Shown one piece after another: positions 1 through 64,000 of a stretch of DNA of 64,000 nt. Under the pieces are notes generated by a model. It did not search any database. It had not been told where the DNA came from and saw nothing but the letters and a program-made list of their open reading frames with translations. Location: the IMG/VR virus record IMGVR_UViG_3300042261_002390, positions 62,001 through 126,000 of that record, one strand, 5' to 3'. The translations under genes were made by a program, and so were the position numbers. Positions within the stretch are counted from its first letter, which is position 1, and each line of letters starts with the position of its first letter.

Positions 1-246
1 ATTACTAATGATTGGGATGAAGATTTTAAAGGATTTCACTATTACGATATTTCATTTGGATTTAATAATGTATTGAGTGGTAATAATATTGGTGTAACTA
101 CTGATATTAGAATATTACATCAATCAATTGGTATGGTTAACGAGCAGTGGGAAGAAAATAGAAAATTATTTATTAAAAAATATAAAAATTATTTGCCATA
201 TTCTATTAAATAAATATAAACATAAACTACTAATAACATATGAAGA

Positions 247-876
247 ATGATACAAGTAGATAAAATTGAAGACGGATTGCCAGTTAGTGTAATTGTTCCA
301 TTAAGTAAACAAAGAAAGGATTTTTTCGAGAATATGGTTCTACCATTGATTGAAGCAAATGGGGTTAATGAAATCATTATCAACGATGATGAGGGTTCAG
401 CACCTAAAAAAAGAAATGATGGTTTTAAACGTTCTACTCAACCATATGTGTTTTTTTGTGATGATGATATTTTATTGCCAGCAGACTATATTGGAGCATT
501 GTACGAAAAACTTGAAAATAATCCTGATGTTTCATTCGTATATACCGGATATCACGGAATAGTATTATACCCTGAAACACACCCAATGCGTGGAAATTTT
601 CAGATTCCTAATATTGAATTTAATAAGTCTGCATTAATGCAGGGAAATTATATTTCGACCATGACATTAATGCGCCGGGAAGTATTTCCGATGTTTGATG
701 AAAATTTAAAAAGATTACAGGATTGGGATGTCTTTTTAACTATTGTTAAAAATGGTGGCAAGGGAATGCTTGTGCCAAATCAGACATTTTATGCATATTA
801 TTTAGATTCTGGTATTACTTCAAACAACAATAATGAAATTGATGCAGTCTTTGCTATAAGAAAAAAACATTTTTAA
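247..876 (+). CDS. Glycosyltransferase family 2
   Basis: N-terminal VSVIVP strand, PKKRNDG, PYVFFCDDD (DxD), QDWD motif. Confidence 0.85.
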   Translation: MIQVDKIEDGLPVSVIVPLSKQRKDFFENMVLPLIEANGVNEIIINDDEGSAPKKRNDGFKRSTQPYVFFCDDDILLPADYIGALYEKLENNPDVSFVYTGYHGIVLYPETHPMRGNFQIPNIEFNKSALMQGNYISTMTLMRREVFPMFDENLKRLQDWDVFLTIVKNGGKGMLVPNQTFYAYYLDSGITSNNNNEIDAVFAIRKKHF

Positions 877-879
877 ATT

Positions 880-1815
880 GTGAAAAGGTCTAATATCAAT
901 AAAAAAGAATTAATTGCTAGAAAAATTAAATACAGACATGAACAAAATTTGTTTCTGAATAATATGAATGATAGAGATTTAAGACGATTTAATAAAATTG
1001 AACCAAAACCTGATGTAACCGGATTAAGTCGTGGGGATAGACGAAGTGGAAACTATTTGGATTTAGTTGAAAATAATTATATTAAAAAAGAAAATGTCGA
1101 TGTTGATATTGTAATTTGTATTCCATCACACGATAGATATGAAAAATTAAAAAGAATTATTGAACAAATAAAAGATTCTAATTCAAAATATAGTTATTTA
1201 ATTGTTATATTAAATGATGGGTCATCTGATGAAAGATATAATACGTTAGTTAATGAATACCCAAATATTATTCAGATAGTAAATAGCGTTCCGAATGGTA
1301 AAGCATTACACTGGTTTTGTTATAATCAAATGTGGAATGTTTTAAAAGGTTGTATTTGTCATGCTGTTTTACAAATGGATGATGATTTTATATTGTGTGA
1401 CAATTTTCTTGATATAATTGTTGATTTATTTTTTGAAAAGAAAAATGTTAATAGTAGAATTATGGCAATTTCACCTCATCTATGGTCATTTAAAAAAGCT
1501 TGTAAATATGAGTCGTGGTGGAATAGAAATGATTTGATTGATGGTATTGCATTGATTGATTATGATGTTATAAAATATTTGAATTTTGAATTACAGCCAG
1601 TAAATGCTAAGGATGTAATTAAACCGGGTGTACAAGTGAGAGCATGGACACAAATTTCTATGGGAATTAAAATGTATAGAGGCATTATTTTTAGAACATC
1701 CGAATCGTTGGTTTTCCATGACGGTAATGAAGATTCTAAATTACATGGTGATTTTAGAAAAGTAAAAAAAATATATACACATAATTTTATTAATAAAAAT
1801 ATTGAATATGATTAG
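880..1815 (+). CDS. GT-A fold glycosyltransferase with basic N-terminal extension
   Basis: IVICIPSHDR, ILNDGSSD, LQMDDDF motifs; GTG start. Confidence 0.75.
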   Translation: MKRSNINKKELIARKIKYRHEQNLFLNNMNDRDLRRFNKIEPKPDVTGLSRGDRRSGNYLDLVENNYIKKENVDVDIVICIPSHDRYEKLKRIIEQIKDSNSKYSYLIVILNDGSSDERYNTLVNEYPNIIQIVNSVPNGKALHWFCYNQMWNVLKGCICHAVLQMDDDFILCDNFLDIIVDLFFEKKNVNSRIMAISPHLWSFKKACKYESWWNRNDLIDGIALIDYDVIKYLNFELQPVNAKDVIKPGVQVRAWTQISMGIKMYRGIIFRTSESLVFHDGNEDSKLHGDFRKVKKIYTHNFINKNIEYD

Positions 1816-2542
1816 CATAATATTAAATGTTTATAAGAGACCATATATGTTGGAAAAACAGATTGAAGCAATAAAAAATCAATCAATATCCATTAAAAGT
1901 GAAAATATTCATGTTTGGTATAATAATGGCGATGTAGTTCAACATACTCCAAATGATAAAAATATAAAAACATATTTATGTAATTGGAATAGTAAGTTTT
2001 GGGGAAGATTTACACTTCCGTTGTTAATCAGAACACCATATGTTGCAATATTTGATGATGATATTATACCACAAAGGGATTGGTTAAAAAATTGTCTTGA
2101 AACAATTGAAAATCCCACATATAATGGAATTTTAGGTGGTAGCGGTGTAATACTTCGTGATAAATCATATGTGCCATTTAATAAGGTTGGTTGGAATGGT
2201 CAACACTTAAATACTGCAACCCGGGTTGATTTAGTTGGTCATGCTTGGTTTTTTAGACAAGAATGGGCTAAATATTTGTGGTATGAAGAACCTGTTAGCT
2301 GGGAAAACGGTGAAGATATTATGTTTTCGTATCTTGCACAAAAATATGGAAATATTAATACTTTTGTTCCTCCACATCCTGAAAATAATTTAAATTATTG
2401 GAGTTGTGATTTTAAGACTGGTAATGAAGTCGGTAGTGATGTTAATGCTTCGTGGCTTAAAGGTTCACATTATGAACAAAGAAATAAAATTTGTATCAAT
2501 TGTATAAATAATGGTTGGAAAACAGTAAATAATATTAAATGA
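1802..2542 (+). CDS. GT-A fold glycosyltransferase
   Basis: ISIILNVYKRP, YVAIFDDDIIP, GEDIMFSY. Confidence 0.75.
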   Translation: MNMISIILNVYKRPYMLEKQIEAIKNQSISIKSENIHVWYNNGDVVQHTPNDKNIKTYLCNWNSKFWGRFTLPLLIRTPYVAIFDDDIIPQRDWLKNCLETIENPTYNGILGGSGVILRDKSYVPFNKVGWNGQHLNTATRVDLVGHAWFFRQEWAKYLWYEEPVSWENGEDIMFSYLAQKYGNINTFVPPHPENNLNYWSCDFKTGNEVGSDVNASWLKGSHYEQRNKICINCINNGWKTVNNIK

Positions 2543-3228
2543 AAAATTTCAGAGAAGATATATTAATCTTATTTAACTTACTTAAAAATAAAACACCTTT
2601 TAGCTTTAGTAAATATGCTGATGGCGAATATGCAATATTAATAAACAAGCATATTACTAATTGTGATAATTGGACTTTTAATCCTGATATAGATAATATC
2701 TATCAGAATGAGTTGTTTAAATCATTTCAATTTAATGAAGATGGATATTATGTCGGTATATCATGTCCATGTTGTGTAAGTATGGATGATGTACTGTGGA
2801 TGAGAAATAATGTGGGTGTTGATAAAAATCATTTGACTTGGGCAAATATTTTTGTAAATGGTAATTATAGAACTTTTGTAAATCTATTTATACCTGAATT
2901 TAAAAATCATGATATTGTTTTAGTTGCAAACAAAAACGCTAATATTAATAATTTACCTTTTAATGTGGTTGAACACATACCTATTGGAAATACAGCATGG
3001 AAGGAAAATTTTAATTTAGTGAATGAATTACCTGAAAAAGATTATGAGAATAAATTATTTCTTTTTTGTGCAGGACCTCTTGGAAATATGCTTGCAGCTA
3101 AAATGTGGGAAAAAAATAAAAATAACATTTATATTGATATTGGGTCTACGTTAAATCCTTGGTTGGTTGGTAATAATAGAGGATATTTACGTGGTTCTGA
3201 TACACTAAATAAAATATGTATATGGTAG
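2539..3228 (+). CDS. Putative GT-D fold (DUF1792-like) glycosyltransferase
   Basis: SFSKYADGE resembles the RFGDGE motif; LFCAGP and IDIGS near the C-terminus; cluster context. Confidence 0.5.
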   Translation: MKNFREDILILFNLLKNKTPFSFSKYADGEYAILINKHITNCDNWTFNPDIDNIYQNELFKSFQFNEDGYYVGISCPCCVSMDDVLWMRNNVGVDKNHLTWANIFVNGNYRTFVNLFIPEFKNHDIVLVANKNANINNLPFNVVEHIPIGNTAWKENFNLVNELPEKDYENKLFLFCAGPLGNMLAAKMWEKNKNNIYIDIGSTLNPWLVGNNRGYLRGSDTLNKICIW

Positions 3229-3809
3229 AAATGAATAGTTTTAATGTTGTTGATTTTAGATTTGCTAAATCAACCGATGATTTTGATTTAAAATATAGAG
3301 CGTGGTCGAGAATATATGAATATCAATATGTTTTAGATTTCATTCGTAATACCCAAATAGAGTCCCCAAATATTCATAATTCTTCATGGGGTTATGAGGG
3401 TGTACACGTAATTTTTAGAGACGAATTGGATTTGATTGGTAAATGTACTCATTCAGATATTATTCATTCTGAATTTCGTGATACTTTTTATTATGATATT
3501 ACTACAGAGAATAATGAATTCGAAAATAAGTTCGATTTTGTTATAAATATCTCAACAATAGAACATTTAAAAACATCTGAAGATAGATTGACATCAATTA
3601 AGAACTTATTTAAACAAGTGAAGCCGGGTGGATATTTAATACTAACTTTTGACTATCCCCGGGTGAATTTGACTGAGATTGAGTTTTTAATTAATAAAAA
3701 ATGTACTCGTGGTGGAAATAAAGAGTTAAATGGGTCAAATTCAAAAATTGTTGACGAAAGGTATAAAGACTTAAATATAGTTTATTTAATATTGAAAAAA
3801 AATGAATAA
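3216..3809 (+). CDS. Class I SAM-dependent methyltransferase
   Basis: KFDFVINISTIEHL and VKPGGYLILTFD. Confidence 0.75.
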   Translation: MYMVEMNSFNVVDFRFAKSTDDFDLKYRAWSRIYEYQYVLDFIRNTQIESPNIHNSSWGYEGVHVIFRDELDLIGKCTHSDIIHSEFRDTFYYDITTENNEFENKFDFVINISTIEHLKTSEDRLTSIKNLFKQVKPGGYLILTFDYPRVNLTEIEFLINKKCTRGGNKELNGSNSKIVDERYKDLNIVYLILKKNE

Positions 3810-4362
3810 TTATTGGAATGATAGATATGTTGCCGGGGGTAATTCCGGGGCAGGTTCATATGGTGAATATGCTGTGCATAAGGCTGATGTGATTAATTAT
3901 TACATTGAAAAATATGAAATTAAAACCATATCGGATTTTGGATGTGGTGATGGTAATCAAATTAGTTTATTAACTGGATTTGAAAAATATGCTGGGTGTG
4001 ATATTTCTCCACGTATTATTGAAGTATGTAAGAAGAGGTTTGAAAACGATAAAAGATATTCGTTTTACGGTTATATTCACCAAATGCCTAGTGCTGACCT
4101 ATGTATGTCCCTTGATGTAATATATCACATTATGGATTATGGTGATTATGAAACGTATTTGGCTACACTGTTTGAAAAATCAGACAATTATGTATTAATT
4201 TTTTCATCAAATCATGATAGAAAAGTTGAGACTGTTTCTCACATACATCATAGGATTTTTACTAAGTTTGTCGATGAATTTGTGCCAAACTTTAAGCTTG
4301 TCGAGGAAATTGAAAATAACTTAAACACATCAGCGAAATTTTTTTTATACGAAAAAATATGA
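3802..4362 (+). CDS. Class I SAM-dependent methyltransferase
   Basis: DFGCGDG motif I, DLCMSLDVIYH, YWNDRY..GGNSGAGS N-terminus. Confidence 0.8.
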   Translation: MNNYWNDRYVAGGNSGAGSYGEYAVHKADVINYYIEKYEIKTISDFGCGDGNQISLLTGFEKYAGCDISPRIIEVCKKRFENDKRYSFYGYIHQMPSADLCMSLDVIYHIMDYGDYETYLATLFEKSDNYVLIFSSNHDRKVETVSHIHHRIFTKFVDEFVPNFKLVEEIENNLNTSAKFFLYEKI

Positions 4363-5369
4363 TACTAATTTCATACGGTACTCGCCCGGAGTACATCAAA
4401 CTTAAATCAATATTCAAGGAATTTGATAAAGTAGGTATTAAATATTGTACATTATTTACCGGGCAACATAAAGATTTACTTAACGAACATTCACCTACAA
4501 TATCGTTGAATATTGATGATAGTAGCAAAATTCTTGATAATAGATTAAATAATATTGTATCGTCCATAGTTAAAAGTAATTTTTTCTATAGTCTTAGTGA
4601 ATTTCCAACATATGTGATGGTAATGGGTGATACTACATCTGCAATGGCTGTTGCATTATCAGCATTCCATCACGGTATTAAAGTAATTCATCTTGAAGCC
4701 GGGTTAAGAACATATGATAATCAAAATCCATACCCTGAAGAAATTAATCGACGAATTATATCGCAAATCACTTCAATTCATCTATGCCCAACTAATTGGA
4801 ATCTTCAGAATTTAAAAAATGAGTCGATTATCATGGAAGAAGCATATGTTGTAGGTAATACTGTGATTGATAATTTATTAGATTACAAAGATAAATGTGA
4901 ATATACTAATAAAGTGTTGATTACACTCCATAGACGTGAAAATCATTCAATAATACGTGAATGGTTTAACGTTATTAACAATATAGCAAAAAATCATCCA
5001 GAAATCGAATTTATCCTCCCGATACATCCAAATCCTAGGGTTCAGGTTCACCGTAATATATTAACAAATGTTAACGTTATTGAGCCGCTTTCTTATGATG
5101 ATATGTTGAATTTATTGGTTAAAACTAAGCTTGTTATTACTGATAGTGGCGGGTTACAAGAAGAATGTAGTTTTTTTAATAAAAGATGTTTAGTCTGTCG
5201 TAAAACCACAGAAAGACCTGAAGCTATTGGATTAAGTAGTATTATGGTTGAAACACCATTATTGTTATCATTGTACTTTGATAAGTATATAAATAATTAC
5301 GAAATTGATTATAAATGTCCGTTTGGAGATGGATATGCAGCAGAAAAAATAGCGGAGATATTAAAATGA
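4359..5369 (+). CDS. wecB: UDP-N-acetylglucosamine 2-epimerase (non-hydrolysing)
   Basis: GTRPEYIK, TGQH, GDTTSA, HLEAGLRT, PEEINR, TLHRREN, TDSGGLQEE, PFGDG. Confidence 0.95.
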   Translation: MILISYGTRPEYIKLKSIFKEFDKVGIKYCTLFTGQHKDLLNEHSPTISLNIDDSSKILDNRLNNIVSSIVKSNFFYSLSEFPTYVMVMGDTTSAMAVALSAFHHGIKVIHLEAGLRTYDNQNPYPEEINRRIISQITSIHLCPTNWNLQNLKNESIIMEEAYVVGNTVIDNLLDYKDKCEYTNKVLITLHRRENHSIIREWFNVINNIAKNHPEIEFILPIHPNPRVQVHRNILTNVNVIEPLSYDDMLNLLVKTKLVITDSGGLQEECSFFNKRCLVCRKTTERPEAIGLSSIMVETPLLLSLYFDKYINNYEIDYKCPFGDGYAAEKIAEILK

Positions 5370-6127
5370 AAAGAGTATTAGTTATTGGTGATAGTTGTAC
5401 AGATATTTTTATATACGGTAAGTGTGATAGGTTATGCCCCGAAGCACCTGTACCAATTTTCATTCCCGAAAATACCGTTTACAATGGTGGTATGACAATT
5501 AATGTGTATGAAAATTTAAGAGCATTAGGTATATGTTGTGACATATTAACAAATGATATTAGACCTGTGAAGACAAGATATGTTGATTCTGTTTCGAATC
5601 AATTATTACTCCGGGTTGATGAAAAAGATGTTATTAGACGAATTAATCCTGCAGATTTATCACGTTTTAAGTTAGAAAATTATGATATAATAGTAATTAG
5701 CGATTATAATAAAGGATTTTTAACTATCGAAGATATTGAATATATTTCTGAAAGAAATAAAAATGTTTTTATTGATAGTAAGAAAAAATTCGCAGAATGG
5801 TGTCATCACATCAAGTTTATTAAAATAAATGAAAAGGAATATCTGTTGAATGAAAATTACCTAAAAAATGAATATTTTGGTAATTTAATTGTAACTAAGG
5901 GTAAAGATGGGGCAGTATTAAATAATGAGCAAGTATTTTCAATTGATGAAGAACATGATGTTAGAGATTTAAGTGGTGCTGGTGATACTTTTTTTGCAGC
6001 ATTAGTTGCAGATTATTTAAATAATAACGATATTTGTAGTGCAATTAAGTATGCAAATAAATGCGCATCATGGGCAGTTACGCAAAAAGGTGTTGTAAAA
6101 ATTGATTTAGATAAAGCCAAGATATGA
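5366..6127 (+). CDS. rfaE1: Heptose-7-phosphate kinase (PfkB family, HldE kinase-domain type)
   Basis: VIGD..D..G..RL.PEAPVP, SDYNKG, DLSGAGDTF. ATG at 5366 overlapping the wecB stop preferred over the 5315 start. Confidence 0.85.
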   Translation: MKRVLVIGDSCTDIFIYGKCDRLCPEAPVPIFIPENTVYNGGMTINVYENLRALGICCDILTNDIRPVKTRYVDSVSNQLLLRVDEKDVIRRINPADLSRFKLENYDIIVISDYNKGFLTIEDIEYISERNKNVFIDSKKKFAEWCHHIKFIKINEKEYLLNENYLKNEYFGNLIVTKGKDGAVLNNEQVFSIDEEHDVRDLSGAGDTFFAALVADYLNNNDICSAIKYANKCASWAVTQKGVVKIDLDKAKI

Positions 6128-6498
6128 TATATATATTAAACTCAGACGATTGTGAAAAAGTCCCTAAAAATTGGGGTGAAGAAATAATTCTTCACAATAG
6201 TGATAAATATTGTGGTAAACTACTGCGATTTAATCGTGGTGCTAAATTTAGCATGCATTTTCATATATTAAAGGAAGAAACTTGGTATATTAATAAAGGC
6301 GAATTTCAAATTAATTACATAAATCCTGAAAATGCCGATAAATTCAGTAAAATATTAACAGAAGGAATGGTTATTGAAATTGAAAAAGGAAATCCACATC
6401 AATTGATTGCATTGACTGATGGTGAAATTTTTGAAGTTTCAACCCAACATTTTGATGATGATAGTTATAGAATTGAAAAAGGAGATAGTCAATCATGA
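6124..6498 (+). CDS. Cupin-fold protein (sugar-phosphate isomerase-like)
   Basis: K.WG.E, SMHFH..KEETW, PHQL, EVST cupin motifs. Confidence 0.7.
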   Translation: MIYILNSDDCEKVPKNWGEEIILHNSDKYCGKLLRFNRGAKFSMHFHILKEETWYINKGEFQINYINPENADKFSKILTEGMVIEIEKGNPHQLIALTDGEIFEVSTQHFDDDSYRIEKGDSQS

Positions 6499-6926
6499 AT
6501 ATTTGGGTAAATGGGTGTTTTGATATATTACATCCCGGACATATTGATTTATTATGGTATGCTAAGTTATACAATACTGATAATGTGTCGTTAAAAGACG
6601 CAATGTCGGTAAATAGATTATATGTTGGCTTGGATAGTGATGAACGTGTTAAATTTTTAAAAGGCGATAAACGACCCATAAATGATATTGGCGTTCGTGT
6701 TAAAATGATGTCTAATTTAATTATGGTAGATTCAGTAGTTTCATTTTCTGATGAAGCAGAATTAGAATATTACATAAAAACATTTAACATTGATTATATG
6801 ATTATTGGTAATCAATATGTTGATAAATATATTGTGGGTGCTGAATTTGCTAAAAACGGTGTTGTTTATTATCCAGTTAATGAATATTCTACAACTAATA
6901 TTATCGATAAAATTAAAAATTTATGA
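6495..6926 (+). CDS. rfaE2: Heptose-1-phosphate adenylyltransferase (cytidylyltransferase-like)
   Basis: NGCFDILHPGH, GLDSD..V..LKG..RPI, YSTT. Confidence 0.85.
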   Translation: MNIWVNGCFDILHPGHIDLLWYAKLYNTDNVSLKDAMSVNRLYVGLDSDERVKFLKGDKRPINDIGVRVKMMSNLIMVDSVVSFSDEAELEYYIKTFNIDYMIIGNQYVDKYIVGAEFAKNGVVYYPVNEYSTTNIIDKIKNL

Positions 6927-7831
6927 TTATAGTTACTGGTGGTGAGGGGTTTATTGGTAAAAATTTAATTAAAATGCTTAAAGCATGCGGATATAATGAT
7001 GTGGTTTCTCTCGATATTATATCAAAATCACTTGATGATATTTATGAATTTTTATTTGATAATTCAGACAATATTGATTGCGTTTTTCATTTGGGTGCTA
7101 TTAGTGATACTACGGTATTCGATAAAAATATGTTGCATATTTATAACGTCTCCTCATCAATATTCATGTGGAATTTTTGTTCATTAAAAAAAATACCTTT
7201 AATATACGCTAGTTCTGCAGCCACTTATGGTGATGGTAGTAATGGATTTGATGATGAATCATCTATTGATGTATTAAAACCATTGAATCCTTATGGTAAT
7301 TCAAAACAAGAATTTGATATGTGGATATTGAAGACACGTAGCCGACCACCATATTGGTATGGATTAAAATTTTTTAATGTTTATGGATTTGGCGAAGCAC
7401 ACAAAGGTAGAATGGCATCTATGGTATATCATTCGTTTAATCAAATAGAGTGCACTGGTATGATTAAATTATTCAAATCACATAATCCAAATTTTGAGGA
7501 TGGTGGACAATCAAGAGATTTTATTTACATTGATGATGTGGTAAATGTCTGTATTAATGTGATGAAAAATAAACCAGAATCTGGTATTTATAATGTAGGT
7601 ACGGGTAAAGCACGTAGTTTTAATGATTTAGCTAAAGCAGTTTTTAATTCTCTTGGAATTCAAGAAAATATTATATATATTGACACACCCATTGATATTA
7701 GAGATAAATATCAGTATTTTACTGAGGCAAATATCAATAAATTAATAAAAAGTGGTTGTAGTGTTAATTTTCATGAGTTAGAAGATGGAATTTTAAAATA
7801 TATTAATATGTTGAAATATGAAAATAGCTAA
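6923..7831 (+). CDS. hldD: ADP-L-glycero-D-manno-heptose 6-epimerase
   Basis: IIVTGGEGFIG, FHLGAISDT, YASSAATYG, PLNPYG.SK, GLKFFNVYG..E.HKGRMAS, RDFIY, YQYFTEA. Confidence 0.92.
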   Translation: MIIVTGGEGFIGKNLIKMLKACGYNDVVSLDIISKSLDDIYEFLFDNSDNIDCVFHLGAISDTTVFDKNMLHIYNVSSSIFMWNFCSLKKIPLIYASSAATYGDGSNGFDDESSIDVLKPLNPYGNSKQEFDMWILKTRSRPPYWYGLKFFNVYGFGEAHKGRMASMVYHSFNQIECTGMIKLFKSHNPNFEDGGQSRDFIYIDDVVNVCINVMKNKPESGIYNVGTGKARSFNDLAKAVFNSLGIQENIIYIDTPIDIRDKYQYFTEANINKLIKSGCSVNFHELEDGILKYINMLKYENS

Positions 7832-8453
7832 CATCGTTTATGAAAAGAATCTGGTAAATCATACCAAAGTAGATTACGTTAATTACATTAATGATGCTGT
7901 AAAATATGTAAATCTTGACACTTCGTTACCCACATTATATGTTGGTTGGTCATTTATGAAGCAATGTAATCCTGATAATGAGATTATCCAAAATGCTAAT
8001 ATTTTATATAAAAAAATAATCACAAATGAACTGTATTGGGAATTTAGTTTTGACGAAAGCAAACCATCTCATGTAAAGGGAGTTGAATTATTTGTTAACA
8101 ATACTCCTAATTTTTATTTTTCATCAAAATATCAATATATTAATTTAGACCCGGTATTCTTTCAATTAGCTTATATTGAGGATTTAATGTATGTAATTCC
8201 AAAACAAATTGATTCTATATATGTGTATAAGAATGAGATGGTATATATATTGTTTGAAAATAAAATATGGGGCATTAATTTAAAAATGTATGAATTTTTT
8301 AAGTTTAATATTGATGAAATATTGAAAAACTTAATGGAAAGAACTACACACTCAAAAGTTGACGATACCGGAGAAATATTCCAGAAATACTACAAAATAT
8401 TCCCTAATTATATTCACTTAAAAAGATATATTGTTACAATTTTGACAAAATGA
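7818..8453 (+). CDS. Hypothetical protein
   Basis: 211-aa ORF overlapping the hldD stop; no recognisable motif. Confidence 0.7.
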   Translation: MKIANIVYEKNLVNHTKVDYVNYINDAVKYVNLDTSLPTLYVGWSFMKQCNPDNEIIQNANILYKKIITNELYWEFSFDESKPSHVKGVELFVNNTPNFYFSSKYQYINLDPVFFQLAYIEDLMYVIPKQIDSIYVYKNEMVYILFENKIWGINLKMYEFFKFNIDEILKNLMERTTHSKVDDTGEIFQKYYKIFPNYIHLKRYIVTILTK

Positions 8454-8463
8454 ATGTATCATA

Positions 8464-8472
8464 GTATTTATA
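8464..8472 (+). promoter_or_regulatory. GTATTTATA motif, putative phage late promoter (other exact copies at 11530, 12997, 19618, 20557, 43051, 53071, 63577)
   Basis: Same 9-mer in intergenic gaps, usually 12-21 nt before an ATG. Confidence 0.65.
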
Positions 8473-8492
8473 GTAAATAAATTATATATACT

Positions 8493-8681
8493 ATGAATAA
8501 TAATGTAGAAAAGGCAATCAATGATTTTATTGATGTTTCTGACGAACAAGGAACTGTTAATAAAACTCAAAACAATTTTAATAAAAATCTGGTTCTTAAT
8601 GAACGTGAAGGATTAATTGAAAGAGTTGACAAGGTTTTTGTTACTAAAGACGGAAAACAATTATTGAGAGAACAGTATTAA
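8493..8681 (+). CDS. Small hypothetical protein
   Basis: 62-aa ORF behind a GTATTTATA motif. Confidence 0.7.
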   Translation: MNNNVEKAINDFIDVSDEQGTVNKTQNNFNKNLVLNEREGLIERVDKVFVTKDGKQLLREQY

Positions 8682-8693
8682 TATATTCATTCG

Positions 8694-9410
8694 ATGAAAA
8701 ATGAAAAAAAATCAATTCTTTTTGAGGAACACTTAAGAAAGATTAAACACCACGTTGATTATAAAATAAACGAATCACCTAGATATCGTCCATTGGTTGG
8801 AGTTGATGAAGAATTTGATAATCTTCCATTGACTAATGAGGCTGGTGAACAAGAAGATGCAATGAAACCTGCTGGCGGTAGTGTACCGCCTGAACCAACT
8901 AATACTGATAATCCATCAGTACCAAGCACACCAACACCAGCATTTGACCAAAATGCTGCACCTGCTCCGGAAGATGAAATGCCACCTGCTGGTGACGTAC
9001 CAATGGGTGACGCACCAATGCCTTCACCAGAACCTGTTGAAAAGGTTGATGATATTCAAAATGAGATTATTAAACATAATATTGAGGCAATGAAAAATAT
9101 TCATGACCAATTAGAGAGTTTAAATCAAATGACAATATCATTGAACGATAAATTAAATGTTTTAACTAGTGATGTTGAGGAAGTTCGTGAACCAACAAAT
9201 GCTGAAAAATTAATGAATAAAACAAAAGTATCGTATCCGTATTATTTCAATTTGAATGATTTATGGAGTGATAATTGGTTTAGTCAACAGAGAGAAAAGG
9301 AAGCAGGTAAGGGAATTAGAGAATTGCCGGATGGTACTTATATTGCCGATTTTGATGATTTGCCACGTAAATCAAAAATTGATGTTCAAAATAGTTTTAA
9401 CGAAGTTTAA
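8694..9410 (+). CDS. Acidic Pro-rich hypothetical protein, possible head-associated protein
   Basis: INE/TNE motifs, Pro/acidic linker, coiled-coil-like segment. Confidence 0.55.
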   Translation: MKNEKKSILFEEHLRKIKHHVDYKINESPRYRPLVGVDEEFDNLPLTNEAGEQEDAMKPAGGSVPPEPTNTDNPSVPSTPTPAFDQNAAPAPEDEMPPAGDVPMGDAPMPSPEPVEKVDDIQNEIIKHNIEAMKNIHDQLESLNQMTISLNDKLNVLTSDVEEVREPTNAEKLMNKTKVSYPYYFNLNDLWSDNWFSQQREKEAGKGIRELPDGTYIADFDDLPRKSKIDVQNSFNEV

Positions 9411-9862
9411 TGAAGATATTTCATTCATATGGCTCAAAAGAAAGACTTTTCGAATTAATGAAAAGAGTCGGTAAATTATCGCTTAATGAAGAAGTGTTGC
9501 CTCGTGAGAAAAGAAACGAAATAATCAATGATTTTGTTAAGTTTGTTGACGGTAAAATAGATTTTAATGGTGATATTCCGAACATGAGAATTTCATACGA
9601 CGATAACGATGCTCGTGAAATGAAATCATATGGGCGATATATCCCAGAAACTAATGAAATATTTGTTGTTGCTGCAAATAGAGCATTGGCAGATATTTTA
9701 AGAACCATTGCACACGAATTAATACATCAAAAACAAAAAGAAGAAGGTAGACTAAAACCAAATTCAGGAGAAACTGGTAGTGATGAGGAAAATGAGGCAA
9801 ATGCACTTGCTGGTGTTCTTATGAGAGAATTTGGAAAAATTAATCCAACAATATTTGAATAA
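9410..9862 (+). CDS. HExxH (zincin-like) protein
   Basis: LRTIAHELIHQKQ followed by ENEANALAG. Confidence 0.65.
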   Translation: MKIFHSYGSKERLFELMKRVGKLSLNEEVLPREKRNEIINDFVKFVDGKIDFNGDIPNMRISYDDNDAREMKSYGRYIPETNEIFVVAANRALADILRTIAHELIHQKQKEEGRLKPNSGETGSDEENEANALAGVLMREFGKINPTIFE

Positions 9863-9868
9863 ATTAAA

Positions 9869-11458
9869 ATGAAAATATTTAACTCAAACGGTAGTAAAGA
9901 AAGACTCTTCGAAATGATGGGTAGAGTCAATAAAATTAATATCAATGAAAATATTAATGAAATTGGTGGACAATCGCTAAATCCTGCAAGTGTTCTTAGT
10001 GTTGCATTTAGTCAACTTGTAGGTAAAAAAATAAATATTCAGCAAAGTAAAACATATGCTAGTGACGATGAAAGCTTTGTTGAGTTAATGGGTGTTGATG
10101 GTGAAGGTAATAATATCACGTTTACCTTTAAGATTACTAGCTCAGAGGCAGACCAAGATGGCGTTTATAATATTAACGATGCGTTGTTAACTTCATTTAG
10201 CTTCGATAGCGTGTCTGGTGATACTGTTGAATTGGATGAAAGCAATTTAAATCAGTTCAACATGCAGCATAAAAATGAAATTATTGGCATTGTTAGTGAT
10301 TATGCTGATTTTGATGAAAATGTTCCGGAAATCGATGAATCTTATTTAGATGCTATCAAAAAAATTGATTCATATCCATTTGGCGGTACTCCAAGAACAA
10401 TGCAAACTAGCCAAGCATATGGTGATGAAAAACCAACAAATGCAAATGTTAGGGTAAAAGCACCTGAATTGAATAAGTTTGTTGATGAAGAGGTTACTAT
10501 CGGTACTACTGGTATTATGGGTGGTACTCCTAAGCCAGCTAACCCAAGTACAAAATCACCAATTGAAAGTCTTCCTGAAGATAAAAAGAAGATTATTAAA
10601 ACAGCAATCGATAATATCACAGTAAAAAAAGGTAGACGTGAATATGCTCCAACTGCTGCAGAAGTACAAGCAGAAATTAATAGAATGAAATCTATAGTAA
10701 GTGAAGATTACGACCCTAGAGACCCGGTAACATTTATTAGTAGCGGAGATTATAATGGACAGAAGGCATTTGACTCATTATCTCAAAAAAATAAGGATAC
10801 TATTTTAAGAATAGCACAGCGTGATTTAAATAAGTTCTTAACTGAGAAAGGTATTAATGTTGATGACTATATTCAAAAGAATTATAGCGAATATGAAAAA
10901 CATTTAAATAAATTGGCTTTAATGTATTTCGAACAACAATATTCATCACAAGCAGTGAATGAAGATGACGATTATCCCGACCAAATAGGTAAAAAATTTA
11001 AAACCAAATCAAAATATCCTAAAGCTAAGAAAAAACCACAAACTACTGTGAATATTGATGAAAATGATGATGAAGAAAATGTTGAAATTTTAGCTCAAAA
11101 GCATGATGAAACTGGTGAAGAACTTAAAGGTGGATTGGGTGATGGTAAGTCACCGATGCAATTTGACCCTGAGCAAGTATCATTAGGTATTAAAGTAGAA
11201 ATGGAACATACTGATGACCCAATGAAAGCGTTGGAAATTGCATTAGACCATTTAACTGAAGACCCGGAATATTATACAGTAAAAGATGACCCGGAAGCAT
11301 CTGCACAATTTAATGCAGCTAATGATGCTGAAGAAATAAAAACTGATGATGAAGAAGAAGATGACGATGAGGAAGAAACTGATGAATTATTAGGATTTAA
11401 ACCAAAAAATGTAGGTGATTATGAAGGCGATGCTTATGAAGAATCGACAACATATTAA
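9869..11458 (+). CDS. Acidic multidomain protein with DUF5661-like C-terminal module
   Basis: GIKVEMEHTDDP..ALEIALDHLTEDPEYYT; N-terminus shared with the 9410 ORF. Confidence 0.55.
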   Translation: MKIFNSNGSKERLFEMMGRVNKININENINEIGGQSLNPASVLSVAFSQLVGKKINIQQSKTYASDDESFVELMGVDGEGNNITFTFKITSSEADQDGVYNINDALLTSFSFDSVSGDTVELDESNLNQFNMQHKNEIIGIVSDYADFDENVPEIDESYLDAIKKIDSYPFGGTPRTMQTSQAYGDEKPTNANVRVKAPELNKFVDEEVTIGTTGIMGGTPKPANPSTKSPIESLPEDKKKIIKTAIDNITVKKGRREYAPTAAEVQAEINRMKSIVSEDYDPRDPVTFISSGDYNGQKAFDSLSQKNKDTILRIAQRDLNKFLTEKGINVDDYIQKNYSEYEKHLNKLALMYFEQQYSSQAVNEDDDYPDQIGKKFKTKSKYPKAKKKPQTTVNIDENDDEENVEILAQKHDETGEELKGGLGDGKSPMQFDPEQVSLGIKVEMEHTDDPMKALEIALDHLTEDPEYYTVKDDPEASAQFNAANDAEEIKTDDEEEDDDEEETDELLGFKPKNVGDYEGDAYEESTTY

Positions 11459-11493
11459 CAAGTGTATATTTTTTTATAAAAATCAAGAATAAT

Positions 11494-11521
11494 AAAAGAC
11501 TACTTAACGGTAGTCTTTTTT
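11494..11521 (+). terminator. Intrinsic terminator
   Basis: AAAAGACTAC-ttaacg-GTAGTCTTTT hairpin plus T run. Confidence 0.75.
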
Positions 11522-11550
11522 GTTTCATCGTATTTATATGAAAAAAGAAG

Positions 11551-12960
11551 ATGTCAATATTTAGGTCATATTTTGCAAAAAACGATACGTTGATTGATAA
11601 CAATCAAACAAACAATTCACAGAATCCTGTTACTGAAATATCATATGGTACTTTCAATAAGGATGTTAGTAGATTTATTTTCGATGTTGATTTAAGTGGA
11701 TTACAAGAAAAGATATTACAAGGTTTTATTAACCCAAATAGAATTGTTAAGCATGTGTTACATATGACTAATACAATAAGCTATGCACCAAAATATATTG
11801 GAAAAAAATCATATAGTGAAAGCATTGATAGAGCATCGAGTTTTAATTTAGAGGTTTTTAATTTAAAACAAGATTGGGATGAGGGTAGTGGATATGATTT
11901 TATCTATAACGACTATACGTTATCGAGTTCTGCCGAACAAGCATCTAATTGGTATTCTGCAAAAACTGCTACACTATGGACTGTTCCCGGAGCATATATA
12001 TCAGGCACTAGTGAAATTATCGGAATGCAAAATTTTGAAGTGGGTAATGAAGATATCAATATTGACGTAACTGACTATATAAATCAAAGATTATTTGGTA
12101 CTGGATATACTGGAACTACGTTATTCTCTGGTGATAGCTATGGATTAGGTATTAAATTTACTGATGTTTTCGAACAAATTGAAACTGAATTCAGAAAGGC
12201 TGTTGCATTTCACGCTAAAAATACTAATACGTTTTATGAGCCATATATTGAAACAGTAATTGACGATTTGATTACTGATGATAGAAATTATTTTTATTTA
12301 GATAAAGATAATGACCTATACTTATATGTAAATGTGGGTGGTTTAAATCAAAATATTGTTGTTAATGGTGTAAATATTTATGACCAAAACGATAATTTAG
12401 TAACAACAATCTCAAGTAATTCAATTATTAATGTAAGTAAAGGAATATATAAAATCACATTGAATATTGATTCAGACACATATCCGGATGCAGTTTTATT
12501 TAGGGATGAATGGTTGTTAACTATTAATAGTAAGTCAAAAAAATATAGTGGTGAATTTTATTTAATATCTCAAGATAATTATTATACGTTCAATCAGTCA
12601 AATTATATAAATTTTGATAATTATTTCTTTTATTTTTGGGGTATATCTGAAAAAGAAAATATTAGGGCTAATGGCGTGAGAAAAATTAAGCTTACTATTA
12701 AAGAATTATATCCTAATCAAAATAATTTCTTACCTTTGGACATTGAATATCGATTATTTACAACAGTAGGTAATAAATATGAGTTAGATGTAATACCGTT
12801 TACATCAGTGAATAGAACAAACACTGGATATGAATTTGATTTAGATACGTCGTGGTTAATTCCACAAGATTATAAACTTCAAATTCGTATGAAAAATGGT
12901 GATTATTTTGAAAATAAGCAAACGTTATCATTTACAATTGTTTCTGAAAATATTATTTAA
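11551..12960 (+). CDS. Putative virion structural protein
   Basis: 469 aa, beta-rich Ig-like character, GTATTTATA motif upstream. Confidence 0.5.
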   Translation: MSIFRSYFAKNDTLIDNNQTNNSQNPVTEISYGTFNKDVSRFIFDVDLSGLQEKILQGFINPNRIVKHVLHMTNTISYAPKYIGKKSYSESIDRASSFNLEVFNLKQDWDEGSGYDFIYNDYTLSSSAEQASNWYSAKTATLWTVPGAYISGTSEIIGMQNFEVGNEDINIDVTDYINQRLFGTGYTGTTLFSGDSYGLGIKFTDVFEQIETEFRKAVAFHAKNTNTFYEPYIETVIDDLITDDRNYFYLDKDNDLYLYVNVGGLNQNIVVNGVNIYDQNDNLVTTISSNSIINVSKGIYKITLNIDSDTYPDAVLFRDEWLLTINSKSKKYSGEFYLISQDNYYTFNQSNYINFDNYFFYFWGISEKENIRANGVRKIKLTIKELYPNQNNFLPLDIEYRLFTTVGNKYELDVIPFTSVNRTNTGYEFDLDTSWLIPQDYKLQIRMKNGDYFENKQTLSFTIVSENII

Positions 12961-13017
12961 AATATTATAAATTTTCTATTTTTTTAAAAAAGTCTTGTAT
13001 TTATAAGAAATGTAGGC

Positions 13018-13025
13018 TATATTTG
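13018..13025 (+). promoter_or_regulatory. Bacteroidota-type -7 promoter element
   Basis: TATATTTG matches TAnnTTTG, with TTG about 20 nt upstream; precedes SSB. Confidence 0.7.
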
Positions 13026-13074
13026 TAGCATAATATTATATTGAAAATTATTAAAAACTGTAAATTTTATTAAC

Positions 13075-14268
13075 ATGGAAAATCAAAATGTAAACGGTCT
13101 TAATGACCTTAAAAAAATGTTCTCAGACTTTCAAAAAAAACAGGGTACTGTAGGTAAAAAAACTCGTGAAGATATTTTAGCCAAGTATTTTGTACCTCGA
13201 AACACAAGAGAAACTTTCAGAATCCTTCCTCCTAAACCCGGAAAAAAACACATTGAAGAAGCTTTCTTTCACGTAGTAACTACTAATGGTAGTGGTGGTA
13301 AGAAAAAACACGGCACTGTTATTTATTGTCCGGCACACAATGACCCAAAAGTTCAGAAATTGGACATTAACGGTAAACCAATGTTCGACGCAAACAATCA
13401 ACCTATTATGATTCCAGCACCATGTCCTTTGTGTGCTAAAAATAAAAGAGAGATTGCAAAACAAGACCCTTCAATTAAAGGCATTAAAAAGGAAAACATG
13501 AACGATGCCCAATTGAAAATCAAGGCTAAAAATGACGAAATCTACAAGGAAGCCGTTAAATGGGAAGCCAAGAAATTCTACATTGTTCGTGGAATTGATA
13601 AGGGTGCTGAAAAAGATGGCGTTAAATTTTGGAGATTTAAGAGCAATTTCAGAAATCAAGGTACACTTGATAAATTACTCCCAATTTTGGAAGATTACTT
13701 CCAATCACAGCAAGCAGACTTTTCAGACCCTCAGAATGGTACTGATTTGAGTATTATTATGACTGATAGTGAATTTAACGGTCATGTATACAAAACAATT
13801 TCAGCTATCACAACTCGTGGTAAATCACCATTACATTCAGACCCAATCGTTGCCCGTCAATGGTTAGATGATAATATTGGGTGGAGAGAAGTATTCTTAC
13901 CTAAGAAAGCACCGGGTATTACTCCTTATGAGTATCTTGAAATGGTTGTAAGCGGTACTAGTCCATATTGGGATGATAGTGATGCAAACAACAAACATTG
14001 GGTATTCCCGGGTCGTCCAGATTTGGAAGAAGCAGCAAATACTCGTTCACGTAATCTTGATGCTGATAATGATGATAATTTCGAATATGCATCGGATGTT
14101 GACGAAGAATATCCACGAGTTACAATCAGTAACATCACTGAATCAAAGGTTGGTACATTCAATGATGACGCTATGGATATCGGTGCTGAAGCTGCTGCAA
14201 AGGTAAATGCTTCAAACACAACCGAGCCAGAAGATGATGGTGAGGATTATAGCGATTTACCTTTCTAA
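13075..14268 (+). CDS. Single-stranded DNA-binding protein (T4 gp32-like)
   Basis: FRILPP, YCP...CPLC Zn ligands, G.DL.I, acidic tail ending DYSDLPF; next to UvsX. Confidence 0.8.
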   Translation: MENQNVNGLNDLKKMFSDFQKKQGTVGKKTREDILAKYFVPRNTRETFRILPPKPGKKHIEEAFFHVVTTNGSGGKKKHGTVIYCPAHNDPKVQKLDINGKPMFDANNQPIMIPAPCPLCAKNKREIAKQDPSIKGIKKENMNDAQLKIKAKNDEIYKEAVKWEAKKFYIVRGIDKGAEKDGVKFWRFKSNFRNQGTLDKLLPILEDYFQSQQADFSDPQNGTDLSIIMTDSEFNGHVYKTISAITTRGKSPLHSDPIVARQWLDDNIGWREVFLPKKAPGITPYEYLEMVVSGTSPYWDDSDANNKHWVFPGRPDLEEAANTRSRNLDADNDDNFEYASDVDEEYPRVTISNITESKVGTFNDDAMDIGAEAAAKVNASNTTEPEDDGEDYSDLPF

Positions 14269-14282
14269 AAATTAAAAGAAAA

Positions 14283-14314
14283 AAACAATGGGGATTAATA
14301 ATCCCCATTGTTTT
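14283..14314 (+). terminator. Intrinsic (possibly bidirectional) terminator
   Basis: AACAATGGGGATT / AATCCCCATTGTT inverted repeat with A and T flanks. Confidence 0.75.
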
Positions 14315-14332
14315 CAATAATCAATTATAAAT

Positions 14333-15454
14333 ATGGCAAGAATTGTAGACGATGTGCCGTCTAATGACAAGGCACGTAAACCTGTGGCGAAAAAAACATT
14401 TTCGCTTGATAATTTTAAAAAGAAAATTGGTGCTGAAGACGTACCCGATAAGCCATTACGTTGGATTGAATTGTCAAAGGGATTCAAAACAGCTACAGGT
14501 ATGCCGGGATTTGCTAAAGGTTATGTAAATTTGGCTCGTGGTCACTCAAATACTGGTAAGTCAACAGCAATCTGTGAAGGAATTGTAGCTGCCCAAAAAA
14601 TGGGTGATTTTGTTGTAATTATCGATACTGAAAATAATTTAGGTAGAGATAGGTTAACCTCAATGGGTTTTGATTGGGATGGTAATTATCTTCATATTGA
14701 TAATGAATATCTTCTTCAAAATTTCGGTAAAGCTCAAGATAAAGACAGAAAAGAAGCTGCTATCGAAGATATGGCTAAATGTATGTATTATTTATTGGAT
14801 ATTCAGGAATCAGGTGATTTACCATTCGACATTACATTTGCAATCGATTCGATTGGTACATTAAACTGTATTAAAACAGTTAATGCACAAGAAAAAGACG
14901 ATTCACAAAATAATATGTGGAATGCTGGTGCTTATGAAAAAGCATTTATGAATCTTCTTAATAATACAATACCTAATAGTAGAAAGGTAAATAAACCATA
15001 TACTAATACTATTATTGCTGTTCAAAAAATTTGGATTGACAATATGAACCAAGGTGTTGTAAAACATAAAGGCGGTGAAACATGGTATTTGGGGTCAAGA
15101 TTGATTTTCCATTTTGGTGGAATTATTAGTCATTCAACAAAGCGTGTTACAGCTACAAGCAAAAAACGTGAATTATCATACGGTATTGAAACTAAAGTTA
15201 ATGTAGCTAAGAACCATATTGATGGTCCTCTTGGGGGTATTTCTATGGAAGGCAAGATTATTTCAACACCGCACGGATTTGTATATCCTGATGATTTAGA
15301 AACATACAAAAAGGCAAATGTATTGTACTTCAGAAATTTATTTGAAGATGATGACATTAATGCTGATGAAATTGAAACTAAAATCAGAAATGTCGATGTA
15401 AACGGCAAAATATCGTTTGCCGACGATTATGTCGAAAGTAGCGATAACGATTAA
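14333..15454 (+). CDS. uvsX: RecA/UvsX-like recombinase
   Basis: GHSNTGKST Walker A, IIDTEN, FAIDSIG, KHKGGET.Y. Confidence 0.85.
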   Translation: MARIVDDVPSNDKARKPVAKKTFSLDNFKKKIGAEDVPDKPLRWIELSKGFKTATGMPGFAKGYVNLARGHSNTGKSTAICEGIVAAQKMGDFVVIIDTENNLGRDRLTSMGFDWDGNYLHIDNEYLLQNFGKAQDKDRKEAAIEDMAKCMYYLLDIQESGDLPFDITFAIDSIGTLNCIKTVNAQEKDDSQNNMWNAGAYEKAFMNLLNNTIPNSRKVNKPYTNTIIAVQKIWIDNMNQGVVKHKGGETWYLGSRLIFHFGGIISHSTKRVTATSKKRELSYGIETKVNVAKNHIDGPLGGISMEGKIISTPHGFVYPDDLETYKKANVLYFRNLFEDDDINADEIETKIRNVDVNGKISFADDYVESSDND

Positions 15455-15457
15455 ACA

Positions 15458-16510
15458 ATGAAAACTAGAACTTTATTAGTCGATGCTTCTAATCTATTGA
15501 AACGTTCGTTTCATGGTGCTAAGGATGTGTATACTCCCGCTTTTGGTCACATTGGTGGGTTATATCAATTCTTGACTACGATACGTAAATTAATTAAGGA
15601 ACATAAGACTAATAAAGTTATTCTAGTTTGGGATGGTGAAAATGGTGGTATTCATAGACATCGAATCGATATTAACTACAAAGCTAATCGTAAGTCGAAA
15701 GAGTGGTATACTAAGATTGAACTGAGTGAAAGCGAGATAAAACGTGAGAAGGAAAAAGAGCAATCAATCTTAAAACAGAGAATTAGAATTCAGGCATATG
15801 CTGAAGAACTATATTTGAGACAAATTGAGATTGATGATATTGAAGCTGATGATTTAATTGCTGAATATTGTCTTAGGTATAATCAAAGAGAAGAAATTTT
15901 ATTATACTCCAATGACCGAGATTTTGCACAATTATTGGATTTGAATATTACTATATTATTTCCAAACATTAGTGAACCTGTTACTAAGTTTAATTATATT
16001 ATGCATTTTGACCATCATTATTCAAATGCGTTAACATTAAAAATTATCTGTGGTGATACTGCAGATAATATTAAAGGCATTGAAGGAATTGGTGAAGGTA
16101 CATTATTAAAATATTTTCCGGAATTAAAGTTTAAACATCTTTCTGTGAGAGAAATATGCATTAAGGCAAATGAAATTAATCAAGAAAGAATTAGCAACAA
16201 AAAGAAACCAATTAAATCATTGGAAAATTTATTAAATAGCGTAAAGCGATTAAAGACTAACTATCAGTTGGTTAACCTGCGTGAACCTATTTTAAATACA
16301 AAAGCATTGGAGGGTTTAGAAGAACTAGAAACACCTTTAAACCCAGAAAAAAGAGGTGGTAGATATTTGATTAAATTAATGCAAGAAGACCAATTTCTAA
16401 CAATATATAACAGTACAATAGTACAATATATCGAACCTTTTTATACTGTTGCTCAATGTGAAAAAGATGCATATGATAGATACATGAAAAAAAATAGACG
16501 AGTTTTGTAA
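15458..16510 (+). CDS. 5'-3' exonuclease / RNase H (T4 rnh / PolI 5' nuclease family)
   Basis: LLVDASNL, YKANR, EADDLIA, SNDRDFAQL, GDTADNIKGIEGIGE helix-hairpin-helix. Confidence 0.9.
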   Translation: MKTRTLLVDASNLLKRSFHGAKDVYTPAFGHIGGLYQFLTTIRKLIKEHKTNKVILVWDGENGGIHRHRIDINYKANRKSKEWYTKIELSESEIKREKEKEQSILKQRIRIQAYAEELYLRQIEIDDIEADDLIAEYCLRYNQREEILLYSNDRDFAQLLDLNITILFPNISEPVTKFNYIMHFDHHYSNALTLKIICGDTADNIKGIEGIGEGTLLKYFPELKFKHLSVREICIKANEINQERISNKKKPIKSLENLLNSVKRLKTNYQLVNLREPILNTKALEGLEELETPLNPEKRGGRYLIKLMQEDQFLTIYNSTIVQYIEPFYTVAQCEKDAYDRYMKKNRRVL

Positions 16511-16539
16511 AAAACCTTTCATTTAAATTTCTTTGTATA

Positions 16540-16547
16540 TATATTTG
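16540..16547 (+). promoter_or_regulatory. Bacteroidota-type -7 promoter element
   Basis: TATATTTG upstream of the 16576 ORF. Confidence 0.6.
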
Positions 16548-16575
16548 TAGTATAAACTTTAAATATAATAATAAG

Positions 16576-17235
16576 ATGAACGAGAAAAAGTTCAGTAATA
16601 AATTTAAGTTTTCATTATATCAGCAAGATGTGTTGTTGTGTGAAAAGATGTTTGATGCTGACCAGTTTAATCCTTTTACCCGAAGTTCTATTGACATTAG
16701 GGAGATTTTACCTCGTGCAACTGTAAAGTTGCAAAAAGTGCTTTCTAAAAGAAGTTACGAGACATGTGTTGACGTTGGATTTAGTAATACTGATGATGTT
16801 AATAGTCTTGAATCTTCGTATGAATTATTTCAATATCATCAAAAAATGGTTAACCTCTACCCTCAAGGATATAGGAATGATATGAAATACAATCCCGAAC
16901 CAATTGTTCAACAAATCGTTAATGATTTTACACTTGAAGAAAAAACCATTAAGGGTGTTGAATGTAAAATTGGTTTTTATATCAACGATAAAACCATTGT
17001 TGAAAGGGTTTTTTATGTTGATGGCTTCAATCCTATAGCTAGGTGGTCATTAGATGTTGTTTATATAGTTGATGAAATTGTTGAAATGATTTTCAACAAT
17101 ATTAAAAAAACTGACGTAAAGAATATTTGGGATGATTATGATTTAATTAAGAAAATGGGACTTTCATTTAATGAAATTAAACTACTGCCTGCATCTGAAA
17201 GAGACATGTTGTTGAGAAGGATTAAAGACAACTAA
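16576..17235 (+). CDS. Hypothetical protein
   Basis: 219-aa ORF in the replication cluster. Confidence 0.7.
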   Translation: MNEKKFSNKFKFSLYQQDVLLCEKMFDADQFNPFTRSSIDIREILPRATVKLQKVLSKRSYETCVDVGFSNTDDVNSLESSYELFQYHQKMVNLYPQGYRNDMKYNPEPIVQQIVNDFTLEEKTIKGVECKIGFYINDKTIVERVFYVDGFNPIARWSLDVVYIVDEIVEMIFNNIKKTDVKNIWDDYDLIKKMGLSFNEIKLLPASERDMLLRRIKDN

Positions 17236-17247
17236 AAGTTATTGACT

Positions 17248-17278
17248 GGTGACTGTTTAATACAACAGTCACCTTTTT
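17248..17278 (+). terminator. Intrinsic terminator
   Basis: GGTGACTGTT-taatac-AACAGTCACC plus T5. Confidence 0.7.
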
Positions 17279-17300
17279 AATCTATTATTTTATTTAAACT

Positions 17301-19280
17301 ATGAGTGATTTGAGCGAAAATACACTTTCGGCATATTATGGTACTGAATTTCAAATGCATTTGTTATGGCAGTTGTTAGTTGAACCAGAATTTGCAGAGA
17401 AAATATTGCCTGTTTTAGCTGTGGAATACTTTGATAGTCCACATTTTAAAAGGTTATTCATTATTATTTTTGAATACTATAAGGAGTTTGGTAAAGTACC
17501 AAATCTACAAAACCAAAGTATTAAGCATGCAATTAATAAATATAAAACACCCAATAATTTAATTGAAGAAGAATCATTATTTTCTGAACTTAGGCGTATT
17601 GAATTATGGAATGACCGTGTTATTAATAAACAATTATTACACAGTGGTGATGTTATTCAGAAAGAAACATTTAATTTTATTAAACAACAGGAATATCGTA
17701 AATTAGGTGAATTTATTCTCGATAAAACAAAAACAGGTGAAATTAGAAATAAAAAGAATCTGTTTAATATCGAGGAAAGATTTCAAAAAATTTCACATAT
17801 TGGAGAAGAAGATGACGATTGTGAAGAAGTTATTGATAATATTAGTAGAGCACTTCGCAAAGAGTTTAGAAAAACTATACCTACTGGTGTTGAAGTAATT
17901 GATGCTTTAACTGGTGGTGGACTAGGTAAAGGCGAAATTGGCGTTATTTTAACTCCGTCAGGTGTTGGTAAAACTACATTATTGACAAAAATTGCAAATA
18001 CTGCGTATGAAGGGGGATATAATGTGGCTCAGGTTATTTTTGAAGACACACAAGACCAAGTAAAACGTAAACATTATTCAATATGGTCTAAAACACCGTT
18101 AAGTAAAATTGATGAAAACTTGGATTATGTAACTGAAATCTCCGAAAAAAGGGCAGCAGAATTGAGAGGTAATGGTAGATTATTGGTTAAAAGATTTAGT
18201 CAGGAAAATACTACCATTGTTGATATTAGAAATTGGATGACTTCATATCAGAAAAAATTTGGAATTAAGTTTGATTTACTAATACTTGACTATCTTGATT
18301 GTCTCGAATCACATAAACATTCACCCGATAGAAATGAAGCCGAATTAGCAATTGTTAAGGGATTTGAAGCATTGGCTTCTGATTTTGATATTCCTGCTTG
18401 GACTGCAATTCAAACAAATCGTTCGGGGTTTGATGCTGAATTTGTTGAAGCACATCAGTCCGGTGGTAGCATTAAGAGAATTCAAAAAGCACATTTCTTT
18501 ATGAGCGTCGCTAAAACACCAGACCAAAAACAAGCTGGTTTAGCTAATATCAGGATTATTAAGGCACGATTTGCACAGGATGGTCAAACGTTTAATGATT
18601 GTATATTCAATAATGATACGTTGGAAATCCGTATTGAAGATGATAGATATAAGTACAATAAACTTAGTAAAGGTCAGAAACATCATGACTCTAGTGATAT
18701 TGATAAATTAGAAAACAATATTAATAAAATGCATGTTGCAGCTAGTAATTATATGGACGATGCGTTAAGTCGAGCAAATGATGATGCTGTAAATGATGCT
18801 GTGTTTGATAATTTACGTGACACGTATATTGCTAAAAATAATACAGATGATGTATTGAAATTACCTGAAATTACGAATAATGTGGATGAAGTCGATGATG
18901 ATAACGCAGTGCTTCAGAAAATATATCAAGAAGCTGCATTAATCGACTATGACAATTCTGAATTACTTGAATTCGGTGAACCTAGATTTGATGTTGAAAG
19001 TGATGTGATTGAAAGTCCATCAACAGTATTGAACGATTCTGAATTTAATCTTATCGGATGGAATGGCGAGTCTGGAAAAACAACAGTTGAAATTATTAAT
19101 ATGCCAAGTATTGAGGTTAAGAATGAACCAAAACGACCAGTAAATTTGATTAGTGGCTCAGATATTAATGAAGTTGAAAAATTATTATCAGACCCTGATG
19201 AAGTCGAAAGACCACATATGGGCGTACATGAAATGTTACAACAAGCACGTAAAAATCAGGATGTTATGAAAAAAGATTAA
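17301..19280 (+). CDS. DnaB-type replicative helicase (T4 gp41-like) with long acidic C-terminal extension
   Basis: IPTG...D..TGGGLGKGE, PSGVGKTT, ILDYLD, WTAIQTNR, K.RF. Confidence 0.9.
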   Translation: MSDLSENTLSAYYGTEFQMHLLWQLLVEPEFAEKILPVLAVEYFDSPHFKRLFIIIFEYYKEFGKVPNLQNQSIKHAINKYKTPNNLIEEESLFSELRRIELWNDRVINKQLLHSGDVIQKETFNFIKQQEYRKLGEFILDKTKTGEIRNKKNLFNIEERFQKISHIGEEDDDCEEVIDNISRALRKEFRKTIPTGVEVIDALTGGGLGKGEIGVILTPSGVGKTTLLTKIANTAYEGGYNVAQVIFEDTQDQVKRKHYSIWSKTPLSKIDENLDYVTEISEKRAAELRGNGRLLVKRFSQENTTIVDIRNWMTSYQKKFGIKFDLLILDYLDCLESHKHSPDRNEAELAIVKGFEALASDFDIPAWTAIQTNRSGFDAEFVEAHQSGGSIKRIQKAHFFMSVAKTPDQKQAGLANIRIIKARFAQDGQTFNDCIFNNDTLEIRIEDDRYKYNKLSKGQKHHDSSDIDKLENNINKMHVAASNYMDDALSRANDDAVNDAVFDNLRDTYIAKNNTDDVLKLPEITNNVDEVDDDNAVLQKIYQEAALIDYDNSELLEFGEPRFDVESDVIESPSTVLNDSEFNLIGWNGESGKTTVEIINMPSIEVKNEPKRPVNLISGSDINEVEKLLSDPDEVERPHMGVHEMLQQARKNQDVMKKD

Positions 19281-19406
19281 AATAATTTGTAAATTTTTAT
19301 AAAAAATTGTAACTTTTTTAAAACTCATACGTAGGTATATATCACAAGCATATTGAAAAAAATAAAAAAATTTTTAAAAAATGCTTGCAGATTGAAATAA
19401 AGGTGT

Positions 19407-19414
19407 TATATTTG
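19407..19414 (+). promoter_or_regulatory. Bacteroidota-type promoter driving the RNA island
   Basis: TATATTTG with TTG at 19385-19387. Confidence 0.75.
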
Positions 19415-19459
19415 CACCGTCAATTTGAAACACGTTCATTGTAAGATTGAAAATTATAT

Positions 19460-19591
19460 GGGGAAGTATGCGAATAAAAAACAAAGAATATAGTCGTAAT
19501 ACTCCTACGGAGAACTGGTTATGTTTTCAGTAAAGGTACAGCAATTTGTGTTGAAAACAAATGTTTGTGGGTTCAACTCCCGCCTTCCCCA
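19460..19591 (+). ncRNA. tRNA-like RNA 1 (anticodon-position UGA) with ~60-nt D-loop insertion
   Basis: Acceptor GGGGAAG/CTTCCCC, D stem TGC/GCA, anticodon stem TTTGT/ACAAA with loop GTTGAAA, 5-nt variable loop, T arm GTGGG-TTCAACT-CCCGC. Confidence 0.8.
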
Positions 19592-19642
19592 CCGATGGTC
19601 ATTTTTTGTACTTTTTAGTATTTATATTAAAAAGTATATAAT

Positions 19643-20314
19643 ATGGCTAGAATTGAAAAAAAATATCATTTCATATATAAAACAACATGTATGTTAAATG
19701 ATAGGTATTATTTTGGAATGCATTCTACCGACAATATAAATGACGGATATATGGGTTCTGGAAGAAGATTAAAACGTTCATTGAAAAAATATGGTAAAGA
19801 AAATCATATCGTTGAAATTATTGAATTTTTACCTGACAGAAAATCACTTTTTCTTAGAGAAAAAGAAATTGTTAGCTTAAATGAAATTGCTAAAAAAAAT
19901 TGCATGAATTTAAAAGTTGGCGGTGATGGTGGGTTCTCTAGTGAACAGCATAGAATAAAATTTTTTGAAAAAGCAAGTGAATATTCAAAAATTAATTCAT
20001 TACTTGCTGTTAAACGTAAAGTCGAAATCCGTAAAAACAATCCAAATTGGCAGTTGGATTTAAATCGTAAGACTGGTGAAGGTGTTAGAAAATATTATCG
20101 TGATAATAATATTGTTGGTAGTTTTTATGGAAAAAAACACAGTGAACTATCTAAGGAAAAAATCAGTAAAACAAATAAAATAGTTCTTGCTGGAACAGGT
20201 AATTCACAATATGGCACACGTTGGATTACAAACGATATTGATAATAAAAAAATAATGAAAAATGATAATCTGCCAGATGGTTGGCATTATGGTAGAATTA
20301 TAAAGAAATTATAA
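19643..20314 (+). CDS. GIY-YIG (Seg-like) homing endonuclease with NUMOD3-like motif
   Basis: FIYKTT...YYFGMHST...DGYMGSG, FYGKKHSELSKEKIS. Confidence 0.85.
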   Translation: MARIEKKYHFIYKTTCMLNDRYYFGMHSTDNINDGYMGSGRRLKRSLKKYGKENHIVEIIEFLPDRKSLFLREKEIVSLNEIAKKNCMNLKVGGDGGFSSEQHRIKFFEKASEYSKINSLLAVKRKVEIRKNNPNWQLDLNRKTGEGVRKYYRDNNIVGSFYGKKHSELSKEKISKTNKIVLAGTGNSQYGTRWITNDIDNKKIMKNDNLPDGWHYGRIIKKL

Positions 20315-20335
20315 AGGAAACTGATTGTTATTTCA

Positions 20336-20408
20336 GTACAATTAACTCAGTGGGTAGAGTATTTGCCTATCAAGCGAAACGCCGTTGGTTCAAATCCAGC
20401 ATTGTAAA
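20336..20408 (+). tRNA. Atypical tRNA, anticodon ATC (Asp-like), possibly non-functional
   Basis: Cloverleaf: GTACAAT/ATTGTAA (1:72 mismatch), D ACTC/GAGT, anticodon TTTGC-CTATCAA-GCGAA, T GTTGG-TTCAAAT-CCAGC; no CCA. Confidence 0.7.
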
Positions 20409-20448
20409 ACAATAGATAACAAACGAAATATCCTTTTTAAAAATATAT

Positions 20449-20532
20449 TGTGGGATAGTGTAATTGGTAACATATTGGGCTCATAACCCAAAGACAGTAA
20501 TGCTAGTGAAGGTTCGATTCCTTCTCCCGCTA
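20449..20532 (+). tRNA. tRNA-Met(CAT), initiator-type, with 16-nt variable region
   Basis: 1:72 mismatch, anticodon stem TTGGG/CCCAA with three G-C pairs, loop CTCATAA, T arm GAAGG-TTCGATT-CCTTC. Confidence 0.85.
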
Positions 20533-20580
20533 CCGGGGTCATTTTTGAAATTACAAGTATTTATATGAAAAATATAAATC

Positions 20581-21249
20581 ATGAGTAATTACAATGACAA
20601 CAAAAAGTATCATTTCATATATAAGACAACTAATATTCTAAATGGTTCATATTATATTGGAATGCATTCCACAAATAATATCAGCGATGGGTATTTGGGA
20701 AGTGGAAAAAGAATAAAACGTTCTTTGAAGAAATATGGTAAAGATAACTTCAAATTTGAAATTTTAGAATTTACTGAAAATCGTAAAATGCTGATTGAGC
20801 GAGAAATTGCTATAGTAAACTCCGATGTCTTGAAAGATAAACTATGTTTAAACTTGAAAGAAGGTGGTTGTGGTGGATTATGTAATGAAACACATTCTAA
20901 AAATTTTCATGCTGCTGGTGGAAGAAAAGTACGTGAGTATTTTAGAGAAATTCACGCCAATAGAATGAAAAATGATGCTGAATATCATGAAAAATGGAAA
21001 ATTGCGTATAAAAATGCAATTGGCTCTCGTAAAGGAGACACTAATCCATTTTATGGTAGAAAACATGATGATGAGTGGAAAAAAACAATTAGCGATATTA
21101 TGAGAGTAAAACAATCAGGAACTAATAATTCTCAATATAATACTTGTTGGATTACTAATGAAATTGAGAATAGGAAAATAAAAAAAGATGAAATAGTTCC
21201 AGTTGGTTGGAGATTCGGTAGAAATTTGAAGATATTGAAAAAACAATGA
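20581..21249 (+). CDS. GIY-YIG (Seg-like) homing endonuclease, paralog of the 19643 ORF
   Basis: FIYKTT...YYIGMHST...DGYLGSG, NPFYGRKH, NSQY.T.WITN. Confidence 0.85.
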   Translation: MSNYNDNKKYHFIYKTTNILNGSYYIGMHSTNNISDGYLGSGKRIKRSLKKYGKDNFKFEILEFTENRKMLIEREIAIVNSDVLKDKLCLNLKEGGCGGLCNETHSKNFHAAGGRKVREYFREIHANRMKNDAEYHEKWKIAYKNAIGSRKGDTNPFYGRKHDDEWKKTISDIMRVKQSGTNNSQYNTCWITNEIENRKIKKDEIVPVGWRFGRNLKILKKQ

Positions 21250-21373
21250 ATTAGTAAGCGATTCAGTAATGGAGAGAGTAATTGCTGCAAATTGTTGAAC
21301 ATGAAAAGGCTGGTAGACCGTAAATTATTTCTCAGTAGTGCCTCACATAACCTCAATGACAATTACTAATTTA
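21247..21373 (+). ncRNA. Candidate structured RNA
   Basis: AATTAGTAA (21249-57) pairs with TTACTAATT (21363-71); inner GAGAGAGTAATT/AATTATTTCTC helix. Confidence 0.4.
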
Positions 21374-21384
21374 TTCAAACAAAT

Positions 21385-21519
21385 GGAGAAGTAGCAAAGT
21401 GATAAACAAGAAATACTATCTCAATGCTCTTGAAAAAAGAGAACTAATGGTGTTTTCAGTAAAGGTAATGCAATTGTGTTGAAAACAATCTATCGGTGGT
21501 TCAAATCCATCCTTCTCCG
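21385..21519 (+). ncRNA. tRNA-like RNA 2 (anticodon-position UGA) with ~60-nt D-loop insertion
   Basis: Acceptor GGAGAAG/CTTCTCC, D stem GCA/TGC, anticodon ATTGT-GTTGAAA-ACAAT, T arm GGTGG-TTCAAAT-CCATC; same architecture as 19460-19591. Confidence 0.8.
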
Positions 21520-21523
21520 CATT

Positions 21524-21880
21524 ATGCTCAGTCAAGCCTCTTATTCGAAAGAATAATGTAACTGGGCGAAAGACCTGATTCCCGCTAGTCCCTGAAGAAA
21601 TTCAAACTGGTGGGTACGGTTTAAAAATATTAGGGAAAACGTAAAGTGTTTACAGTAACATCGGTTCGACTCCGATATTGTTCGCCAAAAAATGAGCGAT
21701 TAGCCAAGTGGTTAAGGCACAAGTCCGTTAAACTTGCAAAAGAAAAGAATACTTTAAAATTGTTCCCAAAACTTATTGATTTTTGGCTGTTGGTGTCAGT
21801 GTTTTTTTAAAAAATGGGGCGCACCACCTAACATTTGATGGTTAAGAATGGTTTTTCGTCGCTAACGAGTGACTTTTTTT
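21524..21880 (+). ncRNA. Structured RNA containing a circularly permuted tRNA-like module (21660-21736); Y RNA (YrlA)-like candidate
   Basis: T arm, then acceptor 3' strand + GCCA, 6-nt linker, acceptor 5' strand, D arm, GTT anticodon hairpin; extra hairpins; ends at a terminator. Confidence 0.6.
21858..21880 (+). terminator. Intrinsic terminator
   Basis: GTCGCT-aacg-AGTGAC plus T7. Confidence 0.7.
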
Positions 21881-21895
21881 CAAAAAAGATGAATT

Positions 21896-22087
21896 TTAAC
21901 TATGAAAAAGGAGTAGATAGTGAAGCCGGGAGAGCGTTAACTCAAGGGTGCACACTAAGGATAAGCAGCAATGCTCAACTCTCTAATGGTGTGTGAAGCA
22001 CATATATTGTCGCCCGAAAGGATAAAAGAATGGCGTATGTGGTTAGCAAGATTCCTGATAAAAGCTATTGAGTAGTTAATTTTTTTT
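21896..22087 (+). ncRNA. Candidate ~185-nt structured RNA
   Basis: Ends pair (TTAACTA/TAGTTAA); internal CACATA/TATGTG; GCAA- and GAAA-capped hairpins; T8 after. Confidence 0.45.
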
Positions 22088-22269
22088 ACTGAAGAACTTG
22101 TTGTGTATGCAGTAAATTGAAATTTGTCGCCCATGATGGTGGCGACACAAACTTACAAGATACAACAGAACTTCTTCTCAATATTAGAGAAGCAGTGTTT
22201 TTCTGAAAAAACAAGTGGGCGGGGAACTCGACGTGGAAACGTGTCGAAGTACTTCGTCCATTTTTTTTT
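22088..22269 (+). ncRNA. Candidate structured RNA(s) or leader upstream of the vWA gene
   Basis: TTGTTGTGT/ATACAACAG, GTCGCC/GGCGAC, CTTCTC/GAGAAG; then a long hairpin TGGGCGGGG...CTTCGTCCA plus T9. Confidence 0.5.
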
Positions 22270-22349
22270 GTAGTTATTGTAACATTTTTGAATTCAATTC
22301 GTATAATTGATTCTGAATAAAATAAATTGAATTAAATTAATATTGTAGT

Positions 22350-23975
22350 ATGGAAAAATTGGTATTGACACAAAACATGGTTACATCAGTCAAGAAAGCA
22401 TTGATTGATGGATTAACTATTGCTTCTGGTGCTAAGAGCGTTGCTACTTATTACCATAGCAAAGATGAACAGATGAAGGCAATACAAGCACAAATTAAAG
22501 GCATGTATGGTCTTTCGAAAGAACTCCCCTTGATTGTTGCAACACAAAAAGGAGCAACAGGACGATTTGTATCTGAAGTATTATTAAATGAATTTAAAAA
22601 TACTTTAAAGGGTGGCGCATGTAATATTGTCAATCCGATTGATTGGTATGACAATGGTTTGGGTGATAAGGTATTGTTAAATGCTTTGAGAAATTTATCT
22701 GAGAATGGTTTACCTTATGTTCTCCGTTTATATGTTGATTTGAAAAACGCCAAAGTTAATAATGAAAGGTCGAGGAAAATCTTTCTTGGTTTCATTTGGG
22801 GTCAGCCAAATCTTGAATTTTATTCGATGAAATATCGTAATAAAATTGCCGATGTATTGAAGCATATTTATGGTCAAAAGAAAACATCAATATTGCTCTC
22901 AATTGCTCAAAAAGCCGTTAATGGTGGCGAATTTATTGCTACAGATAAGGAAATGAAGATTGCCAATGATTTGTTGCTTAAATATTATGATGGTAATGCG
23001 ATTAAAGCATTTAAATTGTTATTGTTCTTATTTAAAAAGGATAAGGGTGTTAACTATGATGCTGCTGAATTTTCATTGTTGAGCGAATACCAGAAAGCTA
23101 AGGTAAATATTAGTTTAGCAAAGCTTGTACCTGAAGAAGTATTGATTGGTTTGATTTCGAATAAAAATCATCCTCAATATAGTACAATGTGGTCAACTGA
23201 TGCACAAAAGGCTGCAACGAAGGCAATGATTCGTAAAAATGTTGAAGTTACGTCGGTAAATCAACAAGTACGTCAAACTAAATCAACAGCTAAGTTAGGT
23301 GTTGAAAAAGAGGTTGAACTTGAAAAAGCTACCGATTTCTTGGCACTTTACAAAACTGCATATGAAAATGGTTGGACTGATGAATTGAAAATTGCAATTG
23401 GTAAACTCGCAGTTAAGAAGAAAATTCAAGGATTCTTATATCAGAACATCGGTATTATCGTTGACGATAGTGCTTCTATGACTGGTAACAAGAATGAGTC
23501 TAAGAATACACCGAGAGCAATTGCCGAATTTACTGGTTTAGTACTTCAAAATTCTGCAAGGAATTCTGTTGTTGCACGTACAAGTGAATTTAGTACAGAT
23601 TTAGCATCAGCATTTATCCAATTATTGAAAGATGAAAATGATAGTCAATATGATGCTATTTTCATCATTACCGATGGTTATGAAAATGCTTACGATGGAT
23701 TGACGAATGAAGTTATCTCAATCTGGCAAGCTGAAACTGGTAGAAGTCTACCAATATTCCAGATTTCGCCTATTACTAGTGCCGAAATGGGTGCTAATGT
23801 GAGAAAGATTGGTGATAGTGTTGTTCCTATGTCGGTGAATAATCCATCTGCAATTCAGCCACAAATCAATGCGAGATTGCTTGAAATTGACGCTAAACTT
23901 TGGTTGGAAAATGAAGTACGTCAATTGGAATCAATTTCGATTACAAGAAAAGCAAAAATTAGTGTAAACGTTTAA
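22350..23975 (+). CDS. vWA-domain protein with long helical N-terminus, putative Ro60/TROVE-like RNA-binding protein
   Basis: C-terminal MIDAS: IIVDDSASM, STD, FIITDGYEN; 541 aa, Ro60-like size and layout. The TROVE assignment is inferred. Confidence 0.65.
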   Translation: MEKLVLTQNMVTSVKKALIDGLTIASGAKSVATYYHSKDEQMKAIQAQIKGMYGLSKELPLIVATQKGATGRFVSEVLLNEFKNTLKGGACNIVNPIDWYDNGLGDKVLLNALRNLSENGLPYVLRLYVDLKNAKVNNERSRKIFLGFIWGQPNLEFYSMKYRNKIADVLKHIYGQKKTSILLSIAQKAVNGGEFIATDKEMKIANDLLLKYYDGNAIKAFKLLLFLFKKDKGVNYDAAEFSLLSEYQKAKVNISLAKLVPEEVLIGLISNKNHPQYSTMWSTDAQKAATKAMIRKNVEVTSVNQQVRQTKSTAKLGVEKEVELEKATDFLALYKTAYENGWTDELKIAIGKLAVKKKIQGFLYQNIGIIVDDSASMTGNKNESKNTPRAIAEFTGLVLQNSARNSVVARTSEFSTDLASAFIQLLKDENDSQYDAIFIITDGYENAYDGLTNEVISIWQAETGRSLPIFQISPITSAEMGANVRKIGDSVVPMSVNNPSAIQPQINARLLEIDAKLWLENEVRQLESISITRKAKISVNV

Positions 23976-23986
23976 AATTTGAACAT

Positions 23987-25084
23987 ATGAATACTAGAGA
24001 TTTTTCAGAATTATTAAAAGGTTGTCGTCCTGTTAAGGATAGTGATGGCAACATCGTAGTTCAGTCAATAATGAACATGCAGATTGTATGTTTAACTACT
24101 GATAATGAGTTTTCGTTGGATAGTCGTTTCGGTAATCCTTTAACTGCTTTGAAAGCAGGTAACTCTTCATATGGTCAAATTAATTTTACTAATAAAGAGA
24201 ATAAGGAAATTATCGTTCCTACTCAAATGGCTGTTATGACCAAACAAACTGCCCAAAACCACGGTATGACTAAAGCAGGTTATATTCCCGCTAAAGGAAA
24301 TATTACATTTAGGGATGCTGGTTGTGTTCAAGGTTCTCAAGGCGGTCATTTCAGTGACACTCAGGAGTTCCGTATGTTGCCAATATCAATGCGTGAAATG
24401 GTACTTGATACTATTGGTACTCCGGAATCATATCAAAGAATTTATCCTGCAATTAATAAATTGGGTGTTGACACACAATCAAATTCAGGTAGTTATTTGA
24501 ATGTTTATTTCGATAAATACGATAAGAAACTTGAACAGTTCATCGCACATTTTGAACGTCCAAAAAACCTTATTGGTATTGTTGTGTTGGTTGATGACGA
24601 AATTGTTGGTATCGATAAGTTTCCATCATTCACATATGCAGAACAGGTTTGGGATATGATGATTCGTGACTGTTATGGGTCACTTGCAATTATTTCTGAA
24701 TTGAAATCTAAGAAATCACGTGCAGTATTTGCTGAATCATATAATGAAGTGAAGAAACATCGTGAAGATGTTGTAACTATGCTTGAAAAAGCGTTGTTAA
24801 AGACAAAACAGAAAATGACTGCAAGTGTTCAGGAAAAGATTCAAGAATTGCTTGATTTAACTTTCGATGCAACTCCTGATACTGTAGGTAACCCAACAGC
24901 AGGTAGTCATGCACCAAAATCATATGTCCTTAAAACTGAAGGATATGTTGGTCAGGTATTAACTGAAAACGAATACAACCATATGGTTAGTATCGTTAAA
25001 AGGGAAAGATTTGACCCAACTGCATTTCGTCAGGTAAACGAGTTAAGAAATAAAGCTCGTAAACAAGACAGATTCACATTATAA
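23987..25084 (+). CDS. ARPP-family-like (DUF6569-type) protein
   Basis: KQ.AQNH, AGCVQGSQGG, IGIVVLVDDEIVGID, RDCYG recall ARPP domains; 11 nt after the vWA gene. Confidence 0.55.
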   Translation: MNTRDFSELLKGCRPVKDSDGNIVVQSIMNMQIVCLTTDNEFSLDSRFGNPLTALKAGNSSYGQINFTNKENKEIIVPTQMAVMTKQTAQNHGMTKAGYIPAKGNITFRDAGCVQGSQGGHFSDTQEFRMLPISMREMVLDTIGTPESYQRIYPAINKLGVDTQSNSGSYLNVYFDKYDKKLEQFIAHFERPKNLIGIVVLVDDEIVGIDKFPSFTYAEQVWDMMIRDCYGSLAIISELKSKKSRAVFAESYNEVKKHREDVVTMLEKALLKTKQKMTASVQEKIQELLDLTFDATPDTVGNPTAGSHAPKSYVLKTEGYVGQVLTENEYNHMVSIVKRERFDPTAFRQVNELRNKARKQDRFTL

Positions 25085-25105
25085 TAATAGCGTGAATAAA
25101 AAAAC

Positions 25106-25138
25106 AACCCTGTAGGAAATTTTCTTACAGGGTTTTTT
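25106..25138 (+). terminator. Intrinsic terminator ending the vWA-ARPP operon
   Basis: AACCCTGTAGGAA/TTCTTACAGGGTT plus T run. Confidence 0.8.
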
Positions 25139-25273
25139 GTTTTATGGTGTTTTTAATTTGATTTTGTGGTATTTATTATAAATAATTCCGAACAAAAAAG
25201 TTCGGAATTGGTAACTTAATGGACGGTCATTGAGTTACGAAAAATAACCATAAAAAAATCTAAATTAATTAAA

Positions 25274-26398
25274 ATGCCATTTTTTGCAAGACCTAACCTA
25301 GATAATGAACAATTTAAGCAAATTCAGGGTACTACATTAACATTATCGGGTCAAACCCAAATAGCTACAGTTAGTGGATTTACATTAACTGATGGTACTG
25401 GTAATAATATACCTGTTATTGCTACTGGTGGTACTAATTATGATGTTTTAACCTATCTTAATGGTAAAATTTTATTAGAACCTGTTAGTGGTATTACTGG
25501 TAATGCATATAGCGGTAATTCACCAACGACATGTACTGTCGGTGGTTTAATTTCTGGAACTAGTATTAACGGATGTAGTATATCGTGTATTATTCAAGAT
25601 ATGGTAGCACCTCCGCTAAACCCGACAATAACATCACCGTCGATTGGTTTTACAATATCTCCTTCAAATATTTTATATGAAGTTGGCTCAACAATTAGCG
25701 TAACTGGATGCACTGTTTTTGATAGAGGCTGTATTACACCAGCATATTGTGGAACATGTAGTAAAAGAAGTGGTTCTGCAGTATGTTATGAATATAATGT
25801 GTGGGGAGTTCCCACATGTACTGTTAGCTCATTACCAAATAATTCAACATCTTTTACTCCATATCAAGCTGCACCGGGAAGCGTAAATACTTTAACTAGT
25901 AGAACATGGTATTCTTCTGGTTGTACTCCCGCATATAATAGTCAAGGTAGTGAATATAGTGCAGCATTATCATCAGGTTGTACACCAACATCAACAATAA
26001 CGATAACTGGTATATATCCATATTACTATGGTAAAGTTGCTAGTGGAAATGTTGCTGCCGGGTTAAACAGACCATCTGCAACTGCTGCATTGATTACTGG
26101 TGGTACTAAGGTTGTATGCAGTAGTAATAATACAATTTGCCTTAATTTTAATAGTACTTCTGATGATTACATTTGGTTTGCAACACCCGCAGCCAGCATT
26201 ACTAAAACATGTTGGTACGTTGATTCTGCAAACAATGGAATAATTAGTGGTGGCACTACAGTTGGTGGTAATTTATTTCCAGCTCCCGTTACTGTTAACG
26301 GTGTTGCAAATGTGTGTTGGAGTGGGCAATCATATAAGCTATACATTAGTAATTATCAAACCACATCAAATAAAATAATTGAACTAAGAAATAATTAA
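25274..26398 (+). CDS. Virion fibre/structural protein, Cys-rich C-terminal domain
   Basis: T/S/G-rich; RPNL..QF.Q N-terminus shared with 39242; C-terminal domain homologous to 26406. Confidence 0.6.
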   Translation: MPFFARPNLDNEQFKQIQGTTLTLSGQTQIATVSGFTLTDGTGNNIPVIATGGTNYDVLTYLNGKILLEPVSGITGNAYSGNSPTTCTVGGLISGTSINGCSISCIIQDMVAPPLNPTITSPSIGFTISPSNILYEVGSTISVTGCTVFDRGCITPAYCGTCSKRSGSAVCYEYNVWGVPTCTVSSLPNNSTSFTPYQAAPGSVNTLTSRTWYSSGCTPAYNSQGSEYSAALSSGCTPTSTITITGIYPYYYGKVASGNVAAGLNRPSATAALITGGTKVVCSSNNTICLNFNSTSDDYIWFATPAASITKTCWYVDSANNGIISGGTTVGGNLFPAPVTVNGVANVCWSGQSYKLYISNYQTTSNKIIELRNN

Positions 26399-26405
26399 TC
26401 ATAAA

Positions 26406-28256
26406 ATGTCAATAAAACTTAACGATAATATTAAAATTAATGCTGGTAAACCAATAGATACCAGATATTTAAATGCTGATAATGAAACATTTTCATCGAT
26501 TAGTGCTGTAAATTCCGAAATTCCGATTGGTGAAAGATATGTTGGCTTAACCGTTAATATCAATAATGTTGAATATTGGTATAAAGACGGTGTTGATGAT
26601 GCTGATTTAATTGAAAAATTAATTGACATTCAAAATTATGTTACTGGTGCTACTAATGTTGGATATTTCAGTGGAAAAACGGGTGTTCAAACATTACCTA
26701 TTGACCATTTGGTTGGTAGTTTATTTGATGGTAATTATTTGTCACTTTATAATTACTATTATCGTGGTACTGATGGCAATATTCATATCGGTACACCTAG
26801 CGATGGAATACCAAAGCGTGGATATGTGAAATCAACAGGGCAGGTAAAATCTTGGATATGGAATGAATATACTGGTGGTACTGACATGTTGGGATGGATT
26901 TTAATTGATGGTGATATCTCTAAGCAATTAGGTACATTTCAATATAGCAGCAGTCCATTGTATTACAATGGTTTAACAACATTTCCATATGTTCAAACAA
27001 GCTGGACTACAGGTAGTGCATATAATAATTCATCAAATTTGGTTATTAATACTGTTCTCGGTAGCCTAAATACTGGTAATACTATAACTATTGGTGGTAG
27101 ACCATATGATTATAAGATAGATAAAGACTTGTATTTTAGAACGGTAATATCTGAAACACCTTCAATTGTAAATGTGAGAGATGATGAAACTTTCATTTAT
27201 GTTTCAGGAAAAACTGTTTCAGTTAGTGGGTCAAATTTGGGCACGACTGGTGCTAGAGTATATGCTAATACATCTGGAACTACACTTAATTTTAGAAGAA
27301 TAATTGGTAGTGGTGATACTAGCGTTAGCGAAGTTGGTAATAGTATTATTGTGTATTCAAGTGGAAGTACTACACCAGAGAATAGATATAATTTAAGTAG
27401 TCCCTCAACTGTAAGTGTTGGTGGATTGATATCTGGCTCAACATTAACTGGAAATACTTCATTTGAGTTGTTTGAAAAAATATTAGTCCCGACAGTATAT
27501 CCAACTCTTACAAACCCAAGTATAAATATTGCAATGTCACCTTCAGGAACAACTGAAATTGGTACTGTAATACCTACAATATCAGTTACCGGAACATTTA
27601 ATCAGGGTTGTATTAATCCTCAATATAATGCGGTATGTGATAAGAGAAGTAATGGTGCATTATCTTATTGTTTTACTGGTGCACAAATAACCTATTGTTG
27701 CGTTGATACCAGTAATTCTAGAACAGAATATGTTACATCATATTCGGTACTCCCGGGAGTACAAACATGGGGTGTAAAGGTTAATTATCAGGCAGGTGTT
27801 CAACCTTTTGATAGTAAGGGAAATTATTATTGTAGTCCATTACCAGTTGGCTCAACTTCAACTGAAACAGCAACAATAAACGGTATTTTACCTTGGTATT
27901 GGGGTTTAAGTAGCTCAATGTCAGTAAATAGTTCATGCATTGCATTATGTGGTCGTGATGGTCTTGGTTGTAAATGTGTTGATGATGTTACAACAGCACC
28001 ACTTGAAATTACATTCAATAGCACCGCATGTGATTACATATGGTTTGCATTGCCTGCATGTTCAGATATTAAAACTTGCTGGAATGTGAATACTGGTAAT
28101 AATGGTTGTGTTGGTGGTGTAGGTAATCTATTTTCCAGTGGTTGTACAGTATCTGTATCGTCATATGAAGGATGCTGGAATAATTGTGATTATGATGTTT
28201 ATGTAAGCTGTTATAAAACAGGTACTGCAGCAAATATACCAATGTACATAAGTTAA
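26406..28256 (+). CDS. Virion fibre/structural protein
   Basis: N-terminus (KP.D.RYLN...RYVGLTVNI..VEYWY) shared with 28276; C-terminus shared with 25274. Confidence 0.6.
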   Translation: MSIKLNDNIKINAGKPIDTRYLNADNETFSSISAVNSEIPIGERYVGLTVNINNVEYWYKDGVDDADLIEKLIDIQNYVTGATNVGYFSGKTGVQTLPIDHLVGSLFDGNYLSLYNYYYRGTDGNIHIGTPSDGIPKRGYVKSTGQVKSWIWNEYTGGTDMLGWILIDGDISKQLGTFQYSSSPLYYNGLTTFPYVQTSWTTGSAYNNSSNLVINTVLGSLNTGNTITIGGRPYDYKIDKDLYFRTVISETPSIVNVRDDETFIYVSGKTVSVSGSNLGTTGARVYANTSGTTLNFRRIIGSGDTSVSEVGNSIIVYSSGSTTPENRYNLSSPSTVSVGGLISGSTLTGNTSFELFEKILVPTVYPTLTNPSINIAMSPSGTTEIGTVIPTISVTGTFNQGCINPQYNAVCDKRSNGALSYCFTGAQITYCCVDTSNSRTEYVTSYSVLPGVQTWGVKVNYQAGVQPFDSKGNYYCSPLPVGSTSTETATINGILPWYWGLSSSMSVNSSCIALCGRDGLGCKCVDDVTTAPLEITFNSTACDYIWFALPACSDIKTCWNVNTGNNGCVGGVGNLFSSGCTVSVSSYEGCWNNCDYDVYVSCYKTGTAANIPMYIS

Positions 28257-28275
28257 AAAGTAAAATTTAAATAGA

Positions 28276-31200
28276 ATGGCAATAATTTATAATGATAATT
28301 TTAGTGTGCATGCAAATAAACCTGTAGATAACAGGTATTTGAATATATCAACCCCTTGGGCTTCGGTGAGTGAGGTAAATGCTAACATACCTGAACCATA
28401 TAGGTATGTTGGTTTAACTGTTAATATTGATAAAGTAGAATATTGGTATTATACAGGTACTACTGACGGTGATTTGGTTCAAAGAAGTATGGGTAGTTTA
28501 AATAATGCAATTAATGGTCTTCGAGTATTAAGTGCAACAACTGTTTCATTAGGTGGTACATTGACTGGTAATACTATTTTTAATGGTGATGCTTCGATGT
28601 ATACTTTAAGATATGGGGGAGATTATAGTAGTGCATATTCTAATCGTTCTTTAGTTGATAAAGAATATGTTGATTCGATTGCAAGTGGATTAAGACCCAA
28701 ACAGGCTGTTAAGGTTGCAACAACTACAGAAATTACGCTTAGTGGGTTAACTATTGTTGATGGTTATCAACTACAAACAGGTGATAGAGTTTTAGTTAAA
28801 AATCAAAGTAGTGGTGCGACAAATGGTATATATAGTGCTAGTACTGGCACGTGGGGTCGTACTTCAGATTTTGATGGCAGTCCTAGTAGTGAAGTGGTTA
28901 GTGGTTCATATATGTTTGTCAATACTGGTAATACAAATATTGATTCTGCGTGGATTCTTTCAACGCCTGACCCTATAACAATCGGTGTTACACCGTTGAC
29001 TTTTGTATTATTTACACATAGTGAATCTATTGTCGCTGGTGTTGGTATTACGATAAGTGCAACAACGGGTGGAAAACAAATTAATTTTGATGGTGCTAGT
29101 GTTGCTGGTTCATGTTTGTCATGGGATGGCACTCAATTAAATGTCGATTCTGCAAGTCAATGTATTTTAAATAATGCAATTACTGGTGGAACAAATGGTT
29201 TGAGCGTTGTCAATCATAGTGTTAAATTAGGTGGTTTACTATCTTCAGGTGAAACAATGATATGTATGCCGTATTCCGAACCATCATCGTTGGTTGTTGG
29301 TTATGGAACACCTTCAACTTGGACTGGTGGTAGATTAAAAATATGTAGAGATAGTGCTCATGCATCTGGCAATACTGTTTGTATTGGTGCTAGAACCAAT
29401 GCAAATAATTCAATGGTCATTGCAATGTATGCTACTTCTGGGATGACGTTTGCCACAAGTATTGGTGGTGTTTCACATGGAATGAAATTAGATGGTGCTG
29501 CATTAGCTTATGATGCTTGTTATCATGCTGATTATACCAAACGTTCACTTGTTGATAAAGAATATGTTACGGGAATTACTTCAACTTTAGTTGCAACTGC
29601 AAATAATGGTTTAAATAGAGTTGGAGATAACATTCGTTTAGGTGGTGCATTAACTGGTGATACTTATATTGATGGTAATTATACATTAAATTTATGTGGT
29701 GATGCAAGGTTTAATTCAGATAATGGATATCAGATTTCTGGTGTTACAGTGTTTAGGACACCTCCATCAACAATTACTTCAATTTACATTGGTCAAAATG
29801 CTGGCAGTAATGAAATTGGATGTAATAATATTGGTATTGGTGAGAATAGTTTAAGTCAAAATAGTATTGTTGAATATAGTATTGCAGTTGGTAATAATGC
29901 ATTATCTGGTGCTACTGGTGGTACTGCCAATGTTGCTATTGGTAATAATGCATTTGCTGGTGATATTGCTCCTTATTATGGTGTCGCTATCGGTAATTGC
30001 GCTTTACGTACTGGTTATGGTTCATATAGTGTTGCTATTGGTAATTGTGCACTTCACGGTGGTGGGTCTGTAAATGTTGCTATTGGCGAATCTGCGTTAT
30101 ATTGTGGTGGTGGTGGATTTAATGTGGCACTTGGTGATAACGCTATGTATCATGGCGGTGGATGTGGAAATATTGCAATTGGTCACTATTCTTCATATTG
30201 TAGTGGGTGCGTTAATGGCTCTAATGTTAGTATTGGGTATTCTGCATTATATAATAATACTATTGGTAATAGTAATATAGGTATTGGTGCTCAATCATTT
30301 AGTTGTCTTGTGTGTGGCAATTTTAATGTTGGAATTGGTAATGCAACAGGATATTATAATACCACTGGTTCGTCTAACGTATTCATTGGAAATTGTGCTG
30401 GTTTAAATGAACAAGGTTCAAATAAATTATATATTGCAAACACTAATGCATGTACTTTGATTTATGGTGATTTTGCTCAAAATTACGTGATTTTACCGAC
30501 TTTAAAGCTTAGTACTACCCCAAGTGCGGGAACTACTTCAGATGGTATTTTAGTGTGGAATTCAAGCGATAAATGCGTAAAACAAGTTAGTTGTGCTAGT
30601 GCTTTTGGTAGCGTTATTACCGGGGCAACTAATGGATTGACAAAAACAGGTAAAAATGTAGTCCTTGGTGGTACATTGACAGGTGCTACTTCGATTAATT
30701 TAAATGAATTCGATTTTAGATTAAAATCAGATGGTAGTACATCATACGGTATTGCAGATTTCAATTTAAGTCAGACATATGCTAATTCAAAATTTGCTAT
30801 TTGTTCTCGTGATGCTACTTCAGCAACAATATGGGGTATTACAGGTAATAGTACAAATATTACAGCAGTGCATTGTTCAAACAGCTCAAATGGTAGTTGT
30901 TTATCAATAAACAATGGCGATATTAATTTAACAAATAAGACTTCAAGCTGCAGTAGAGTGGTTTGTTTAGGTGCAAACGCTTTAGTTTATGGTGCTTGTT
31001 ATCATGGTGATTATACAAATCGTTCGTTGGTTGATAAAGAATATGTTGATGTTTCAATATGTAATGAATCTAACGTTATTAAGGTTTGTAATGTTGGTGC
31101 ACCATATACAACAACAAGATATGACGATTTTATTGGTGTAAGCGGTACTAGTTGTATTTATTTATATAATACTCCTGTCTGTGGACAAAGAGTTATCGTG

Positions 31201-31359
31201 ACGGATATTTGTGGTAATGCACTACTTGACCCAATCACTGTGGATGGTAATGGTAAAAAAATTAATAATGGCACTTGCTCTACTATCAATACTGACTATG
31301 GGTCTATTACATACCTATATAATGGATTTTGTTGGAGTGCTGTTGGATTTATTAATTAA
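28276..31359 (+). CDS. Tail-fibre-like protein
   Basis: TANNGL..G.NVRLGG.LTG modules, N.AIG..AL beta-helix repeats, LSG...DG..L.TGDRVLVKNQ module. Confidence 0.75.
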   Translation: MAIIYNDNFSVHANKPVDNRYLNISTPWASVSEVNANIPEPYRYVGLTVNIDKVEYWYYTGTTDGDLVQRSMGSLNNAINGLRVLSATTVSLGGTLTGNTIFNGDASMYTLRYGGDYSSAYSNRSLVDKEYVDSIASGLRPKQAVKVATTTEITLSGLTIVDGYQLQTGDRVLVKNQSSGATNGIYSASTGTWGRTSDFDGSPSSEVVSGSYMFVNTGNTNIDSAWILSTPDPITIGVTPLTFVLFTHSESIVAGVGITISATTGGKQINFDGASVAGSCLSWDGTQLNVDSASQCILNNAITGGTNGLSVVNHSVKLGGLLSSGETMICMPYSEPSSLVVGYGTPSTWTGGRLKICRDSAHASGNTVCIGARTNANNSMVIAMYATSGMTFATSIGGVSHGMKLDGAALAYDACYHADYTKRSLVDKEYVTGITSTLVATANNGLNRVGDNIRLGGALTGDTYIDGNYTLNLCGDARFNSDNGYQISGVTVFRTPPSTITSIYIGQNAGSNEIGCNNIGIGENSLSQNSIVEYSIAVGNNALSGATGGTANVAIGNNAFAGDIAPYYGVAIGNCALRTGYGSYSVAIGNCALHGGGSVNVAIGESALYCGGGGFNVALGDNAMYHGGGCGNIAIGHYSSYCSGCVNGSNVSIGYSALYNNTIGNSNIGIGAQSFSCLVCGNFNVGIGNATGYYNTTGSSNVFIGNCAGLNEQGSNKLYIANTNACTLIYGDFAQNYVILPTLKLSTTPSAGTTSDGILVWNSSDKCVKQVSCASAFGSVITGATNGLTKTGKNVVLGGTLTGATSINLNEFDFRLKSDGSTSYGIADFNLSQTYANSKFAICSRDATSATIWGITGNSTNITAVHCSNSSNGSCLSINNGDINLTNKTSSCSRVVCLGANALVYGACYHGDYTNRSLVDKEYVDVSICNESNVIKVCNVGAPYTTTRYDDFIGVSGTSCIYLYNTPVCGQRVIVTDICGNALLDPITVDGNGKKINNGTCSTINTDYGSITYLYNGFCWSAVGFIN

Positions 31360-31447
31360 TGTATGGAAATATGTGTCAATAGCACATATTTCCAATATTT
31401 ATATTATGAAAGAAAAATTATGGGAATTTTAAATAAAAACAGAGCGA

Positions 31448-34400
31448 ATGTCTATTGAAACTAAACTAAATTTAACCAATGACAAGTTTTGTCAGACTGA
31501 TGGTAGTTTATTAACATTATCAGGTGATACTCAAATTTCTAGTGTTGGTACAATAAAATATGAAACGAATCAAAGTAGTACATATACTTCTCGTTCATTG
31601 ACTGATGCTGGATATGTAACAGGATTAACTAAACAATTATGTACTACCGCAAATAATGGTATTACTAAAACTGATTGTAATTTTCATCTTGGTGGGGCAT
31701 TAACAGGTGACACATTTATTAGTGGAAATTATTCATTGAATATTTGTGGTAGTGCAAAATTAAATTCAAATAACGGATATCAGATTAATAATAATACTGT
31801 TTTAAATTCACCAAGTAATGATTATAATTCAATATTTGTTGGTATAAATGCAGGTGCTACCGGAAACACCGGAAATAATGATATTGCTATTGGCGCATAT
31901 ACTTTACGTAAATTAGTTTTTGGTGCTGGTGGTGGTCATAATGTCGCTATCGGTTCTCAGAACTTATGTAATAGTGCTGATGGTTGCAATAATGTTGCAA
32001 TTGGTACTAGTGTGATGTCAGCGTCATGTACTGGTTCATATAATATTGGTATTGGTAGTCAATCGTTGACACGAAATTGTGGAAGCTATAATATTGGTTT
32101 AGGTGTATCTTCGTTGTTATGCAATAGAACTGGTGAATGTAATATTGGTATTGGTTTAGAATCATTAAAATTAAATTTCTATGGTTGCCAAAATATCGCT
32201 ATTGGTAATCAAACATTGTGCACTAATAGTTGTGGTAATAATAATATTGCTATTGGTCTAGGTGCTGGTTTTAGTGCTACTGGTAATAGTAGCGTGTTTA
32301 TTGGTAAAAATGCTGGTTATTACGAAACTGGTTCTGATAAATTGTATATTGGAAATAGTCAAACACAGAGTTTAATTTATGGCGATTTTTTAAATAATTT
32401 TGTGACTTTACCAACATTAAAGCTTTGTAGTACACCGGGAATAGGTACTACATCCGATAATATTCTTGTATGGAATTCTAGCGATAAGTGTGTAAAAATA
32501 GTTAGTGGTGGTGCTGTATTAACGTCAGCAATTACTGGTGCTACTAACGGATTGACAAAGACTGGTCAAAATGTTAAATTAGGTGGTATTTTAACAGGTG
32601 ATACAATAATTTATGGAAATTCAAAATCACTGTCTTTAGGAACATGTGATTGCATAATTAATGCATTTAATGTGAACTCAGGTTCGGCAAATATTCGCCC
32701 AACAGGTGCATTAACACTATATGGTGCAACTATATCGATTAATAATTTTGCTTCATATGATTGTAATTATTGCTGTTCATTTAGTAAATATTCATTAGTT
32801 GATAAGAATTATGTTACCGGAACAACAATCTCAACAGCAAATAATGGATTAACTTCAAATAATAGAAACATACGTTTGGGTGGAACTATTACTGGTGATA
32901 CATGTATTACTTATAATAATGCTAAATTAGCTTTCTGTACCGAAGGTGGTGCATGTAATATAAGTTTATGTAATTTAGGTAGTGAAGTTAAATTATCTTC
33001 ACGATGTGCTTATATGATTAGTACGTCGGTGGATAGTTGTCAAAGTAATGTTGGTGTGAAAAATGGTTGTGTTGATATTTTTTCTAATATCAGCGAATGT
33101 GGCGTTCAAATTACTGCACCAACAACAGGTGCTGTTTATATTGCTGATTATAGCAGTGGTTTTGTCAACGAATCTTTAGTGAGTAAAAGATATGTTACTG
33201 GTTTAACTACTACGTCTGGTGTACAATCAGCTAATAATGGCTTAACCAAATCAGGTACAAATGTTCGTTTAGGTGGTACATTAACCGGGAATACTGTAAT
33301 TGATGGAGCATATTCATTAGGATTTAATAATTCGATTATTAATCTTACTGGTAGTAGTTGTGTTAATTTAAGTGGTGTTGTAAATTTAATTACAACCCCG
33401 GCAGTAGGTAGTACTTCAGATAATATTCTTGTTTGGAATTCAGGGGATAAGTCAATTAAAACGGTGAGTGGTGGTGCTGTATTAACATCAGCAATCACTG
33501 GTGCTACAAATGGATTGTCAAAAACAGGTCAAAATGTTAAATTAGGTGGTACTTTAACAGGTAATACTACAATCGGTGGGTCTAGTACTTTATGTATTAC
33601 TGCGCCAAGTATCAGCACAGATGTTCAACATTTGACATTCGATTCGAATCCAATTACACCGACAGCATTTGGTTCGTTATTTTATAAAAATAATTCATTA
33701 AATTTCAATAGAGAATTTAGTGGAGTTACATTACAAATTGGTGAAGAAACAGTTGTTAGGGTAACAAATACAACTGGTTCATTAATTGAAAATGGTAGTG
33801 CAGTTTATATTTGTGGTGCTGTGAGTGGTATTCCTGCTATTGCAAAAACGATTGCAAGTTCAAGTAGCAATGCAGTTAATACATTGGGTTTAACTACAAT
33901 GGGAATATCTGATAATAATGAAGGATATGTTACTATATTGGGACTTGTGCATGATATTGATACTTCATCGTGGAGTGCTGGTAGTAGAATTTACTTATCA
34001 TCGACACAAGCTGGTTGTTTAACTGCAACAGCACCATCATATCCAAATGAAGTAATTCATATTGGATATGTTACATGTCAAGATGTATTAGGGTCGATTT
34101 TAGTTGCGCCTGTTATTGAAACATCATATACTAGTATTAGTACATTTACTGGATACACTGCAAGTACGGCTATTGTATTGAACAATAAATTGGATAACTG
34201 CATTTTTAATAATTATACTGGTGCGACTTCAAGCACACTTGATTATTTATTGGATGTTAGTAGTTTTGCTGTTACTGGTGCGACTAATGGATTGAGTAAG
34301 TCAGGTGTTCGTGATGTTTGTCTTGGTGGAACAATATCAAATCCAGTTACTATTTGTGGTGCTAGTTCAGTTAAAATTGGTGATACTAATGGTATTACAT

Positions 34401-37400
34401 TAAGTACATCCAATACTAACGATATTGCCCTCAATTCTAAATCATGTGGTGGAATTTATATTAAATCACAATCAGGCACTAGTAATTCAACAGTTAGTTT
34501 TGTTGGTTCTGTTGGGTTGCAAGTTGATTATGACGCTGTTAATGGTTTTGCATTATATGATAATAGGGTTGGTGCTAGTCGAACTGGTTTAGTGTATGCT
34601 GATGATTATAGCTCAAATTATGTGAATCGTTCATTAGTAGATAAAGCTTATGTGGATAGTGTTGCGACTGGTTTAGATGTTAAGTCTGCAGCATTGGTTA
34701 GTACAACCACAAATATTACATTAAGTGGTTTAACTACTGTTGATGGCATAACGTTAACGACAGGCGATAGAATTTTAGTCAAAGACCAAATAAATGGTGC
34801 TTTGAATGGTATATATAGTGCTAGTACTGGTACTTGGGGTCGTACTAGTGATTATGATTTTTCACCAAGTGGTGAAATTAGTAATGGTAACCTAATCCCC
34901 GTAACAAGTGGTAATACAAATGGTAATAGTATTTGGATATTAACAACGCCTAACCCAATAGTGAGTGGAGATACATTAATTTTTTCTAAATTCTCACAAC
35001 AAGCAGGAATTATTGAGGGTAATGGTATTAATGTAACGACTGTTGGTACAAATAAACAAATTTCAGTAGAGTTGCCCCCAAGTGCATGTGGTTTACAATT
35101 TAATGGTACTGGTTTAGAAGTTGATTACGATATTTTCCGTTTAGGTTTATGTTCTGCAACAGGTGGATATGTGGATATTAGAGCAACTAAAGGCGTTGCA
35201 AGTGGAAATGAGATTCCTGTGAAAATTAACACTGGTGGAACTAATTCATTATATGTAGATTCTTCATCTGTAATTACTTGCATTGGCAATCCTGTGTTAT
35301 CTGCAAATAATGGATTGAATAAGATTGGCTGCAATGTACGCTTAGGTGGGACATTGACAGGTGCTACAACAATTAATGGTGGAACTAATGCTTTGACATT
35401 CTGTTGTGTCTGTGCATTGGGAATTGGATATACTACAAGTGCAACAATTACAGATGCGAATGCAACACCAAGAGGGTTGGTATATGCTGGAAATTATTCA
35501 GCAACATATTGTGACCGTTCGTTAGTCGATAAAGGATATGTTGATAGTTTGGTAACATCAGGCGTATTAGCTTGTAACGGTTTAAGTAAAGTGGGAAATA
35601 CTGTTATTTTAGGCGGTGCATTAACCGGAAATACTTTTATTAGTTATGGTGCAAATAGGTTGTGTTTCATTGATGGCGGTACTTCATGCATGGATATTAT
35701 TTCTGATTGTAGCCAAATTCATGTTCAAAACACTTCATTGTGTTTAAGAAGTTGTACATTAGGTTCTTGTGTTGGTACGGTTTGTCTTACAAATTCAGGT
35801 ATTATATCTATTTCAAGTAATGCTACAAATTGTGGTGTTAGGGTAACATCACCATCGACTGGTGCTATTTATAGCGCAGATTATAGCGGTAATTTTATTA
35901 ATGAATCATTAGTAACTAAAAGGTATGTTACTGGTATAACTAGCTCAATATGTAGTAATTATTTATGTAGTGCAAATAATGGTTTAACTAAGTCTGGAAC
36001 TAATGTTCGTTTAGGTGGTGCATTAACAGGAAACACTGCAATTACTGGTGCATATACTTTAAGTATTTGTGGTGGCGCTAAATTAAATACTGCTTGCGGA
36101 TATCAAATTAGTGGTAGTACCGTATTAAGAACAAGTCCTAATTCAATTAATAATATTTTGATTGGAGAGTCTGCAGGCAATAGTACGATGACTGGCACTA
36201 ATAACTTTGTAGTAGGATGTCAAGCTCTTTTAAGTAACACAACTGGCTATAATAACATCGCTAATGGTTATTTAGCACTTAATAAAAACACAATCGGTTA
36301 TAATAATATTGCCAACGGTAATGGTGTACTTTATGCTAACACAATTGGTTGTAATAATATTGCCAATGGTTATAATGCTCTTTACTGTAATATTTGTGGT
36401 AATGGAAATATTGTCAATGGTTATAGTGCACTTTTTAATAATACAACTGGTTGTGATAATATTGCTAATGGCTTTATAGCACTAGCTATGAATATAAATG
36501 GTTCTAATAATATTGCCAATGGTTATTATGCTCTTTATAATAATACTACTGGTTCTAACAACATTGCTAGTGGCTGTCAAGCATTATATTGCAATACAAC
36601 TGCCAACAATTTAATTGCAATTGGTATAAATGCTTTATATAATAACAAATGTATTAATGCTAGTTGTAATGGTCAATATAATATTGCTGTTGGTCACGGC
36701 TCATTAAGTGGAAATACTTATGGCTGTGCAAATTATGCTTTTGGTTATGGTGCGTTAAGCGGGAATACATATGGTTGCTATAATATTGCAAATGGTTATC
36801 AAACACTTGCGAAAAATACAACAGGCAGTGACAATATTGCAATTGGGTATCAGAGTCTTTATTCGAATACCGGAGGTACTGCTAATATTGCAATCGGCTC
36901 ATCTGCCTTAAAATCAAATACAAAGGGTTTAGATAATATTGCAATTGGTTGCATTTCATTGAATGCAAATACTTTGGGATGTTTTAATACTGCAATAGGT
37001 GGTTATTCATTGAATGCAAATACTATCGGTAATTTTAATATTGCTGTGGGTAATTCTGCACTTATGTGCAATACGTGTGGTTGCAATAATACTGCATATG
37101 GTTATTCTGCTCTTGGTCTTAATAGCTCAGGATGTAATAATCTTAGTTTTGGATTCAGCAGTAATTTAATGAATACTACGGGAAATAATAACATTGGATT
37201 GGGATATCGTGCAGGATATTCTAATTCTACTGGCTCAAATAATATATTTATCGGAACGTGTGCAGGTTATAATGAAACAGGTTCTGGTAAATTATACATT
37301 GCTACAGGTGCAACAAATCAATTAATATATGGTGATTTTGCCACTAAAGAAGTAACATTGCCTAAACTTAAAGTTTGTGAAACACCTGCCACTGGAAGTT

Positions 37401-38110
37401 TTAGCGATAATGTGTTGGTATGGAACTCAAGTGATAAATGTGTTAAGCAATATAATTTATCTTCATGTTTTTCAAACGCAATAACTGGTGCAACAAATGG
37501 TTTAACTATAACAGGACAAAAAATTAAATTAGGCGGTAGTCTAACTGGTAATACAGATATTTCAGGAGCATATACATTAGGATTTAATAATTCAATTGTT
37601 AATGTTACCGGAAGTACTTCGGTAAATATTAGTAGTAGTGGTTCTGTTAATATTAATGGAACATCGAGTGTTGGTATTACTGGTTCGGTTAAATTACTAA
37701 CAACTCCATCAAATGGAGCATGTAGCGATTCTGCGTTAGTTTGGAATTCAAGTGATAATTGTATTAAAAAGGTCAGTGCAAATGGATTGTTTGGTATATA
37801 TTCAATAACTGGTGTTTCAACGAATGCTACTTTATCTGCTGATAATCAAGTAATATTTGTCGATACTACATCGGGTGTTGTAACAATTACATTACCTACT
37901 GCAGCAACAATTACTAATGGTAAGGTCTATATGGTTAAAAATACTGCATGTGGTTTGATAAATAATGTTATCATTGATTCTGGATTAAATTCAACAATCG
38001 ATGGCTCAAGATGTGCATTGATTAATACTAATTATGGTGCGCTTCAATTAATACGAGCATGTACTGCAGGTTCTAATAGTGTTTGGTATACGTTATCATT
38101 CAATAACTAA
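31448..38110 (+). CDS. Giant (2220 aa) tail-fibre-like protein
   Basis: About ten NGL.K.G.NV.LGG.LTG modules, two N.I..G..AL..N beta-helix arrays, RSLVDK.YV motifs. Confidence 0.8.
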   Translation: MSIETKLNLTNDKFCQTDGSLLTLSGDTQISSVGTIKYETNQSSTYTSRSLTDAGYVTGLTKQLCTTANNGITKTDCNFHLGGALTGDTFISGNYSLNICGSAKLNSNNGYQINNNTVLNSPSNDYNSIFVGINAGATGNTGNNDIAIGAYTLRKLVFGAGGGHNVAIGSQNLCNSADGCNNVAIGTSVMSASCTGSYNIGIGSQSLTRNCGSYNIGLGVSSLLCNRTGECNIGIGLESLKLNFYGCQNIAIGNQTLCTNSCGNNNIAIGLGAGFSATGNSSVFIGKNAGYYETGSDKLYIGNSQTQSLIYGDFLNNFVTLPTLKLCSTPGIGTTSDNILVWNSSDKCVKIVSGGAVLTSAITGATNGLTKTGQNVKLGGILTGDTIIYGNSKSLSLGTCDCIINAFNVNSGSANIRPTGALTLYGATISINNFASYDCNYCCSFSKYSLVDKNYVTGTTISTANNGLTSNNRNIRLGGTITGDTCITYNNAKLAFCTEGGACNISLCNLGSEVKLSSRCAYMISTSVDSCQSNVGVKNGCVDIFSNISECGVQITAPTTGAVYIADYSSGFVNESLVSKRYVTGLTTTSGVQSANNGLTKSGTNVRLGGTLTGNTVIDGAYSLGFNNSIINLTGSSCVNLSGVVNLITTPAVGSTSDNILVWNSGDKSIKTVSGGAVLTSAITGATNGLSKTGQNVKLGGTLTGNTTIGGSSTLCITAPSISTDVQHLTFDSNPITPTAFGSLFYKNNSLNFNREFSGVTLQIGEETVVRVTNTTGSLIENGSAVYICGAVSGIPAIAKTIASSSSNAVNTLGLTTMGISDNNEGYVTILGLVHDIDTSSWSAGSRIYLSSTQAGCLTATAPSYPNEVIHIGYVTCQDVLGSILVAPVIETSYTSISTFTGYTASTAIVLNNKLDNCIFNNYTGATSSTLDYLLDVSSFAVTGATNGLSKSGVRDVCLGGTISNPVTICGASSVKIGDTNGITLSTSNTNDIALNSKSCGGIYIKSQSGTSNSTVSFVGSVGLQVDYDAVNGFALYDNRVGASRTGLVYADDYSSNYVNRSLVDKAYVDSVATGLDVKSAALVSTTTNITLSGLTTVDGITLTTGDRILVKDQINGALNGIYSASTGTWGRTSDYDFSPSGEISNGNLIPVTSGNTNGNSIWILTTPNPIVSGDTLIFSKFSQQAGIIEGNGINVTTVGTNKQISVELPPSACGLQFNGTGLEVDYDIFRLGLCSATGGYVDIRATKGVASGNEIPVKINTGGTNSLYVDSSSVITCIGNPVLSANNGLNKIGCNVRLGGTLTGATTINGGTNALTFCCVCALGIGYTTSATITDANATPRGLVYAGNYSATYCDRSLVDKGYVDSLVTSGVLACNGLSKVGNTVILGGALTGNTFISYGANRLCFIDGGTSCMDIISDCSQIHVQNTSLCLRSCTLGSCVGTVCLTNSGIISISSNATNCGVRVTSPSTGAIYSADYSGNFINESLVTKRYVTGITSSICSNYLCSANNGLTKSGTNVRLGGALTGNTAITGAYTLSICGGAKLNTACGYQISGSTVLRTSPNSINNILIGESAGNSTMTGTNNFVVGCQALLSNTTGYNNIANGYLALNKNTIGYNNIANGNGVLYANTIGCNNIANGYNALYCNICGNGNIVNGYSALFNNTTGCDNIANGFIALAMNINGSNNIANGYYALYNNTTGSNNIASGCQALYCNTTANNLIAIGINALYNNKCINASCNGQYNIAVGHGSLSGNTYGCANYAFGYGALSGNTYGCYNIANGYQTLAKNTTGSDNIAIGYQSLYSNTGGTANIAIGSSALKSNTKGLDNIAIGCISLNANTLGCFNTAIGGYSLNANTIGNFNIAVGNSALMCNTCGCNNTAYGYSALGLNSSGCNNLSFGFSSNLMNTTGNNNIGLGYRAGYSNSTGSNNIFIGTCAGYNETGSGKLYIATGATNQLIYGDFATKEVTLPKLKVCETPATGSFSDNVLVWNSSDKCVKQYNLSSCFSNAITGATNGLTITGQKIKLGGSLTGNTDISGAYTLGFNNSIVNVTGSTSVNISSSGSVNINGTSSVGITGSVKLLTTPSNGACSDSALVWNSSDNCIKKVSANGLFGIYSITGVSTNATLSADNQVIFVDTTSGVVTITLPTAATITNGKVYMVKNTACGLINNVIIDSGLNSTIDGSRCALINTNYGALQLIRACTAGSNSVWYTLSFNN

Positions 38111-38130
38111 TCTGAAATAAAAATAATGAA

Positions 38131-38161
38131 AATGGAAATTGAAAGATTTCCATTTTTTTTT
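38131..38161 (+). terminator. Intrinsic terminator
   Basis: AATGGAAAT/ATTTCCATT plus T run. Confidence 0.6.
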
Positions 38162-38241
38162 ATAATTATATGTGTTTTTTTGAGAAATCAACTATTTATA
38201 AAAAAATATAAAAAATTATAACAAATAATAATAAATTTCAG

Positions 38242-39153
38242 ATGAAAAAAGATTCAACAATCCAACCTAGCGATAAATTTGTGATTTTACATACCGAGGG
38301 TGGACACGGTAAACAAATTATGGCAACTGCAGTATGTCGTGCAATAAAAAAAGCATATCCTGATAGAAAATTAATAGTTGTTACTGCTTGGGATGGACCT
38401 TTTTTTTACAATCCAGATGTTTGGCGTTTTTATACTTTTAATCAAATGCAATATTTCTTTGATGATTTTGTTAATGAAGATACTAAAATTTTTAGGCATG
38501 AAGTATATCATAGTGAAGACCATATCCTTCAAAGAAAACATTTAACTCAATCTTGGTGTGATATGTATGGCATTCCGTATGATGGCTATAAGCCAAAGAT
38601 TTATTTAAACCCAAGAGAACTTGAAATAGCTAGGGATAAAATAAAACCAGATGGTAAGCCTATTATGTTGTTACAAACTCATGGTGGTTCGCCTAATGGA
38701 CAATATTCAAAAAAATCTTGGTTTAGAGATATGCCTGTTGAAATTGCCCAAAAATTAGTTAACTATTTTAATAAATCATATCGCATATTACATATTAAAA
38801 CTCCTGAACAACCAGAATTGCAGGGAGTTGAGATGCTAAATTTGCCGTTCAGAGAATTATATGCTGTGTTTCCTCTTTCAACCAAAAGATTATTTATTGA
38901 TAGTTTTGCACAACATGTTGCAGCAGCATTGGATTTGGAAAGTACTGTGGTTTGGATTGGTAATAAACCTGAAATATTTGGTTATTCTGAGCATATTAAT
39001 ATACAGCCAAATGCTAATTATGTGAGGGAACTGAATAAGTTCAGTTATCTTGACCAATTTGATATTTCAGGTCAGATACAACAATTTCCTTATGATACAA
39101 TAAATTTGTTTGATATTAATAAAATTATTGAAGCAGTAAATAAACAAAAGTAA
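38242..39153 (+). CDS. GT9-like (heptosyltransferase-like, GT-B) glycosyltransferase
   Basis: GGHGKQIMATAVCRAIKKAYPDRKLIVVT resembles the GT9 N-terminus; FIDSFAQHVAAALD resembles DSG..HLAAA. Confidence 0.6.
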   Translation: MKKDSTIQPSDKFVILHTEGGHGKQIMATAVCRAIKKAYPDRKLIVVTAWDGPFFYNPDVWRFYTFNQMQYFFDDFVNEDTKIFRHEVYHSEDHILQRKHLTQSWCDMYGIPYDGYKPKIYLNPRELEIARDKIKPDGKPIMLLQTHGGSPNGQYSKKSWFRDMPVEIAQKLVNYFNKSYRILHIKTPEQPELQGVEMLNLPFRELYAVFPLSTKRLFIDSFAQHVAAALDLESTVVWIGNKPEIFGYSEHINIQPNANYVRELNKFSYLDQFDISGQIQQFPYDTINLFDINKIIEAVNKQK

Positions 39154-39161
39154 ATAAAATT

Positions 39162-39188
39162 AAATCCCATCATATTGATGGGATTTTT
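39162..39188 (+). terminator. Intrinsic terminator
   Basis: AAATCCCATCA-tat-TGATGGGATTT plus T. Confidence 0.75.
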
Positions 39189-39241
39189 ATTTGAAAATAA
39201 GTTTGGTTTAAAGTATTTATCTCTAATAATGGTAATTTAGC

Positions 39242-41299
39242 ATGGCATACGATAATAGACCAAATTTAAATTGTAGACAATTCGACCAAAAGGGTAGTGA
39301 TTATTTATTTTTAGCCGGACAAAACTGTATTTGTAGTGGTGGAACAATAAGTTCAGATAATGGATATCAAGTTTCAGGTATCACTGTATTTGATACCGGG
39401 ATGGTATCAAGTTCAATTCAAATTGGCTGTAATGCAATTTCATCTGGAATTGCTGCCACTGTTGTTGGTACAGGCGCACTCGCATCAGGATTAACCTCAA
39501 TTTCAATCGGGTGCAATAGTAAATCATGTGGTAATGGTAGTATTTCAATAGGAACAGTATCAAATGCACACGCTCTTTGTGGTATCTCAATCGGATGTGG
39601 TGGTAATGCTTGTTGCGATTATTCAATAAGTATTGGTGCTAATTCAATTTCATATGGGTCTGGTGGTATTGCTGTTGGTAAGATAACTAAATCATATGAA
39701 AATAGTATTTCAATTGGAAATAATTCGTGTGCAACAAATATTAATGGGATTGCTATTGGCGAAAATAGTATAGCAATTAACAGTTCAAGTATTGCTATAG
39801 GTTATAATACCCTTGCATACTGTACTTGTTCACATGTCATTGGAAATTATATATGTAATAATATTAAAGATTCTCTGGGTTTAGGCTGGTATAGTGGTGC
39901 TACATATCAAACTCCTTCAATTTTATTTTCCGATACATTATCATATTTTTATGGAAAGGGTGATGCTAAAGTAGGGTTCGGAGTTTGTAACCCAACTGCA
40001 AGGGTTGATATATATACCACTACAACATGTGGATTTAAATTGGTTGATGGTAATCAAGGTGCTGGAAGAATATTAACTAGTGATACTAATGGTTATGGAA
40101 AATGGTGTGCTGTAAGTTTAGGTATTACGACAGCTAATAATGGTTTAAATGTTATTGGTAGTAATGTACGATTAGGCGGTGCATTAACTGGAAACACTTC
40201 TATTAGTGCAAATTATACTCTCACAATTGGCTCATGTGCAAAATTAAACACTGAATGTGGTTATCAAATTAGCGGTAATACAATACTATGCACAGCTAAA
40301 AGTGATATCACCAGTGTTTTTATGGGATATAATGCAGGCTCAAATTCAGTTAATTCATATAATATTGGAATTGGTTATAGTACGTTAAAATGCAATCCCA
40401 CTGGAAATAATAATATCGCTGCTGGTTTTAAAGCATTGTGTTGTAATACTTGTGGAAGTCATAATATTGCTTTTGGTAATTCCGCACTTCAGGTAAATAC
40501 TAGTGGGTGCAATAATATTGCAATCGGTAGCTCTTCATTATATACCAATTCTGTTGGGTATAGTAATGTTGCTGTTGGTGGTGGTTCACTCCAAAGCAAT
40601 ACTGGTGGTACTCAAAATGTTGCTATTGGTGCATCGGCTTTAGTTCAAAATACCAAAGGTAATGACAATACTGCTGTTGGTGCACTTGCATTAATGCTTA
40701 ATACTTGTGGTTGTCACAATGTTGGTATTGGATATGAATCTGTATGGAAAAACACTACTGGTTGTGAAAATATTGGTATTGGATTATTTAGTTTATCGTG
40801 TAGCCAAACTGGAAGTAAAAATGTTGCTGTTGGTATTTGTGCCGGATTTAGTAGTGTTGGTAGTAATAATGTTTATCTGGGAAATAGTGCAGGTTTTTAT
40901 GAAACTGGCTCAAATAGACTACACATTGGTAATTGTTGGTGCTGTTCATTAATATATGGTGAGTTTGATAATAAAATGGTGAAAATTGATGGCACATTGT
41001 GTGCTAGTTCGAATATGTGTGCTACTAATTTTATTTTGACTTCCGATGAAAGATATAAAACAAATGTTTCATCAATTTCAATTGCCCCCGTAAATATTGA
41101 CTATAAACAATTTGAAATGTGTGATGAACCCAATCAATTGAGATATGGTGTTTTAGCTCAAGAATTACATTTAGTAAATCCTGAATTAACTAGAATTAAT
41201 TCTTGTGGATACTTAAGTGTAGCATATATTGACTTATTAATTAAAGAAGTCGCATATTTAAAATATAAAATATCTGAATTAGAAAAGAAAATTCAATAA
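39242..41299 (+). CDS. Tail fibre with YadA-head-like repeats and C-terminal S74 intramolecular chaperone
   Basis: SISIG..A repeats, NIAIG..AL repeats, TSDERYKTNV...YGVLAQEL...ELEKK. Confidence 0.8.
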   Translation: MAYDNRPNLNCRQFDQKGSDYLFLAGQNCICSGGTISSDNGYQVSGITVFDTGMVSSSIQIGCNAISSGIAATVVGTGALASGLTSISIGCNSKSCGNGSISIGTVSNAHALCGISIGCGGNACCDYSISIGANSISYGSGGIAVGKITKSYENSISIGNNSCATNINGIAIGENSIAINSSSIAIGYNTLAYCTCSHVIGNYICNNIKDSLGLGWYSGATYQTPSILFSDTLSYFYGKGDAKVGFGVCNPTARVDIYTTTTCGFKLVDGNQGAGRILTSDTNGYGKWCAVSLGITTANNGLNVIGSNVRLGGALTGNTSISANYTLTIGSCAKLNTECGYQISGNTILCTAKSDITSVFMGYNAGSNSVNSYNIGIGYSTLKCNPTGNNNIAAGFKALCCNTCGSHNIAFGNSALQVNTSGCNNIAIGSSSLYTNSVGYSNVAVGGGSLQSNTGGTQNVAIGASALVQNTKGNDNTAVGALALMLNTCGCHNVGIGYESVWKNTTGCENIGIGLFSLSCSQTGSKNVAVGICAGFSSVGSNNVYLGNSAGFYETGSNRLHIGNCWCCSLIYGEFDNKMVKIDGTLCASSNMCATNFILTSDERYKTNVSSISIAPVNIDYKQFEMCDEPNQLRYGVLAQELHLVNPELTRINSCGYLSVAYIDLLIKEVAYLKYKISELEKKIQ

Positions 41300-43008
41300 T
41301 GGCTAGAGTTCCTGATACAAATACATTTTCGTTACAAGATGTTGTCAATGTTGTGAATCCGGCAACTGGTGATTTAATCAGTTGCAATAATAATTCAATA
41401 GCTGAATATTTTGATGCTAGATATAGTGGCGATAAAAATTCATTGTATAATTTCAGGAATTATGGTTTTGACCCTGTAAGCAGCACTAGTACTACGACTA
41501 CTACAAGTACCACTAGTACCAGTACGTCAACAACAACACTACAGCCGTTAGATTTTGCTATAAATAGTAGTTGTACGTATTATCCTGATACACTTACTAT
41601 TTCAACCAGTTCGTATGTTGGCGGTAGTGGCGTATATTATGCGGGTACTAGTATCTTTAATAGTGAATCTGAGGCATTATCCAATACTAATTGGATATTA
41701 GTGAATGGATTTGGTGCAGGTATTACTCCTGCTAATGGTACATATTGGGCAGTTGTTAAAGATTCTGTTGGAAATATAAAAGCAAAAAGTGTTGTGGTTT
41801 CATGTTTTCCAGCACCTTCTACAAGTACAAGCACGACTACAAGTACAACTACGACAACGCAACCACCTACAGCACCGTTCATAAATTCGATTACGTTCCC
41901 CGCAAAAACATTTAATTCAGTTACTGTCGAATCAAATGTTTCATCTGATGGTGGTAGTCCTATTACCGAACGTGGAATTTGTTATAATTTAACTGGTAAC
42001 CCAACAATTAATGATAATAAAGTTTTAATGAGTAATGTAGTTGGTTTACTTTCTGTAGATGTTACTGGATTAGCACCAAATACCGGATATTACTTCTGTG
42101 CATATGCAGTGAATAGTGTTGGAATAACATACTATTGCTATCCGTTTGAGATATATACTGATGCTATTGTGACAACAAGTACCAGTACTAGTACAACTAC
42201 GACAACACAAGCACCGACTACGACTAGTACTACTACTAGTACCACTAGTACTACTACAAGTACCACTAGTACTACCACTACGACTGAAAGCACATTAATG
42301 TATCCTTGGTATCAAGTATTTGAAAGTATTAGCGGATATTGTGGCGAAGTACCATATACTTATACTATGCCGGGATTAGAGGCATCACAATATGCTTGTT
42401 ATAGTTACAATACTTGTGGATATGATTCATTTGAAGGATTCAAATTTAGGGTGAAAAATTTAGTGGTTGGTGCTCAATTATATTCATATAGTTTTGAAGG
42501 TGTACCATATTCAAGCCCAACAAACTATGGTTATTATTTTATGACAGATTCAACAGGTGCTGTATCTTATATTATTAGTTTTACTAGTGATGGTATAATT
42601 CAATCAATTACGACAAGTTGTCCTCAGCCAACAACTACGACCACAACTAGTACTACAACGACTACTGCAGCACCGAATGCTACTGCGAGGTTATGGACTG
42701 TAACAATTCCTACAAATGTTACAAGATTAAACGTTACTGTTCTATATACAAATAATTCAGGTGTTGATAAAAACATGAAGATTAGAGTAATGAACAATAC
42801 TCAAGGTAGTTCATGGGTTGAAGGTATTGTTCATAGTATTTTTAATGGCGATACAAATGTTTCTTATTTAGATGTACTAAACATGGGTGTTAGCAATTTT
42901 GCTGGTGATTCGTTCAGTATTGAATTAAGTCTTGATGGCGGTAGCACTTGGACAGGTACGATTTATCATAGTAATCCATTAACATTGCCATATGATGAAA
43001 GTGCATGA
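41299..43008 (+). CDS. Thr/Ser-linker multidomain virion protein with FN3-like domain
   Basis: Four poly-T/S tracts; SDGGSPITERGICY...TGLAPNTGYYFCAYAVNSVG. Confidence 0.65.
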   Translation: MARVPDTNTFSLQDVVNVVNPATGDLISCNNNSIAEYFDARYSGDKNSLYNFRNYGFDPVSSTSTTTTTSTTSTSTSTTTLQPLDFAINSSCTYYPDTLTISTSSYVGGSGVYYAGTSIFNSESEALSNTNWILVNGFGAGITPANGTYWAVVKDSVGNIKAKSVVVSCFPAPSTSTSTTTSTTTTTQPPTAPFINSITFPAKTFNSVTVESNVSSDGGSPITERGICYNLTGNPTINDNKVLMSNVVGLLSVDVTGLAPNTGYYFCAYAVNSVGITYYCYPFEIYTDAIVTTSTSTSTTTTTQAPTTTSTTTSTTSTTTSTTSTTTTTESTLMYPWYQVFESISGYCGEVPYTYTMPGLEASQYACYSYNTCGYDSFEGFKFRVKNLVVGAQLYSYSFEGVPYSSPTNYGYYFMTDSTGAVSYIISFTSDGIIQSITTSCPQPTTTTTTSTTTTTAAPNATARLWTVTIPTNVTRLNVTVLYTNNSGVDKNMKIRVMNNTQGSSWVEGIVHSIFNGDTNVSYLDVLNMGVSNFAGDSFSIELSLDGGSTWTGTIYHSNPLTLPYDESA

Positions 43009-43077
43009 TGAAATTGATTTGAATATCTGATGAATTAAATAAGATATTTTGTATTTATATAGTAAACATAGTTAAGA

Positions 43078-46000
43078 ATGGCAACTGATACTAAACCGAA
43101 TTTAATTAGTGGTAAATTTGAACAGTGTGTTGGAGATGTATTAAATCTTTCAGGATGCACTCAGATTTATGGTACAATGGATATTCATCCTCAAGGTACT
43201 ATTGACTCATGTAGTGGATATAAGATATCTGGGGTTACTACTTTAATTAATCAATTTCGCTGTGGTTATGCCGGAGCATCTGGTCAACCATTAATTGGTC
43301 AAGGTACTACAACAGCACCTACATGGGCAAATTTAAATACTGGTTACATAGCGTATAAATCAGCAAGTAGTTTTGTTGATTCACAAATATATACTGATGG
43401 TACTAATATTGCAATAGGTACAACCACATTAGATGGAAAACTTAATGTTAGTGGAAAAACAAAAACCGCTACACTTCAAATTACAACAAATGCTGGTGCT
43501 GGAAAAGTATTAGTATCCGATGCAAGTGGAAATGCTGCTTGGTGTACATTATCAGCATCAGGCATTCAAACAGCTAATAATGGTTTAAATGTTATAGGTA
43601 GTAATGTACGATTAGGTGGTGCTTTAACTGGAAATACTTCTATTACCGGGGCATATACCCTAAGCATTTGCGGTGGTGCAATACTGAATACTACATGTGG
43701 ATATCAGGTTTCGGGGTCTACTATATTTAGGACATCACCAAATACAATATCATCAATATTAATTGGATGTGGTGCAGGTAATAACACTTCCACGGGAGCT
43801 GATAATATAGGTATTGGATACCAAGTATTGTTTAAGAATACTAGTGGTATTGGTAACATTGCAATTGGATGTCAATCACTTCAATGTAATATTACCGGAT
43901 GTTATAATGTTGCGAATGGTTTTGGTTCATTATTATATAACACAAGTGGAAATAATAATATTGGTCTTGGTAATGGTAGCCTATATTCAAATTCAATTGG
44001 TTGTGCCAATATTGGTGTTGGATATCAAGCATTGCTTAGTAATTCAAGTGGTTGTTATAATATAGGTGATGGATTTCAAGCACTTTATTCAAATACTACG
44101 GGATGTTTTAATATTGCACATGGATTTCGAACACTATACTGTAATACGACAGCAAATAATTTAATTGCGATTGGTACATGTGCATTATATAATAATACTT
44201 GTATTAATGCTAGTTGTAATGGTCAGTACAATATAGCTGTTGGACATGGTGCATTAAGTGGAAATACTTATGGCTGCGCAAATTATGCTTTTGGTTATGG
44301 CTCATTAAGTGGAAATACCACTGGATGTTATAATGTAGGTATTGGTTATCAAACACTTACAAAAAATACAACTGGTCGTAATAATATTGCTAAAGGTTAT
44401 CAGGCGTTAGCAAAGAATACAATTGGTATTGATAATATTGCCAATGGTTATGGGGCACTTTTTTGTAATACTTGTGGTTCATATAATATCGCCAATGGTT
44501 GCCAAGCACTTTGTACTAATACAACTGGCTGTAACAACATAGCCAATGGTTATCAAGCTCTTTTTCTTAATACTATTGGTTGTCATAATATAGCTAATGG
44601 CAATGGTGCACTTTTTACTAATTCTTGTGGTTCATATAATATCGCCAATGGTAATTTTGCACTTATTAGTAACACAACTGGTTGTGATAATATTGGATTA
44701 GGTCAAAATAGTGGTTATTTAAACTCAACAGGTTCATTAAATATATTTATAGGTAGATGTGCTGGATATAATGAAACTGGTTCAGGTAAACTATATATTG
44801 CTACAGGTGCAACAAACCAATTAATATATGGCGATTTTTCAATTAAAGAAGTAACATTACCTAAACTTAAACTTTGTGAAACACCCGCAGATGGTACTTG
44901 TAGTAATTCTGTATTAGTTTGGGATTCTAGTAGTTGTTGTGTGAAAAAAGCACCATATTATAGCGGATGTACTGGTATTTTGACAGCTAATAATGGTTTG
45001 ACTAAATCAGGTACGAATGTTCGTTTAGGTGGGGCGTTGACGGGTGATACAATAATTAGTGGTAGCAATAGTTTAAGTATTTGTGGAAATGTTGGTATTG
45101 GCACTATTTCGCCAACATATAAATTAGATGTTAGAGGCACTACTGCTGCAAATGGTGTGCGTTCGGCGATGGGATATGATATGTATCCTGTTCCAGACCC
45201 CACTTCACTATCAGGAGTTGTTAGTGCAGGTGGTAGCGTTGATACAGGTACACATTATTATTGGGTATCATTTACAACTGCAATAGGTGAAACTCACGCT
45301 TTTCTTTCTAGTGTTATAACAACAACTGCTGGTAATAATACTGTCACATTAACTGTCCCAACATCAACTGACCCTAGAGTTACTGGAAGAAAATTATATA
45401 GAACTAAAGCAGGTACTAACTATTGGCTTGAATATTATTTAGGTGCTATAAATGATAATGTAACGACAACATATGTGGATACTGCAGCAGATTCAACTTT
45501 AAGTGGTAGTAATGCAGTAGCTAATACAAGAGCTAATACCACAAGTTATTATCTTAGTGTTAATGGTGTTAGAATTGCAATGCCAGACCCAAATGTAACT
45601 ATCTTTGGTTATAATGCTGGTAGTTCTATTACTACTTCTCCACAATCTGTTTATATTGGTTCTAGTGCTGGTAGATTAGTAACTACTGGTGGATATAATA
45701 CTGTGGTTGGTTATTTGTCCCTATATACTAATGTTGTGGGTGCTTCGAATTCTGCGTTTGGAACATCTACATTGAGATATACAACAGGTAGTCAATCTTC
45801 TGCATTTGGTTCATTAGCTTTAATGAATTTTGTCGGTGATGGCTCAACGGGTATTGGTTATGCTGCTGGTATGAATATGGGTTGTGGTAATTCAAGCACT
45901 TATTTAGGTTATATGGCAGGTTACTATCTTTCAAATGGTAGTTCTTTATTTACTGGTGCTACGAATAGTTTATATTTAGGTGCAAGCACTAAAGGTTCGG

Positions 46001-46977
46001 CAAATGGCGTATCCAATGAAATTGCTATTGGTCAAAATGCAATTGCTAAAGGTTCAAATACTGCAGTTTGGGGTAATACGTCAATAACAAGTCATTATTT
46101 TAGTGGTAGTATAACGTTAACTGGTTCTGCCCCTACAGCTAAATTACATCTACCTGCAGGTACTGCTACGGCAGGTACAGCACCATTGAAATTAAATTCA
46201 GGTACTAATTTAACTAATCCAGAAGCTGGTGCAGTTGAATTTGATGGCACTAACTTATATTTTACTCCATCATCGACAAGAAGAACTGTTGCATTCTTGG
46301 ATTCGCCTACATTTACAGGCACACCGTTAGCACCAACTGCATGTGCAGGTACAAATACTACACAAATAGCAACAACAGCTTTTGTTACCACAGCAGTAAG
46401 TGCTGCAGGTGGTGGTGCAACTGTTGATGATGTTGCACCTACAGGAAGTGTGGGAAAATTATGGTTTCAGCCAACAAACGGTAGTTTAATGGTATATGCC
46501 GGGGGTGCTTGGGTTACTGGAAACAGAAACGGTATTGATGGTAAAGGTTGGACTGGTGGTTCATATAATGCATCGACAGGTATTGTAACGTTTGGCTCAT
46601 CAAATGGTTTAGGATTTTCAACAGGCGATTTACGTGCTTCACTTACTGATGATTCGGTAACATATGCTAAATTAGGTACTGGTTTTAAGAACGCTATTAC
46701 TGATAATGATGGTGCATTTGACTTTTCAACTGCAGGTATTATTACTGCAAATATAAGTGGAACAACGACAATTAGTTTCACTAATTTACAAAGAAACAAA
46801 ACATTAAAAGTAAAATTGGTTATTACTAATTCGCCAACAATTAATTTCCCATCATATGCAGTAAAATTAGCTGGTAGTCAAACACTTGCGAATGGTACTT
46901 TCTATTTATATTTTGACTGTTGGGAAAGTACGGGTGGTTCAGAATTAGTTTTATATAGTATAATGAAGGCAGCTTAA
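43078..46977 (+). CDS. Tail-fibre-like protein
   Basis: Beta-helix repeats shared with 31448, Ig-like module, FTGTP.APT..AGTNTTQIATTAFV fibre motif. Confidence 0.8.
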   Translation: MATDTKPNLISGKFEQCVGDVLNLSGCTQIYGTMDIHPQGTIDSCSGYKISGVTTLINQFRCGYAGASGQPLIGQGTTTAPTWANLNTGYIAYKSASSFVDSQIYTDGTNIAIGTTTLDGKLNVSGKTKTATLQITTNAGAGKVLVSDASGNAAWCTLSASGIQTANNGLNVIGSNVRLGGALTGNTSITGAYTLSICGGAILNTTCGYQVSGSTIFRTSPNTISSILIGCGAGNNTSTGADNIGIGYQVLFKNTSGIGNIAIGCQSLQCNITGCYNVANGFGSLLYNTSGNNNIGLGNGSLYSNSIGCANIGVGYQALLSNSSGCYNIGDGFQALYSNTTGCFNIAHGFRTLYCNTTANNLIAIGTCALYNNTCINASCNGQYNIAVGHGALSGNTYGCANYAFGYGSLSGNTTGCYNVGIGYQTLTKNTTGRNNIAKGYQALAKNTIGIDNIANGYGALFCNTCGSYNIANGCQALCTNTTGCNNIANGYQALFLNTIGCHNIANGNGALFTNSCGSYNIANGNFALISNTTGCDNIGLGQNSGYLNSTGSLNIFIGRCAGYNETGSGKLYIATGATNQLIYGDFSIKEVTLPKLKLCETPADGTCSNSVLVWDSSSCCVKKAPYYSGCTGILTANNGLTKSGTNVRLGGALTGDTIISGSNSLSICGNVGIGTISPTYKLDVRGTTAANGVRSAMGYDMYPVPDPTSLSGVVSAGGSVDTGTHYYWVSFTTAIGETHAFLSSVITTTAGNNTVTLTVPTSTDPRVTGRKLYRTKAGTNYWLEYYLGAINDNVTTTYVDTAADSTLSGSNAVANTRANTTSYYLSVNGVRIAMPDPNVTIFGYNAGSSITTSPQSVYIGSSAGRLVTTGGYNTVVGYLSLYTNVVGASNSAFGTSTLRYTTGSQSSAFGSLALMNFVGDGSTGIGYAAGMNMGCGNSSTYLGYMAGYYLSNGSSLFTGATNSLYLGASTKGSANGVSNEIAIGQNAIAKGSNTAVWGNTSITSHYFSGSITLTGSAPTAKLHLPAGTATAGTAPLKLNSGTNLTNPEAGAVEFDGTNLYFTPSSTRRTVAFLDSPTFTGTPLAPTACAGTNTTQIATTAFVTTAVSAAGGGATVDDVAPTGSVGKLWFQPTNGSLMVYAGGAWVTGNRNGIDGKGWTGGSYNASTGIVTFGSSNGLGFSTGDLRASLTDDSVTYAKLGTGFKNAITDNDGAFDFSTAGIITANISGTTTISFTNLQRNKTLKVKLVITNSPTINFPSYAVKLAGSQTLANGTFYLYFDCWESTGGSELVLYSIMKAA

Positions 46978-46978
46978 T

Positions 46979-48037
46979 ATGTTTGGAATTGGAATACCTA
47001 TGATAATTGTTGGTGAGGATTCATTATACTCATTCACCGAATTTACATTTACCAATGCTGCAGCTACTGGTCGATATGGACCTACTTTGGTTCAATGTCA
47101 AACTGCTTATGCTGGACAAGTATGGCTTGCTTCATATTTTACAATGAGTACTCAGGGATATCAGTTATGGACTGTGCCTACTACTGGTACTTATCGAATT
47201 GAGATAAGCGGTGCTCGTGGTGCTAGAGTTAGTGGACAAGTATATACATCGGGAAGAGGTGTTAAAGTTAGGGGTGATATTAGTTTAACTAAGGGAGATG
47301 TATTAACAATTATAGTTGGACAATATATCGATAGTCCAAACACTGGCAATGCATCAACATATACTGGTCTTGGTGGTGGTGGTGGCAGCTTTGTCGCTAA
47401 AAGTGGTACAATATTAATTGCTGCAGGTGGCGGTGGTGGTGCTAGTACGTATACTAGTAATAGTCCACAAGGATATAATGGCGGTGATGGTTTAACTACA
47501 ACTTCGGGTGGATATGGTGATGCTGCCAATTCACTTGGTGCTGGTGGTACTGGTGGTGGTGGTGGTACAGTATATACTGCAGTATCGTCACAAATGTATA
47601 GAGGTGGTGCTGGTGCAGGATGGTCAGCAGTTGGACAAAACGGTAATGGGTCAACAACACATCCATTTGGTCAGGTTAGTTATTATGGCGAAGGTGGTTT
47701 TAGTTACAGTGGTGGTTTTATAGGTGGTGATTATAACTATAGTTGGGGTAACCCAACAGCATATGCTTCTACACATGGAGGATTTGGTGGAGGCGGCGGT
47801 GGAAATGGTATTATTTCTGGTGGTGCTGGTGGTGGCTATTCTGGTGGTGGTATTGGTGGTGCTGGTTCATATATTGCAGGTGCTGGTGGTGGTGGTTCAT
47901 ATATAGTATCGACAGCTACTAATGTTGCAACAAGTAATGGTCAGTATGCGGGTTCATCCACGTTTAATGGAAATGCAATAACAAATTTATCTTCATATAA
48001 TGAAGCAATGGGATATGTAAAAATAACGAGATTATAA
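46979..48037 (+). CDS. Glycine-rich-domain protein (ALK/LTK GRD-like)
   Basis: GYQLWTVP.TGTYRIE..GARG, IIVGQ, GGGGGSFV, IAAGGGGG, GGFGGGGG. Confidence 0.7.
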   Translation: MFGIGIPMIIVGEDSLYSFTEFTFTNAAATGRYGPTLVQCQTAYAGQVWLASYFTMSTQGYQLWTVPTTGTYRIEISGARGARVSGQVYTSGRGVKVRGDISLTKGDVLTIIVGQYIDSPNTGNASTYTGLGGGGGSFVAKSGTILIAAGGGGGASTYTSNSPQGYNGGDGLTTTSGGYGDAANSLGAGGTGGGGGTVYTAVSSQMYRGGAGAGWSAVGQNGNGSTTHPFGQVSYYGEGGFSYSGGFIGGDYNYSWGNPTAYASTHGGFGGGGGGNGIISGGAGGGYSGGGIGGAGSYIAGAGGGGSYIVSTATNVATSNGQYAGSSTFNGNAITNLSSYNEAMGYVKITRL

Positions 48038-48047
48038 AATTAGAAAT

Positions 48048-48632
48048 ATGAGTACAAGTATTAGTTTTCCAGCAAATCCACAAGTGGGTGATACATATAC
48101 ATATGGTTCGGTGACCTATGAATGGAATGGTATTAGTTGGAATGTTAAATCAACAATTACATATCTAACCGATATTGTTCAAGATACTACTCCGCAATTG
48201 GGTGGTAATTTAGATATGAATGATAAAAGCATTCAATTGACAGCAGCACTTTCAACTAATCAATCGTATGTTGGTACTATTGAAAGCGGAACTGTTGGTG
48301 AAAATGTTGCATTTGGTGATGTTTTATATTTAAAGTTTAGTGATGGTAAGTGGTGGAAAGCAAATGCTAGTGGATATACCACAACACCTGCAGTAAGAAT
48401 GGCATTGGCGACAATTACTGCGAATAATAGTGGTAATTTATTGGTTGAGGGATATATTCGTTATGATTCTTGGAGTTTCGCAACAAATAAGGTGTATTTA
48501 TCTGCATCAACTTCCGGGGCAATTACAACAACACAGCCATCAACTACTGGAAATCAAATACAGGTAATTGGCGATGCTAAAACAAGTGCAAAACTATATT
48601 TTAAGCCATCAAGAGATGTCGGTCAAATTTAA
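48048..48632 (+). CDS. Small fibre/decoration protein
   Basis: FPANPQVGDTY, D.TPQLGGNLD and G.VYLS..GA.TTT.P motifs common in phage virion proteins. Confidence 0.6.
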   Translation: MSTSISFPANPQVGDTYTYGSVTYEWNGISWNVKSTITYLTDIVQDTTPQLGGNLDMNDKSIQLTAALSTNQSYVGTIESGTVGENVAFGDVLYLKFSDGKWWKANASGYTTTPAVRMALATITANNSGNLLVEGYIRYDSWSFATNKVYLSASTSGAITTTQPSTTGNQIQVIGDAKTSAKLYFKPSRDVGQI

Positions 48633-48637
48633 TAAAA

Positions 48638-51600
48638 ATGGATAAAAAACAATTAGATAGACTTGTTTGGAATGAATTATTTAAGGAGCGTGAAATAATA
48701 ATCACTCAAAATAATGATGGTTCATATATTATGAATCAAATGCCGTTTCATGCTGAAATGAAATCGAAGGCAAATGATAATGAATTTCTAACATATCGTT
48801 TTGGCGATAATTTCTTATCATATGACTTAATTAGTATTGGCTTTGATAATGGTGAAATTATTGGTAATCCAAAAACAGGTGAAACAATATTAGAATCCGA
48901 TTCTAAATTAAAATATAAAAATTGTTTTGGAAGTGGTATTGATATTGATGTGAATATCACAAAAGAGGGTGTTGGTAAAAATATTGTAATAAATTCATTA
49001 TCTGACTTAGGCGAAATACCTGACAATACTGAATATGTTGATGTTTTATTTAAAATAAATACAAATTTTGATTTTAGTTTTTTAACTGAAGACGAGTTTA
49101 TTATTGGCGATGTTCTGTATATTGATTCGGATAGTTATATTAATAAAGTCAAAACTTGGGATTTAAATAATTCGGTTGATGATGAAACCAAAGGTATTTT
49201 ATATCTTAAAAATGGCGAGATTTATCTTAAAAAACAAATAAGTGTTGAATATTTAAAATCGGCAATATTTCCTGTTTATAGTGATTTATTTCTCAGTTTT
49301 GGCGTAACACCAACAGGTGCTAACTTTGGCTCAAGTTTAGAATATCCTACTATATCTAAATTAGACAGTACTCATTTTGTTGTCGCATATCCTGATATTT
49401 CAAATCTTAGTTATGGTACGGCTATTATTGGTACTATTAATGGAGGTCGAATTACTTATGGTAGTGCATACGTTTTTAATTATAGTACTACTTCCAATAT
49501 ATCGGTTATATCATATAATAGTACTCATTTTGTGGTAGCATATACTGATGCTGGTAATAATTATTATGGCACAGCAATGATTGGAACAGTAACTGGAACT
49601 GCAATTAGTTATGGTAGTGGATATGTGTTTAGTGCAGTGTTTGGTACTTCTAATACATCTGTTTCATTATTAGATAGTACTCATTTTGTCGTAGCATATA
49701 ATGCTAACTCAAATGGTTCTGCTGTGATTGGCACTATAAGTGGTACTGCAATTAGTTATGGTAGCACATATGTATTTAATGCTGCAGCCATTTCATATAC
49801 ATCTGTTTCAGTTTTGAATAGTACTCATTTTGTTGTAGCCTATCGTGATGATGGTAATAGTAATTATGGAACTGCAATTGTTGGTACTGTGAGCGGAACT
49901 GCTATTAGTTATGGTAGTGAATATGTGTTTAATACTGCAAATAGTAATTATACATCAGTTTCGTTATTAGATAGCACACATTTTGTTGTGGTATATACTG
50001 ATGAAGGAAACGGTAGTTATGGTACAGCAATTATCGGTACTGTAAGTGGCACTGCAATTAGTTATGGTAGCGAATATGTGTTTAATGCTGCAACTACTAT
50101 TAATACATCTGTTTCATTATTAGATAGTACTCATTTTGTTGTAGCCTATCGTGATAGTGGCAACAGTAATTATGGAACAGCTATAGTTGGTACTGTGAGT
50201 GGTAGTGTTATAAGTTATGGTAGCGAATCTATATTTTATGCTGGAAATATTACTTATGTGTCTGTTTCGTTGTTGGATGATAGTCATTTTCTAGTTGCAT
50301 ATTATATTGGTAGTGGTAGGGTATCAATAGGTACAGTTGGTGATATTGGTATTGGCTATGGTAGCGAATATGTGTTCAATGCAGCATTTACACAATATAT
50401 ATCATCTGTTAAAATAGATAGCACTCATTTTATAACAACCTATCAAGATGGCGGTAATAGTAATTATGGTACTGCAATAATTGGTACTATTAGTTTAAAT
50501 AATGTAATTAGTTATGGTAGTGAATATGTATTTAATCCAGCAACCACTACTGATATATCTGTTTCGTTACTGGATAGTACTCATTTTGTTGTAACATATT
50601 CTGATGGCGGTAATAGTTATTACGGTACTGCGATAATTGGTACTGTAAGTGGAACTGCAATTAGTTATGGTAGTGAATATGTATTTAATGCAGCAAGCAC
50701 TACATATATTTCAGCGACTATGCTGGATAGCACTCATTTTATTGTAGGTTACAAGGATGGTGGTAATAGTAGTTATGGTACAGCAATAATTGGTACTGTA
50801 AGTGGAAGTGCAATTAGCTACGGTAGTGAATACGTATTTAATGCTGCAGCTACTGATTTTATTAGCGTTAGTGCATTAGATACCACGCATTTTGTTGTAA
50901 CATATTCTGATGGCGGTAATAGTTATTACGGTACGGCAATAATTGGTACTGTTAGTGGAACGGCAATTAGTTATGGTAGCGAATATGTGTTTAAGGCGGG
51001 TAATGCTCAATATATATCATCAGCTAAAATAGATGGTACTCATTTTGTTGTAGCATATTCTACTGCATATGGTGCTGCTGTGATTGGTACTGTAAGTGGG
51101 AGCGTAATTAGCTACGGCAACACATATTGGTTTAACAATTCTCAAGTTCAAAATGATAATCCTATAAGTCTTTCATTATTAGATAGTACTCATTTTGTAG
51201 TCGCATATGGAAATAGTGATATTGGTGGTACTAAATGGGGTGCTGCTGTGGTTGGTACTATAAATGGGACGGTGATTGATTTTAATGTTGGATATATGTT
51301 TAATGGAGCATATAGTTGGTATTTGTCAACAGTAAATATTGATGCCACACATTTTGTTGTCACATATTATGATGGTGGTAATAGTTATTATGGTACTGCA
51401 ATTGTGGGACAAATAAATTATGATGAATTATTTTTTAACTATTCAATTTATAATAATAATTCATCGTATATTTCAATTGCTAAATTAGATAGTACACATT
51501 TTGTTATTACATATGCTGATGATGGAAATAGTAGTTATGGAACAGCAATAATTGGTACTGTAACAAATGGTGTAATTTCATATGGAAGTGAATATGTGTT

Positions 51601-52540
51601 TAATACAGCAACCACTGATTTTATTAGTGTTAGTGCATTAGATAGTACACATTTTGTTGTTACATATCGTGATGGTGGCAACAGTAATTATGGCACTGGA
51701 ATAATTGGCACAGTAAGTGGAACGGCAATTAGTTATGGTAGCGAATATGTATTTAACACTGCAAGTACTTCATATAAATCAGTAATGACTTTAGATAGTA
51801 CTCATTTTGTTGTTGTTTATTCTAATGTTGGAGGACCTACTGGAAGTGCTGTAGTCGGTACTGTTAGTGGAACAGCAATTAGTTATGGTACTGTATACGG
51901 ATTTAATACTGCAACGAATTATACTTCTGCTGCATTGTTGGATAGTACTCATTTTATTGTTGGATTTTCTAATGGAGCTAATAGTAGTTATGGGACGGCA
52001 ATAATCGGTACAATAAGTGGAACTGCGATTAGTTATGGTAGTAAATATGTTTTTAATTCAGCAAGCACTGGTTATATTTCAGCGATTATGCTGGATAGTA
52101 CTCATTTTGTTATTGCATATGCTGATGATGGAAATAGTAGTTATGGTACTGCAATAGTTGGCACTGTTAGTGGAACTGTAATTAGTTATGGCAGCGAATA
52201 TGTGTTTAATGCTGCAACAACTACATATGTTTCAGCAACTATGTTGGATAGTACTCATTTTATCGTGACATATACTAATGGCGGTAATAGTAGTTATGAA
52301 ACTACAATAGTTGGTACTGTGAGCGGGACTGCAATTAGTTATGGTAGTGAATATGTTACCAAACCAGTCTCAACAACATATAAAAATATTGCTCAATTAG
52401 ATAGCACTCATGCTATTGTGGGAGATAGTACTAATGGTACATATATTACATATTCTCCAACAATTATAGGTAAAATAATTAATGCTGTTAAAAACTTATT
52501 TTGGAATGCTGTTAAATTAATTAAATGGAATAATGCATAA
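48638..52540 (+). CDS. Tandem-repeat protein (21 x ~54 aa), probable beta-propellers
   Basis: 21 copies of LDSTHFVVxY...YGTAIxGTVSGTAISYGSEYVFN after a ~230-aa non-repetitive N-terminus. Confidence 0.75.
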   Translation: MDKKQLDRLVWNELFKEREIIITQNNDGSYIMNQMPFHAEMKSKANDNEFLTYRFGDNFLSYDLISIGFDNGEIIGNPKTGETILESDSKLKYKNCFGSGIDIDVNITKEGVGKNIVINSLSDLGEIPDNTEYVDVLFKINTNFDFSFLTEDEFIIGDVLYIDSDSYINKVKTWDLNNSVDDETKGILYLKNGEIYLKKQISVEYLKSAIFPVYSDLFLSFGVTPTGANFGSSLEYPTISKLDSTHFVVAYPDISNLSYGTAIIGTINGGRITYGSAYVFNYSTTSNISVISYNSTHFVVAYTDAGNNYYGTAMIGTVTGTAISYGSGYVFSAVFGTSNTSVSLLDSTHFVVAYNANSNGSAVIGTISGTAISYGSTYVFNAAAISYTSVSVLNSTHFVVAYRDDGNSNYGTAIVGTVSGTAISYGSEYVFNTANSNYTSVSLLDSTHFVVVYTDEGNGSYGTAIIGTVSGTAISYGSEYVFNAATTINTSVSLLDSTHFVVAYRDSGNSNYGTAIVGTVSGSVISYGSESIFYAGNITYVSVSLLDDSHFLVAYYIGSGRVSIGTVGDIGIGYGSEYVFNAAFTQYISSVKIDSTHFITTYQDGGNSNYGTAIIGTISLNNVISYGSEYVFNPATTTDISVSLLDSTHFVVTYSDGGNSYYGTAIIGTVSGTAISYGSEYVFNAASTTYISATMLDSTHFIVGYKDGGNSSYGTAIIGTVSGSAISYGSEYVFNAAATDFISVSALDTTHFVVTYSDGGNSYYGTAIIGTVSGTAISYGSEYVFKAGNAQYISSAKIDGTHFVVAYSTAYGAAVIGTVSGSVISYGNTYWFNNSQVQNDNPISLSLLDSTHFVVAYGNSDIGGTKWGAAVVGTINGTVIDFNVGYMFNGAYSWYLSTVNIDATHFVVTYYDGGNSYYGTAIVGQINYDELFFNYSIYNNNSSYISIAKLDSTHFVITYADDGNSSYGTAIIGTVTNGVISYGSEYVFNTATTDFISVSALDSTHFVVTYRDGGNSNYGTGIIGTVSGTAISYGSEYVFNTASTSYKSVMTLDSTHFVVVYSNVGGPTGSAVVGTVSGTAISYGTVYGFNTATNYTSAALLDSTHFIVGFSNGANSSYGTAIIGTISGTAISYGSKYVFNSASTGYISAIMLDSTHFVIAYADDGNSSYGTAIVGTVSGTVISYGSEYVFNAATTTYVSATMLDSTHFIVTYTNGGNSSYETTIVGTVSGTAISYGSEYVTKPVSTTYKNIAQLDSTHAIVGDSTNGTYITYSPTIIGKIINAVKNLFWNAVKLIKWNNA

Positions 52541-52551
52541 TATTAAAATAT

Positions 52552-53061
52552 ATGAAAACAATTGTTGAAAAAGATACAAACTTATCTAAATTTATCGTTG
52601 AAAACGATATTGAGATAATACTTACTGAAAATTCTATAGAACTTCCCGGGATGGTTGTTTATGGGTTGAATGCTTCTAATGTTGACATTTTTGAGAATGT
52701 CACACAACCTTTAGATTGGGTTGGTAATAAATATAAGTATTTAAATTCGGAATGGGTTTTAAATCCTGATTGGATTGACCCTGAGAATCCCATCTCAACA
52801 GTGACTATTGAAGAAAGAAAAAATATTTTGACTAATGAACTAGCGTTAATAAGAAAAGAAGTTGCAGTTTTAATTACCGAATGTCAGTTGGTTAACAACC
52901 CACAACCACAAGCGTTAATTGATTTAATTGATTTGAGTCGAAATACATATCTTCGTGTAAAAAATGATATCGACGCATTAAGTGAAGATAATTATTTGGT
53001 GTATCATTTACAAACTGAAGAATTAAATATGCTTTTAAATGGTTTTAAATCATTTTTATAG
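52552..53061 (+). CDS. Hypothetical protein, possible fibre assembly chaperone
   Basis: DWVGNKYKY...WVLNPDW resembles tail fibre assembly proteins; follows the repeat protein. Confidence 0.45.
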   Translation: MKTIVEKDTNLSKFIVENDIEIILTENSIELPGMVVYGLNASNVDIFENVTQPLDWVGNKYKYLNSEWVLNPDWIDPENPISTVTIEERKNILTNELALIRKEVAVLITECQLVNNPQPQALIDLIDLSRNTYLRVKNDIDALSEDNYLVYHLQTEELNMLLNGFKSFL

Positions 53062-53094
53062 CGTTTAGTAGTATTTATATTAAAACCTAACAAT

Positions 53095-53340
53095 ATGTTA
53101 CAGAATAGTGATTTAAATGTTCAATTTCAGCCACAAGAACCTATTACGTTGGTTCATGAATATTCATCAACCGAATATTATGTTGGTGTTTCGATAAATG
53201 GCAATGATACTAGTAAAGCAAACTGGCAAATAAAAAAAATAAGTAAATCGGGCGATGTTTGGAATTTAGGTAAATTTCCGAATGGTGACCAGTCGTTTAC
53301 ATATACATGGGACGATAGATTAACCTACATATATCAATAA
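53095..53340 (+). CDS. Small hypothetical virion protein
   Basis: 81 aa, GTATTTATA upstream. Confidence 0.6.
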   Translation: MLQNSDLNVQFQPQEPITLVHEYSSTEYYVGVSINGNDTSKANWQIKKISKSGDVWNLGKFPNGDQSFTYTWDDRLTYIYQ

Positions 53341-53355
53341 TAAAAAGAATTTACT

Positions 53356-55068
53356 ATGGCAACATTTGCAATTAATTTATTAACAGGTAATAGTTATTTA
53401 TTTGATGGTACTTTTTCTGGAACAACTGGAAGTACTTCAGGCACAACATATCCACAAGTTGGCGCATTTGCTGAATTACCTACACCTGCATCATCATATA
53501 ATGGAGAAATTTATGTGGTTAGAACAGCTAGTGGAAACTACATGACTGGTATTAAAGATGCTGGTTTGTATTGGTCTAATGGTTTAGATTGGGTTAGATT
53601 AGGTGATATTACACAATATTTTAACTCAGATAATTTTCAAATATACGATGGTGATGATAAGACTAAAGGTATTGAAATTAATACTGGTGGAATTAGCAGT
53701 GGTGTGTTTAGAACTATAACTGTTCCGAATAAAAATGGTACATTAATATATCAGGCTGATGTGAATACATATACTGGTACAACTGCACCAAATACGTTTT
53801 TAAAGTTAAATCAAACTACGCCACAACGTGTTATTGGAAATCCACGAATGGACGGAATACAATTTGTTACTACTGGTTTAACAACCCCAAGTGTTGGAAA
53901 ATTATTTTGGAATGCTAACAATTCTACATTAGAATATGGCTTAAATTCTGATGTCAATATTCAAATTGGTCAAGAAACAGTATTTTTTGCAGTAAATAAG
54001 ACCGATAAAATAATACCAAACGGAACTGTGGTATATGTTAATGGTGCACAAGGTAGTGCACCAACCATTGGGTTAGCAGATAATGGCAATAATGGACTTA
54101 ATACGATAGGTGTTACAACGCAAGAATTTTCAATAAATGGTAGGGGATATGTTACATTAAGAGGTGTTGTTCGTAGCTTAAATACTAATGCATATTCTGC
54201 TGGTACTACAATATATTTAAATACAGGTGGTACTTGGACAAATCAAATGCCTGATGCACCAAAGACTGTAGTACGTATCGGTACGGTACTATATCAGCAT
54301 CAAAATCAGGGTCAAATATTGGTTTCACCATTATCATTACCTAAATTAAGCGATTTGTCGGATGTTGATGGTACACCATTGAGTACTACTGGTCTTATCC
54401 CTGTTTGGGATAATACTAATAAATATTTCGATTTTACATCAAATATTAATGATTTTGTACATGTAACTGGTGATACTATAACTGGAATTTTAAACGTGAG
54501 TGGTATCACCAAACTAGGCTCAACATTTAATGTTCTTGGCGTATCTACGTTAAAAAATGCATTAAATGTCAGTGGCATCACAACATTAGGGTCAACAGTT
54601 AACATATTATCAACACCAGCATTGGGCGACATTACTAGACCTACATTATTTTGGAATCCAAGTAGTAATGCTGTAGAAGCAATACATTTAACTGGTGGAA
54701 CATCTGAATATCATTATGCTGATAAATATACTCCTGCAACAACAACAAATACTTGTGCAAATTCAGTAAAATATTTGGGATATACCGCAAATACATTTTC
54801 TGGTGGTAGATATCGTATTGATGTTAATACAAGAGTAGGGAACATGTCTAATAATAAATGTACTGGTGTTCAGTTTTTACTTGATGGAGTTGTTAAGAGT
54901 AAGTTTTTAAATGTTGCATCATTTGCTGAAGCAGAGTGGAGCGAAACAATAACGAGAGATGAAACATATACACCGGGAACTCATTGTATTGATATTAGAT
55001 TTTATGATTGTGGCGGTGGTACAGCTTGTGTAGCTAGGGGTGTAATAAGAATTGCAAAAATTTGTTAA
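53356..55068 (+). CDS. Fibre/decoration protein
   Basis: QIGQE...NGTVVYV.G...GYVT.RGVV module also present in 31448. Confidence 0.6.
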   Translation: MATFAINLLTGNSYLFDGTFSGTTGSTSGTTYPQVGAFAELPTPASSYNGEIYVVRTASGNYMTGIKDAGLYWSNGLDWVRLGDITQYFNSDNFQIYDGDDKTKGIEINTGGISSGVFRTITVPNKNGTLIYQADVNTYTGTTAPNTFLKLNQTTPQRVIGNPRMDGIQFVTTGLTTPSVGKLFWNANNSTLEYGLNSDVNIQIGQETVFFAVNKTDKIIPNGTVVYVNGAQGSAPTIGLADNGNNGLNTIGVTTQEFSINGRGYVTLRGVVRSLNTNAYSAGTTIYLNTGGTWTNQMPDAPKTVVRIGTVLYQHQNQGQILVSPLSLPKLSDLSDVDGTPLSTTGLIPVWDNTNKYFDFTSNINDFVHVTGDTITGILNVSGITKLGSTFNVLGVSTLKNALNVSGITTLGSTVNILSTPALGDITRPTLFWNPSSNAVEAIHLTGGTSEYHYADKYTPATTTNTCANSVKYLGYTANTFSGGRYRIDVNTRVGNMSNNKCTGVQFLLDGVVKSKFLNVASFAEAEWSETITRDETYTPGTHCIDIRFYDCGGGTACVARGVIRIAKIC

Positions 55069-55071
55069 TAT

Positions 55072-55506
55072 ATGTTAGAAGAATTTATAAAAATAATAGT
55101 AGGCGGTGAATATACTAACGTAATGTTACTTGCGTATTTATGGTTTTTTGTTGTTGGTTATGTTATCTATGGATTAACCGAAACAACTGGTCGTGACGTT
55201 AAAAGTAAGAGAACACCAAATAAATGGAGTTGGAAATTTTGGTTTAAAGATAATTGGCGAAGATATTTGACTACATTATTGTGTACATATATTTTATTTA
55301 GATTTTATACTGAAATTAGTGGACATCCTTTCGGTTATTTCGATGCAGTTTCGACAGGTCTTATCGGTGATGGTATTTCTGCAACAATAAAGAAAAGAGT
55401 AAGAGGCATGACACCCTATGAAGGCGAAACATTTGCCGATAATGGCGATAATAAATATGGTGGTGCTGATAATAATATCGACTTAAATGAAGGAGAAAAA
55501 CAATGA
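55072..55506 (+). CDS. Membrane protein, possible holin
   Basis: Hydrophobic segments (MLLAYLWFFVVGYVIYGL; YLTTLLCTYILF) and charged C-terminal tail. Confidence 0.45.
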   Translation: MLEEFIKIIVGGEYTNVMLLAYLWFFVVGYVIYGLTETTGRDVKSKRTPNKWSWKFWFKDNWRRYLTTLLCTYILFRFYTEISGHPFGYFDAVSTGLIGDGISATIKKRVRGMTPYEGETFADNGDNKYGGADNNIDLNEGEKQ

Positions 55507-55928
55507 ACTATTCAACATTCAATGTAAAGAATTTTTTTATTAAGAAAGACAGTACATTACCTGTGCTAAAATATCCTCTAATTCAACAAGTTAGGGAACA
55601 ATATGATATTAGTGACGAAATGCTTGAAAATGTTGCTGTGACTTTTTCAATGATTGATGCTGAAACCGGATTATATCGCATTGCTAATGTTGCTGGAAAT
55701 CTCGTTATTAATAATGACAGGGTTAATTTTCCTGATGAAGAACAATATACACTGACATATAAATTTAAATTACCTCAAACAGCAAAAGCTGGTAGATATT
55801 TAGGTGAATTCGTGATAGATTTCATACCTATTGGTGATGGAGGTGGATGTGGTAAAATAAAACTACCTATTGAAGGATATATCAACATTATTATTTCAGA
55901 TAGTGTCACAAAAACTACCGTAGTTTAG
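55503..55928 (+). CDS. BppU N-terminal-like baseplate protein
   Basis: FFIKKDSTLP.L, TY.F...TAKAGRYLGEF.I.F. Confidence 0.55.
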   Translation: MNYSTFNVKNFFIKKDSTLPVLKYPLIQQVREQYDISDEMLENVAVTFSMIDAETGLYRIANVAGNLVINNDRVNFPDEEQYTLTYKFKLPQTAKAGRYLGEFVIDFIPIGDGGGCGKIKLPIEGYINIIISDSVTKTTVV

Positions 55929-55930
55929 TG

Positions 55931-56773
55931 TTATATTAACCACGACCATGTGATGCGTTTGACAATATTGTAAATAATACCATAGCTTCTGTTGTATTTT
56001 ATTTGAATTTGTTTTATAGACATTCCATTTTCATAGTCATTTCTAATTGTTAACACTTCATCTTTATTGGTAAGTGCCATAGCTCTACCGTTTTTTTCGC
56101 CTTTATTAATACCTTTATGTGTTTCTGATATTTTTTTTCTAGTTTCATCAGTTACAATACGTCCTTTACCATTTTGATTACCTTTTAAAGCAATACTGAT
56201 TTTCAATTTGCGTTCTTCTGAAAAAATTCTACCTGTGCTACTTTTGGATAATTTTTCTTTTGTTTCTTTTGAAAGTGTTTTTCCTTTTCGGCTAATACTC
56301 ATTTTTAGTCTAGTTTCTTCGGATGGCTTATGTCCTTTTCTTCCTTTTCTATTTACATTTAATTTAACACCTTTTTTGGCGATACTCATATTTTTTCTTG
56401 TTTTTTCTGATAACTTAACCCCCAAATGACTTTCACTCATTTTTAATCTGGTCTCATCAGTATGTATATATCCTAATATATTACCTGCCTTTGGTAATAT
56501 ATTGTAACCAAAACGTCTATCACAAGCATTAAATAAATCAATGTAATGTTGTTCTCTCTCAAGCAAAGTATTGATTTCAGTATATTCAATAACAATAAAT
56601 TCAAAATTATTAGTACCATATTTATTCCATGATTTTTGTAAATATGAATTGTCATGTTTATTTAAGTTTAAATCACTAATGTGTTTTTTCCATCTATTAT
56701 TTATATTTATCGAACTACCAACATACTGTTTATTGTTTATTTTATTCTTTATTACATATATTCCAGATTTCAT
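55931..56773 (-). CDS. GIY-YIG homing endonuclease with NUMOD3 repeats
   Basis: SGIYVIKNKINNKQYVGSS, HDNSYLQKSWNKYG, repeated HT/S.ETR.KMS. Confidence 0.9.
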   Translation of the reverse strand: MKSGIYVIKNKINNKQYVGSSININNRWKKHISDLNLNKHDNSYLQKSWNKYGTNNFEFIVIEYTEINTLLEREQHYIDLFNACDRRFGYNILPKAGNILGYIHTDETRLKMSESHLGVKLSEKTRKNMSIAKKGVKLNVNRKGRKGHKPSEETRLKMSISRKGKTLSKETKEKLSKSSTGRIFSEERKLKISIALKGNQNGKGRIVTDETRKKISETHKGINKGEKNGRAMALTNKDEVLTIRNDYENGMSIKQIQIKYNRSYGIIYNIVKRITWSWLI

Positions 56774-56854
56774 ATTATCTTTTAATATAAATACATTAAT
56801 TTATATTAATTAATTGATTATTGCATAAATATTTTGTTATTTGTATTTTTTTTA

Positions 56855-56862
56855 TATATTTG
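56855..56862 (+). promoter_or_regulatory. Bacteroidota-type -7 promoter element
   Basis: TATATTTG 20 nt before ATG 56883. Confidence 0.6.
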
Positions 56863-56882
56863 CAAAATATATACGATTTTAT

Positions 56883-58676
56883 ATGGATAAAATTCCGATT
56901 TTCATTGTTTCATGTGAAAGAGTTCCAAAAAAAACATCATACTATGTTAGATTTAATTATAATGATGGTTTGCTTAAACAAATTAAAGAATTACCACACG
57001 ATACACGTAAATGGAGTGGGTTAAATTTTGCTTGGGAAATTCATGCACATTCATTATTCCTTTTAATTAAAAAATATAAAGGTTCAAACAAAATTCATTT
57101 TGATTTTGGAAATGAAGACAGCCGAAAGCTATTTATTCAGCAAATAAAGAAGATTGAAATTGCTGAAGAAGAAAAACGTAAATTTATCGCTGACTTAAAT
57201 GTTAAAAAAGAAAATTGGGTTGCTTATAAAAAAGAACTTGAAGAACAATACTTAGAATTTAGTGATAAAATGCATGCACTTTTGAATGAGGGTATTAAAT
57301 TATATCCACATCAGATTGTTGCTGCTATGTTTATGAATGTTACCCGGAGTACATTAGTTTCGCACGAAATGGGATTAGGGAAAACACTTTCGAGTATTCT
57401 TTATGTTGAAATGAATAATTTCAAAAAGGTTGTGGTGGTCACACCAAATTCATTAAAATTTAACTACTACAATGAAGTTCAAAAATTCACAAAAAGTACT
57501 GCACATATTGTGAGATGGAAAAAAAATAAGTGTGGTATTGAAGATGCTAAGTATGTGATAGTTAACTATGATTTCTTCAATCCAAAAAACAAAGACAAGT
57601 TTAAGAAAAAATGGGATGAACTTGGAATTGGTAAGATTGATGCTGTAATTTGTGATGAATCACAAAAATTAAAAAACAGCAAATCAAACACATATAAGAA
57701 TTTTAATCGTACTTTTAAGAGTAAAGTATTTAAAGACGAAAAAATTAGTAAAATTTTCTTATCGGGAACACCTGCCCCAAATAGAGCACATGAATTATAT
57801 ACAGTATTGAATCAGATATCACCCACTGATTTTTCGACAAAAAATTATTTTAATGAATATTATTGTGGAATGACATATGATGGTGGTGGTTGGGGATATA
57901 ATGTTGAAACAATGGATGAAAGATTGGAAGAACTATATCACAAAATTTCACCATATGCACATAGAAAAAGAAAATTTGAGGTATTAACTGATTTACCGGA
58001 TAAAATATATTCAAATATTATTCTTGAAATGGAAGACGATGAACTTGATGTTTATAATGATATTGAAGCCGGGGTAGCTAATGAATTTGTCGAAAAACCG
58101 TCATCAAATCCGTTAACAATAATGGTTCGTTTAAGACAATTTACTGCACATCTCAAAGCAAAACCAATTGTTGAACTTATTGAAAATATTTTAGAAACAG
58201 GCGAAAAGGTTGTTGTCGTTGATTTCTTTAAAGAATCACTATATGAATTGAAGAAAATCTTAGGTGATGTAGCTGCTTTACATACTGGCGACCAAAGTGT
58301 TGAAGAACGTGCTGAATTGGTTAAAGTATTTCAAGACCCGAACAGTAGTATTAAGGTATTTTTAGGCTCAATTCAGACATGTAATTATGGGTTGACATTA
58401 ACTGCTGCAAGTAAACTTTTTATTATTACACTACCGTATTCCGTGGGCGAATATGACCAAGTAGCCGACCGTTTACATAGAATTGGTCAGAAAGATGTCG
58501 TTAATATATATCCGTTGATTTTCAGGGACAGTATTGATGAATATATATTTCAAGCAATTGAAAATAAACGTAAGGAAATTGTTAAGGTTATTGATAATGA
58601 AACATATAAATCGAATGTCTCTGAATCAGTACTAAGTGAAGTAATTAGAATAATTAAAGATAAACATGGCAAGTGA
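56883..58676 (+). CDS. SNF2-family helicase/ATPase
   Basis: HEMGLGKT, ICDESQKLKN, LSGTPAPNR, GLTLTAAS, QVADRLHRIGQ. ATG 56883 preferred because the 56841 start lies upstream of the promoter. Confidence 0.9.
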   Translation: MDKIPIFIVSCERVPKKTSYYVRFNYNDGLLKQIKELPHDTRKWSGLNFAWEIHAHSLFLLIKKYKGSNKIHFDFGNEDSRKLFIQQIKKIEIAEEEKRKFIADLNVKKENWVAYKKELEEQYLEFSDKMHALLNEGIKLYPHQIVAAMFMNVTRSTLVSHEMGLGKTLSSILYVEMNNFKKVVVVTPNSLKFNYYNEVQKFTKSTAHIVRWKKNKCGIEDAKYVIVNYDFFNPKNKDKFKKKWDELGIGKIDAVICDESQKLKNSKSNTYKNFNRTFKSKVFKDEKISKIFLSGTPAPNRAHELYTVLNQISPTDFSTKNYFNEYYCGMTYDGGGWGYNVETMDERLEELYHKISPYAHRKRKFEVLTDLPDKIYSNIILEMEDDELDVYNDIEAGVANEFVEKPSSNPLTIMVRLRQFTAHLKAKPIVELIENILETGEKVVVVDFFKESLYELKKILGDVAALHTGDQSVEERAELVKVFQDPNSSIKVFLGSIQTCNYGLTLTAASKLFIITLPYSVGEYDQVADRLHRIGQKDVVNIYPLIFRDSIDEYIFQAIENKRKEIVKVIDNETYKSNVSESVLSEVIRIIKDKHGK

Positions 58677-59028
58677 GTATGAATTTGGGATAAATCCATT
58701 TCAAGATTTTTTAATGGAATCTCTAATGTATGAAGTGGATATTTCTAATAGTGAGTTTGTTAACGAAATTAAACCTTCGTTTAGAATAATTTTAGAAGAC
58801 ATGTTAGAAAATCCAAATGAAGTATTATATTTGGACTTTAAAATCTTGAATGAGGATGGTCATTATAAAGTTATTGGTATGAACTCGGTGAGTGCTTTGT
58901 GGCTGAGTGGAATAATAGTAGATAATGCTGAACTAATTATTAAAAACAGTAACTTTAAATTAGACAATAGAAAGTATAAATATGATGTTAATACTAATAA
59001 ACTTACATATAAAATAGAAGATGAGTAA
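58666..59028 (+). CDS. Hypothetical protein
   Basis: 120-aa ORF overlapping both neighbours. Confidence 0.65.
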   Translation: MASEYEFGINPFQDFLMESLMYEVDISNSEFVNEIKPSFRIILEDMLENPNEVLYLDFKILNEDGHYKVIGMNSVSALWLSGIIVDNAELIIKNSNFKLDNRKYKYDVNTNKLTYKIEDE

Positions 59029-59848
59029 AAAAATTGCACTCTTATTTTCAGGTGGATTAGATTCCACATACTTGTTATGGAAAAATCTTAAAGAGGGTAA
59101 TACCGTTACCCCGATTTACGTTGAAATTAAAAATAATGAAAAAAAGACGATTCTTGAAAAAAATCGTATTGAATTGCTTCATAAGGAGTTTAAAAAAGAA
59201 TTTGACCCTGATGCATATTGGGAGGGTAATTCTAAACTGAAGCACCTTCATTATCTTTTCAATGTTGGTGTTTCTGCAAATGAAGATAGCTTATACTTTA
59301 AACAAGTCCCAATATGGACTGCTGCAACATTGTTTATGCAGAGTCTTGATGTTGATGAAATCCAAATAGGGTATGTTTCAAATGACGATGCTATACCATA
59401 TTTAGATGATATTCGTAAAATATATAAATCGTATCAAGCTATTTGTAAACCAATGAAGCCTTTAAAATTTCCTTTAACTAAGTTTAAGAAGGAATTAATG
59501 GCACGTGAACTTCCCGAGAAATATCTTAACTTGGTAGTTAGCTGTGAAAATCCTCAGATTATCAGTAGTAAAGATGTCGAATTGGTTGAATATTTACCTT
59601 GTTGTAGATGTGAGCCGTGTAAACGAATAATAAATGGTGATTACTATGGATTGGGACATTTTCCTAAAAACTACGATATTAATATGATTCAAGATAAAAT
59701 ATTTTACCTACATAATAAAGGGTATAAGATACAGAATCCTGACGGCACTGATTATTTTGAAGGTTTACGTGTTGAGGCTAAAAAAGAACCGTATCAGTTG
59801 AAAATAGATTTTGATAATGAGAATTATGCTGTCGATTACGATGGCTAA
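59021..59848 (+). CDS. queC: QueC-like PP-loop ATPase (7-cyano-7-deazaguanine synthase-like)
   Basis: LLFSGGLDST, SC..P and C.RCEPC Zn motif. Confidence 0.65.
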   Translation: MSKKIALLFSGGLDSTYLLWKNLKEGNTVTPIYVEIKNNEKKTILEKNRIELLHKEFKKEFDPDAYWEGNSKLKHLHYLFNVGVSANEDSLYFKQVPIWTAATLFMQSLDVDEIQIGYVSNDDAIPYLDDIRKIYKSYQAICKPMKPLKFPLTKFKKELMARELPEKYLNLVVSCENPQIISSKDVELVEYLPCCRCEPCKRIINGDYYGLGHFPKNYDINMIQDKIFYLHNKGYKIQNPDGTDYFEGLRVEAKKEPYQLKIDFDNENYAVDYDG

Positions 59849-59865
59849 TTAAAAATAAATATAAA

Positions 59866-62800
59866 ATGGAAATAAATAAATTAAGTGTTTTAAGTGAAAT
59901 CAAAGGATTTCTTGAAGGATATAATGATGAATTAAAATATTTGGTAAATGTCGAGACAGATTCTAAATCTGCAGTAGCTGAATGTGTAATTCATCCACCC
60001 GGAGAAAAACCTAAAATTATAAGAGTGGTTTATGAACCATTCATGTATATGAAAGATTTGTCGAAGCATAATGTTGAACTATATGCCGGACATTCTGAAT
60101 CGTATATTAAGAGTATGCAAATCAAGCACGGTATTACAATCACCAAGTTAAAAACAGGTAATCAAAAAAGGATGGTTAATGGCTATTGCTATAAGCTAAC
60201 AAGCTATAAATCATATACTAATATTATAAATTATATTCGTGATGGAGGTTTGAATCCATATGAAAAAGGCGTTGATGAAAATGGTAATTTTTTAAGGGAT
60301 GCTAAGGGTGAATTTGTCTATCCATATCGTGATTTATTTTATGCACCTAGAACTACTGAACAGTTTTTTATTAGCAAAAAAGCTCGTTTGTTTAAAGGTT
60401 TTGAGGAATATAAAAATGTTCACAAAGTAACATTTGACATTGAAACAACTGGTTTGAGATATCAAATGTCAAGAGTATTTGCTATTGGTGTTAGGGATAA
60501 TCGTGGGTTTGAAACAATACTTGAAGTCGAAAAATTGAATGACGATGAATCTGAAGTTAAGTTAATCCAAGATTTTTACAACCTTATAAACATATTACAA
60601 CCCGCAGTTATATCTGGTTATAATTCAGAAGAATTTGACTTTGAATTTTTATTGGGTAGAGCAAAGATATTGGGTATGGATATGGATAAATTGCCCACTA
60701 CCCTTAAAGATGGAGAACATCTAAAAAGAATTCCCAATACTTCAGTAAAATATGGAAATAGTGCAGATAAATATACTGCAACAAATATGTGGGGATATTC
60801 TGTTATCGATATTATTCATGCTTCGAAAAAAACAGCAGCAATTAATACTGAGGTTAAGGCAACTGGTTTGAAGTACATCGCAAAACATGAAAAAATTGCA
60901 AAACCAAATAGAACATACATTAAGGGTGAAGATAATTCGATAGGTAGATTCTATAGTGAAAATAAAATATTTTTGATTGATGAGAATAATGGTTATGTTC
61001 AAATACCTGATGAATTTCAACAAATAGGTAATAAGTTCTATACGCTTCAAGCTAATAAGAATAGATTGAGTGAAGCTGATTATAAAAATCTGAGAGTAAA
61101 ATACTTAGATAGTGATAAAGAGTTTGTCGCTTGGTTTAGAACTATGCCACCAACTATGAACAAATTTATTACAGGTAGGAAAATTGTTAGACAATATTTG
61201 CTTGATGACTTATGGGAAACCGAACAAGTTGATGAATTGTATAACCAGTCATCATTCATGTTGGCAAAAATTATTCCCACAACATATCATCGTGTATGTA
61301 CGATGGGTACTGCAGCAATTTGGAATTTATTGCTTACTGCATGGAGTTATGAGAATGACTTAGCGATTCCAGAATGTGATGTTCAGGATAGATTTTCTGG
61401 TGGTTTGGCTAGATGTTATAAGGTTGGATATTCAACTCGTATCATTAAGATTGACTACGCATCGTTGTATCCTATGATTCAGTTGACCGATAACGTATTT
61501 CCGATGTTTGATATCACCGGGGTTATTAAAAAAATGTTATTGTATTTGACAACTACACGTAATATCTATAAAAAATTAGCGAGTAAGACTAAACTGAATG
61601 ATGAAGAAGTTAAACTGTTGGAACAGATTGACCGTGAGGTACATGTTAAATATTTGAATAATGCATTTACACCGGAAGATATTGCGATGTTTAAGATTAA
61701 ACAATTACCAATTAAGATTTTGAACAACTCGTTGTTCGGTGCATTGGGTTCGGCAATATCATTCAATTGGTCTGATAATACTTGTGCTGCTAGGATTACG
61801 TGTACAGGTAGGTTACATTTAAGACACGCTATTGACTGGTTTAGTAAATTTGGTTGTATTGCATTACTTGCTGTAACAGATGGTATTAACTTTAGTTTTC
61901 CTGAGAAGACAACCATACGTGTTACTGATGAGGGAATAACTGAGGGAGTAAATGAGGGAGTAATCGAAGAAATGTGGCAATATGGTGGTAAGACCGGAAT
62001 CTCTGCATTGATTGAAAAATATAATAAAGAAGAAATGAAGCCACCATTTATGGCTGTTGATGATGATGGTGAATCGTTATCTTGTTTAAATCTCTCTCGT
62101 ATTAATTATGCTACATTGGCATTGGAGAAGGATAAAAAAACTGGTGAAATGAAAGAAAAAGTCAAATTAACTGGTAATACTATTAAATCTAAAACGATGC
62201 CGGAATATATTGAAGAATTTATTGATAAAGGATTGAATATGATTCTTCACGGACAGGGTAAAGAATTTGTTGAATATTATTATGACTATTGTGATAATAT
62301 TCGTTACATGCAAATTCCATTGAAAAAGATTGCTAGTAAGAGTAAAATTAAGACTACATTAGCTGCATACCGTAAACGTGGTAAGGATAAGAATGGTAGA
62401 GAAAAAGGTATGCAGGCACACATGGAATTATTGTTGGAGAAACGAGATAAATTGTGTGAAGAATTGTTTGAAAAACATAAAGATAATTTCGATTTAAAAA
62501 AATACGAAAAGAAGGGTATTACCATAGAAGATAAAATGAAATTAGTTTCAGACTATATGCCACCAGAACCACCGTTGGATAGCGTAGTGTATTATGTGAA
62601 TACTGGTTACAAAAAATCACATGGCGATTCTAGAATGATTACTGATAAATTTACTGGCAAAGAAAGATTTTGTGCAACTTTAATTGATACTGAAGATTTG
62701 ATTGAAAATCCAAATATGCTTGGTGGATATAATTATGAAAAATATTTAGATGCATTCAATAAGCGTGTTGAAACACTATTGGCAGGATTTGACGTTGAAA

Positions 62801-63567
62801 CTCAAAAGAAGGTTTTGGTTAAAATAGCTAAAAAAGATAATGAGAAGTTAGAAATTAATGCTGGTGATTTAATTAAGGAAGACTTCATTTCGAGTGACTT
62901 AGTGTTGAGAAATTTTGATGCTGACGATTTTGATGAATCAATGTATTTGGAAGAACTTGAAGTTATGTTTTGGAATAAAACCGGATATGACCCAAGACTT
63001 ATTTGGAATGGTTTTAAGATGCGTGATGATATGCAAGTATATTACGAGATATATGAGAATGCATTGAATCATTTGAACGATTTAATGACTAAATCAGGTA
63101 AACCAAAAATTAAATCAATTAATGAGCAATATGGTGATGGTGATTTGGTCTTAATTAAAGATGGTGGTGAGTATCGTGTTGGATTATTCAACGGAACATA
63201 TCTTCAAATCATCAAAGAAAATGTTAATGTGCCTAAATCCGAAATCGAATTGGAACTTGATAGAAAATATGAAGAGGCATTAAAGAAGATTGAAGATTTA
63301 AAAGAAAATGAGATGTCAGTTAAAAGTGCTGATGATATTAGGTTAGAAGCAATTGAAATTGAGCGTGAAGAATATTATCCTGAATTTTTGAAAAATTTTG
63401 GATTAAATATTGAAAATTATCCTATGGTTAGATTATTTGCTGAAGTACCTGAATCAGTTGGTGCATTAGATACTTTTATCAAGAATGCAAAGAAGGGCGG
63501 TGGCGATTTTGATGACAATGAAGATAATGAAAGTTATCCGGATGTTGATGCTGATAATGAATATTGA
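59866..63567 (+). CDS. Family B DNA polymerase
   Basis: Exo FDIETTG, GYNSEEFD, YLLDD; pol KIDYASLYP, KILNNSLFG, VTDG. Confidence 0.93.
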   Translation: MEINKLSVLSEIKGFLEGYNDELKYLVNVETDSKSAVAECVIHPPGEKPKIIRVVYEPFMYMKDLSKHNVELYAGHSESYIKSMQIKHGITITKLKTGNQKRMVNGYCYKLTSYKSYTNIINYIRDGGLNPYEKGVDENGNFLRDAKGEFVYPYRDLFYAPRTTEQFFISKKARLFKGFEEYKNVHKVTFDIETTGLRYQMSRVFAIGVRDNRGFETILEVEKLNDDESEVKLIQDFYNLINILQPAVISGYNSEEFDFEFLLGRAKILGMDMDKLPTTLKDGEHLKRIPNTSVKYGNSADKYTATNMWGYSVIDIIHASKKTAAINTEVKATGLKYIAKHEKIAKPNRTYIKGEDNSIGRFYSENKIFLIDENNGYVQIPDEFQQIGNKFYTLQANKNRLSEADYKNLRVKYLDSDKEFVAWFRTMPPTMNKFITGRKIVRQYLLDDLWETEQVDELYNQSSFMLAKIIPTTYHRVCTMGTAAIWNLLLTAWSYENDLAIPECDVQDRFSGGLARCYKVGYSTRIIKIDYASLYPMIQLTDNVFPMFDITGVIKKMLLYLTTTRNIYKKLASKTKLNDEEVKLLEQIDREVHVKYLNNAFTPEDIAMFKIKQLPIKILNNSLFGALGSAISFNWSDNTCAARITCTGRLHLRHAIDWFSKFGCIALLAVTDGINFSFPEKTTIRVTDEGITEGVNEGVIEEMWQYGGKTGISALIEKYNKEEMKPPFMAVDDDGESLSCLNLSRINYATLALEKDKKTGEMKEKVKLTGNTIKSKTMPEYIEEFIDKGLNMILHGQGKEFVEYYYDYCDNIRYMQIPLKKIASKSKIKTTLAAYRKRGKDKNGREKGMQAHMELLLEKRDKLCEELFEKHKDNFDLKKYEKKGITIEDKMKLVSDYMPPEPPLDSVVYYVNTGYKKSHGDSRMITDKFTGKERFCATLIDTEDLIENPNMLGGYNYEKYLDAFNKRVETLLAGFDVETQKKVLVKIAKKDNEKLEINAGDLIKEDFISSDLVLRNFDADDFDESMYLEELEVMFWNKTGYDPRLIWNGFKMRDDMQVYYEIYENALNHLNDLMTKSGKPKIKSINEQYGDGDLVLIKDGGEYRVGLFNGTYLQIIKENVNVPKSEIELELDRKYEEALKKIEDLKENEMSVKSADDIRLEAIEIEREEYYPEFLKNFGLNIENYPMVRLFAEVPESVGALDTFIKNAKKGGGDFDDNEDNESYPDVDADNEY

Positions 63568-63600
63568 TAATTTGTAGTATTTATATGAAAATAGTTTGTT

Positions 63601-64000
63601 ATGGAATTTAAAAAGAAAGAACTAACTGAAATTATTGGAAGTGATGGCAATTTGATTGGTAATAGTGGCATCCCAACAAACGGTGCTGACCTTGAATCAC
63701 AAGCCAATAATACTACAGATTATAATGCCAAAATCGGAGTACAACCATTCAGGTATGATATGTTGGGTCGATTTGGTTTTACGCTTATGCCGTTTTTAGA
63801 GGGTAAAGAAAGCCAAGAACAACTTGAACTTTTAAAGGATTTGGATGAAATGTTATCCGATGGATATAAAGAAATTCTCGAACATTATTATAAGAATCCA
63901 AATAAGCTTAAATCAGATTATCGTAAACTTGTTGATGGAAAGGGTGAAATTGACCTTGATGGTAGTTCGATTAATTCTAAGAAAATTGTCAAAATTATTG
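63601..64000 (+). CDS. Hypothetical protein, truncated by the window end
   Basis: Open frame MEFKKKELTEIIGSDG... to the end of the window, GTATTTATA upstream; absent from the ORF track. Confidence 0.7.
   Translation, partial: MEFKKKELTEIIGSDGNLIGNSGIPTNGADLESQANNTTDYNAKIGVQPFRYDMLGRFGFTLMPFLEGKESQEQLELLKDLDEMLSDGYKEILEHYYKNPNKLKSDYRKLVDGKGEIDLDGSSINSKKIVKII

What the first reader, a model, noticed from the sequence alone, without database searches (positions are those of the whole stretch)
21565..21860. GGCGAAAG motif with an 11-bp long-range helix that encloses the permuted tRNA module
Seen: GGCGAAAGACC (21565-75) can pair with GGTTTTTCGTC (21850-60; 9 Watson-Crick + 2 GU). The 3' strand overlaps the terminator stem, so the two structures compete. 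Established (recalled): the 5' strand of the bacterial Y RNA Ro-binding helix fits GNCGAAN(0-1)G. Inference: the Ro-binding stem of an enlarged (~300 nt) Y-like RNA, or a termination switch.
Basis: partly seen in the sequence, partly recalled or inferred. Interest (0 to 1): 0.6.

Follow-up and report, generated by a model that had tools for sequence, protein, structure and literature searches.

The report
Phage Ro60 locus with permuted-tRNA Y RNA
The 11-bp long-range helix is most likely a chance match, but it lies in a jumbo-phage array of tRNA-derived RNAs, one a circularly permuted tRNA closed by its own conserved stem, just upstream of a very divergent Ro60 gene, so this is probably a new variant of the known Ro60/Y-RNA system.

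Summary
The helix is not beyond chance: 47% of shuffles of the 501-nt region give an 11-bp helix. It is also not conserved. The 5' strand is a linker between two accessory hairpins that most relatives lack. Positional homologues pair at 3-9 of 11 positions. GNCGAAN0-1G occurs upstream of the module in 1 of 46 distinct loci, the window's own. The outer 3 bp are taken by a local hairpin and by the terminator, so there is no real competition with termination.

The permuted tRNA is a self-contained ~135-nt RNA (21633-21767). Its own ends form a bipartite stem (P1 5 bp, internal loop, P2 10 bp) enclosing T arm, closed acceptor hairpin (RCCA encoded in 34/48 copies), D arm and an anticodon-like arm. 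In 48 distinct copies 98% of cells pair and 23 of 31 pairs show compensatory changes.

The 541-aa protein 583 nt downstream on the same strand folds as Ro60 (TROVE + vWA with a MIDAS motif), although Pfam misses it.

The likely Ro60 handle is P1/P2, which recurs in sister RNAs of the array. That it binds Ro60 is inferred, not shown.

The parts
21565..21575 (+). GGC (21565-67) is the 3' end of the M2a hairpin stem. GAAAGACC is a non-conserved linker between M2a and M2b.
21850..21860 (+). It is the end of the near-invariant motif GGTTAAGAATGGTTTT plus the first 3 nt of the terminator stem.
21633..21767 (+). M3, a circularly permuted tRNA-like RNA and the Y RNA candidate. P1 21633-37/21763-67. 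P2 21642-51/21747-56. Joiner ACAGUAA. T arm 21660-76. Acceptor hairpin 21677-83/21694-700, with GCCA at 21684-87 in its loop. U8 A9. D arm 21703-18. Anticodon-like arm 21720-36. A-rich linker.
   Evidence: 132 bits to the model built from 48 copies
21526..21567 (+). M2a, an accessory hairpin (GCTCAGT/ACTGGGC outer stem, C-GAAA-G tetraloop). Present in 13 of 58 distinct related loci.
   Evidence: U.G to U-A in L322; CACGGT/ACCGTG in L027
21578..21617 (+). M2b, an accessory hairpin with visibly covarying outer and inner stems. Present in 22 of 58 loci.
21785..21828 (+). M4a, a hairpin with a conserved internal loop (CAGNG / GGGGC) and a U-run/A-run apex.
   Evidence: 6 pairs with compensatory changes
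21827..21855 (+). M4b, the near-invariant CCTAACATTTGA ... GGTTAAGAATGGTTTT. Relatives insert an optional hairpin between the two halves. Its pairing is unresolved.
   Evidence: 51 of 58 loci
21858..21880 (+). Intrinsic-terminator-like hairpin (6 bp, loop AACG) followed by T7.
21385..21519 (+). M1, a normal-order tRNA-like RNA (anticodon loop GUUGAAA). The same P1/P2 stem, here closed by a loop, is inserted in the D region.
22088..22178 (+). M5, the same P1/P2 terminal stem (GAAGAA/TTCTTC, TGTTGT/ACAACA) enclosing a simple hairpin. A candidate second, smaller Y-like RNA.
   Evidence: homologues visible
22350..23975 (+). 541-aa divergent Ro60 orthologue: helical TROVE-like ring (about residues 8-356) and vWA domain (about 366-528) with DxSxS and TDG motifs.
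23987..25084 (+). 365-aa ARPP-1 (PF20208) protein, a conserved downstream partner of the Ro60-like gene.

Best explanation
The 11-bp helix is a fortuitous complementarity. One strand is a lineage-specific linker between two accessory hairpins. The other is the invariant 3' tail and terminator of the neighbouring RNA.

What is there is the non-coding part of a phage Ro60 locus. It is an array of tRNA-derived structured RNAs on the + strand of a jumbo phage of at least 246 kb, interspersed with GIY-YIG homing endonucleases, and it ends 80-580 nt before a very divergent Ro60 (TROVE + vWA) gene and its ARPP-1 partner.

The 'permuted tRNA module' is a complete unit of about 135 nt (21633-21767). 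Its 5' and 3' ends form a bipartite stem: P1 of 5 bp, an asymmetric internal loop with invariant AAC, and P2 of 10 bp. From that stem a full tRNA core emerges at the variable-arm position, in the order T arm, closed 7-bp acceptor hairpin, U8 A9, D arm, anticodon-like arm.

Shown here: the secondary structure, its conservation, the recurrence of the same terminal stem in sister RNAs (M0, M1, M5 and the stem around the tRNA at 20336-20408), and the Ro60 fold of the neighbouring protein.

Inferred: the RNA acts as a YrlA-type Y RNA. P1/P2, with its sequence-conserved 5' strand GGGAAAAC...GUGUUU, would be the handle bound by the phage Ro60. The tRNA-like domain would be the effector or decoy module that engages tRNA-recognising host factors (RNase P, CCA-adding enzyme, modification enzymes, exonucleases or anticodon nucleases). 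The RCCA encoded in the acceptor loop suggests RNase P cleavage and a CCA 3' end, as reported for M. smegmatis YrlA.
For: Structure of M3: in 48 distinct copies 98.0% of cells pair, against 79.0% in shuffles. 23 of 31 pairs show compensatory changes. The covariation score is 0.491 against 0.140, reached by 0 of 500 shuffles, and slid controls pair at 37-55%. The P2 extension pairs in 100% of cells, with a U-A to A-U swap. P1 changes in a compensatory way in L033 (GGAAA/TTTCC) and in L055 (GAGAA/TTCTC).

tRNA core: the invariant or near-invariant columns are U8, A9, G10, G18 and G19 of the D loop, and GGTTCRA of the T arm. RCCA follows the acceptor 3' strand in 34 of 48 copies.

Conservation: M3 lies within 2.5 kb upstream of the gene in 57 of 58 distinct loci, and the P1/P2 stem in 58 of 58, with a mean of 3.9 copies. 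In L055 M3 is followed directly by a terminator, so M4 and M2 are dispensable.

Protein: embedding neighbours include TROVE/vWA_Ro60 clusters at 0.94. D372, S374, S376 and T441-D442-G443 are invariant. The AF2 model has pLDDT 72. The top 13 Foldseek hits are all Ro60, Rsr or phage phiLo Ro60 over the full length, with probability 1.00 and E 2e-5 to 2e-3. In VIA-align the top 10 are all Ro60/TROVE, Z 10.8-13.6 over 386-401 residues, followed by vWA-only hits.

Precedent: YrlA RNAs lie within 4 kb of Ro60 on the same strand, have the order T, AS, D, and occur in phages (PMC4201824). Thermus phage phiLo Ro60 binds two Y-like RNAs encoded just upstream of its gene (PMC12135203). Some jumbo phages carry TROVE proteins, which in cellular organisms work with a tRNA-like partner (PMC7824862).

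A distant lineage (LR756500.1; Ro60-like 28% identical, ARPP-1 31% identical) also has tRNA-like RNAs carrying this stem 3 kb upstream on the same strand.

Against: - No RNA data exist. None of the public runs holding this DNA is RNA, so transcript ends, processing and expression are unknown.
- Ro60 binding to P1/P2 is untested, and P1/P2 looks neither like the metazoan GGUCCGA helix nor like GNCGAAN0-1G.
- The Rfam YrlA model does not match anywhere in the 246-kb record (best 11.3 bits against a cut-off of 69).
- The same stem also flanks an ordinary-order tRNA (20314-20435). In LR756500.1 it also occurs in tRNA-like genes 18 and 40 kb from the Ro60 gene. That fits a general tRNA-processing role as well as a trans-acting protein handle.
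- All loci come from one phage group with conserved synteny, so co-occurrence with Ro60 is not independent evidence.
- The Ro60 assignment rests on a medium-confidence model (pLDDT 72, TM 0.25-0.40). Helical repeats can reach Z of about 13 by chance, though the two-domain, full-length, Ro60-only top list argues against that.
Confidence: 0.6

Rival explanations
1. tRNA-maturation reading. The array is an unusual phage tRNA gene cluster and P1/P2 is a leader-trailer or intron-like processing module. A host RNase III-type enzyme or an unidentified phage nuclease would cut it, and one of the phage RNA ligases might rejoin the ends. M3 would then be a true permuted tRNA gene. It would mature through a circular or nicked intermediate into a two-piece or re-ligated tRNA ending in the encoded CCA. 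Ro60 next door would act only in general RNA quality control, or the adjacency is inherited synteny.
For: - The same stem encloses a whole ordinary-order tRNA (window 20314-20435; 35 bits to the M3 model, full length).
- It is inserted in the D region of tRNA-like genes with perfect 7-bp acceptor stems.
- In LR756500.1 it occurs in tRNA-like genes far from Ro60.
- RCCA is encoded after the acceptor 3' strand in 34 of 48 M3 copies, and U33 is present in 32 of 48.
- The phage encodes 2-3 Rnl2-family RNA ligases.
- Permuted tRNA genes matured through circular intermediates are known in algae and archaea (my own recollection; the papers found were not read).
Against: - The 7-nt anticodon-like loop has no conserved anticodon: there are 25 different loops among 48 copies, and U33 is missing in a third.
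- No splicing endonuclease and no RtcB is found in the 246-kb record.
- The stem is conserved in sequence (GRRRRAAC, GUGUUU/AAAUAC). This points to a specific protein or tertiary contact rather than RNase III, which reads shape.
- The topology and the position next to a Ro60 gene are exactly those of YrlA (PMC4201824).
- The two readings are not mutually exclusive.
Confidence: 0.25
2. One reading: an enlarged Y-like RNA of about 300 nt (about 21560-21880). Its Ro-binding stem is the GGCGAAAGACC/GGTTTTTCGTC helix and it carries a GNCGAAN0-1G motif, specific to this phage's sub-lineage.
For: - The motif and the pairing are present.
- The inner 8 bp are in the MFE structure and have p about 0.80 in the ensemble.
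- Both strands are retained in a 92%-identical relative.
- A CGAA motif upstream of a phage Ro60 gene is how the phiLo Y-like RNAs were found.
- A Ro60-like gene is indeed downstream.
Against: - A helix of this kind arises in 47% of shuffles.
- The motif is absent upstream of M3 in 45 of 46 distinct loci whose Ro60 proteins are 57-89% identical.
- The 5' strand sits in a segment missing from most relatives.
- Relatives that keep M2a and M2b have non-complementary linkers (L027 TGAATGGA, L014 TTTCTGGA), and positional homologues pair at 3-9 of 11.
- GGC is used by the M2a stem, and the one substitution seen (G21565A in L322) favours M2a over the long helix.
- The 3' strand stays invariant where no partner exists.
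- M3 already has its own covarying closing stem.
Confidence: 0.07
3. Termination switch: formation of the long helix sequesters the 5' half of the terminator stem and allows read-through towards the Ro60 gene.
For: The 3' strand overlaps the terminator stem by 3 nt (21858-60).
Against: - The 3 overlapping pairs have p about 0, while the terminator has p about 0.99 and the inner 8 bp have p about 0.80. The two structures coexist (MFE folds).
- No equivalent anti-terminator pairing exists in relatives.
- A further RNA (M5), a second terminator-like element and a promoter-like site (22279-22307) lie between this terminator and the gene.
Confidence: 0.03
4. Decayed tRNA genes: the permuted order is debris from homing-endonuclease-driven rearrangement of a tRNA cluster (the T arm of one tRNA next to the 5' half of another) and has no function.
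For: - Two GIY-YIG/NUMOD3 endonuclease genes lie in the array.
- Module order is shuffled between relatives.
- Chen et al. warn that tandem tRNAs can mimic the T-AS-D order.
Against: - Every helix of M3, including the closing P1/P2 and the acceptor hairpin that joins the two 'halves', shows compensatory changes across 48 distinct copies.
- M3 is present in 57 of 58 loci.
- The alternative, ordinary-order acceptor pairing found by the Rfam tRNA model (28.8 bits, below threshold) shows no covariation: 65.8% paired against 64.4% in shuffles.
Confidence: 0.03

Closest known systems
YrlA-type bacterial and phage Y RNAs with Ro60/Rsr (Chen et al. 2014, PMC4201824; Rfam RF02553)
   Same: - Encoded within 4 kb upstream of a Ro60 orthologue, on the same strand.
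- tRNA-like domain in the permuted order T arm, closed acceptor-like stem-loop, D arm.
- Canonical T-loop and D-loop nucleotides.
- 7-bp acceptor stem, as in M. smegmatis YrlA, which is cut by RNase P and receives CCA.
- Several Y-like RNAs per locus.
- Occurs in phages.
   Different: - No match to the RF02553 model (11.3 bits against 69).
- The conserved 5'-strand motif is GGGAAAAC...GUGUUU, not GNCGAAN0-1G.
- The ends leave the tRNA core at the variable-arm position, and a complete anticodon-like hairpin is kept, whereas in YrlA the V stem-loop precedes T.
- RCCA is genomically encoded in the acceptor loop.
- The same terminal stem is also inserted into, or wrapped around, ordinary-order tRNA-like genes.
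- The Ro60 partner is so divergent that Pfam TROVE misses it.
Thermus phage phiLo Ro60 with Yrl1 and Yrl2 (PMC12135203; PDB 9KOP, 9L5Y)
   Same: - A phage-encoded Ro60 (HEAT ring + vWA) with Y-like RNAs encoded immediately upstream.
- It is the best structural match of the window's protein (Z 13.6 and 13.0).
   Different: - About 12% sequence identity.
- The phiLo RNAs were defined by a CGAA motif in a bulged 5'-3' stem and are not described as permuted tRNAs.
- Here the CGAA motif is not conserved and the stem is different.
Circularly permuted tRNA genes (Cyanidioschyzon merolae and other algae, some archaea)
   Same: - The 3' half (T arm and acceptor 3' strand) lies upstream of the 5' half.
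- The termini pair with each other.
- A short intervening sequence joins the acceptor 3' and 5' strands.
   Different: - Those are matured by the BHB splicing endonuclease and a ligase into decoding tRNAs, and CCA is added later.
- Here no EndA and no RtcB is found, and the terminal stem was not examined for a BHB motif.
- The anticodon loop is not conserved.
- CCA is encoded.
- The host is a bacteriophage.
Two-piece (permuted) tmRNA genes
   Same: The acceptor piece with T arm and CCA precedes the 5' acceptor strand. In the window's copy a G3-U70 pair is present.
   Different: - ARAGORN reports no tmRNA.
- Full D and anticodon-like arms are present.
- No pseudoknots or tag reading frame were seen.
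- G3-U70 is not conserved among the copies.

Membership tests
YrlA / bacterial Y RNA (Rfam RF02553; Chen et al. 2014) | Encoded within about 4 kb of a Ro60 (TROVE) orthologue, on the same strand | tested here: met
   M3 ends at 21767 and the Ro60-like ORF starts at 22350, both on the + strand. The Ro60 fold rests. M3 is within 2.5 kb of the gene in 57 of 58 loci.
YrlA / bacterial Y RNA (Rfam RF02553; Chen et al. 2014) | tRNA-like domain in the order T stem-loop, acceptor-like stem-loop, D stem-loop, with tRNA-like conserved nucleotides | tested here: met
   Covariation-supported T arm, acceptor hairpin and D arm. Invariant U8, A9, G10, G18, G19 and GGTTCRA.
YrlA / bacterial Y RNA (Rfam RF02553; Chen et al. 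2014) | [quoted passage not shown] | tested here: not met
   It is present only in the window's own lineage, 68 nt outside the covarying unit (21565-72). It is absent within 200 nt upstream of M3 in 45 of 46 distinct loci. In the 92%-identical L322 the first G is A.
YrlA / bacterial Y RNA (Rfam RF02553; Chen et al. 2014) | Scores above the family's covariance-model threshold (69 bits) | tested here: not met
   The best hit in the whole 246-kb record is 11.3 bits, elsewhere in the genome. RF02553 does not appear at E up to 10 over 19500-23500.
YrlA / bacterial Y RNA (Rfam RF02553; Chen et al. 2014) | Bound by the cognate Ro60 protein | not testable with these tools
   Complex prediction takes no RNA, and no RNA or RIP data exist for this phage.
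Ro60 / TROVE proteins (for ORF 22350-23975) | HEAT-repeat ring followed by a C-terminal vWA domain with a MIDAS motif | tested here: met
   The model is helical over residues 8-356 and alpha/beta over 366-528. The top 13 Foldseek hits and the top 10 VIA hits are all Ro60/Rsr/TROVE, full length, Z 10.8-13.6. DxSxS (372-376) and TDG (441-443) are invariant.
Ro60 / TROVE proteins (for ORF 22350-23975) | Recognised by sequence profiles (Pfam PF05731 TROVE, PF25045 vWA_Ro60) | tested here: not met
   No TROVE hit for the protein, for 25 family members, or in the six-frame genome scan. There is only a faint VWA_2 hit (E 0.019-0.16). PDB sequence and profile searches are blank.
Permuted tRNA genes (decoding tRNAs matured via circular intermediates) | 3' half upstream of 5' half, with pairing termini | tested here: met
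Permuted tRNA genes (decoding tRNAs matured via circular intermediates) | Canonical anticodon loop (U33, conserved anticodon) and a BHB splicing system | tested here: not met
   There are 25 different 7-nt loops in 48 copies, and U33 is present in 32 of 48. No tRNA-intron endonuclease and no RtcB is found in the record. The record is about 75% complete, so absence is not proof.
Two-piece tmRNA | tRNA-Ala-like acceptor, reduced D arm, pseudoknots and a tag reading frame | tested here: not met
   ARAGORN finds no tmRNA. Rfam gives no tmRNA hit at E up to 10. Full D and anticodon-like arms are present.
Transcription attenuator / termination switch | A conserved alternative helix that is mutually exclusive with the terminator | tested here: not met
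   The overlap is 3 nt, and both structures coexist in the ensemble. No conserved partner exists in relatives.

The most novel reading that the evidence does not exclude
This clade of freshwater and wastewater jumbo phages has turned one sequence-specific terminal stem (P1, AAC loop, P2, ACAGUAA joiner) into a portable handle for its own very divergent Ro60. It has grafted that handle onto a family of tRNA-derived RNAs in three topologies: wrapped around a whole tRNA, inserted in the D region of a tRNA, and opened so that the tRNA becomes circularly permuted. The permuted member, with its genomically encoded RCCA in the acceptor loop, would be cut by RNase P into a two-piece, CCA-ended and possibly chargeable tRNA mimic held together by the Ro60-bound stem. 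It would serve as a decoy or repair platform against host tRNA-targeting defences.
Probability: 0.15. Interest if true: 0.85.

Novelty: new variant of a known kind. Interest (0 to 1): 0.55.

Why it matters
Ro60/Y-RNA particles are conserved from bacteria to humans. What the bacterial and phage versions do, and how Ro60 recognises Y RNAs that lack the metazoan helix, is still open.

This locus offers three things:
- a Ro60 so divergent that profile searches miss it, so phage Ro60s are probably under-counted;
- a Y-like RNA family invisible to the Rfam YrlA model, with an unusually clean, covariation-proven permuted-tRNA fold and a different conserved terminal stem;
- a natural series in which the same stem is attached to tRNA bodies in three topologies.

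That series makes 'which part is the Ro60 handle and which part is the tRNA mimic' directly testable with one protein and a few transcripts.

For the scan itself, it shows that a motif plus a long-range helix found in a single sequence is weak evidence. The right closing stem was 60-90 nt inside the proposed one.

Tried and rejected
- Rfam, both at gathering thresholds and at E up to 10, gives only tRNA-like hits and no Y RNA, tmRNA, GOLLD/ROOL or ribozyme family. RF02553 finds nothing over the whole record.
- ARAGORN reports two odd tRNAs and no tmRNA.
- Pfam, PHROGs, and PDB phmmer and profile hmmsearch are blank for the 541-aa protein. Six-frame scans of the record for TROVE and VWA are blank.
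- Public reads: 7 DNA runs hold the locus and none is RNA. The one metatranscriptome of a related study holds almost none of its words.
- The ordinary-order acceptor pairing of the Rfam tRNA hit 21694-21766 is rejected: it shows no covariation.
- An alternative helix in M1 between acceptor nucleotides 4-10 and CTATCTC (Px) has only weak support, 81% paired against 78% in shuffles. It is left open.
- Two candidate pairings inside M4b (CCUAAC with GUUAAG, and AACAUU with AAUGGUU), and a possible 5-7-bp pairing of M3's GGAAAAC with GGUUUU(UC), cannot be tested because the columns are invariant. Variants of GGTTAAG are not compensated (read by eye).
- AAAGACC-like partners of TGGTTTTT upstream of M3 in L017-L019 lie inside the P2 3' strand of another module, at varying distances, so they are coincidental.
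- The genome-contig scan for the stem motif gave 120+ hits. All were coding or random except one 2.3-kb phage-like contig binned with a Bacteroidota MAG. It gave no host and no cellular homologue.
- The search for an M3-type RNA in the distant phage LR756500.1 gave only weak hits or hits that look like tandem tRNAs.
- Literature searches for permuted tRNAs or D-loop insertions in phages found nothing relevant.
- The large representative-protein search was not run, as the operators advised. No alternative genetic code was used.
Full report
**Setting.** The window is bases 62001-126000 of a 246-kb IMG/VR virus record (about 75% complete, GC about 31%). The region 19300-22300 is a + strand array of tRNA-like sequences with two GIY-YIG/NUMOD3 homing-endonuclease genes inside it (19643-20314 and 20581-21249). 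Replication genes lie upstream (RecA-like, 5'-3' exonuclease, DnaB-like helicase).

**1. The observation.** A terminator-like hairpin (21858-73 followed by T7) overlaps the 3' strand by three bases.

The helix is not more than chance would give:
- An ungapped helix of at least 11 bp with at most 2 G-U pairs arises in 47% of dinucleotide shuffles of the 501-nt region. The real sequence contains a second, unrelated one.
- The motif occurs about 20 times in the window.
- In the Boltzmann ensemble of 21520-21885 only the inner 8 bp form (p about 0.80). GGC is held by a local hairpin (21526-32 with 21561-67, p about 1.0) and GTC by the terminator (p about 0.99). Helix and terminator therefore coexist and do not compete (MFE folds).

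**2. Comparative test of the helix.** The 541-aa protein downstream has hundreds of relatives. 72 related viral loci were fetched with 4 kb of upstream DNA.

- M1, M3 and M4 are found in most relatives. M2 is mostly absent, and in several loci M1 abuts M3 directly.
- In 58 distinct loci, the M2a hairpin is present in 13 and the M2b hairpin in 22. M3 is present in 57 and the M4b motif in 51.
Relatives that keep both hairpins have unrelated linkers (L027 TGAATGGA, L014 TTTCTGGA).
- The positional homologues of the two strands pair at 3-9 of 11 positions in 12 relatives, against 11 of 11 only in the window.
- GNCGAAN0-1G lies within 200 nt upstream of M3 in 1 of 46 distinct loci, the window's own.
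- The 3' strand belongs to GGTTAAGAATGGTTTT plus the terminator, which stays nearly invariant whether or not any partner exists upstream.
- 7-9-bp matches to TGGTTTTT turn up in every locus at varying distances, as expected for A/U-rich sequence. The AAAGACC-like ones in L017-L019 sit inside another module's stem.
- In a close relative (L322, 92% identical here) the only change inside either strand is 21565 G to A. It turns a U-G pair of the M2a stem into U-A and would make an A-C mismatch in the long helix. The inner 8 bp are identical there and so uninformative.

The helix is therefore neither statistically unusual nor conserved.

**3. What the permuted module is.** 48 distinct copies of M3 align well (A1). 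I wrote the following structure by hand and then tested it:
- P1 (1-5 with 131-135)
- P2 (10-15 with 119-124)
- T arm
- a 7-bp acceptor hairpin
- a 3-bp D stem
- a 5-bp anticodon-like stem

98.0% of cells pair, against 79.0% in shuffles. 23 of 31 pairs carry compensatory changes. The covariation score is 0.491 against 0.140, reached by 0 of 500 shuffles. Slid controls pair at 37-55%.

P2 extends by four more pairs (GUGUUU with AAAUAC). These pair in 100% of cells and include one U-A to A-U swap. P1 shows compensatory variants GGAAA/TTTCC (L033) and GAGAA/TTCTC (L055).

The ordinary-order reading suggested by the sub-threshold Rfam tRNA hit (21694-21766, 28.8 bits) pairs the 5' acceptor strand with a downstream ATTGTTC. 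It shows no covariation, 65.8% paired against 64.4% in shuffles.

The core carries the tRNA hallmarks: U8, A9, G10, G18 and G19 of the D loop, and GGTTCRA of the T arm. A C that would match C48 precedes the T stem in most copies; this I read by eye. RCCA follows the acceptor 3' strand in 34 of 48 copies. The 7-nt 'anticodon' loop is not conserved: there are 25 variants, and U33 is present in 32 of 48.

M3 is thus a class-II-like tRNA body. Its acceptor end is closed and its ends leave through a long, open 'variable arm' (P2 and P1). A covariance model built from A1 scores the window's copy at 132 bits. In L055 M3 is followed directly by a terminator, so neither M2 nor M4 is part of the essential unit.

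**4. The same terminal stem elsewhere in the array.** The stem consists of a 5' strand GRRRR-AAC-N5-7-GUUUWCAGUAA and a 3' strand AAAUAC-N...-YYYYC. It recurs in four other places:
- M5 (22088-22178), around a simple hairpin.
- 20314-20435, around the ordinary-order tRNA that ARAGORN calls at 20336-20408. This is a 35-bit, full-length hit of the M3 model.
- M1 (21385-21519) and M0 (19460-19591), where it is closed by a loop and inserted in the D region of tRNA-like genes.

In 27 such copies (A3) the distal 5' acceptor strand pairs with the 3' strand in 100% of cells, and 6 of 7 pairs covary. The T arm pairs at 100%, P2 at 95.8% and P1 at 92.5%.

M4a (21785-21828) is a further hairpin with six covarying pairs. 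M2a and M2b are accessory hairpins whose covariation is visible by eye.

The motif is essentially confined to this phage group. A scan of 185,579 prokaryote genomes gave only random or coding hits, apart from one 2.3-kb phage-like contig binned with a Bacteroidota MAG.

**5. The neighbouring protein.** Pfam, PHROGs and PDB sequence searches say nothing about the 541-aa ORF 22350-23975. A six-frame scan of the record for TROVE and VWA is empty. The fold evidence says otherwise:
- Language-model look-alikes include TROVE/vWA_Ro60 clusters at 0.94.
- The family alignment has invariant D372-x-S374-x-S376 and T441-D442-G443, the MIDAS signature of vWA domains.
- An AlphaFold2 model (pLDDT 72) is helical over residues 8-356 and alpha/beta over 366-528.
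- The top 13 Foldseek hits in the PDB are all Ro60, Rsr, or Ro60 of Thermus phage phiLo, over the full length (probability 1.00, E 2e-5 to 2e-3). The next hit is unrelated at E 0.02.
- In VIA-align the top ten are the same proteins (Z 10.8-13.6, 386-401 residues aligned over model residues 12-529). vWA-only matches follow.

I take it as a very divergent Ro60 orthologue (confidence about 0.85).

It is followed by a 365-aa ARPP-1 (PF20208) protein. The pair is also adjacent in an uncultured 462-kb phage, LR756500.1, where the Ro60-like protein is 28% identical and ARPP-1 is 31% identical (E 8e-47). In that phage, tRNA-like genes carrying a recognisably homologous stem lie 3 kb upstream on the same strand. 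Others lie 18 and 40 kb from the Ro60-like gene, on its downstream side.

**6. How it most likely works.** The known frame comes from three papers:
- YrlA Y RNAs lie within 4 kb of Ro60 on the same strand, have a tRNA-like domain in the order T, acceptor-like stem-loop, D, and occur in phages. M. smegmatis YrlA has a 7-bp acceptor stem, is cut by RNase P and receives CCA (PMC4201824).
- Thermus phage phiLo Ro60 binds two Y-like RNAs encoded just upstream of its gene and can form complexes with host PNPase (PMC12135203).
- Some jumbo phages carry TROVE proteins, which in cellular organisms work with a tRNA-like partner (PMC7824862).

My best explanation is that M3 is this phage group's YrlA analogue. 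The sequence-conserved terminal stem P1/P2 would be the Ro60 handle. It is shared by M5, M1, M0 and the stem around tRNA 20336-20408, which would be sister Y-like RNAs or Ro60 clients. The tRNA body would be the effector or decoy module.

The structure, the conservation and the protein fold are shown here. Ro60 binding, processing at the acceptor loop and the downstream function are inferred.

The main rival (about 0.25) is that P1/P2 is a processing or intron-like module of an odd tRNA cluster, and that M3 is a true permuted tRNA gene. In its favour:
- the stem around an ordinary tRNA;
- its presence far from Ro60 in LR756500.1;
- the encoded CCA;
- the phage's Rnl2-type RNA ligases.

Against it:
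- the unconserved anticodon loop;
- the absence of RtcB and of a splicing endonuclease;
- the sequence-specific conservation of the stem.

The two readings are not exclusive.

**7. Membership and novelty.** M3 meets the positional and topological criteria of YrlA. It fails the Rfam model (11.3 bits against 69) and lacks a conserved GNCGAAN0-1G. I therefore file it as working like a YrlA-type Y RNA, not as a member of RF02553.

The protein has the Ro60 fold but fails the Pfam profile. Literature searches found no description of permuted tRNAs or D-region insertions in phages.

Verdict on novelty: a new variant of a known kind. The finding as written (the 11-bp helix and the motif) is a chance feature.

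**8. Limits.**
- No RNA run holds this locus, so transcript ends are unknown. A conserved box GTTCTTTAAAATAYWA just 5' of GGGAAAAC in many relatives might be a promoter, but that is conjecture.
- All related loci share synteny, so co-occurrence with Ro60 is not independent evidence.
- The Ro60 call rests on a medium-confidence model.
- Read laying, the large representative-protein search and complex prediction were not used. No non-standard code was applied.

Noticed in passing
window 21385-21519 and 19460-19591: Two paralogous tRNA-like genes of about 133 nt in normal order, each with a perfect 7-bp acceptor stem and anticodon loop GUUGAAA. They carry an insertion of about 60 nt in the D region that contains the same P1/P2 stem as the permuted RNA. 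27 distinct copies covary (acceptor 100% paired). Homologues exist in the distant phage LR756500.1.
   Followed up: partly
window 20314-20435: The 'tRNA-Asp (anticodon AUC)' called at 20336-20408 is wrapped in a leader-trailer P1/P2 stem (AAGGA/TCCTT, TTGTTAT/ATAACAA) of the same family. It gives a full-length 35-bit hit of the M3 covariance model.
   Followed up: partly
window 20449-20534: The tRNA-Met(CAU)-like gene has a 13-nt insertion in the variable region that contains ACAGUAA, the joiner motif of the P1/P2 stem family. Its first acceptor pair is mismatched.
   Followed up: no
window 19643-20314 and 20581-21249: Two GIY-YIG/NUMOD3 (SegB/SegE-like) homing-endonuclease genes sit inside the RNA array. 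The order of RNA modules differs between related phages, which suggests endonuclease-driven shuffling.
   Followed up: partly
window 23987-25084; L312 4997-6034: An ARPP-1 (PF20208) protein directly follows the Ro60-like gene. The pair is kept in a phage whose Ro60-like protein is only 28% identical (ARPP-1 31% identical, E 8e-47). This points to a functional Ro60/ARPP-1 module that I have not seen described.
   Followed up: partly
window about 21290-21375: Another conserved non-coding module (…CATGAAAAGGCTGG…GTGCCTCACATAA…). It lies directly upstream of M3 in 14 of 58 related loci and here sits between a homing-endonuclease gene and M1. Its structure was not analysed.
   Followed up: no
window 21827-21855: CCTAACATTTGA … GGTTAAGAATGGTTTT is almost invariant in 51 of 58 loci, with an optional hairpin inserted between the two halves. 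No pairing partner could be established. It may be a protein site or a tertiary element.
   Followed up: partly
window 21900-22080: The stretch between the M4 terminator and M5 is conserved at 81-90% in the close relatives L321-L323 and has no convincing ORF. It may be another structured RNA.
   Followed up: no
upstream of M3 in many related loci (e.g. L004, L017, L023, L051); window 21617-21632: A box GTTCTTTAAAATAYWA lies 1-3 nt before GGGAAAAC in many relatives, whatever module precedes it. It is absent where M1 abuts M3. It may be a phage promoter that would start transcription at P1.
   Followed up: no
G000 C1 201329-203852 and 225872-226321 (outside the window): Two to three Rnl2-family RNA ligase paralogues are encoded. 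No RtcB and no tRNA-splicing endonuclease was found in the 246-kb record.
   Followed up: partly
window 22279-22307: A sigma-70-like promoter match (GTAACA, 17 nt spacer, TATAAT) lies 43 nt before the Ro60-like start codon. The TTGTAACATTTTT part is also seen in relatives (L055, L323). The gene probably has its own promoter, downstream of two terminator-like elements.
   Followed up: no

What the first reader, a model, noticed from the sequence alone, without database searches (positions are those of the whole stretch)
21660..21736. Circularly permuted tRNA-like module: 3' half encoded before the 5' half
Seen, in order: T arm ATCGG-TTCGACT-CCGAT; acceptor 3' strand ATTGTTC + G + CCA; linker AAAAAT; acceptor 5' strand GAGCGAT (7/7 pairs, two GU); TA; D arm GCC-AAGTGGTTAA-GGC; anticodon arm CAAGT-CCGTTAA-ACTTG (GUU, matching G73 for Asn). 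I found no upstream D arm for the 3' half and no downstream T arm for the 5' half. A second ATTGTTCCCA occurs at 21759-68. Established: T-acceptor-D order is the YrlA Y-RNA topology; permuted tRNA genes are known from some algae and archaea. Inference: a YrlA-like mimic, or a permuted tRNA-Asn needing cleavage and ligation.
Basis: partly seen in the sequence, partly recalled or inferred. Interest (0 to 1): 0.87.

Follow-up and report, generated by a model that had tools for sequence, protein, structure and literature searches.

The report
Permuted tRNA-like Y RNA beside cryptic phage Ro60
The "back-to-front tRNA" is real: it is the tRNA-shaped core of a conserved 135-base non-coding RNA in huge phages, it sits just upstream of a very divergent, unannotated Ro60-like gene, and it is best read as a new variant of the known YrlA-type Y RNAs rather than as a tRNA gene.

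Summary
Re-ordering the two halves gives an ARAGORN tRNA-Asn(GUU) in 63 of 64 junction variants. The module is not debris and not a decoding tRNA. It is the core of a 135-nt RNA (21633-21767) found once in each of 62 related huge-phage loci. Its fold has strong covariation support: 98% of cells paired, 22 of 37 pairs with compensatory changes, and the Levitt 15:48 pair switching G:C to A:U without exception. The RNA's two ends pair into a conserved stem that leaves the cloverleaf at the variable-arm position. The acceptor is a closed hairpin, usually carrying RCCA. An anticodon-like arm is kept, but its loop varies freely (23 different 7-mers, U33 in only 31 of 46).

The 541-aa ORF 580 nt downstream has no Pfam or PDB sequence match. 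It folds (pLDDT 93.7) into a Ro60 ring plus a vWA/MIDAS domain, and the top 11 PDB fold hits are all Ro60. The same terminal-stem scaffold carries other cargoes in the same array, and it occurs once per genome, always upstream of the Ro-like gene.

Verdict: a new variant of YrlA-type Y RNA, partnered with a cryptic Ro60 family. Ro binding and function are inferred, not shown.

The parts
21633..21767 (+). Whole ncRNA (135 nt): terminal handle plus permuted tRNA-like domain, here called 'type C'
   Evidence: Covariance model R1 scores 131.3 bits here and gives one full-length hit of 118-155 bits in each of 62 related loci. Single-sequence MFE z-score is -3.3.
21633..21637 (+). P1a 5' strand GGGAA; pairs with TTCCC at 21763-21767
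   Evidence: Invariant G-C/A-U pairs in 46 of 46 sequences.
21638..21640 (+). Invariant AAC that opens the internal loop between P1a and P1b
   Evidence: Invariant columns A6, A7, C8. AAC also follows P1a in the paralogous scaffold RNAs.
21642..21651 (+). P1b 5' strand (TAAAGTGTTT); pairs with 21747-21756
   Evidence: 10 pairs, 95.7% of cells paired, 3 pairs with compensatory changes. The core GTGTTT/AATAC(T) is nearly invariant.
21652..21658 (+). Conserved single-stranded ACAGTAA junction
   Evidence: A22, G23, A25 and A26 are invariant. The same (A/T)CAGTAA follows P1b in every scaffold paralogue.
21659..21659 (+). C at tRNA position 48; Levitt partner of G15 (21708)
   Evidence: Column 32 against column 96: C:G in 39 sequences, U:A in 7, no exception.
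21660..21676 (+). T arm (5-bp stem, loop TTCGACT)
   Evidence: GGTTCRANTCC is conserved in 46 of 46. Three of 5 pairs have compensatory changes.
21677..21700 (+). Closed acceptor hairpin: 3' strand 21677-21683, G73 at 21684, CCA at 21685-21687, loop to 21693, 5' strand 21694-21700
   Evidence: 8 of 8 pairs show compensatory changes; this count includes position 73 pairing with -1. NCCA is present in 33 of 46 sequences. There are three loop classes.
21701..21719 (+). U8, A9, D arm (GCC-AAGTGGTTAA-GGC) and A26
   Evidence: U8, G10 and A14 are invariant and GG(18/19) is nearly so. The D stem covaries between A-U and C-G.
21720..21736 (+). Anticodon-like arm: 5-bp stem with 7-nt loop CCGTTAA
   Evidence: 5 of 5 pairs have compensatory changes and the loop is always 7 nt. 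Its sequence is free: 23 variants, and position 34 has 2.0 bits of entropy, the most variable column.
21737..21746 (+). A-rich single-stranded linker between the anticodon-like arm and P1b 3' strand
   Evidence: Variable in sequence but A-rich in all homologues and in all scaffold paralogues.
21747..21767 (+).
22350..23975 (+). 541-aa divergent Ro60-like protein (helical repeat ring plus vWA/MIDAS); presumed protein partner
   Evidence: AF2 model has pLDDT 93.7 and pTM 0.91. The top 11 Foldseek PDB hits are all Ro60/Rsr (E 1e-7, TM 0.50-0.55, about 600 columns). BFVD hits include phage Ro-like/TROVE proteins. The D372-x-S374-x-S376 motif and (T)D442-G443 are conserved. No Pfam or PDB sequence hit.
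23987..25084 (+). ARPP-1 domain protein; conserved neighbour of the Ro-like gene
   Evidence: Pfam PF20208, E 3e-14. The Ro-like/ARPP pair recurs in relatives with 25-29% identity.
20314..20435 (+). Paralogous scaffold RNA 'type A': the same handle enclosing a complete tRNA cloverleaf (20336-20408, anticodon AUC)
   Evidence: R1 scores 35 bits across model positions 1-141. The orthologue alignment shows a conserved body and a variable anticodon.
21395..21522 (+). Paralogous RNA 'element 1b': tRNA-like with the scaffold inserted in the D loop and its distal end closed by a hairpin
   Evidence: Read from the sequence. Rfam gives a partial tRNA hit of 26.7 bits. Conserved in more than 30 loci.
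19460..19593 (+). Second copy of the element-1 type RNA ('element 1a')
   Evidence: Read from the sequence. Rfam gives a weak tRNA hit at 19517-19591.
22090..22178 (+). Paralogous scaffold RNA ('proximal'): the handle enclosing a GC-rich hairpin
   Evidence: R1 scores 30 bits. Folds of 7 orthologues agree. A terminator-like hairpin lies at 22174-22192.

Best explanation
Bases 21660-21736 are the tRNA-shaped domain of a 135-nt non-coding RNA (21633-21767, + strand) of a huge AT-rich phage.

The RNA is a circularly permuted tRNA mimic. Its 5' and 3' ends pair into a conserved two-part stem: P1a GGGAA/UUCCC, an internal loop with an invariant AAC, P1b AAGUGUUU/AAAUACUU, then an invariant ACAGUAA. 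This stem enters the cloverleaf where a class-II tRNA would have its long variable arm. The acceptor stem is closed by a loop. The T arm, D arm, elbow nucleotides and Levitt pair are kept, so the domain should fold into the tRNA L-shape.

I propose that it works as a Y RNA. The terminal stem would be the handle bound by the divergent Ro60-like protein encoded 580 nt downstream. The tRNA-like domain would be the effector module, recruiting a tRNA-recognising factor (a processing or modification enzyme, a nuclease such as PNPase, or a host anticodon nuclease) to the Ro ring. The resulting Ro RNP would serve RNA quality control, RNA repair or counter-defence during infection.

Shown here: the RNA's conservation and fold, the Ro60 fold of the neighbouring protein, and the strict genomic linkage of the scaffold RNAs to that gene. 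Inferred: transcription and the exact ends, Ro binding through the handle, the identity of the effector, and the biological role.
For: (1) Structure. The RNAalifold consensus and the pair counts on 46 distinct homologues give 98.1% of cells paired, 22 of 37 pairs with changes on both sides, and a covariation score of 0.439 against 0.085 or less for slid controls. No shuffle in 500 reaches the observed values.

(2) tRNA tertiary signature. U8, A14, GG18/19 and T-loop GGUUCRANUCC are invariant or nearly so. The Levitt pair is G15:C48 in 39 sequences and A15:U48 in 7, with no exception. This is the same covariation reported for YrlA (PMC4201824).

(3) Protein neighbour. The 541-aa ORF folds with pLDDT 93.7 and pTM 0.91. 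Its top 11 PDB fold matches are all Ro60/Rsr, including phage phiLo Ro60, over about 600 columns (E 1e-7, TM 0.50-0.55), followed by vWA domains. BFVD hits include phage Ro-like/TROVE proteins. The MIDAS motif DxSxS is conserved across 93 diverse homologues.

(4) Linkage. There is one strong R1 hit per related locus, always upstream of the Ro-like gene. Scaffold motifs occur once per contig, even in contigs of 178-357 kb. In 31 of 43 newly fetched loci they lie 380-2900 nt upstream of a Ro-like gene on the same strand. The other 12 loci are cut off on the downstream side.

(5) Deep conservation of the association. Relatives whose Ro-like protein is only 25-29% identical again have scaffold RNAs in the gap upstream. 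These include a T arm, ACCA-bearing acceptor hairpin, D arm module in L081 at 4642-4730.

(6) The handle is the shared part. Four or more paralogous RNAs in the array keep P1a-AAC-P1b-(A/U)CAGUAA ... A-rich-P1b'-P1a' while the cargo differs. P1a and P1b differ between paralogue classes in a compensatory way. The handle and the T/D loops are the lowest-entropy parts of the RNA. This is the Y-RNA plan: a conserved Ro-binding stem formed by the termini plus a variable effector module (PMC4201824; PMC12135203).
Against: No sequence method links the protein to TROVE. Pfam gives nothing for it or for 10 distant relatives, and PDB profile searches give nothing. The Ro assignment therefore rests on a predicted fold with TM about 0.5.

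The YrlA/Yrl Ro-binding motif (GNCGAAN0-1G / CGAA) is not conserved in the handle: positions 9-11 vary. No Rfam Y-RNA family matches at E up to 10.

There are no expression data, so the RNA ends are inferred from the structure only. The encoded RCCA in 33 of 46 copies and the 7-bp acceptor hint at a role for a free acceptor end, which the plain Y-RNA model does not need. The fixed 7-nt anticodon-like loop with a maximally variable position 34 is also left unexplained.
Confidence: 0.7

Rival explanations
1. A processed, two-piece tRNA-like RNA with a free acceptor end. RNase P cuts 5' of G21694 and the loop is trimmed back to the encoded CCA (21685-21687). This leaves a nicked tRNA mimic held together by the acceptor stem. 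It could then be recognised, and perhaps aminoacylated, like a tRNA while still carrying the handle. This is a variant of the best explanation rather than its opposite.
For: The 7-bp acceptor plus 5-bp T stem gives the 12-bp RNase P substrate geometry. RCCA directly follows the acceptor 3' strand in 33 of 46 homologues. One class has an AU-rich loop of 17-24 nt that looks like a tRNA spacer. The distant L081 copy also has ACCA. M. smegmatis YrlA, which also has a 7-bp stem, is cleaved by RNase P and receives CCA in vivo (PMC4201824).
Against: Seven of 46 homologues close the acceptor with a tight CAAUG-type loop and six more lack CCA, so a free CCA end cannot be required family-wide. The discriminator pairs with U-1 in 35 of 46, which extends the helix and disfavours canonical RNase P cleavage. 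Anticodon identity is not conserved, so no single synthetase would be served.
Confidence: 0.12
2. A Ro-independent tRNA decoy or processing element. The scaffold stems are processing or stability signals of a polycistronic RNA cluster. The permuted tRNA mimic titrates or decoys a tRNA-directed enzyme, for example a host anticodon nuclease or RNase P, on its own. The adjacent Ro-like gene is merely co-located.
For: The array also contains real-looking tRNAs. The anticodon-like loops of type A and type C RNAs are the most variable positions on otherwise conserved bodies, as expected for decoys that track variable host nucleases. No canonical Ro-binding motif is present.
Against: Scaffold RNAs occur once per genome and, wherever the downstream DNA is held, always just upstream of the Ro-like gene on the same strand. 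The linkage survives to 25-29% protein identity. The most conserved part of the RNA is the handle, not the anticodon arm.
Confidence: 0.12
3. A genuine circularly permuted tRNA-Asn gene, of the kind known from red algae and archaea. Its transcript would be circularised and re-opened to give a decoding tRNA-Asn(GUU).
For: The re-ordered halves are called tRNA-Asn(gtt) by ARAGORN. G73 and GUU fit Asn identity, and CCA is encoded.
Against: The loop is CCGUUAA with C33 instead of the universal U33. Homologues carry 23 different loop 7-mers, and 15 of 46 lack U33. The termini form a long conserved stem with an internal loop, not a 3-4-3 bulge-helix-bulge. No splicing endonuclease is expected in a bacteriophage. 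Joining the ends would leave an insert of about 50 nt in the variable region. Some homologues lack CCA and any linker to remove.
Confidence: 0.03
4. Non-functional debris: remnants of two tandem tRNA genes scrambled by the neighbouring GIY-YIG homing endonucleases.
For: Two seg-like homing endonuclease genes sit in the same RNA cluster. A dimeric-tRNA origin has been proposed for YrlA (10.1101/312249).
Against: The same architecture is present in 62 loci that mostly lack these endonuclease genes, with 98% pairing and abundant compensatory changes. This is purifying selection on an RNA fold.
Confidence: 0.01

Closest known systems
YrlA-type bacterial/phage Y RNAs (S. Typhimurium, M. smegmatis; Chen et al. 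2014, PMC4201824; Wang et al. 2018, 10.1101/312249)
   Same: A circularly permuted tRNA mimic in the order T arm, closed acceptor stem-loop, D arm. Conserved elbow nucleotides and a covarying Levitt 15:48 pair. The 5' and 3' ends pair into a stem. Encoded next to a Ro60-type gene, often with sister Y RNAs. Like M. smegmatis YrlA, it has a 7-bp acceptor stem.
   Different: The handle joins at the variable-arm position (43|44-48), not in place of the anticodon stem. A full 5-bp/7-nt anticodon-like arm is retained, whereas YrlA lacks an anticodon loop. There is no V hairpin. The GNCGAAN0-1G motif is not conserved. RCCA is encoded inside the acceptor loop in most copies. The partner protein is not recognisable as TROVE by sequence.
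Thermus phage phiLo phiRo60 with Yrl1/Yrl2 (PMC12135203)
   Same: A phage-encoded Ro60 with several Y-like RNAs encoded directly upstream of its gene. phiRo60 is among the fold matches (9l5y, 9kop).
   Different: The phiLo Yrls were defined by a CGAA motif in a stem-bulge-stem and are not described as tRNA-like. phiRo60 is a recognisable Ro60 homologue found by a database search, whereas the present family has no Pfam hit.
D. radiodurans Yrn1 (PMC4201824)
   Same: A Y RNA with a T-arm-like hairpin and a possible anticodon-like arm with a 5-bp stem.
   Different: Yrn1 has a 6-nt 'anticodon' loop, no clear D arm and a different orientation. Both strands of its Ro-binding helix resemble those of metazoan Y RNAs.
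Circularly permuted tRNA genes of Cyanidioschyzon merolae and some archaea (own knowledge: Soma et al. 2007)
   Same: The 3' half (T arm, acceptor 3' strand, CCA) is encoded upstream of the 5' half, joined by a short linker.
   Different: Those genes yield decoding tRNAs through a bulge-helix-bulge, splicing endonuclease and ligase. Here there is no bulge-helix-bulge, the anticodon is unconstrained, and the termini form a conserved protein-handle-like stem.
Two-piece (permuted) tmRNA of alpha-proteobacteria and others (own knowledge: Keiler et al. 2000)
   Same: A permuted gene order with the acceptor 3' piece and T arm first, and CCA followed by an intervening segment that is removed.
   Different: There is no tag reading frame and there are no pseudoknots. 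ARAGORN finds no tmRNA. A complete D arm and anticodon-like arm are present here.

Membership tests
YrlA-type Y RNA | Encoded adjacent to a Ro60/Rsr (TROVE plus vWA) gene | tested here: met
   Met at fold level only. The ORF 580 nt downstream gives Ro60 as its top 11 Foldseek PDB hits, matches phage Ro-like/TROVE proteins in BFVD, and has a conserved MIDAS motif. The Pfam TROVE model does not hit.
YrlA-type Y RNA | Order T arm, closed acceptor-like stem-loop, D arm (a circularly permuted tRNA) | tested here: met
   All 8 acceptor pairs have compensatory changes.
YrlA-type Y RNA | tRNA tertiary-interaction nucleotides conserved, with a covarying Levitt pair | tested here: met
   U8, A14, GG18/19 and the T loop are conserved. 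G15:C48 occurs in 39 sequences and A15:U48 in 7, with no exception.
YrlA-type Y RNA | 5' and 3' ends pair into a stem that carries the Ro-binding module | tested here: met
   P1a (5 bp, invariant) plus P1b (10 bp) are formed by the termini. Whether Ro binds there was not tested.
YrlA-type Y RNA | Conserved 5' motif GNCGAAN0-1G (the CGAA Ro-contact motif) | tested here: not met
   Positions 9-11 after GGGAAAAC vary (GAA, GUA, UGA, UUA, UAA). CGAA is present in only part of the family.
YrlA-type Y RNA | Handle replaces the anticodon arm (no anticodon loop); a V region precedes the T arm | tested here: not met
   A covarying 5-bp/7-nt anticodon-like hairpin follows the D arm, and the handle joins between it and the T arm. 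The distant relative L081 has the join at 26|27 and also keeps an anticodon arm.
YrlA-type Y RNA | Match to a curated Y-RNA covariance model | tested here: inconclusive
   There is no Rfam hit other than weak tRNA at E up to 10. I could not verify that Rfam 15 holds a YrlA model, and I had no positive control.
YrlA-type Y RNA | Physical association with Ro60; tRNA-type modifications (psi55, D) | not testable with these tools
   This needs RIP or EMSA and modification mapping.
Ro60/TROVE protein (for the 541-aa neighbour) | Helical-repeat ring plus C-terminal vWA domain with MIDAS | tested here: met
   In the AF2 model (pLDDT 93.7) residues 1-356 are all-alpha and residues 366-527 are alpha/beta. 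TM is 0.50-0.55 to 1yvp, 2i91 and 9nfa. D372, S374, S376, D442 and G443 are conserved.
Ro60/TROVE protein (for the 541-aa neighbour) | Sequence match to Pfam TROVE or to solved Ro60 chains | tested here: not met
   The only signals are a faint VWA_2 hit (E 0.16) and a weak CLCA vWA hit (E 0.7).
Canonical tRNA gene | Detected by tRNA finders in genomic order | tested here: not met
   ARAGORN finds none. Rfam tRNA scores 28.8 bits, below the 29-bit threshold, and lacks a T arm.
Circularly permuted tRNA gene (algal/archaeal type) | 3' half upstream of 5' half, and the re-ordered halves give a tRNA | tested here: met
   ARAGORN calls tRNA-Asn(gtt) in 63 of 64 re-orderings.
Circularly permuted tRNA gene (algal/archaeal type) | Conserved decodable anticodon loop (U33, fixed anticodon) among orthologues | tested here: not met
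   23 different loop 7-mers. U33 is present in 31 of 46; the window copy has C33.
Circularly permuted tRNA gene (algal/archaeal type) | Bulge-helix-bulge at the precursor termini for the splicing endonuclease | tested here: not met
   The termini form P1a (5 bp), an asymmetric internal loop and P1b (10 bp), not a 3-4-3 bulge-helix-bulge.
Two-piece tmRNA | Tag reading frame and pseudoknots; detection by ARAGORN | tested here: not met
   No tmRNA is called in the window or the loci.

The most novel reading that the evidence does not exclude
Huge phages carry a previously unrecognised Ro60 system: a sequence-cryptic Ro60-like protein, an ARPP-domain partner, and an array of 4-6 modular RNAs built from one Ro-type handle grafted onto tRNA bodies in several circular permutations. 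The graft points seen are around a whole tRNA, in the D loop, at the variable arm (the finding), and at position 26|27 in distant relatives. In this reading the anticodon-like loops are under diversifying rather than relaxed selection. The RNAs would then act as anticodon-specific baits or sensors that hand host anticodon nucleases, or the damaged tRNAs they produce, to the Ro/ARPP machinery. That would make the array a programmable counter-defence RNP.
Probability: 0.15. Interest if true: 0.85.

Novelty: new variant of a known kind. Interest (0 to 1): 0.62.

Why it matters
Y RNAs that mimic tRNA are known, but what their tRNA-like domain binds is still an open question. This family offers a natural experiment on that question. 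The same conserved handle is attached to tRNA bodies at different points, and the elbow is kept while the anticodon loop is left free. That points to the elbow and handle as the functional surfaces.

The finding also uncovers a large family of Ro60-fold proteins in huge phages: 380 clusters at 50% identity, all labelled hypothetical where a source gives any name. Sequence annotation misses this family entirely. Each member examined is paired with an ARPP-domain gene. If the RNP is confirmed, Ro/Y-RNA biology would extend to a major group of uncultivated phages, with defined RNAs and proteins available for binding and structural work.

Tried and rejected
- **Natural permuted intron-exon (group I).** GNRA-type hairpins lie at 21523-21632 and there is structured sequence downstream. 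However, Rfam finds no intron, and the flanks resolve into the terminal stem of the RNA itself and separate small conserved elements. Dropped.
- **Two-piece tmRNA.** No ARAGORN tmRNA call, no tag frame. Dropped.
- **Sequence-level link of the 541-aa protein to TROVE.** I tried Pfam at E up to 10, phmmer and two profile searches against PDB chains, Pfam on 10 distant family members, and a word-indexed homologue search (close relatives only, none with a Pfam domain, and named 'hypothetical protein' wherever a source gives a name). All were negative. Only fold comparison worked.
- **First AF2 model from 31 close homologues.** It was mediocre (pLDDT 70, pTM 0.47, TM about 0.4 to Ro60). It was replaced by a model from a 93-sequence alignment.
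- **Cultured relatives.** Nucleotide and protein searches of INPHARED found no cultured relative. The hits were one uncultured 462-kb phage for the protein, and segB-like homing endonuclease genes for the DNA.
- **Positive control for an Rfam YrlA model.** I could not obtain one. There was no accession in PMC12135203 and no supplement held for PMC4201824.
- **Class-II tRNA origin.** From memory, the D arm resembles that of class-II (Ser/Leu) tRNAs, which would fit the handle sitting at the variable-arm position. The phage tRNA-Ser genes at hand did not show a close match, so this stays an untested lead.
- **The ORF 21646-21810 (54 aa) overlapping the RNA.** Dismissed: indels in the acceptor loop are not multiples of three, and the substitution pattern is compensatory at the RNA level.
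Full report
**1. The observation**

The window is 30% G+C with almost all ORFs on the + strand. It is identical to part of a 246-kb IMG/VR viral contig. Its neighbours are phage replication genes: a RecA/UvsX-like protein, a 5'-3' exonuclease and a DnaB-like helicase.

- T arm, 21660-21676.
- Acceptor 3' strand plus G-CCA, 21677-21687.
- A-rich linker.
- Acceptor 5' strand, 21694-21700.
- TA.
- D arm, 21703-21718.
- Anticodon-like arm, 21720-21736.
- A second ATTGTTCCCA at 21759-21768.

In genomic order, ARAGORN sees no tRNA. The Rfam tRNA model reaches 28.8 bits against a threshold of 29, and only by skipping the T arm. After re-ordering the halves, ARAGORN calls tRNA-Asn(gtt) for 63 of 64 junction choices.

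**2. It is a conserved RNA, and larger than reported**

The 541-aa ORF downstream (22350-23975) retrieved 73 related viral loci, from contigs up to 365 kb. BLAST of the 1.1-kb non-coding stretch 21250-22350 against them showed that 21620-21770 is conserved in most loci at 66-90% identity.

An alignment of 46 distinct homologues (A2) defines a 135-160-nt unit. It reads: GGGAAAAC, three variable bases, AAGUGUUU, ACAGUAA, T arm, acceptor 3' strand, loop, acceptor 5' strand, UA, D arm, A, a 5-bp/7-nt hairpin, an A-rich linker, AAAUACUUU, UUCCC.

RNAalifold predicts 36 pairs, of which 21 have compensatory changes. Counting a named structure that also includes the Levitt pair gives the following:
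- 98.1% of cells paired, against 39-54% when the partners are slid by 1-3 columns.
- 22 of 37 pairs with changes on both sides.
- A covariation score of 0.439, against 0.085 or less for slid controls.
- No shuffle in 500 reaches the observed values.

The acceptor hairpin covaries at all 8 pairs, the anticodon-like stem at all 5, the T stem at 3 of 5 and the D stem at 2 of 3.

A covariance model built from A2 (R1) finds exactly one full-length copy per related locus. That is 62 loci at 118-155 bits and the window copy at 131 bits. The copy always lies upstream of the 541-aa gene.

Its resemblance to the acceptor strand is not shared by the homologues.

**3. It is a tRNA mimic, not a tRNA**

The tRNA core is intact:
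- U8, G10 and A14 are invariant, GG18/19 nearly so.
- The T loop GGUUCRANUCC is present in all 46.
- The base before the T stem (position 48) and D-loop position 15 are C:G in 39 sequences and U:A in 7, with no exception. The same Levitt-pair covariation was used to argue that YrlA folds like tRNA (PMC4201824).

The decoding part is not conserved:
- The 7-nt loop has 23 different sequences.
- U33 occurs in only 31 of 46 sequences. The window copy has C33.
- Position 34 has 2.0 bits of entropy, the most variable column of the RNA.

The acceptor is a hairpin, with three loop classes:
- A short RCCA-plus-A/U loop, as in the window.
- A 17-24-nt loop, mostly beginning with ACCA and mostly AU-rich.
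- A tight CAAUG-type loop with no CCA (7 sequences).

NCCA is present in 33 of 46. The discriminator pairs with U-1 in 35 of 46.

These features rule out a decoding permuted tRNA-Asn. They leave open a processed form with a free CCA end in part of the family, as was shown for M. smegmatis YrlA (PMC4201824).

**4. The neighbour is a cryptic Ro60**

Sequence methods give nothing for the 541-aa protein:
- No PHROG family and no Pfam family, apart from a faint VWA_2 hit (E 0.16) at residues 369-404.
- No PDB chain, by phmmer or by two profile searches.
- No Pfam domain among the best 120 listed of 373 word-indexed homologues. Where a source names them, they are called hypothetical protein.
- Nothing relevant in 10 distant members of the 380-cluster family.

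A first AF2 model from 31 close homologues was mediocre (pLDDT 70). Even so, its 12 best PDB fold hits were all Ro60/Rsr/TROVE.

A second model used a 93-sequence alignment reaching down to 20% identity. It has pLDDT 93.7 and pTM 0.91. Its 11 best PDB matches are all Ro60: Xenopus and human Ro60, D. radiodurans Rsr and phage phiLo Ro60. They align over about 600 columns at E down to 1e-7 and TM 0.50-0.55. vWA domains follow.

In BFVD the best named hits are a Gordonia phage Ro-like RNA-binding protein and TROVE-domain proteins.

The DxSxS MIDAS motif (D372, S374, S376) and D442-G443 are the most conserved residues of the whole family.

I therefore treat the protein as a Ro60-fold protein. The assignment rests on predicted structure.

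**5. The handle is shared by a small array of RNAs and is tied to the Ro-like gene**

Weaker R1 hits (25-46 bits, spanning the whole model) led to paralogous RNAs with the same frame. The frame is: P1a, AAC, P1b, (A/U)CAGUAA, cargo, A-rich linker, P1b', P1a'.

The cargo differs between paralogues:
- A complete tRNA cloverleaf whose anticodon differs from genome to genome. In the window this is 20314-20435, enclosing the tRNA at 20336-20408.
- A small hairpin, giving a unit of about 76 nt. This type is not in the window.
- A GC-rich hairpin (window 22090-22178).
- The permuted tRNA mimic of the finding.

A further type is a tRNA-like RNA with the same frame inserted in its D loop, and with the frame's distal end closed by a hairpin. 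The window has two copies, at 19460-19593 and 21395-21522. This is the same parts list in another circular permutation.

P1a and P1b differ between classes in a compensatory way. P1a is GGGAA/UUCCC, AAGGA/UCCUU or AGAAGAA/UUCUUCU. P1b is AAGUGUUU/AAAUACUU, UUGUUAUU/AAUAACAA or AUAGUUUUU/AAAAACUA.

Within the 64-kb window, R1 hits are confined to the region upstream of the Ro-like gene.

I scanned IMG/VR with two scaffold motifs. Each gave one match per contig, even in contigs of 178-357 kb. In 31 of 43 newly fetched loci a Ro-like gene lies 380-2900 nt downstream on the same strand. The other 12 loci are cut off on that side.

The association survives deep divergence. Three lineages have a Ro-like protein only 25-29% identical (L076, L078, and L081 with L083). 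In these the Ro-like/ARPP-1 gene pair is conserved, and scaffold RNAs lie upstream.

In L081 (4642-4730) the module T arm, 7-bp acceptor hairpin with ACCA, D arm recurs. There, however, an anticodon arm lies before the variable loop and T arm. The handle therefore joins at position 26|27, rather than after position 43 as in the window family.

**6. Mechanism, and how sure I am**

The plan is the defining plan of Y RNAs: a conserved stem formed by the RNA's ends, a variable module in the middle, several paralogues, and a position next to a Ro60 gene. The order T arm, closed acceptor, D arm is the YrlA solution (PMC4201824). [quoted passage not shown] Phage Ro60 with upstream Y-like RNAs is also established for phage phiLo, where the RNP engages host PNPase (PMC12135203). 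Jumbo phages are known to carry TROVE proteins occasionally (PMC7824862).

I therefore commit to the following model. The terminal stem is the Ro handle. The tRNA-shaped domain is the effector-binding module. The RNP acts in RNA surveillance, RNA repair or counter-defence.

My confidence in each step:
- That this is a selected, tRNA-shaped non-coding RNA: about 0.97.
- That it is the partner of the Ro-like protein in a Y-RNA-type RNP: about 0.7.
- The effector and the biological role: unknown.

Points that do not fit neatly:
- The canonical CGAA-type Ro motif is absent.
- RCCA is encoded in two thirds of the copies.
- The anticodon-like arm has a rigidly kept geometry but a free sequence.

**7. 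Comparison and novelty**

The element works like a YrlA, but it fails two of the family's structural definitions: where the handle joins, and the absence of an anticodon loop. It also fails the sequence motif. It is not matched by any Rfam model other than weak tRNA, and its protein partner is invisible to TROVE profiles. I file it as a new variant of a known kind.

Three aspects appear to be new. I found no description of them in the searchable literature:
- The modular handle grafted onto tRNA bodies in several permutations.
- The Ro-like/ARPP gene pair.
- The size of this unannotated Ro60-fold family in huge phages.

Noticed in passing
window 20314-20435 (tRNA at 20336-20408); related loci L003-L073 about 1-2 kb upstream of the Ro-like gene: A complete tRNA cloverleaf is enclosed by the same terminal-stem scaffold. 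Its body is clearly orthologous between genomes, yet ARAGORN reads a different anticodon in almost every lineage: AUC, GUC, UAA, CAA, UUU, UCU, UUC, UGA, UCA, UUA, CGC, GUU, UAU, CCU, GCA. No CCA is encoded. This could reflect relaxed or diversifying selection on the anticodon loop; it was not resolved.
   Followed up: partly
window 19460-19593 and 21395-21522: Two copies of a tRNA-like RNA with an insert of about 60 nt in the D loop. The insert is the same scaffold (A-rich linker, P1b', P1a closed by a hairpin, AAC, P1b, UCAGUAA). The anticodon loop is mostly GUUGAAA. The acceptor end is open and has no encoded CCA. This type is conserved in more than 30 related loci, sometimes in two copies. 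ARAGORN miscalls parts of it as tRNA-Leu(taa) in L016 and L063.
   Followed up: partly
window 20449-20534: A tRNA with anticodon CAU (59 bits to Rfam tRNA) is conserved next to the type-A RNA in nearly all related loci. In this genome and some others it has an extended 13-nt variable region containing ACAGUAA, the same motif that precedes the T arm in the permuted RNA.
   Followed up: no
window 19643-20314 and 20581-21249: Two GIY-YIG/NUMOD3 seg-like homing endonuclease genes (closest DNA matches are T4 segB and Aeromonas phage seg genes) are inserted between the RNA genes of the array. They are absent from most related loci, which recalls segB sitting in the T4 tRNA cluster.
   Followed up: partly
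window 23987-25084; L076 6497-7534; L078 6605-7621; L081 6662-7669: An ARPP-1/ARPP-2 domain gene immediately follows the Ro-like gene in every lineage examined, down to 25% Ro-like identity. ARPP is a predicted enzyme linked to ADP-ribose/sugar chemistry in conflict systems (PMC9503650). A Ro-like/ARPP pairing is not among the ARPP neighbourhoods listed in that paper.
   Followed up: partly
L081 4400-4970 (and L083): A relative whose Ro-like protein is only about 25% identical has four scaffold RNAs in the 650-nt gap upstream of the gene. Two enclose tRNAs (Pro-UGG, Arg-UCU). One is a permuted tRNA mimic with the break at 26|27, so the anticodon arm (UCU) precedes the variable loop and T arm. 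One is a mini version followed by a U-run.
   Followed up: partly
L078 4520-4740: A scaffold RNA in which a T arm and acceptor 3' strand (CUCCGGU) seem to pair with GCCGGAG about 110 nt downstream. A second scaffold-like unit appears to be nested inside the acceptor loop. This was read by eye only.
   Followed up: no
window 21265-21361, 21523-21632, 21780-21887: Further conserved non-coding blocks lie between the RNAs. One is a CCUCACAUAA-containing element. One has two GNRA-capped hairpins plus a UUCCCG...CGGGUA stem. One is a block ending in an intrinsic-terminator-like hairpin with a T-run at 21858-21880. Many related loci have a terminator hairpin directly after the permuted RNA; the window copy lacks it.
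   Followed up: no
window 22279-22307: The only good sigma-70-like promoter match in 21200-22400 on the + strand (GTAACA-17-TATAAT) lies just upstream of the Ro-like ORF. This suggests the gene may be transcribed separately from the RNA array.
   Followed up: no
L076 2486-4008 (LR756500.1, 462-kb uncultured phage): Upstream of the distant Ro-like/ARPP pair lie an R2K-clade ATP-grasp protein, a scaffold-enclosed tRNA-Leu(UAA) and a CYTH-domain protein. These may be additional components of an RNA- or nucleotide-directed system.
   Followed up: no
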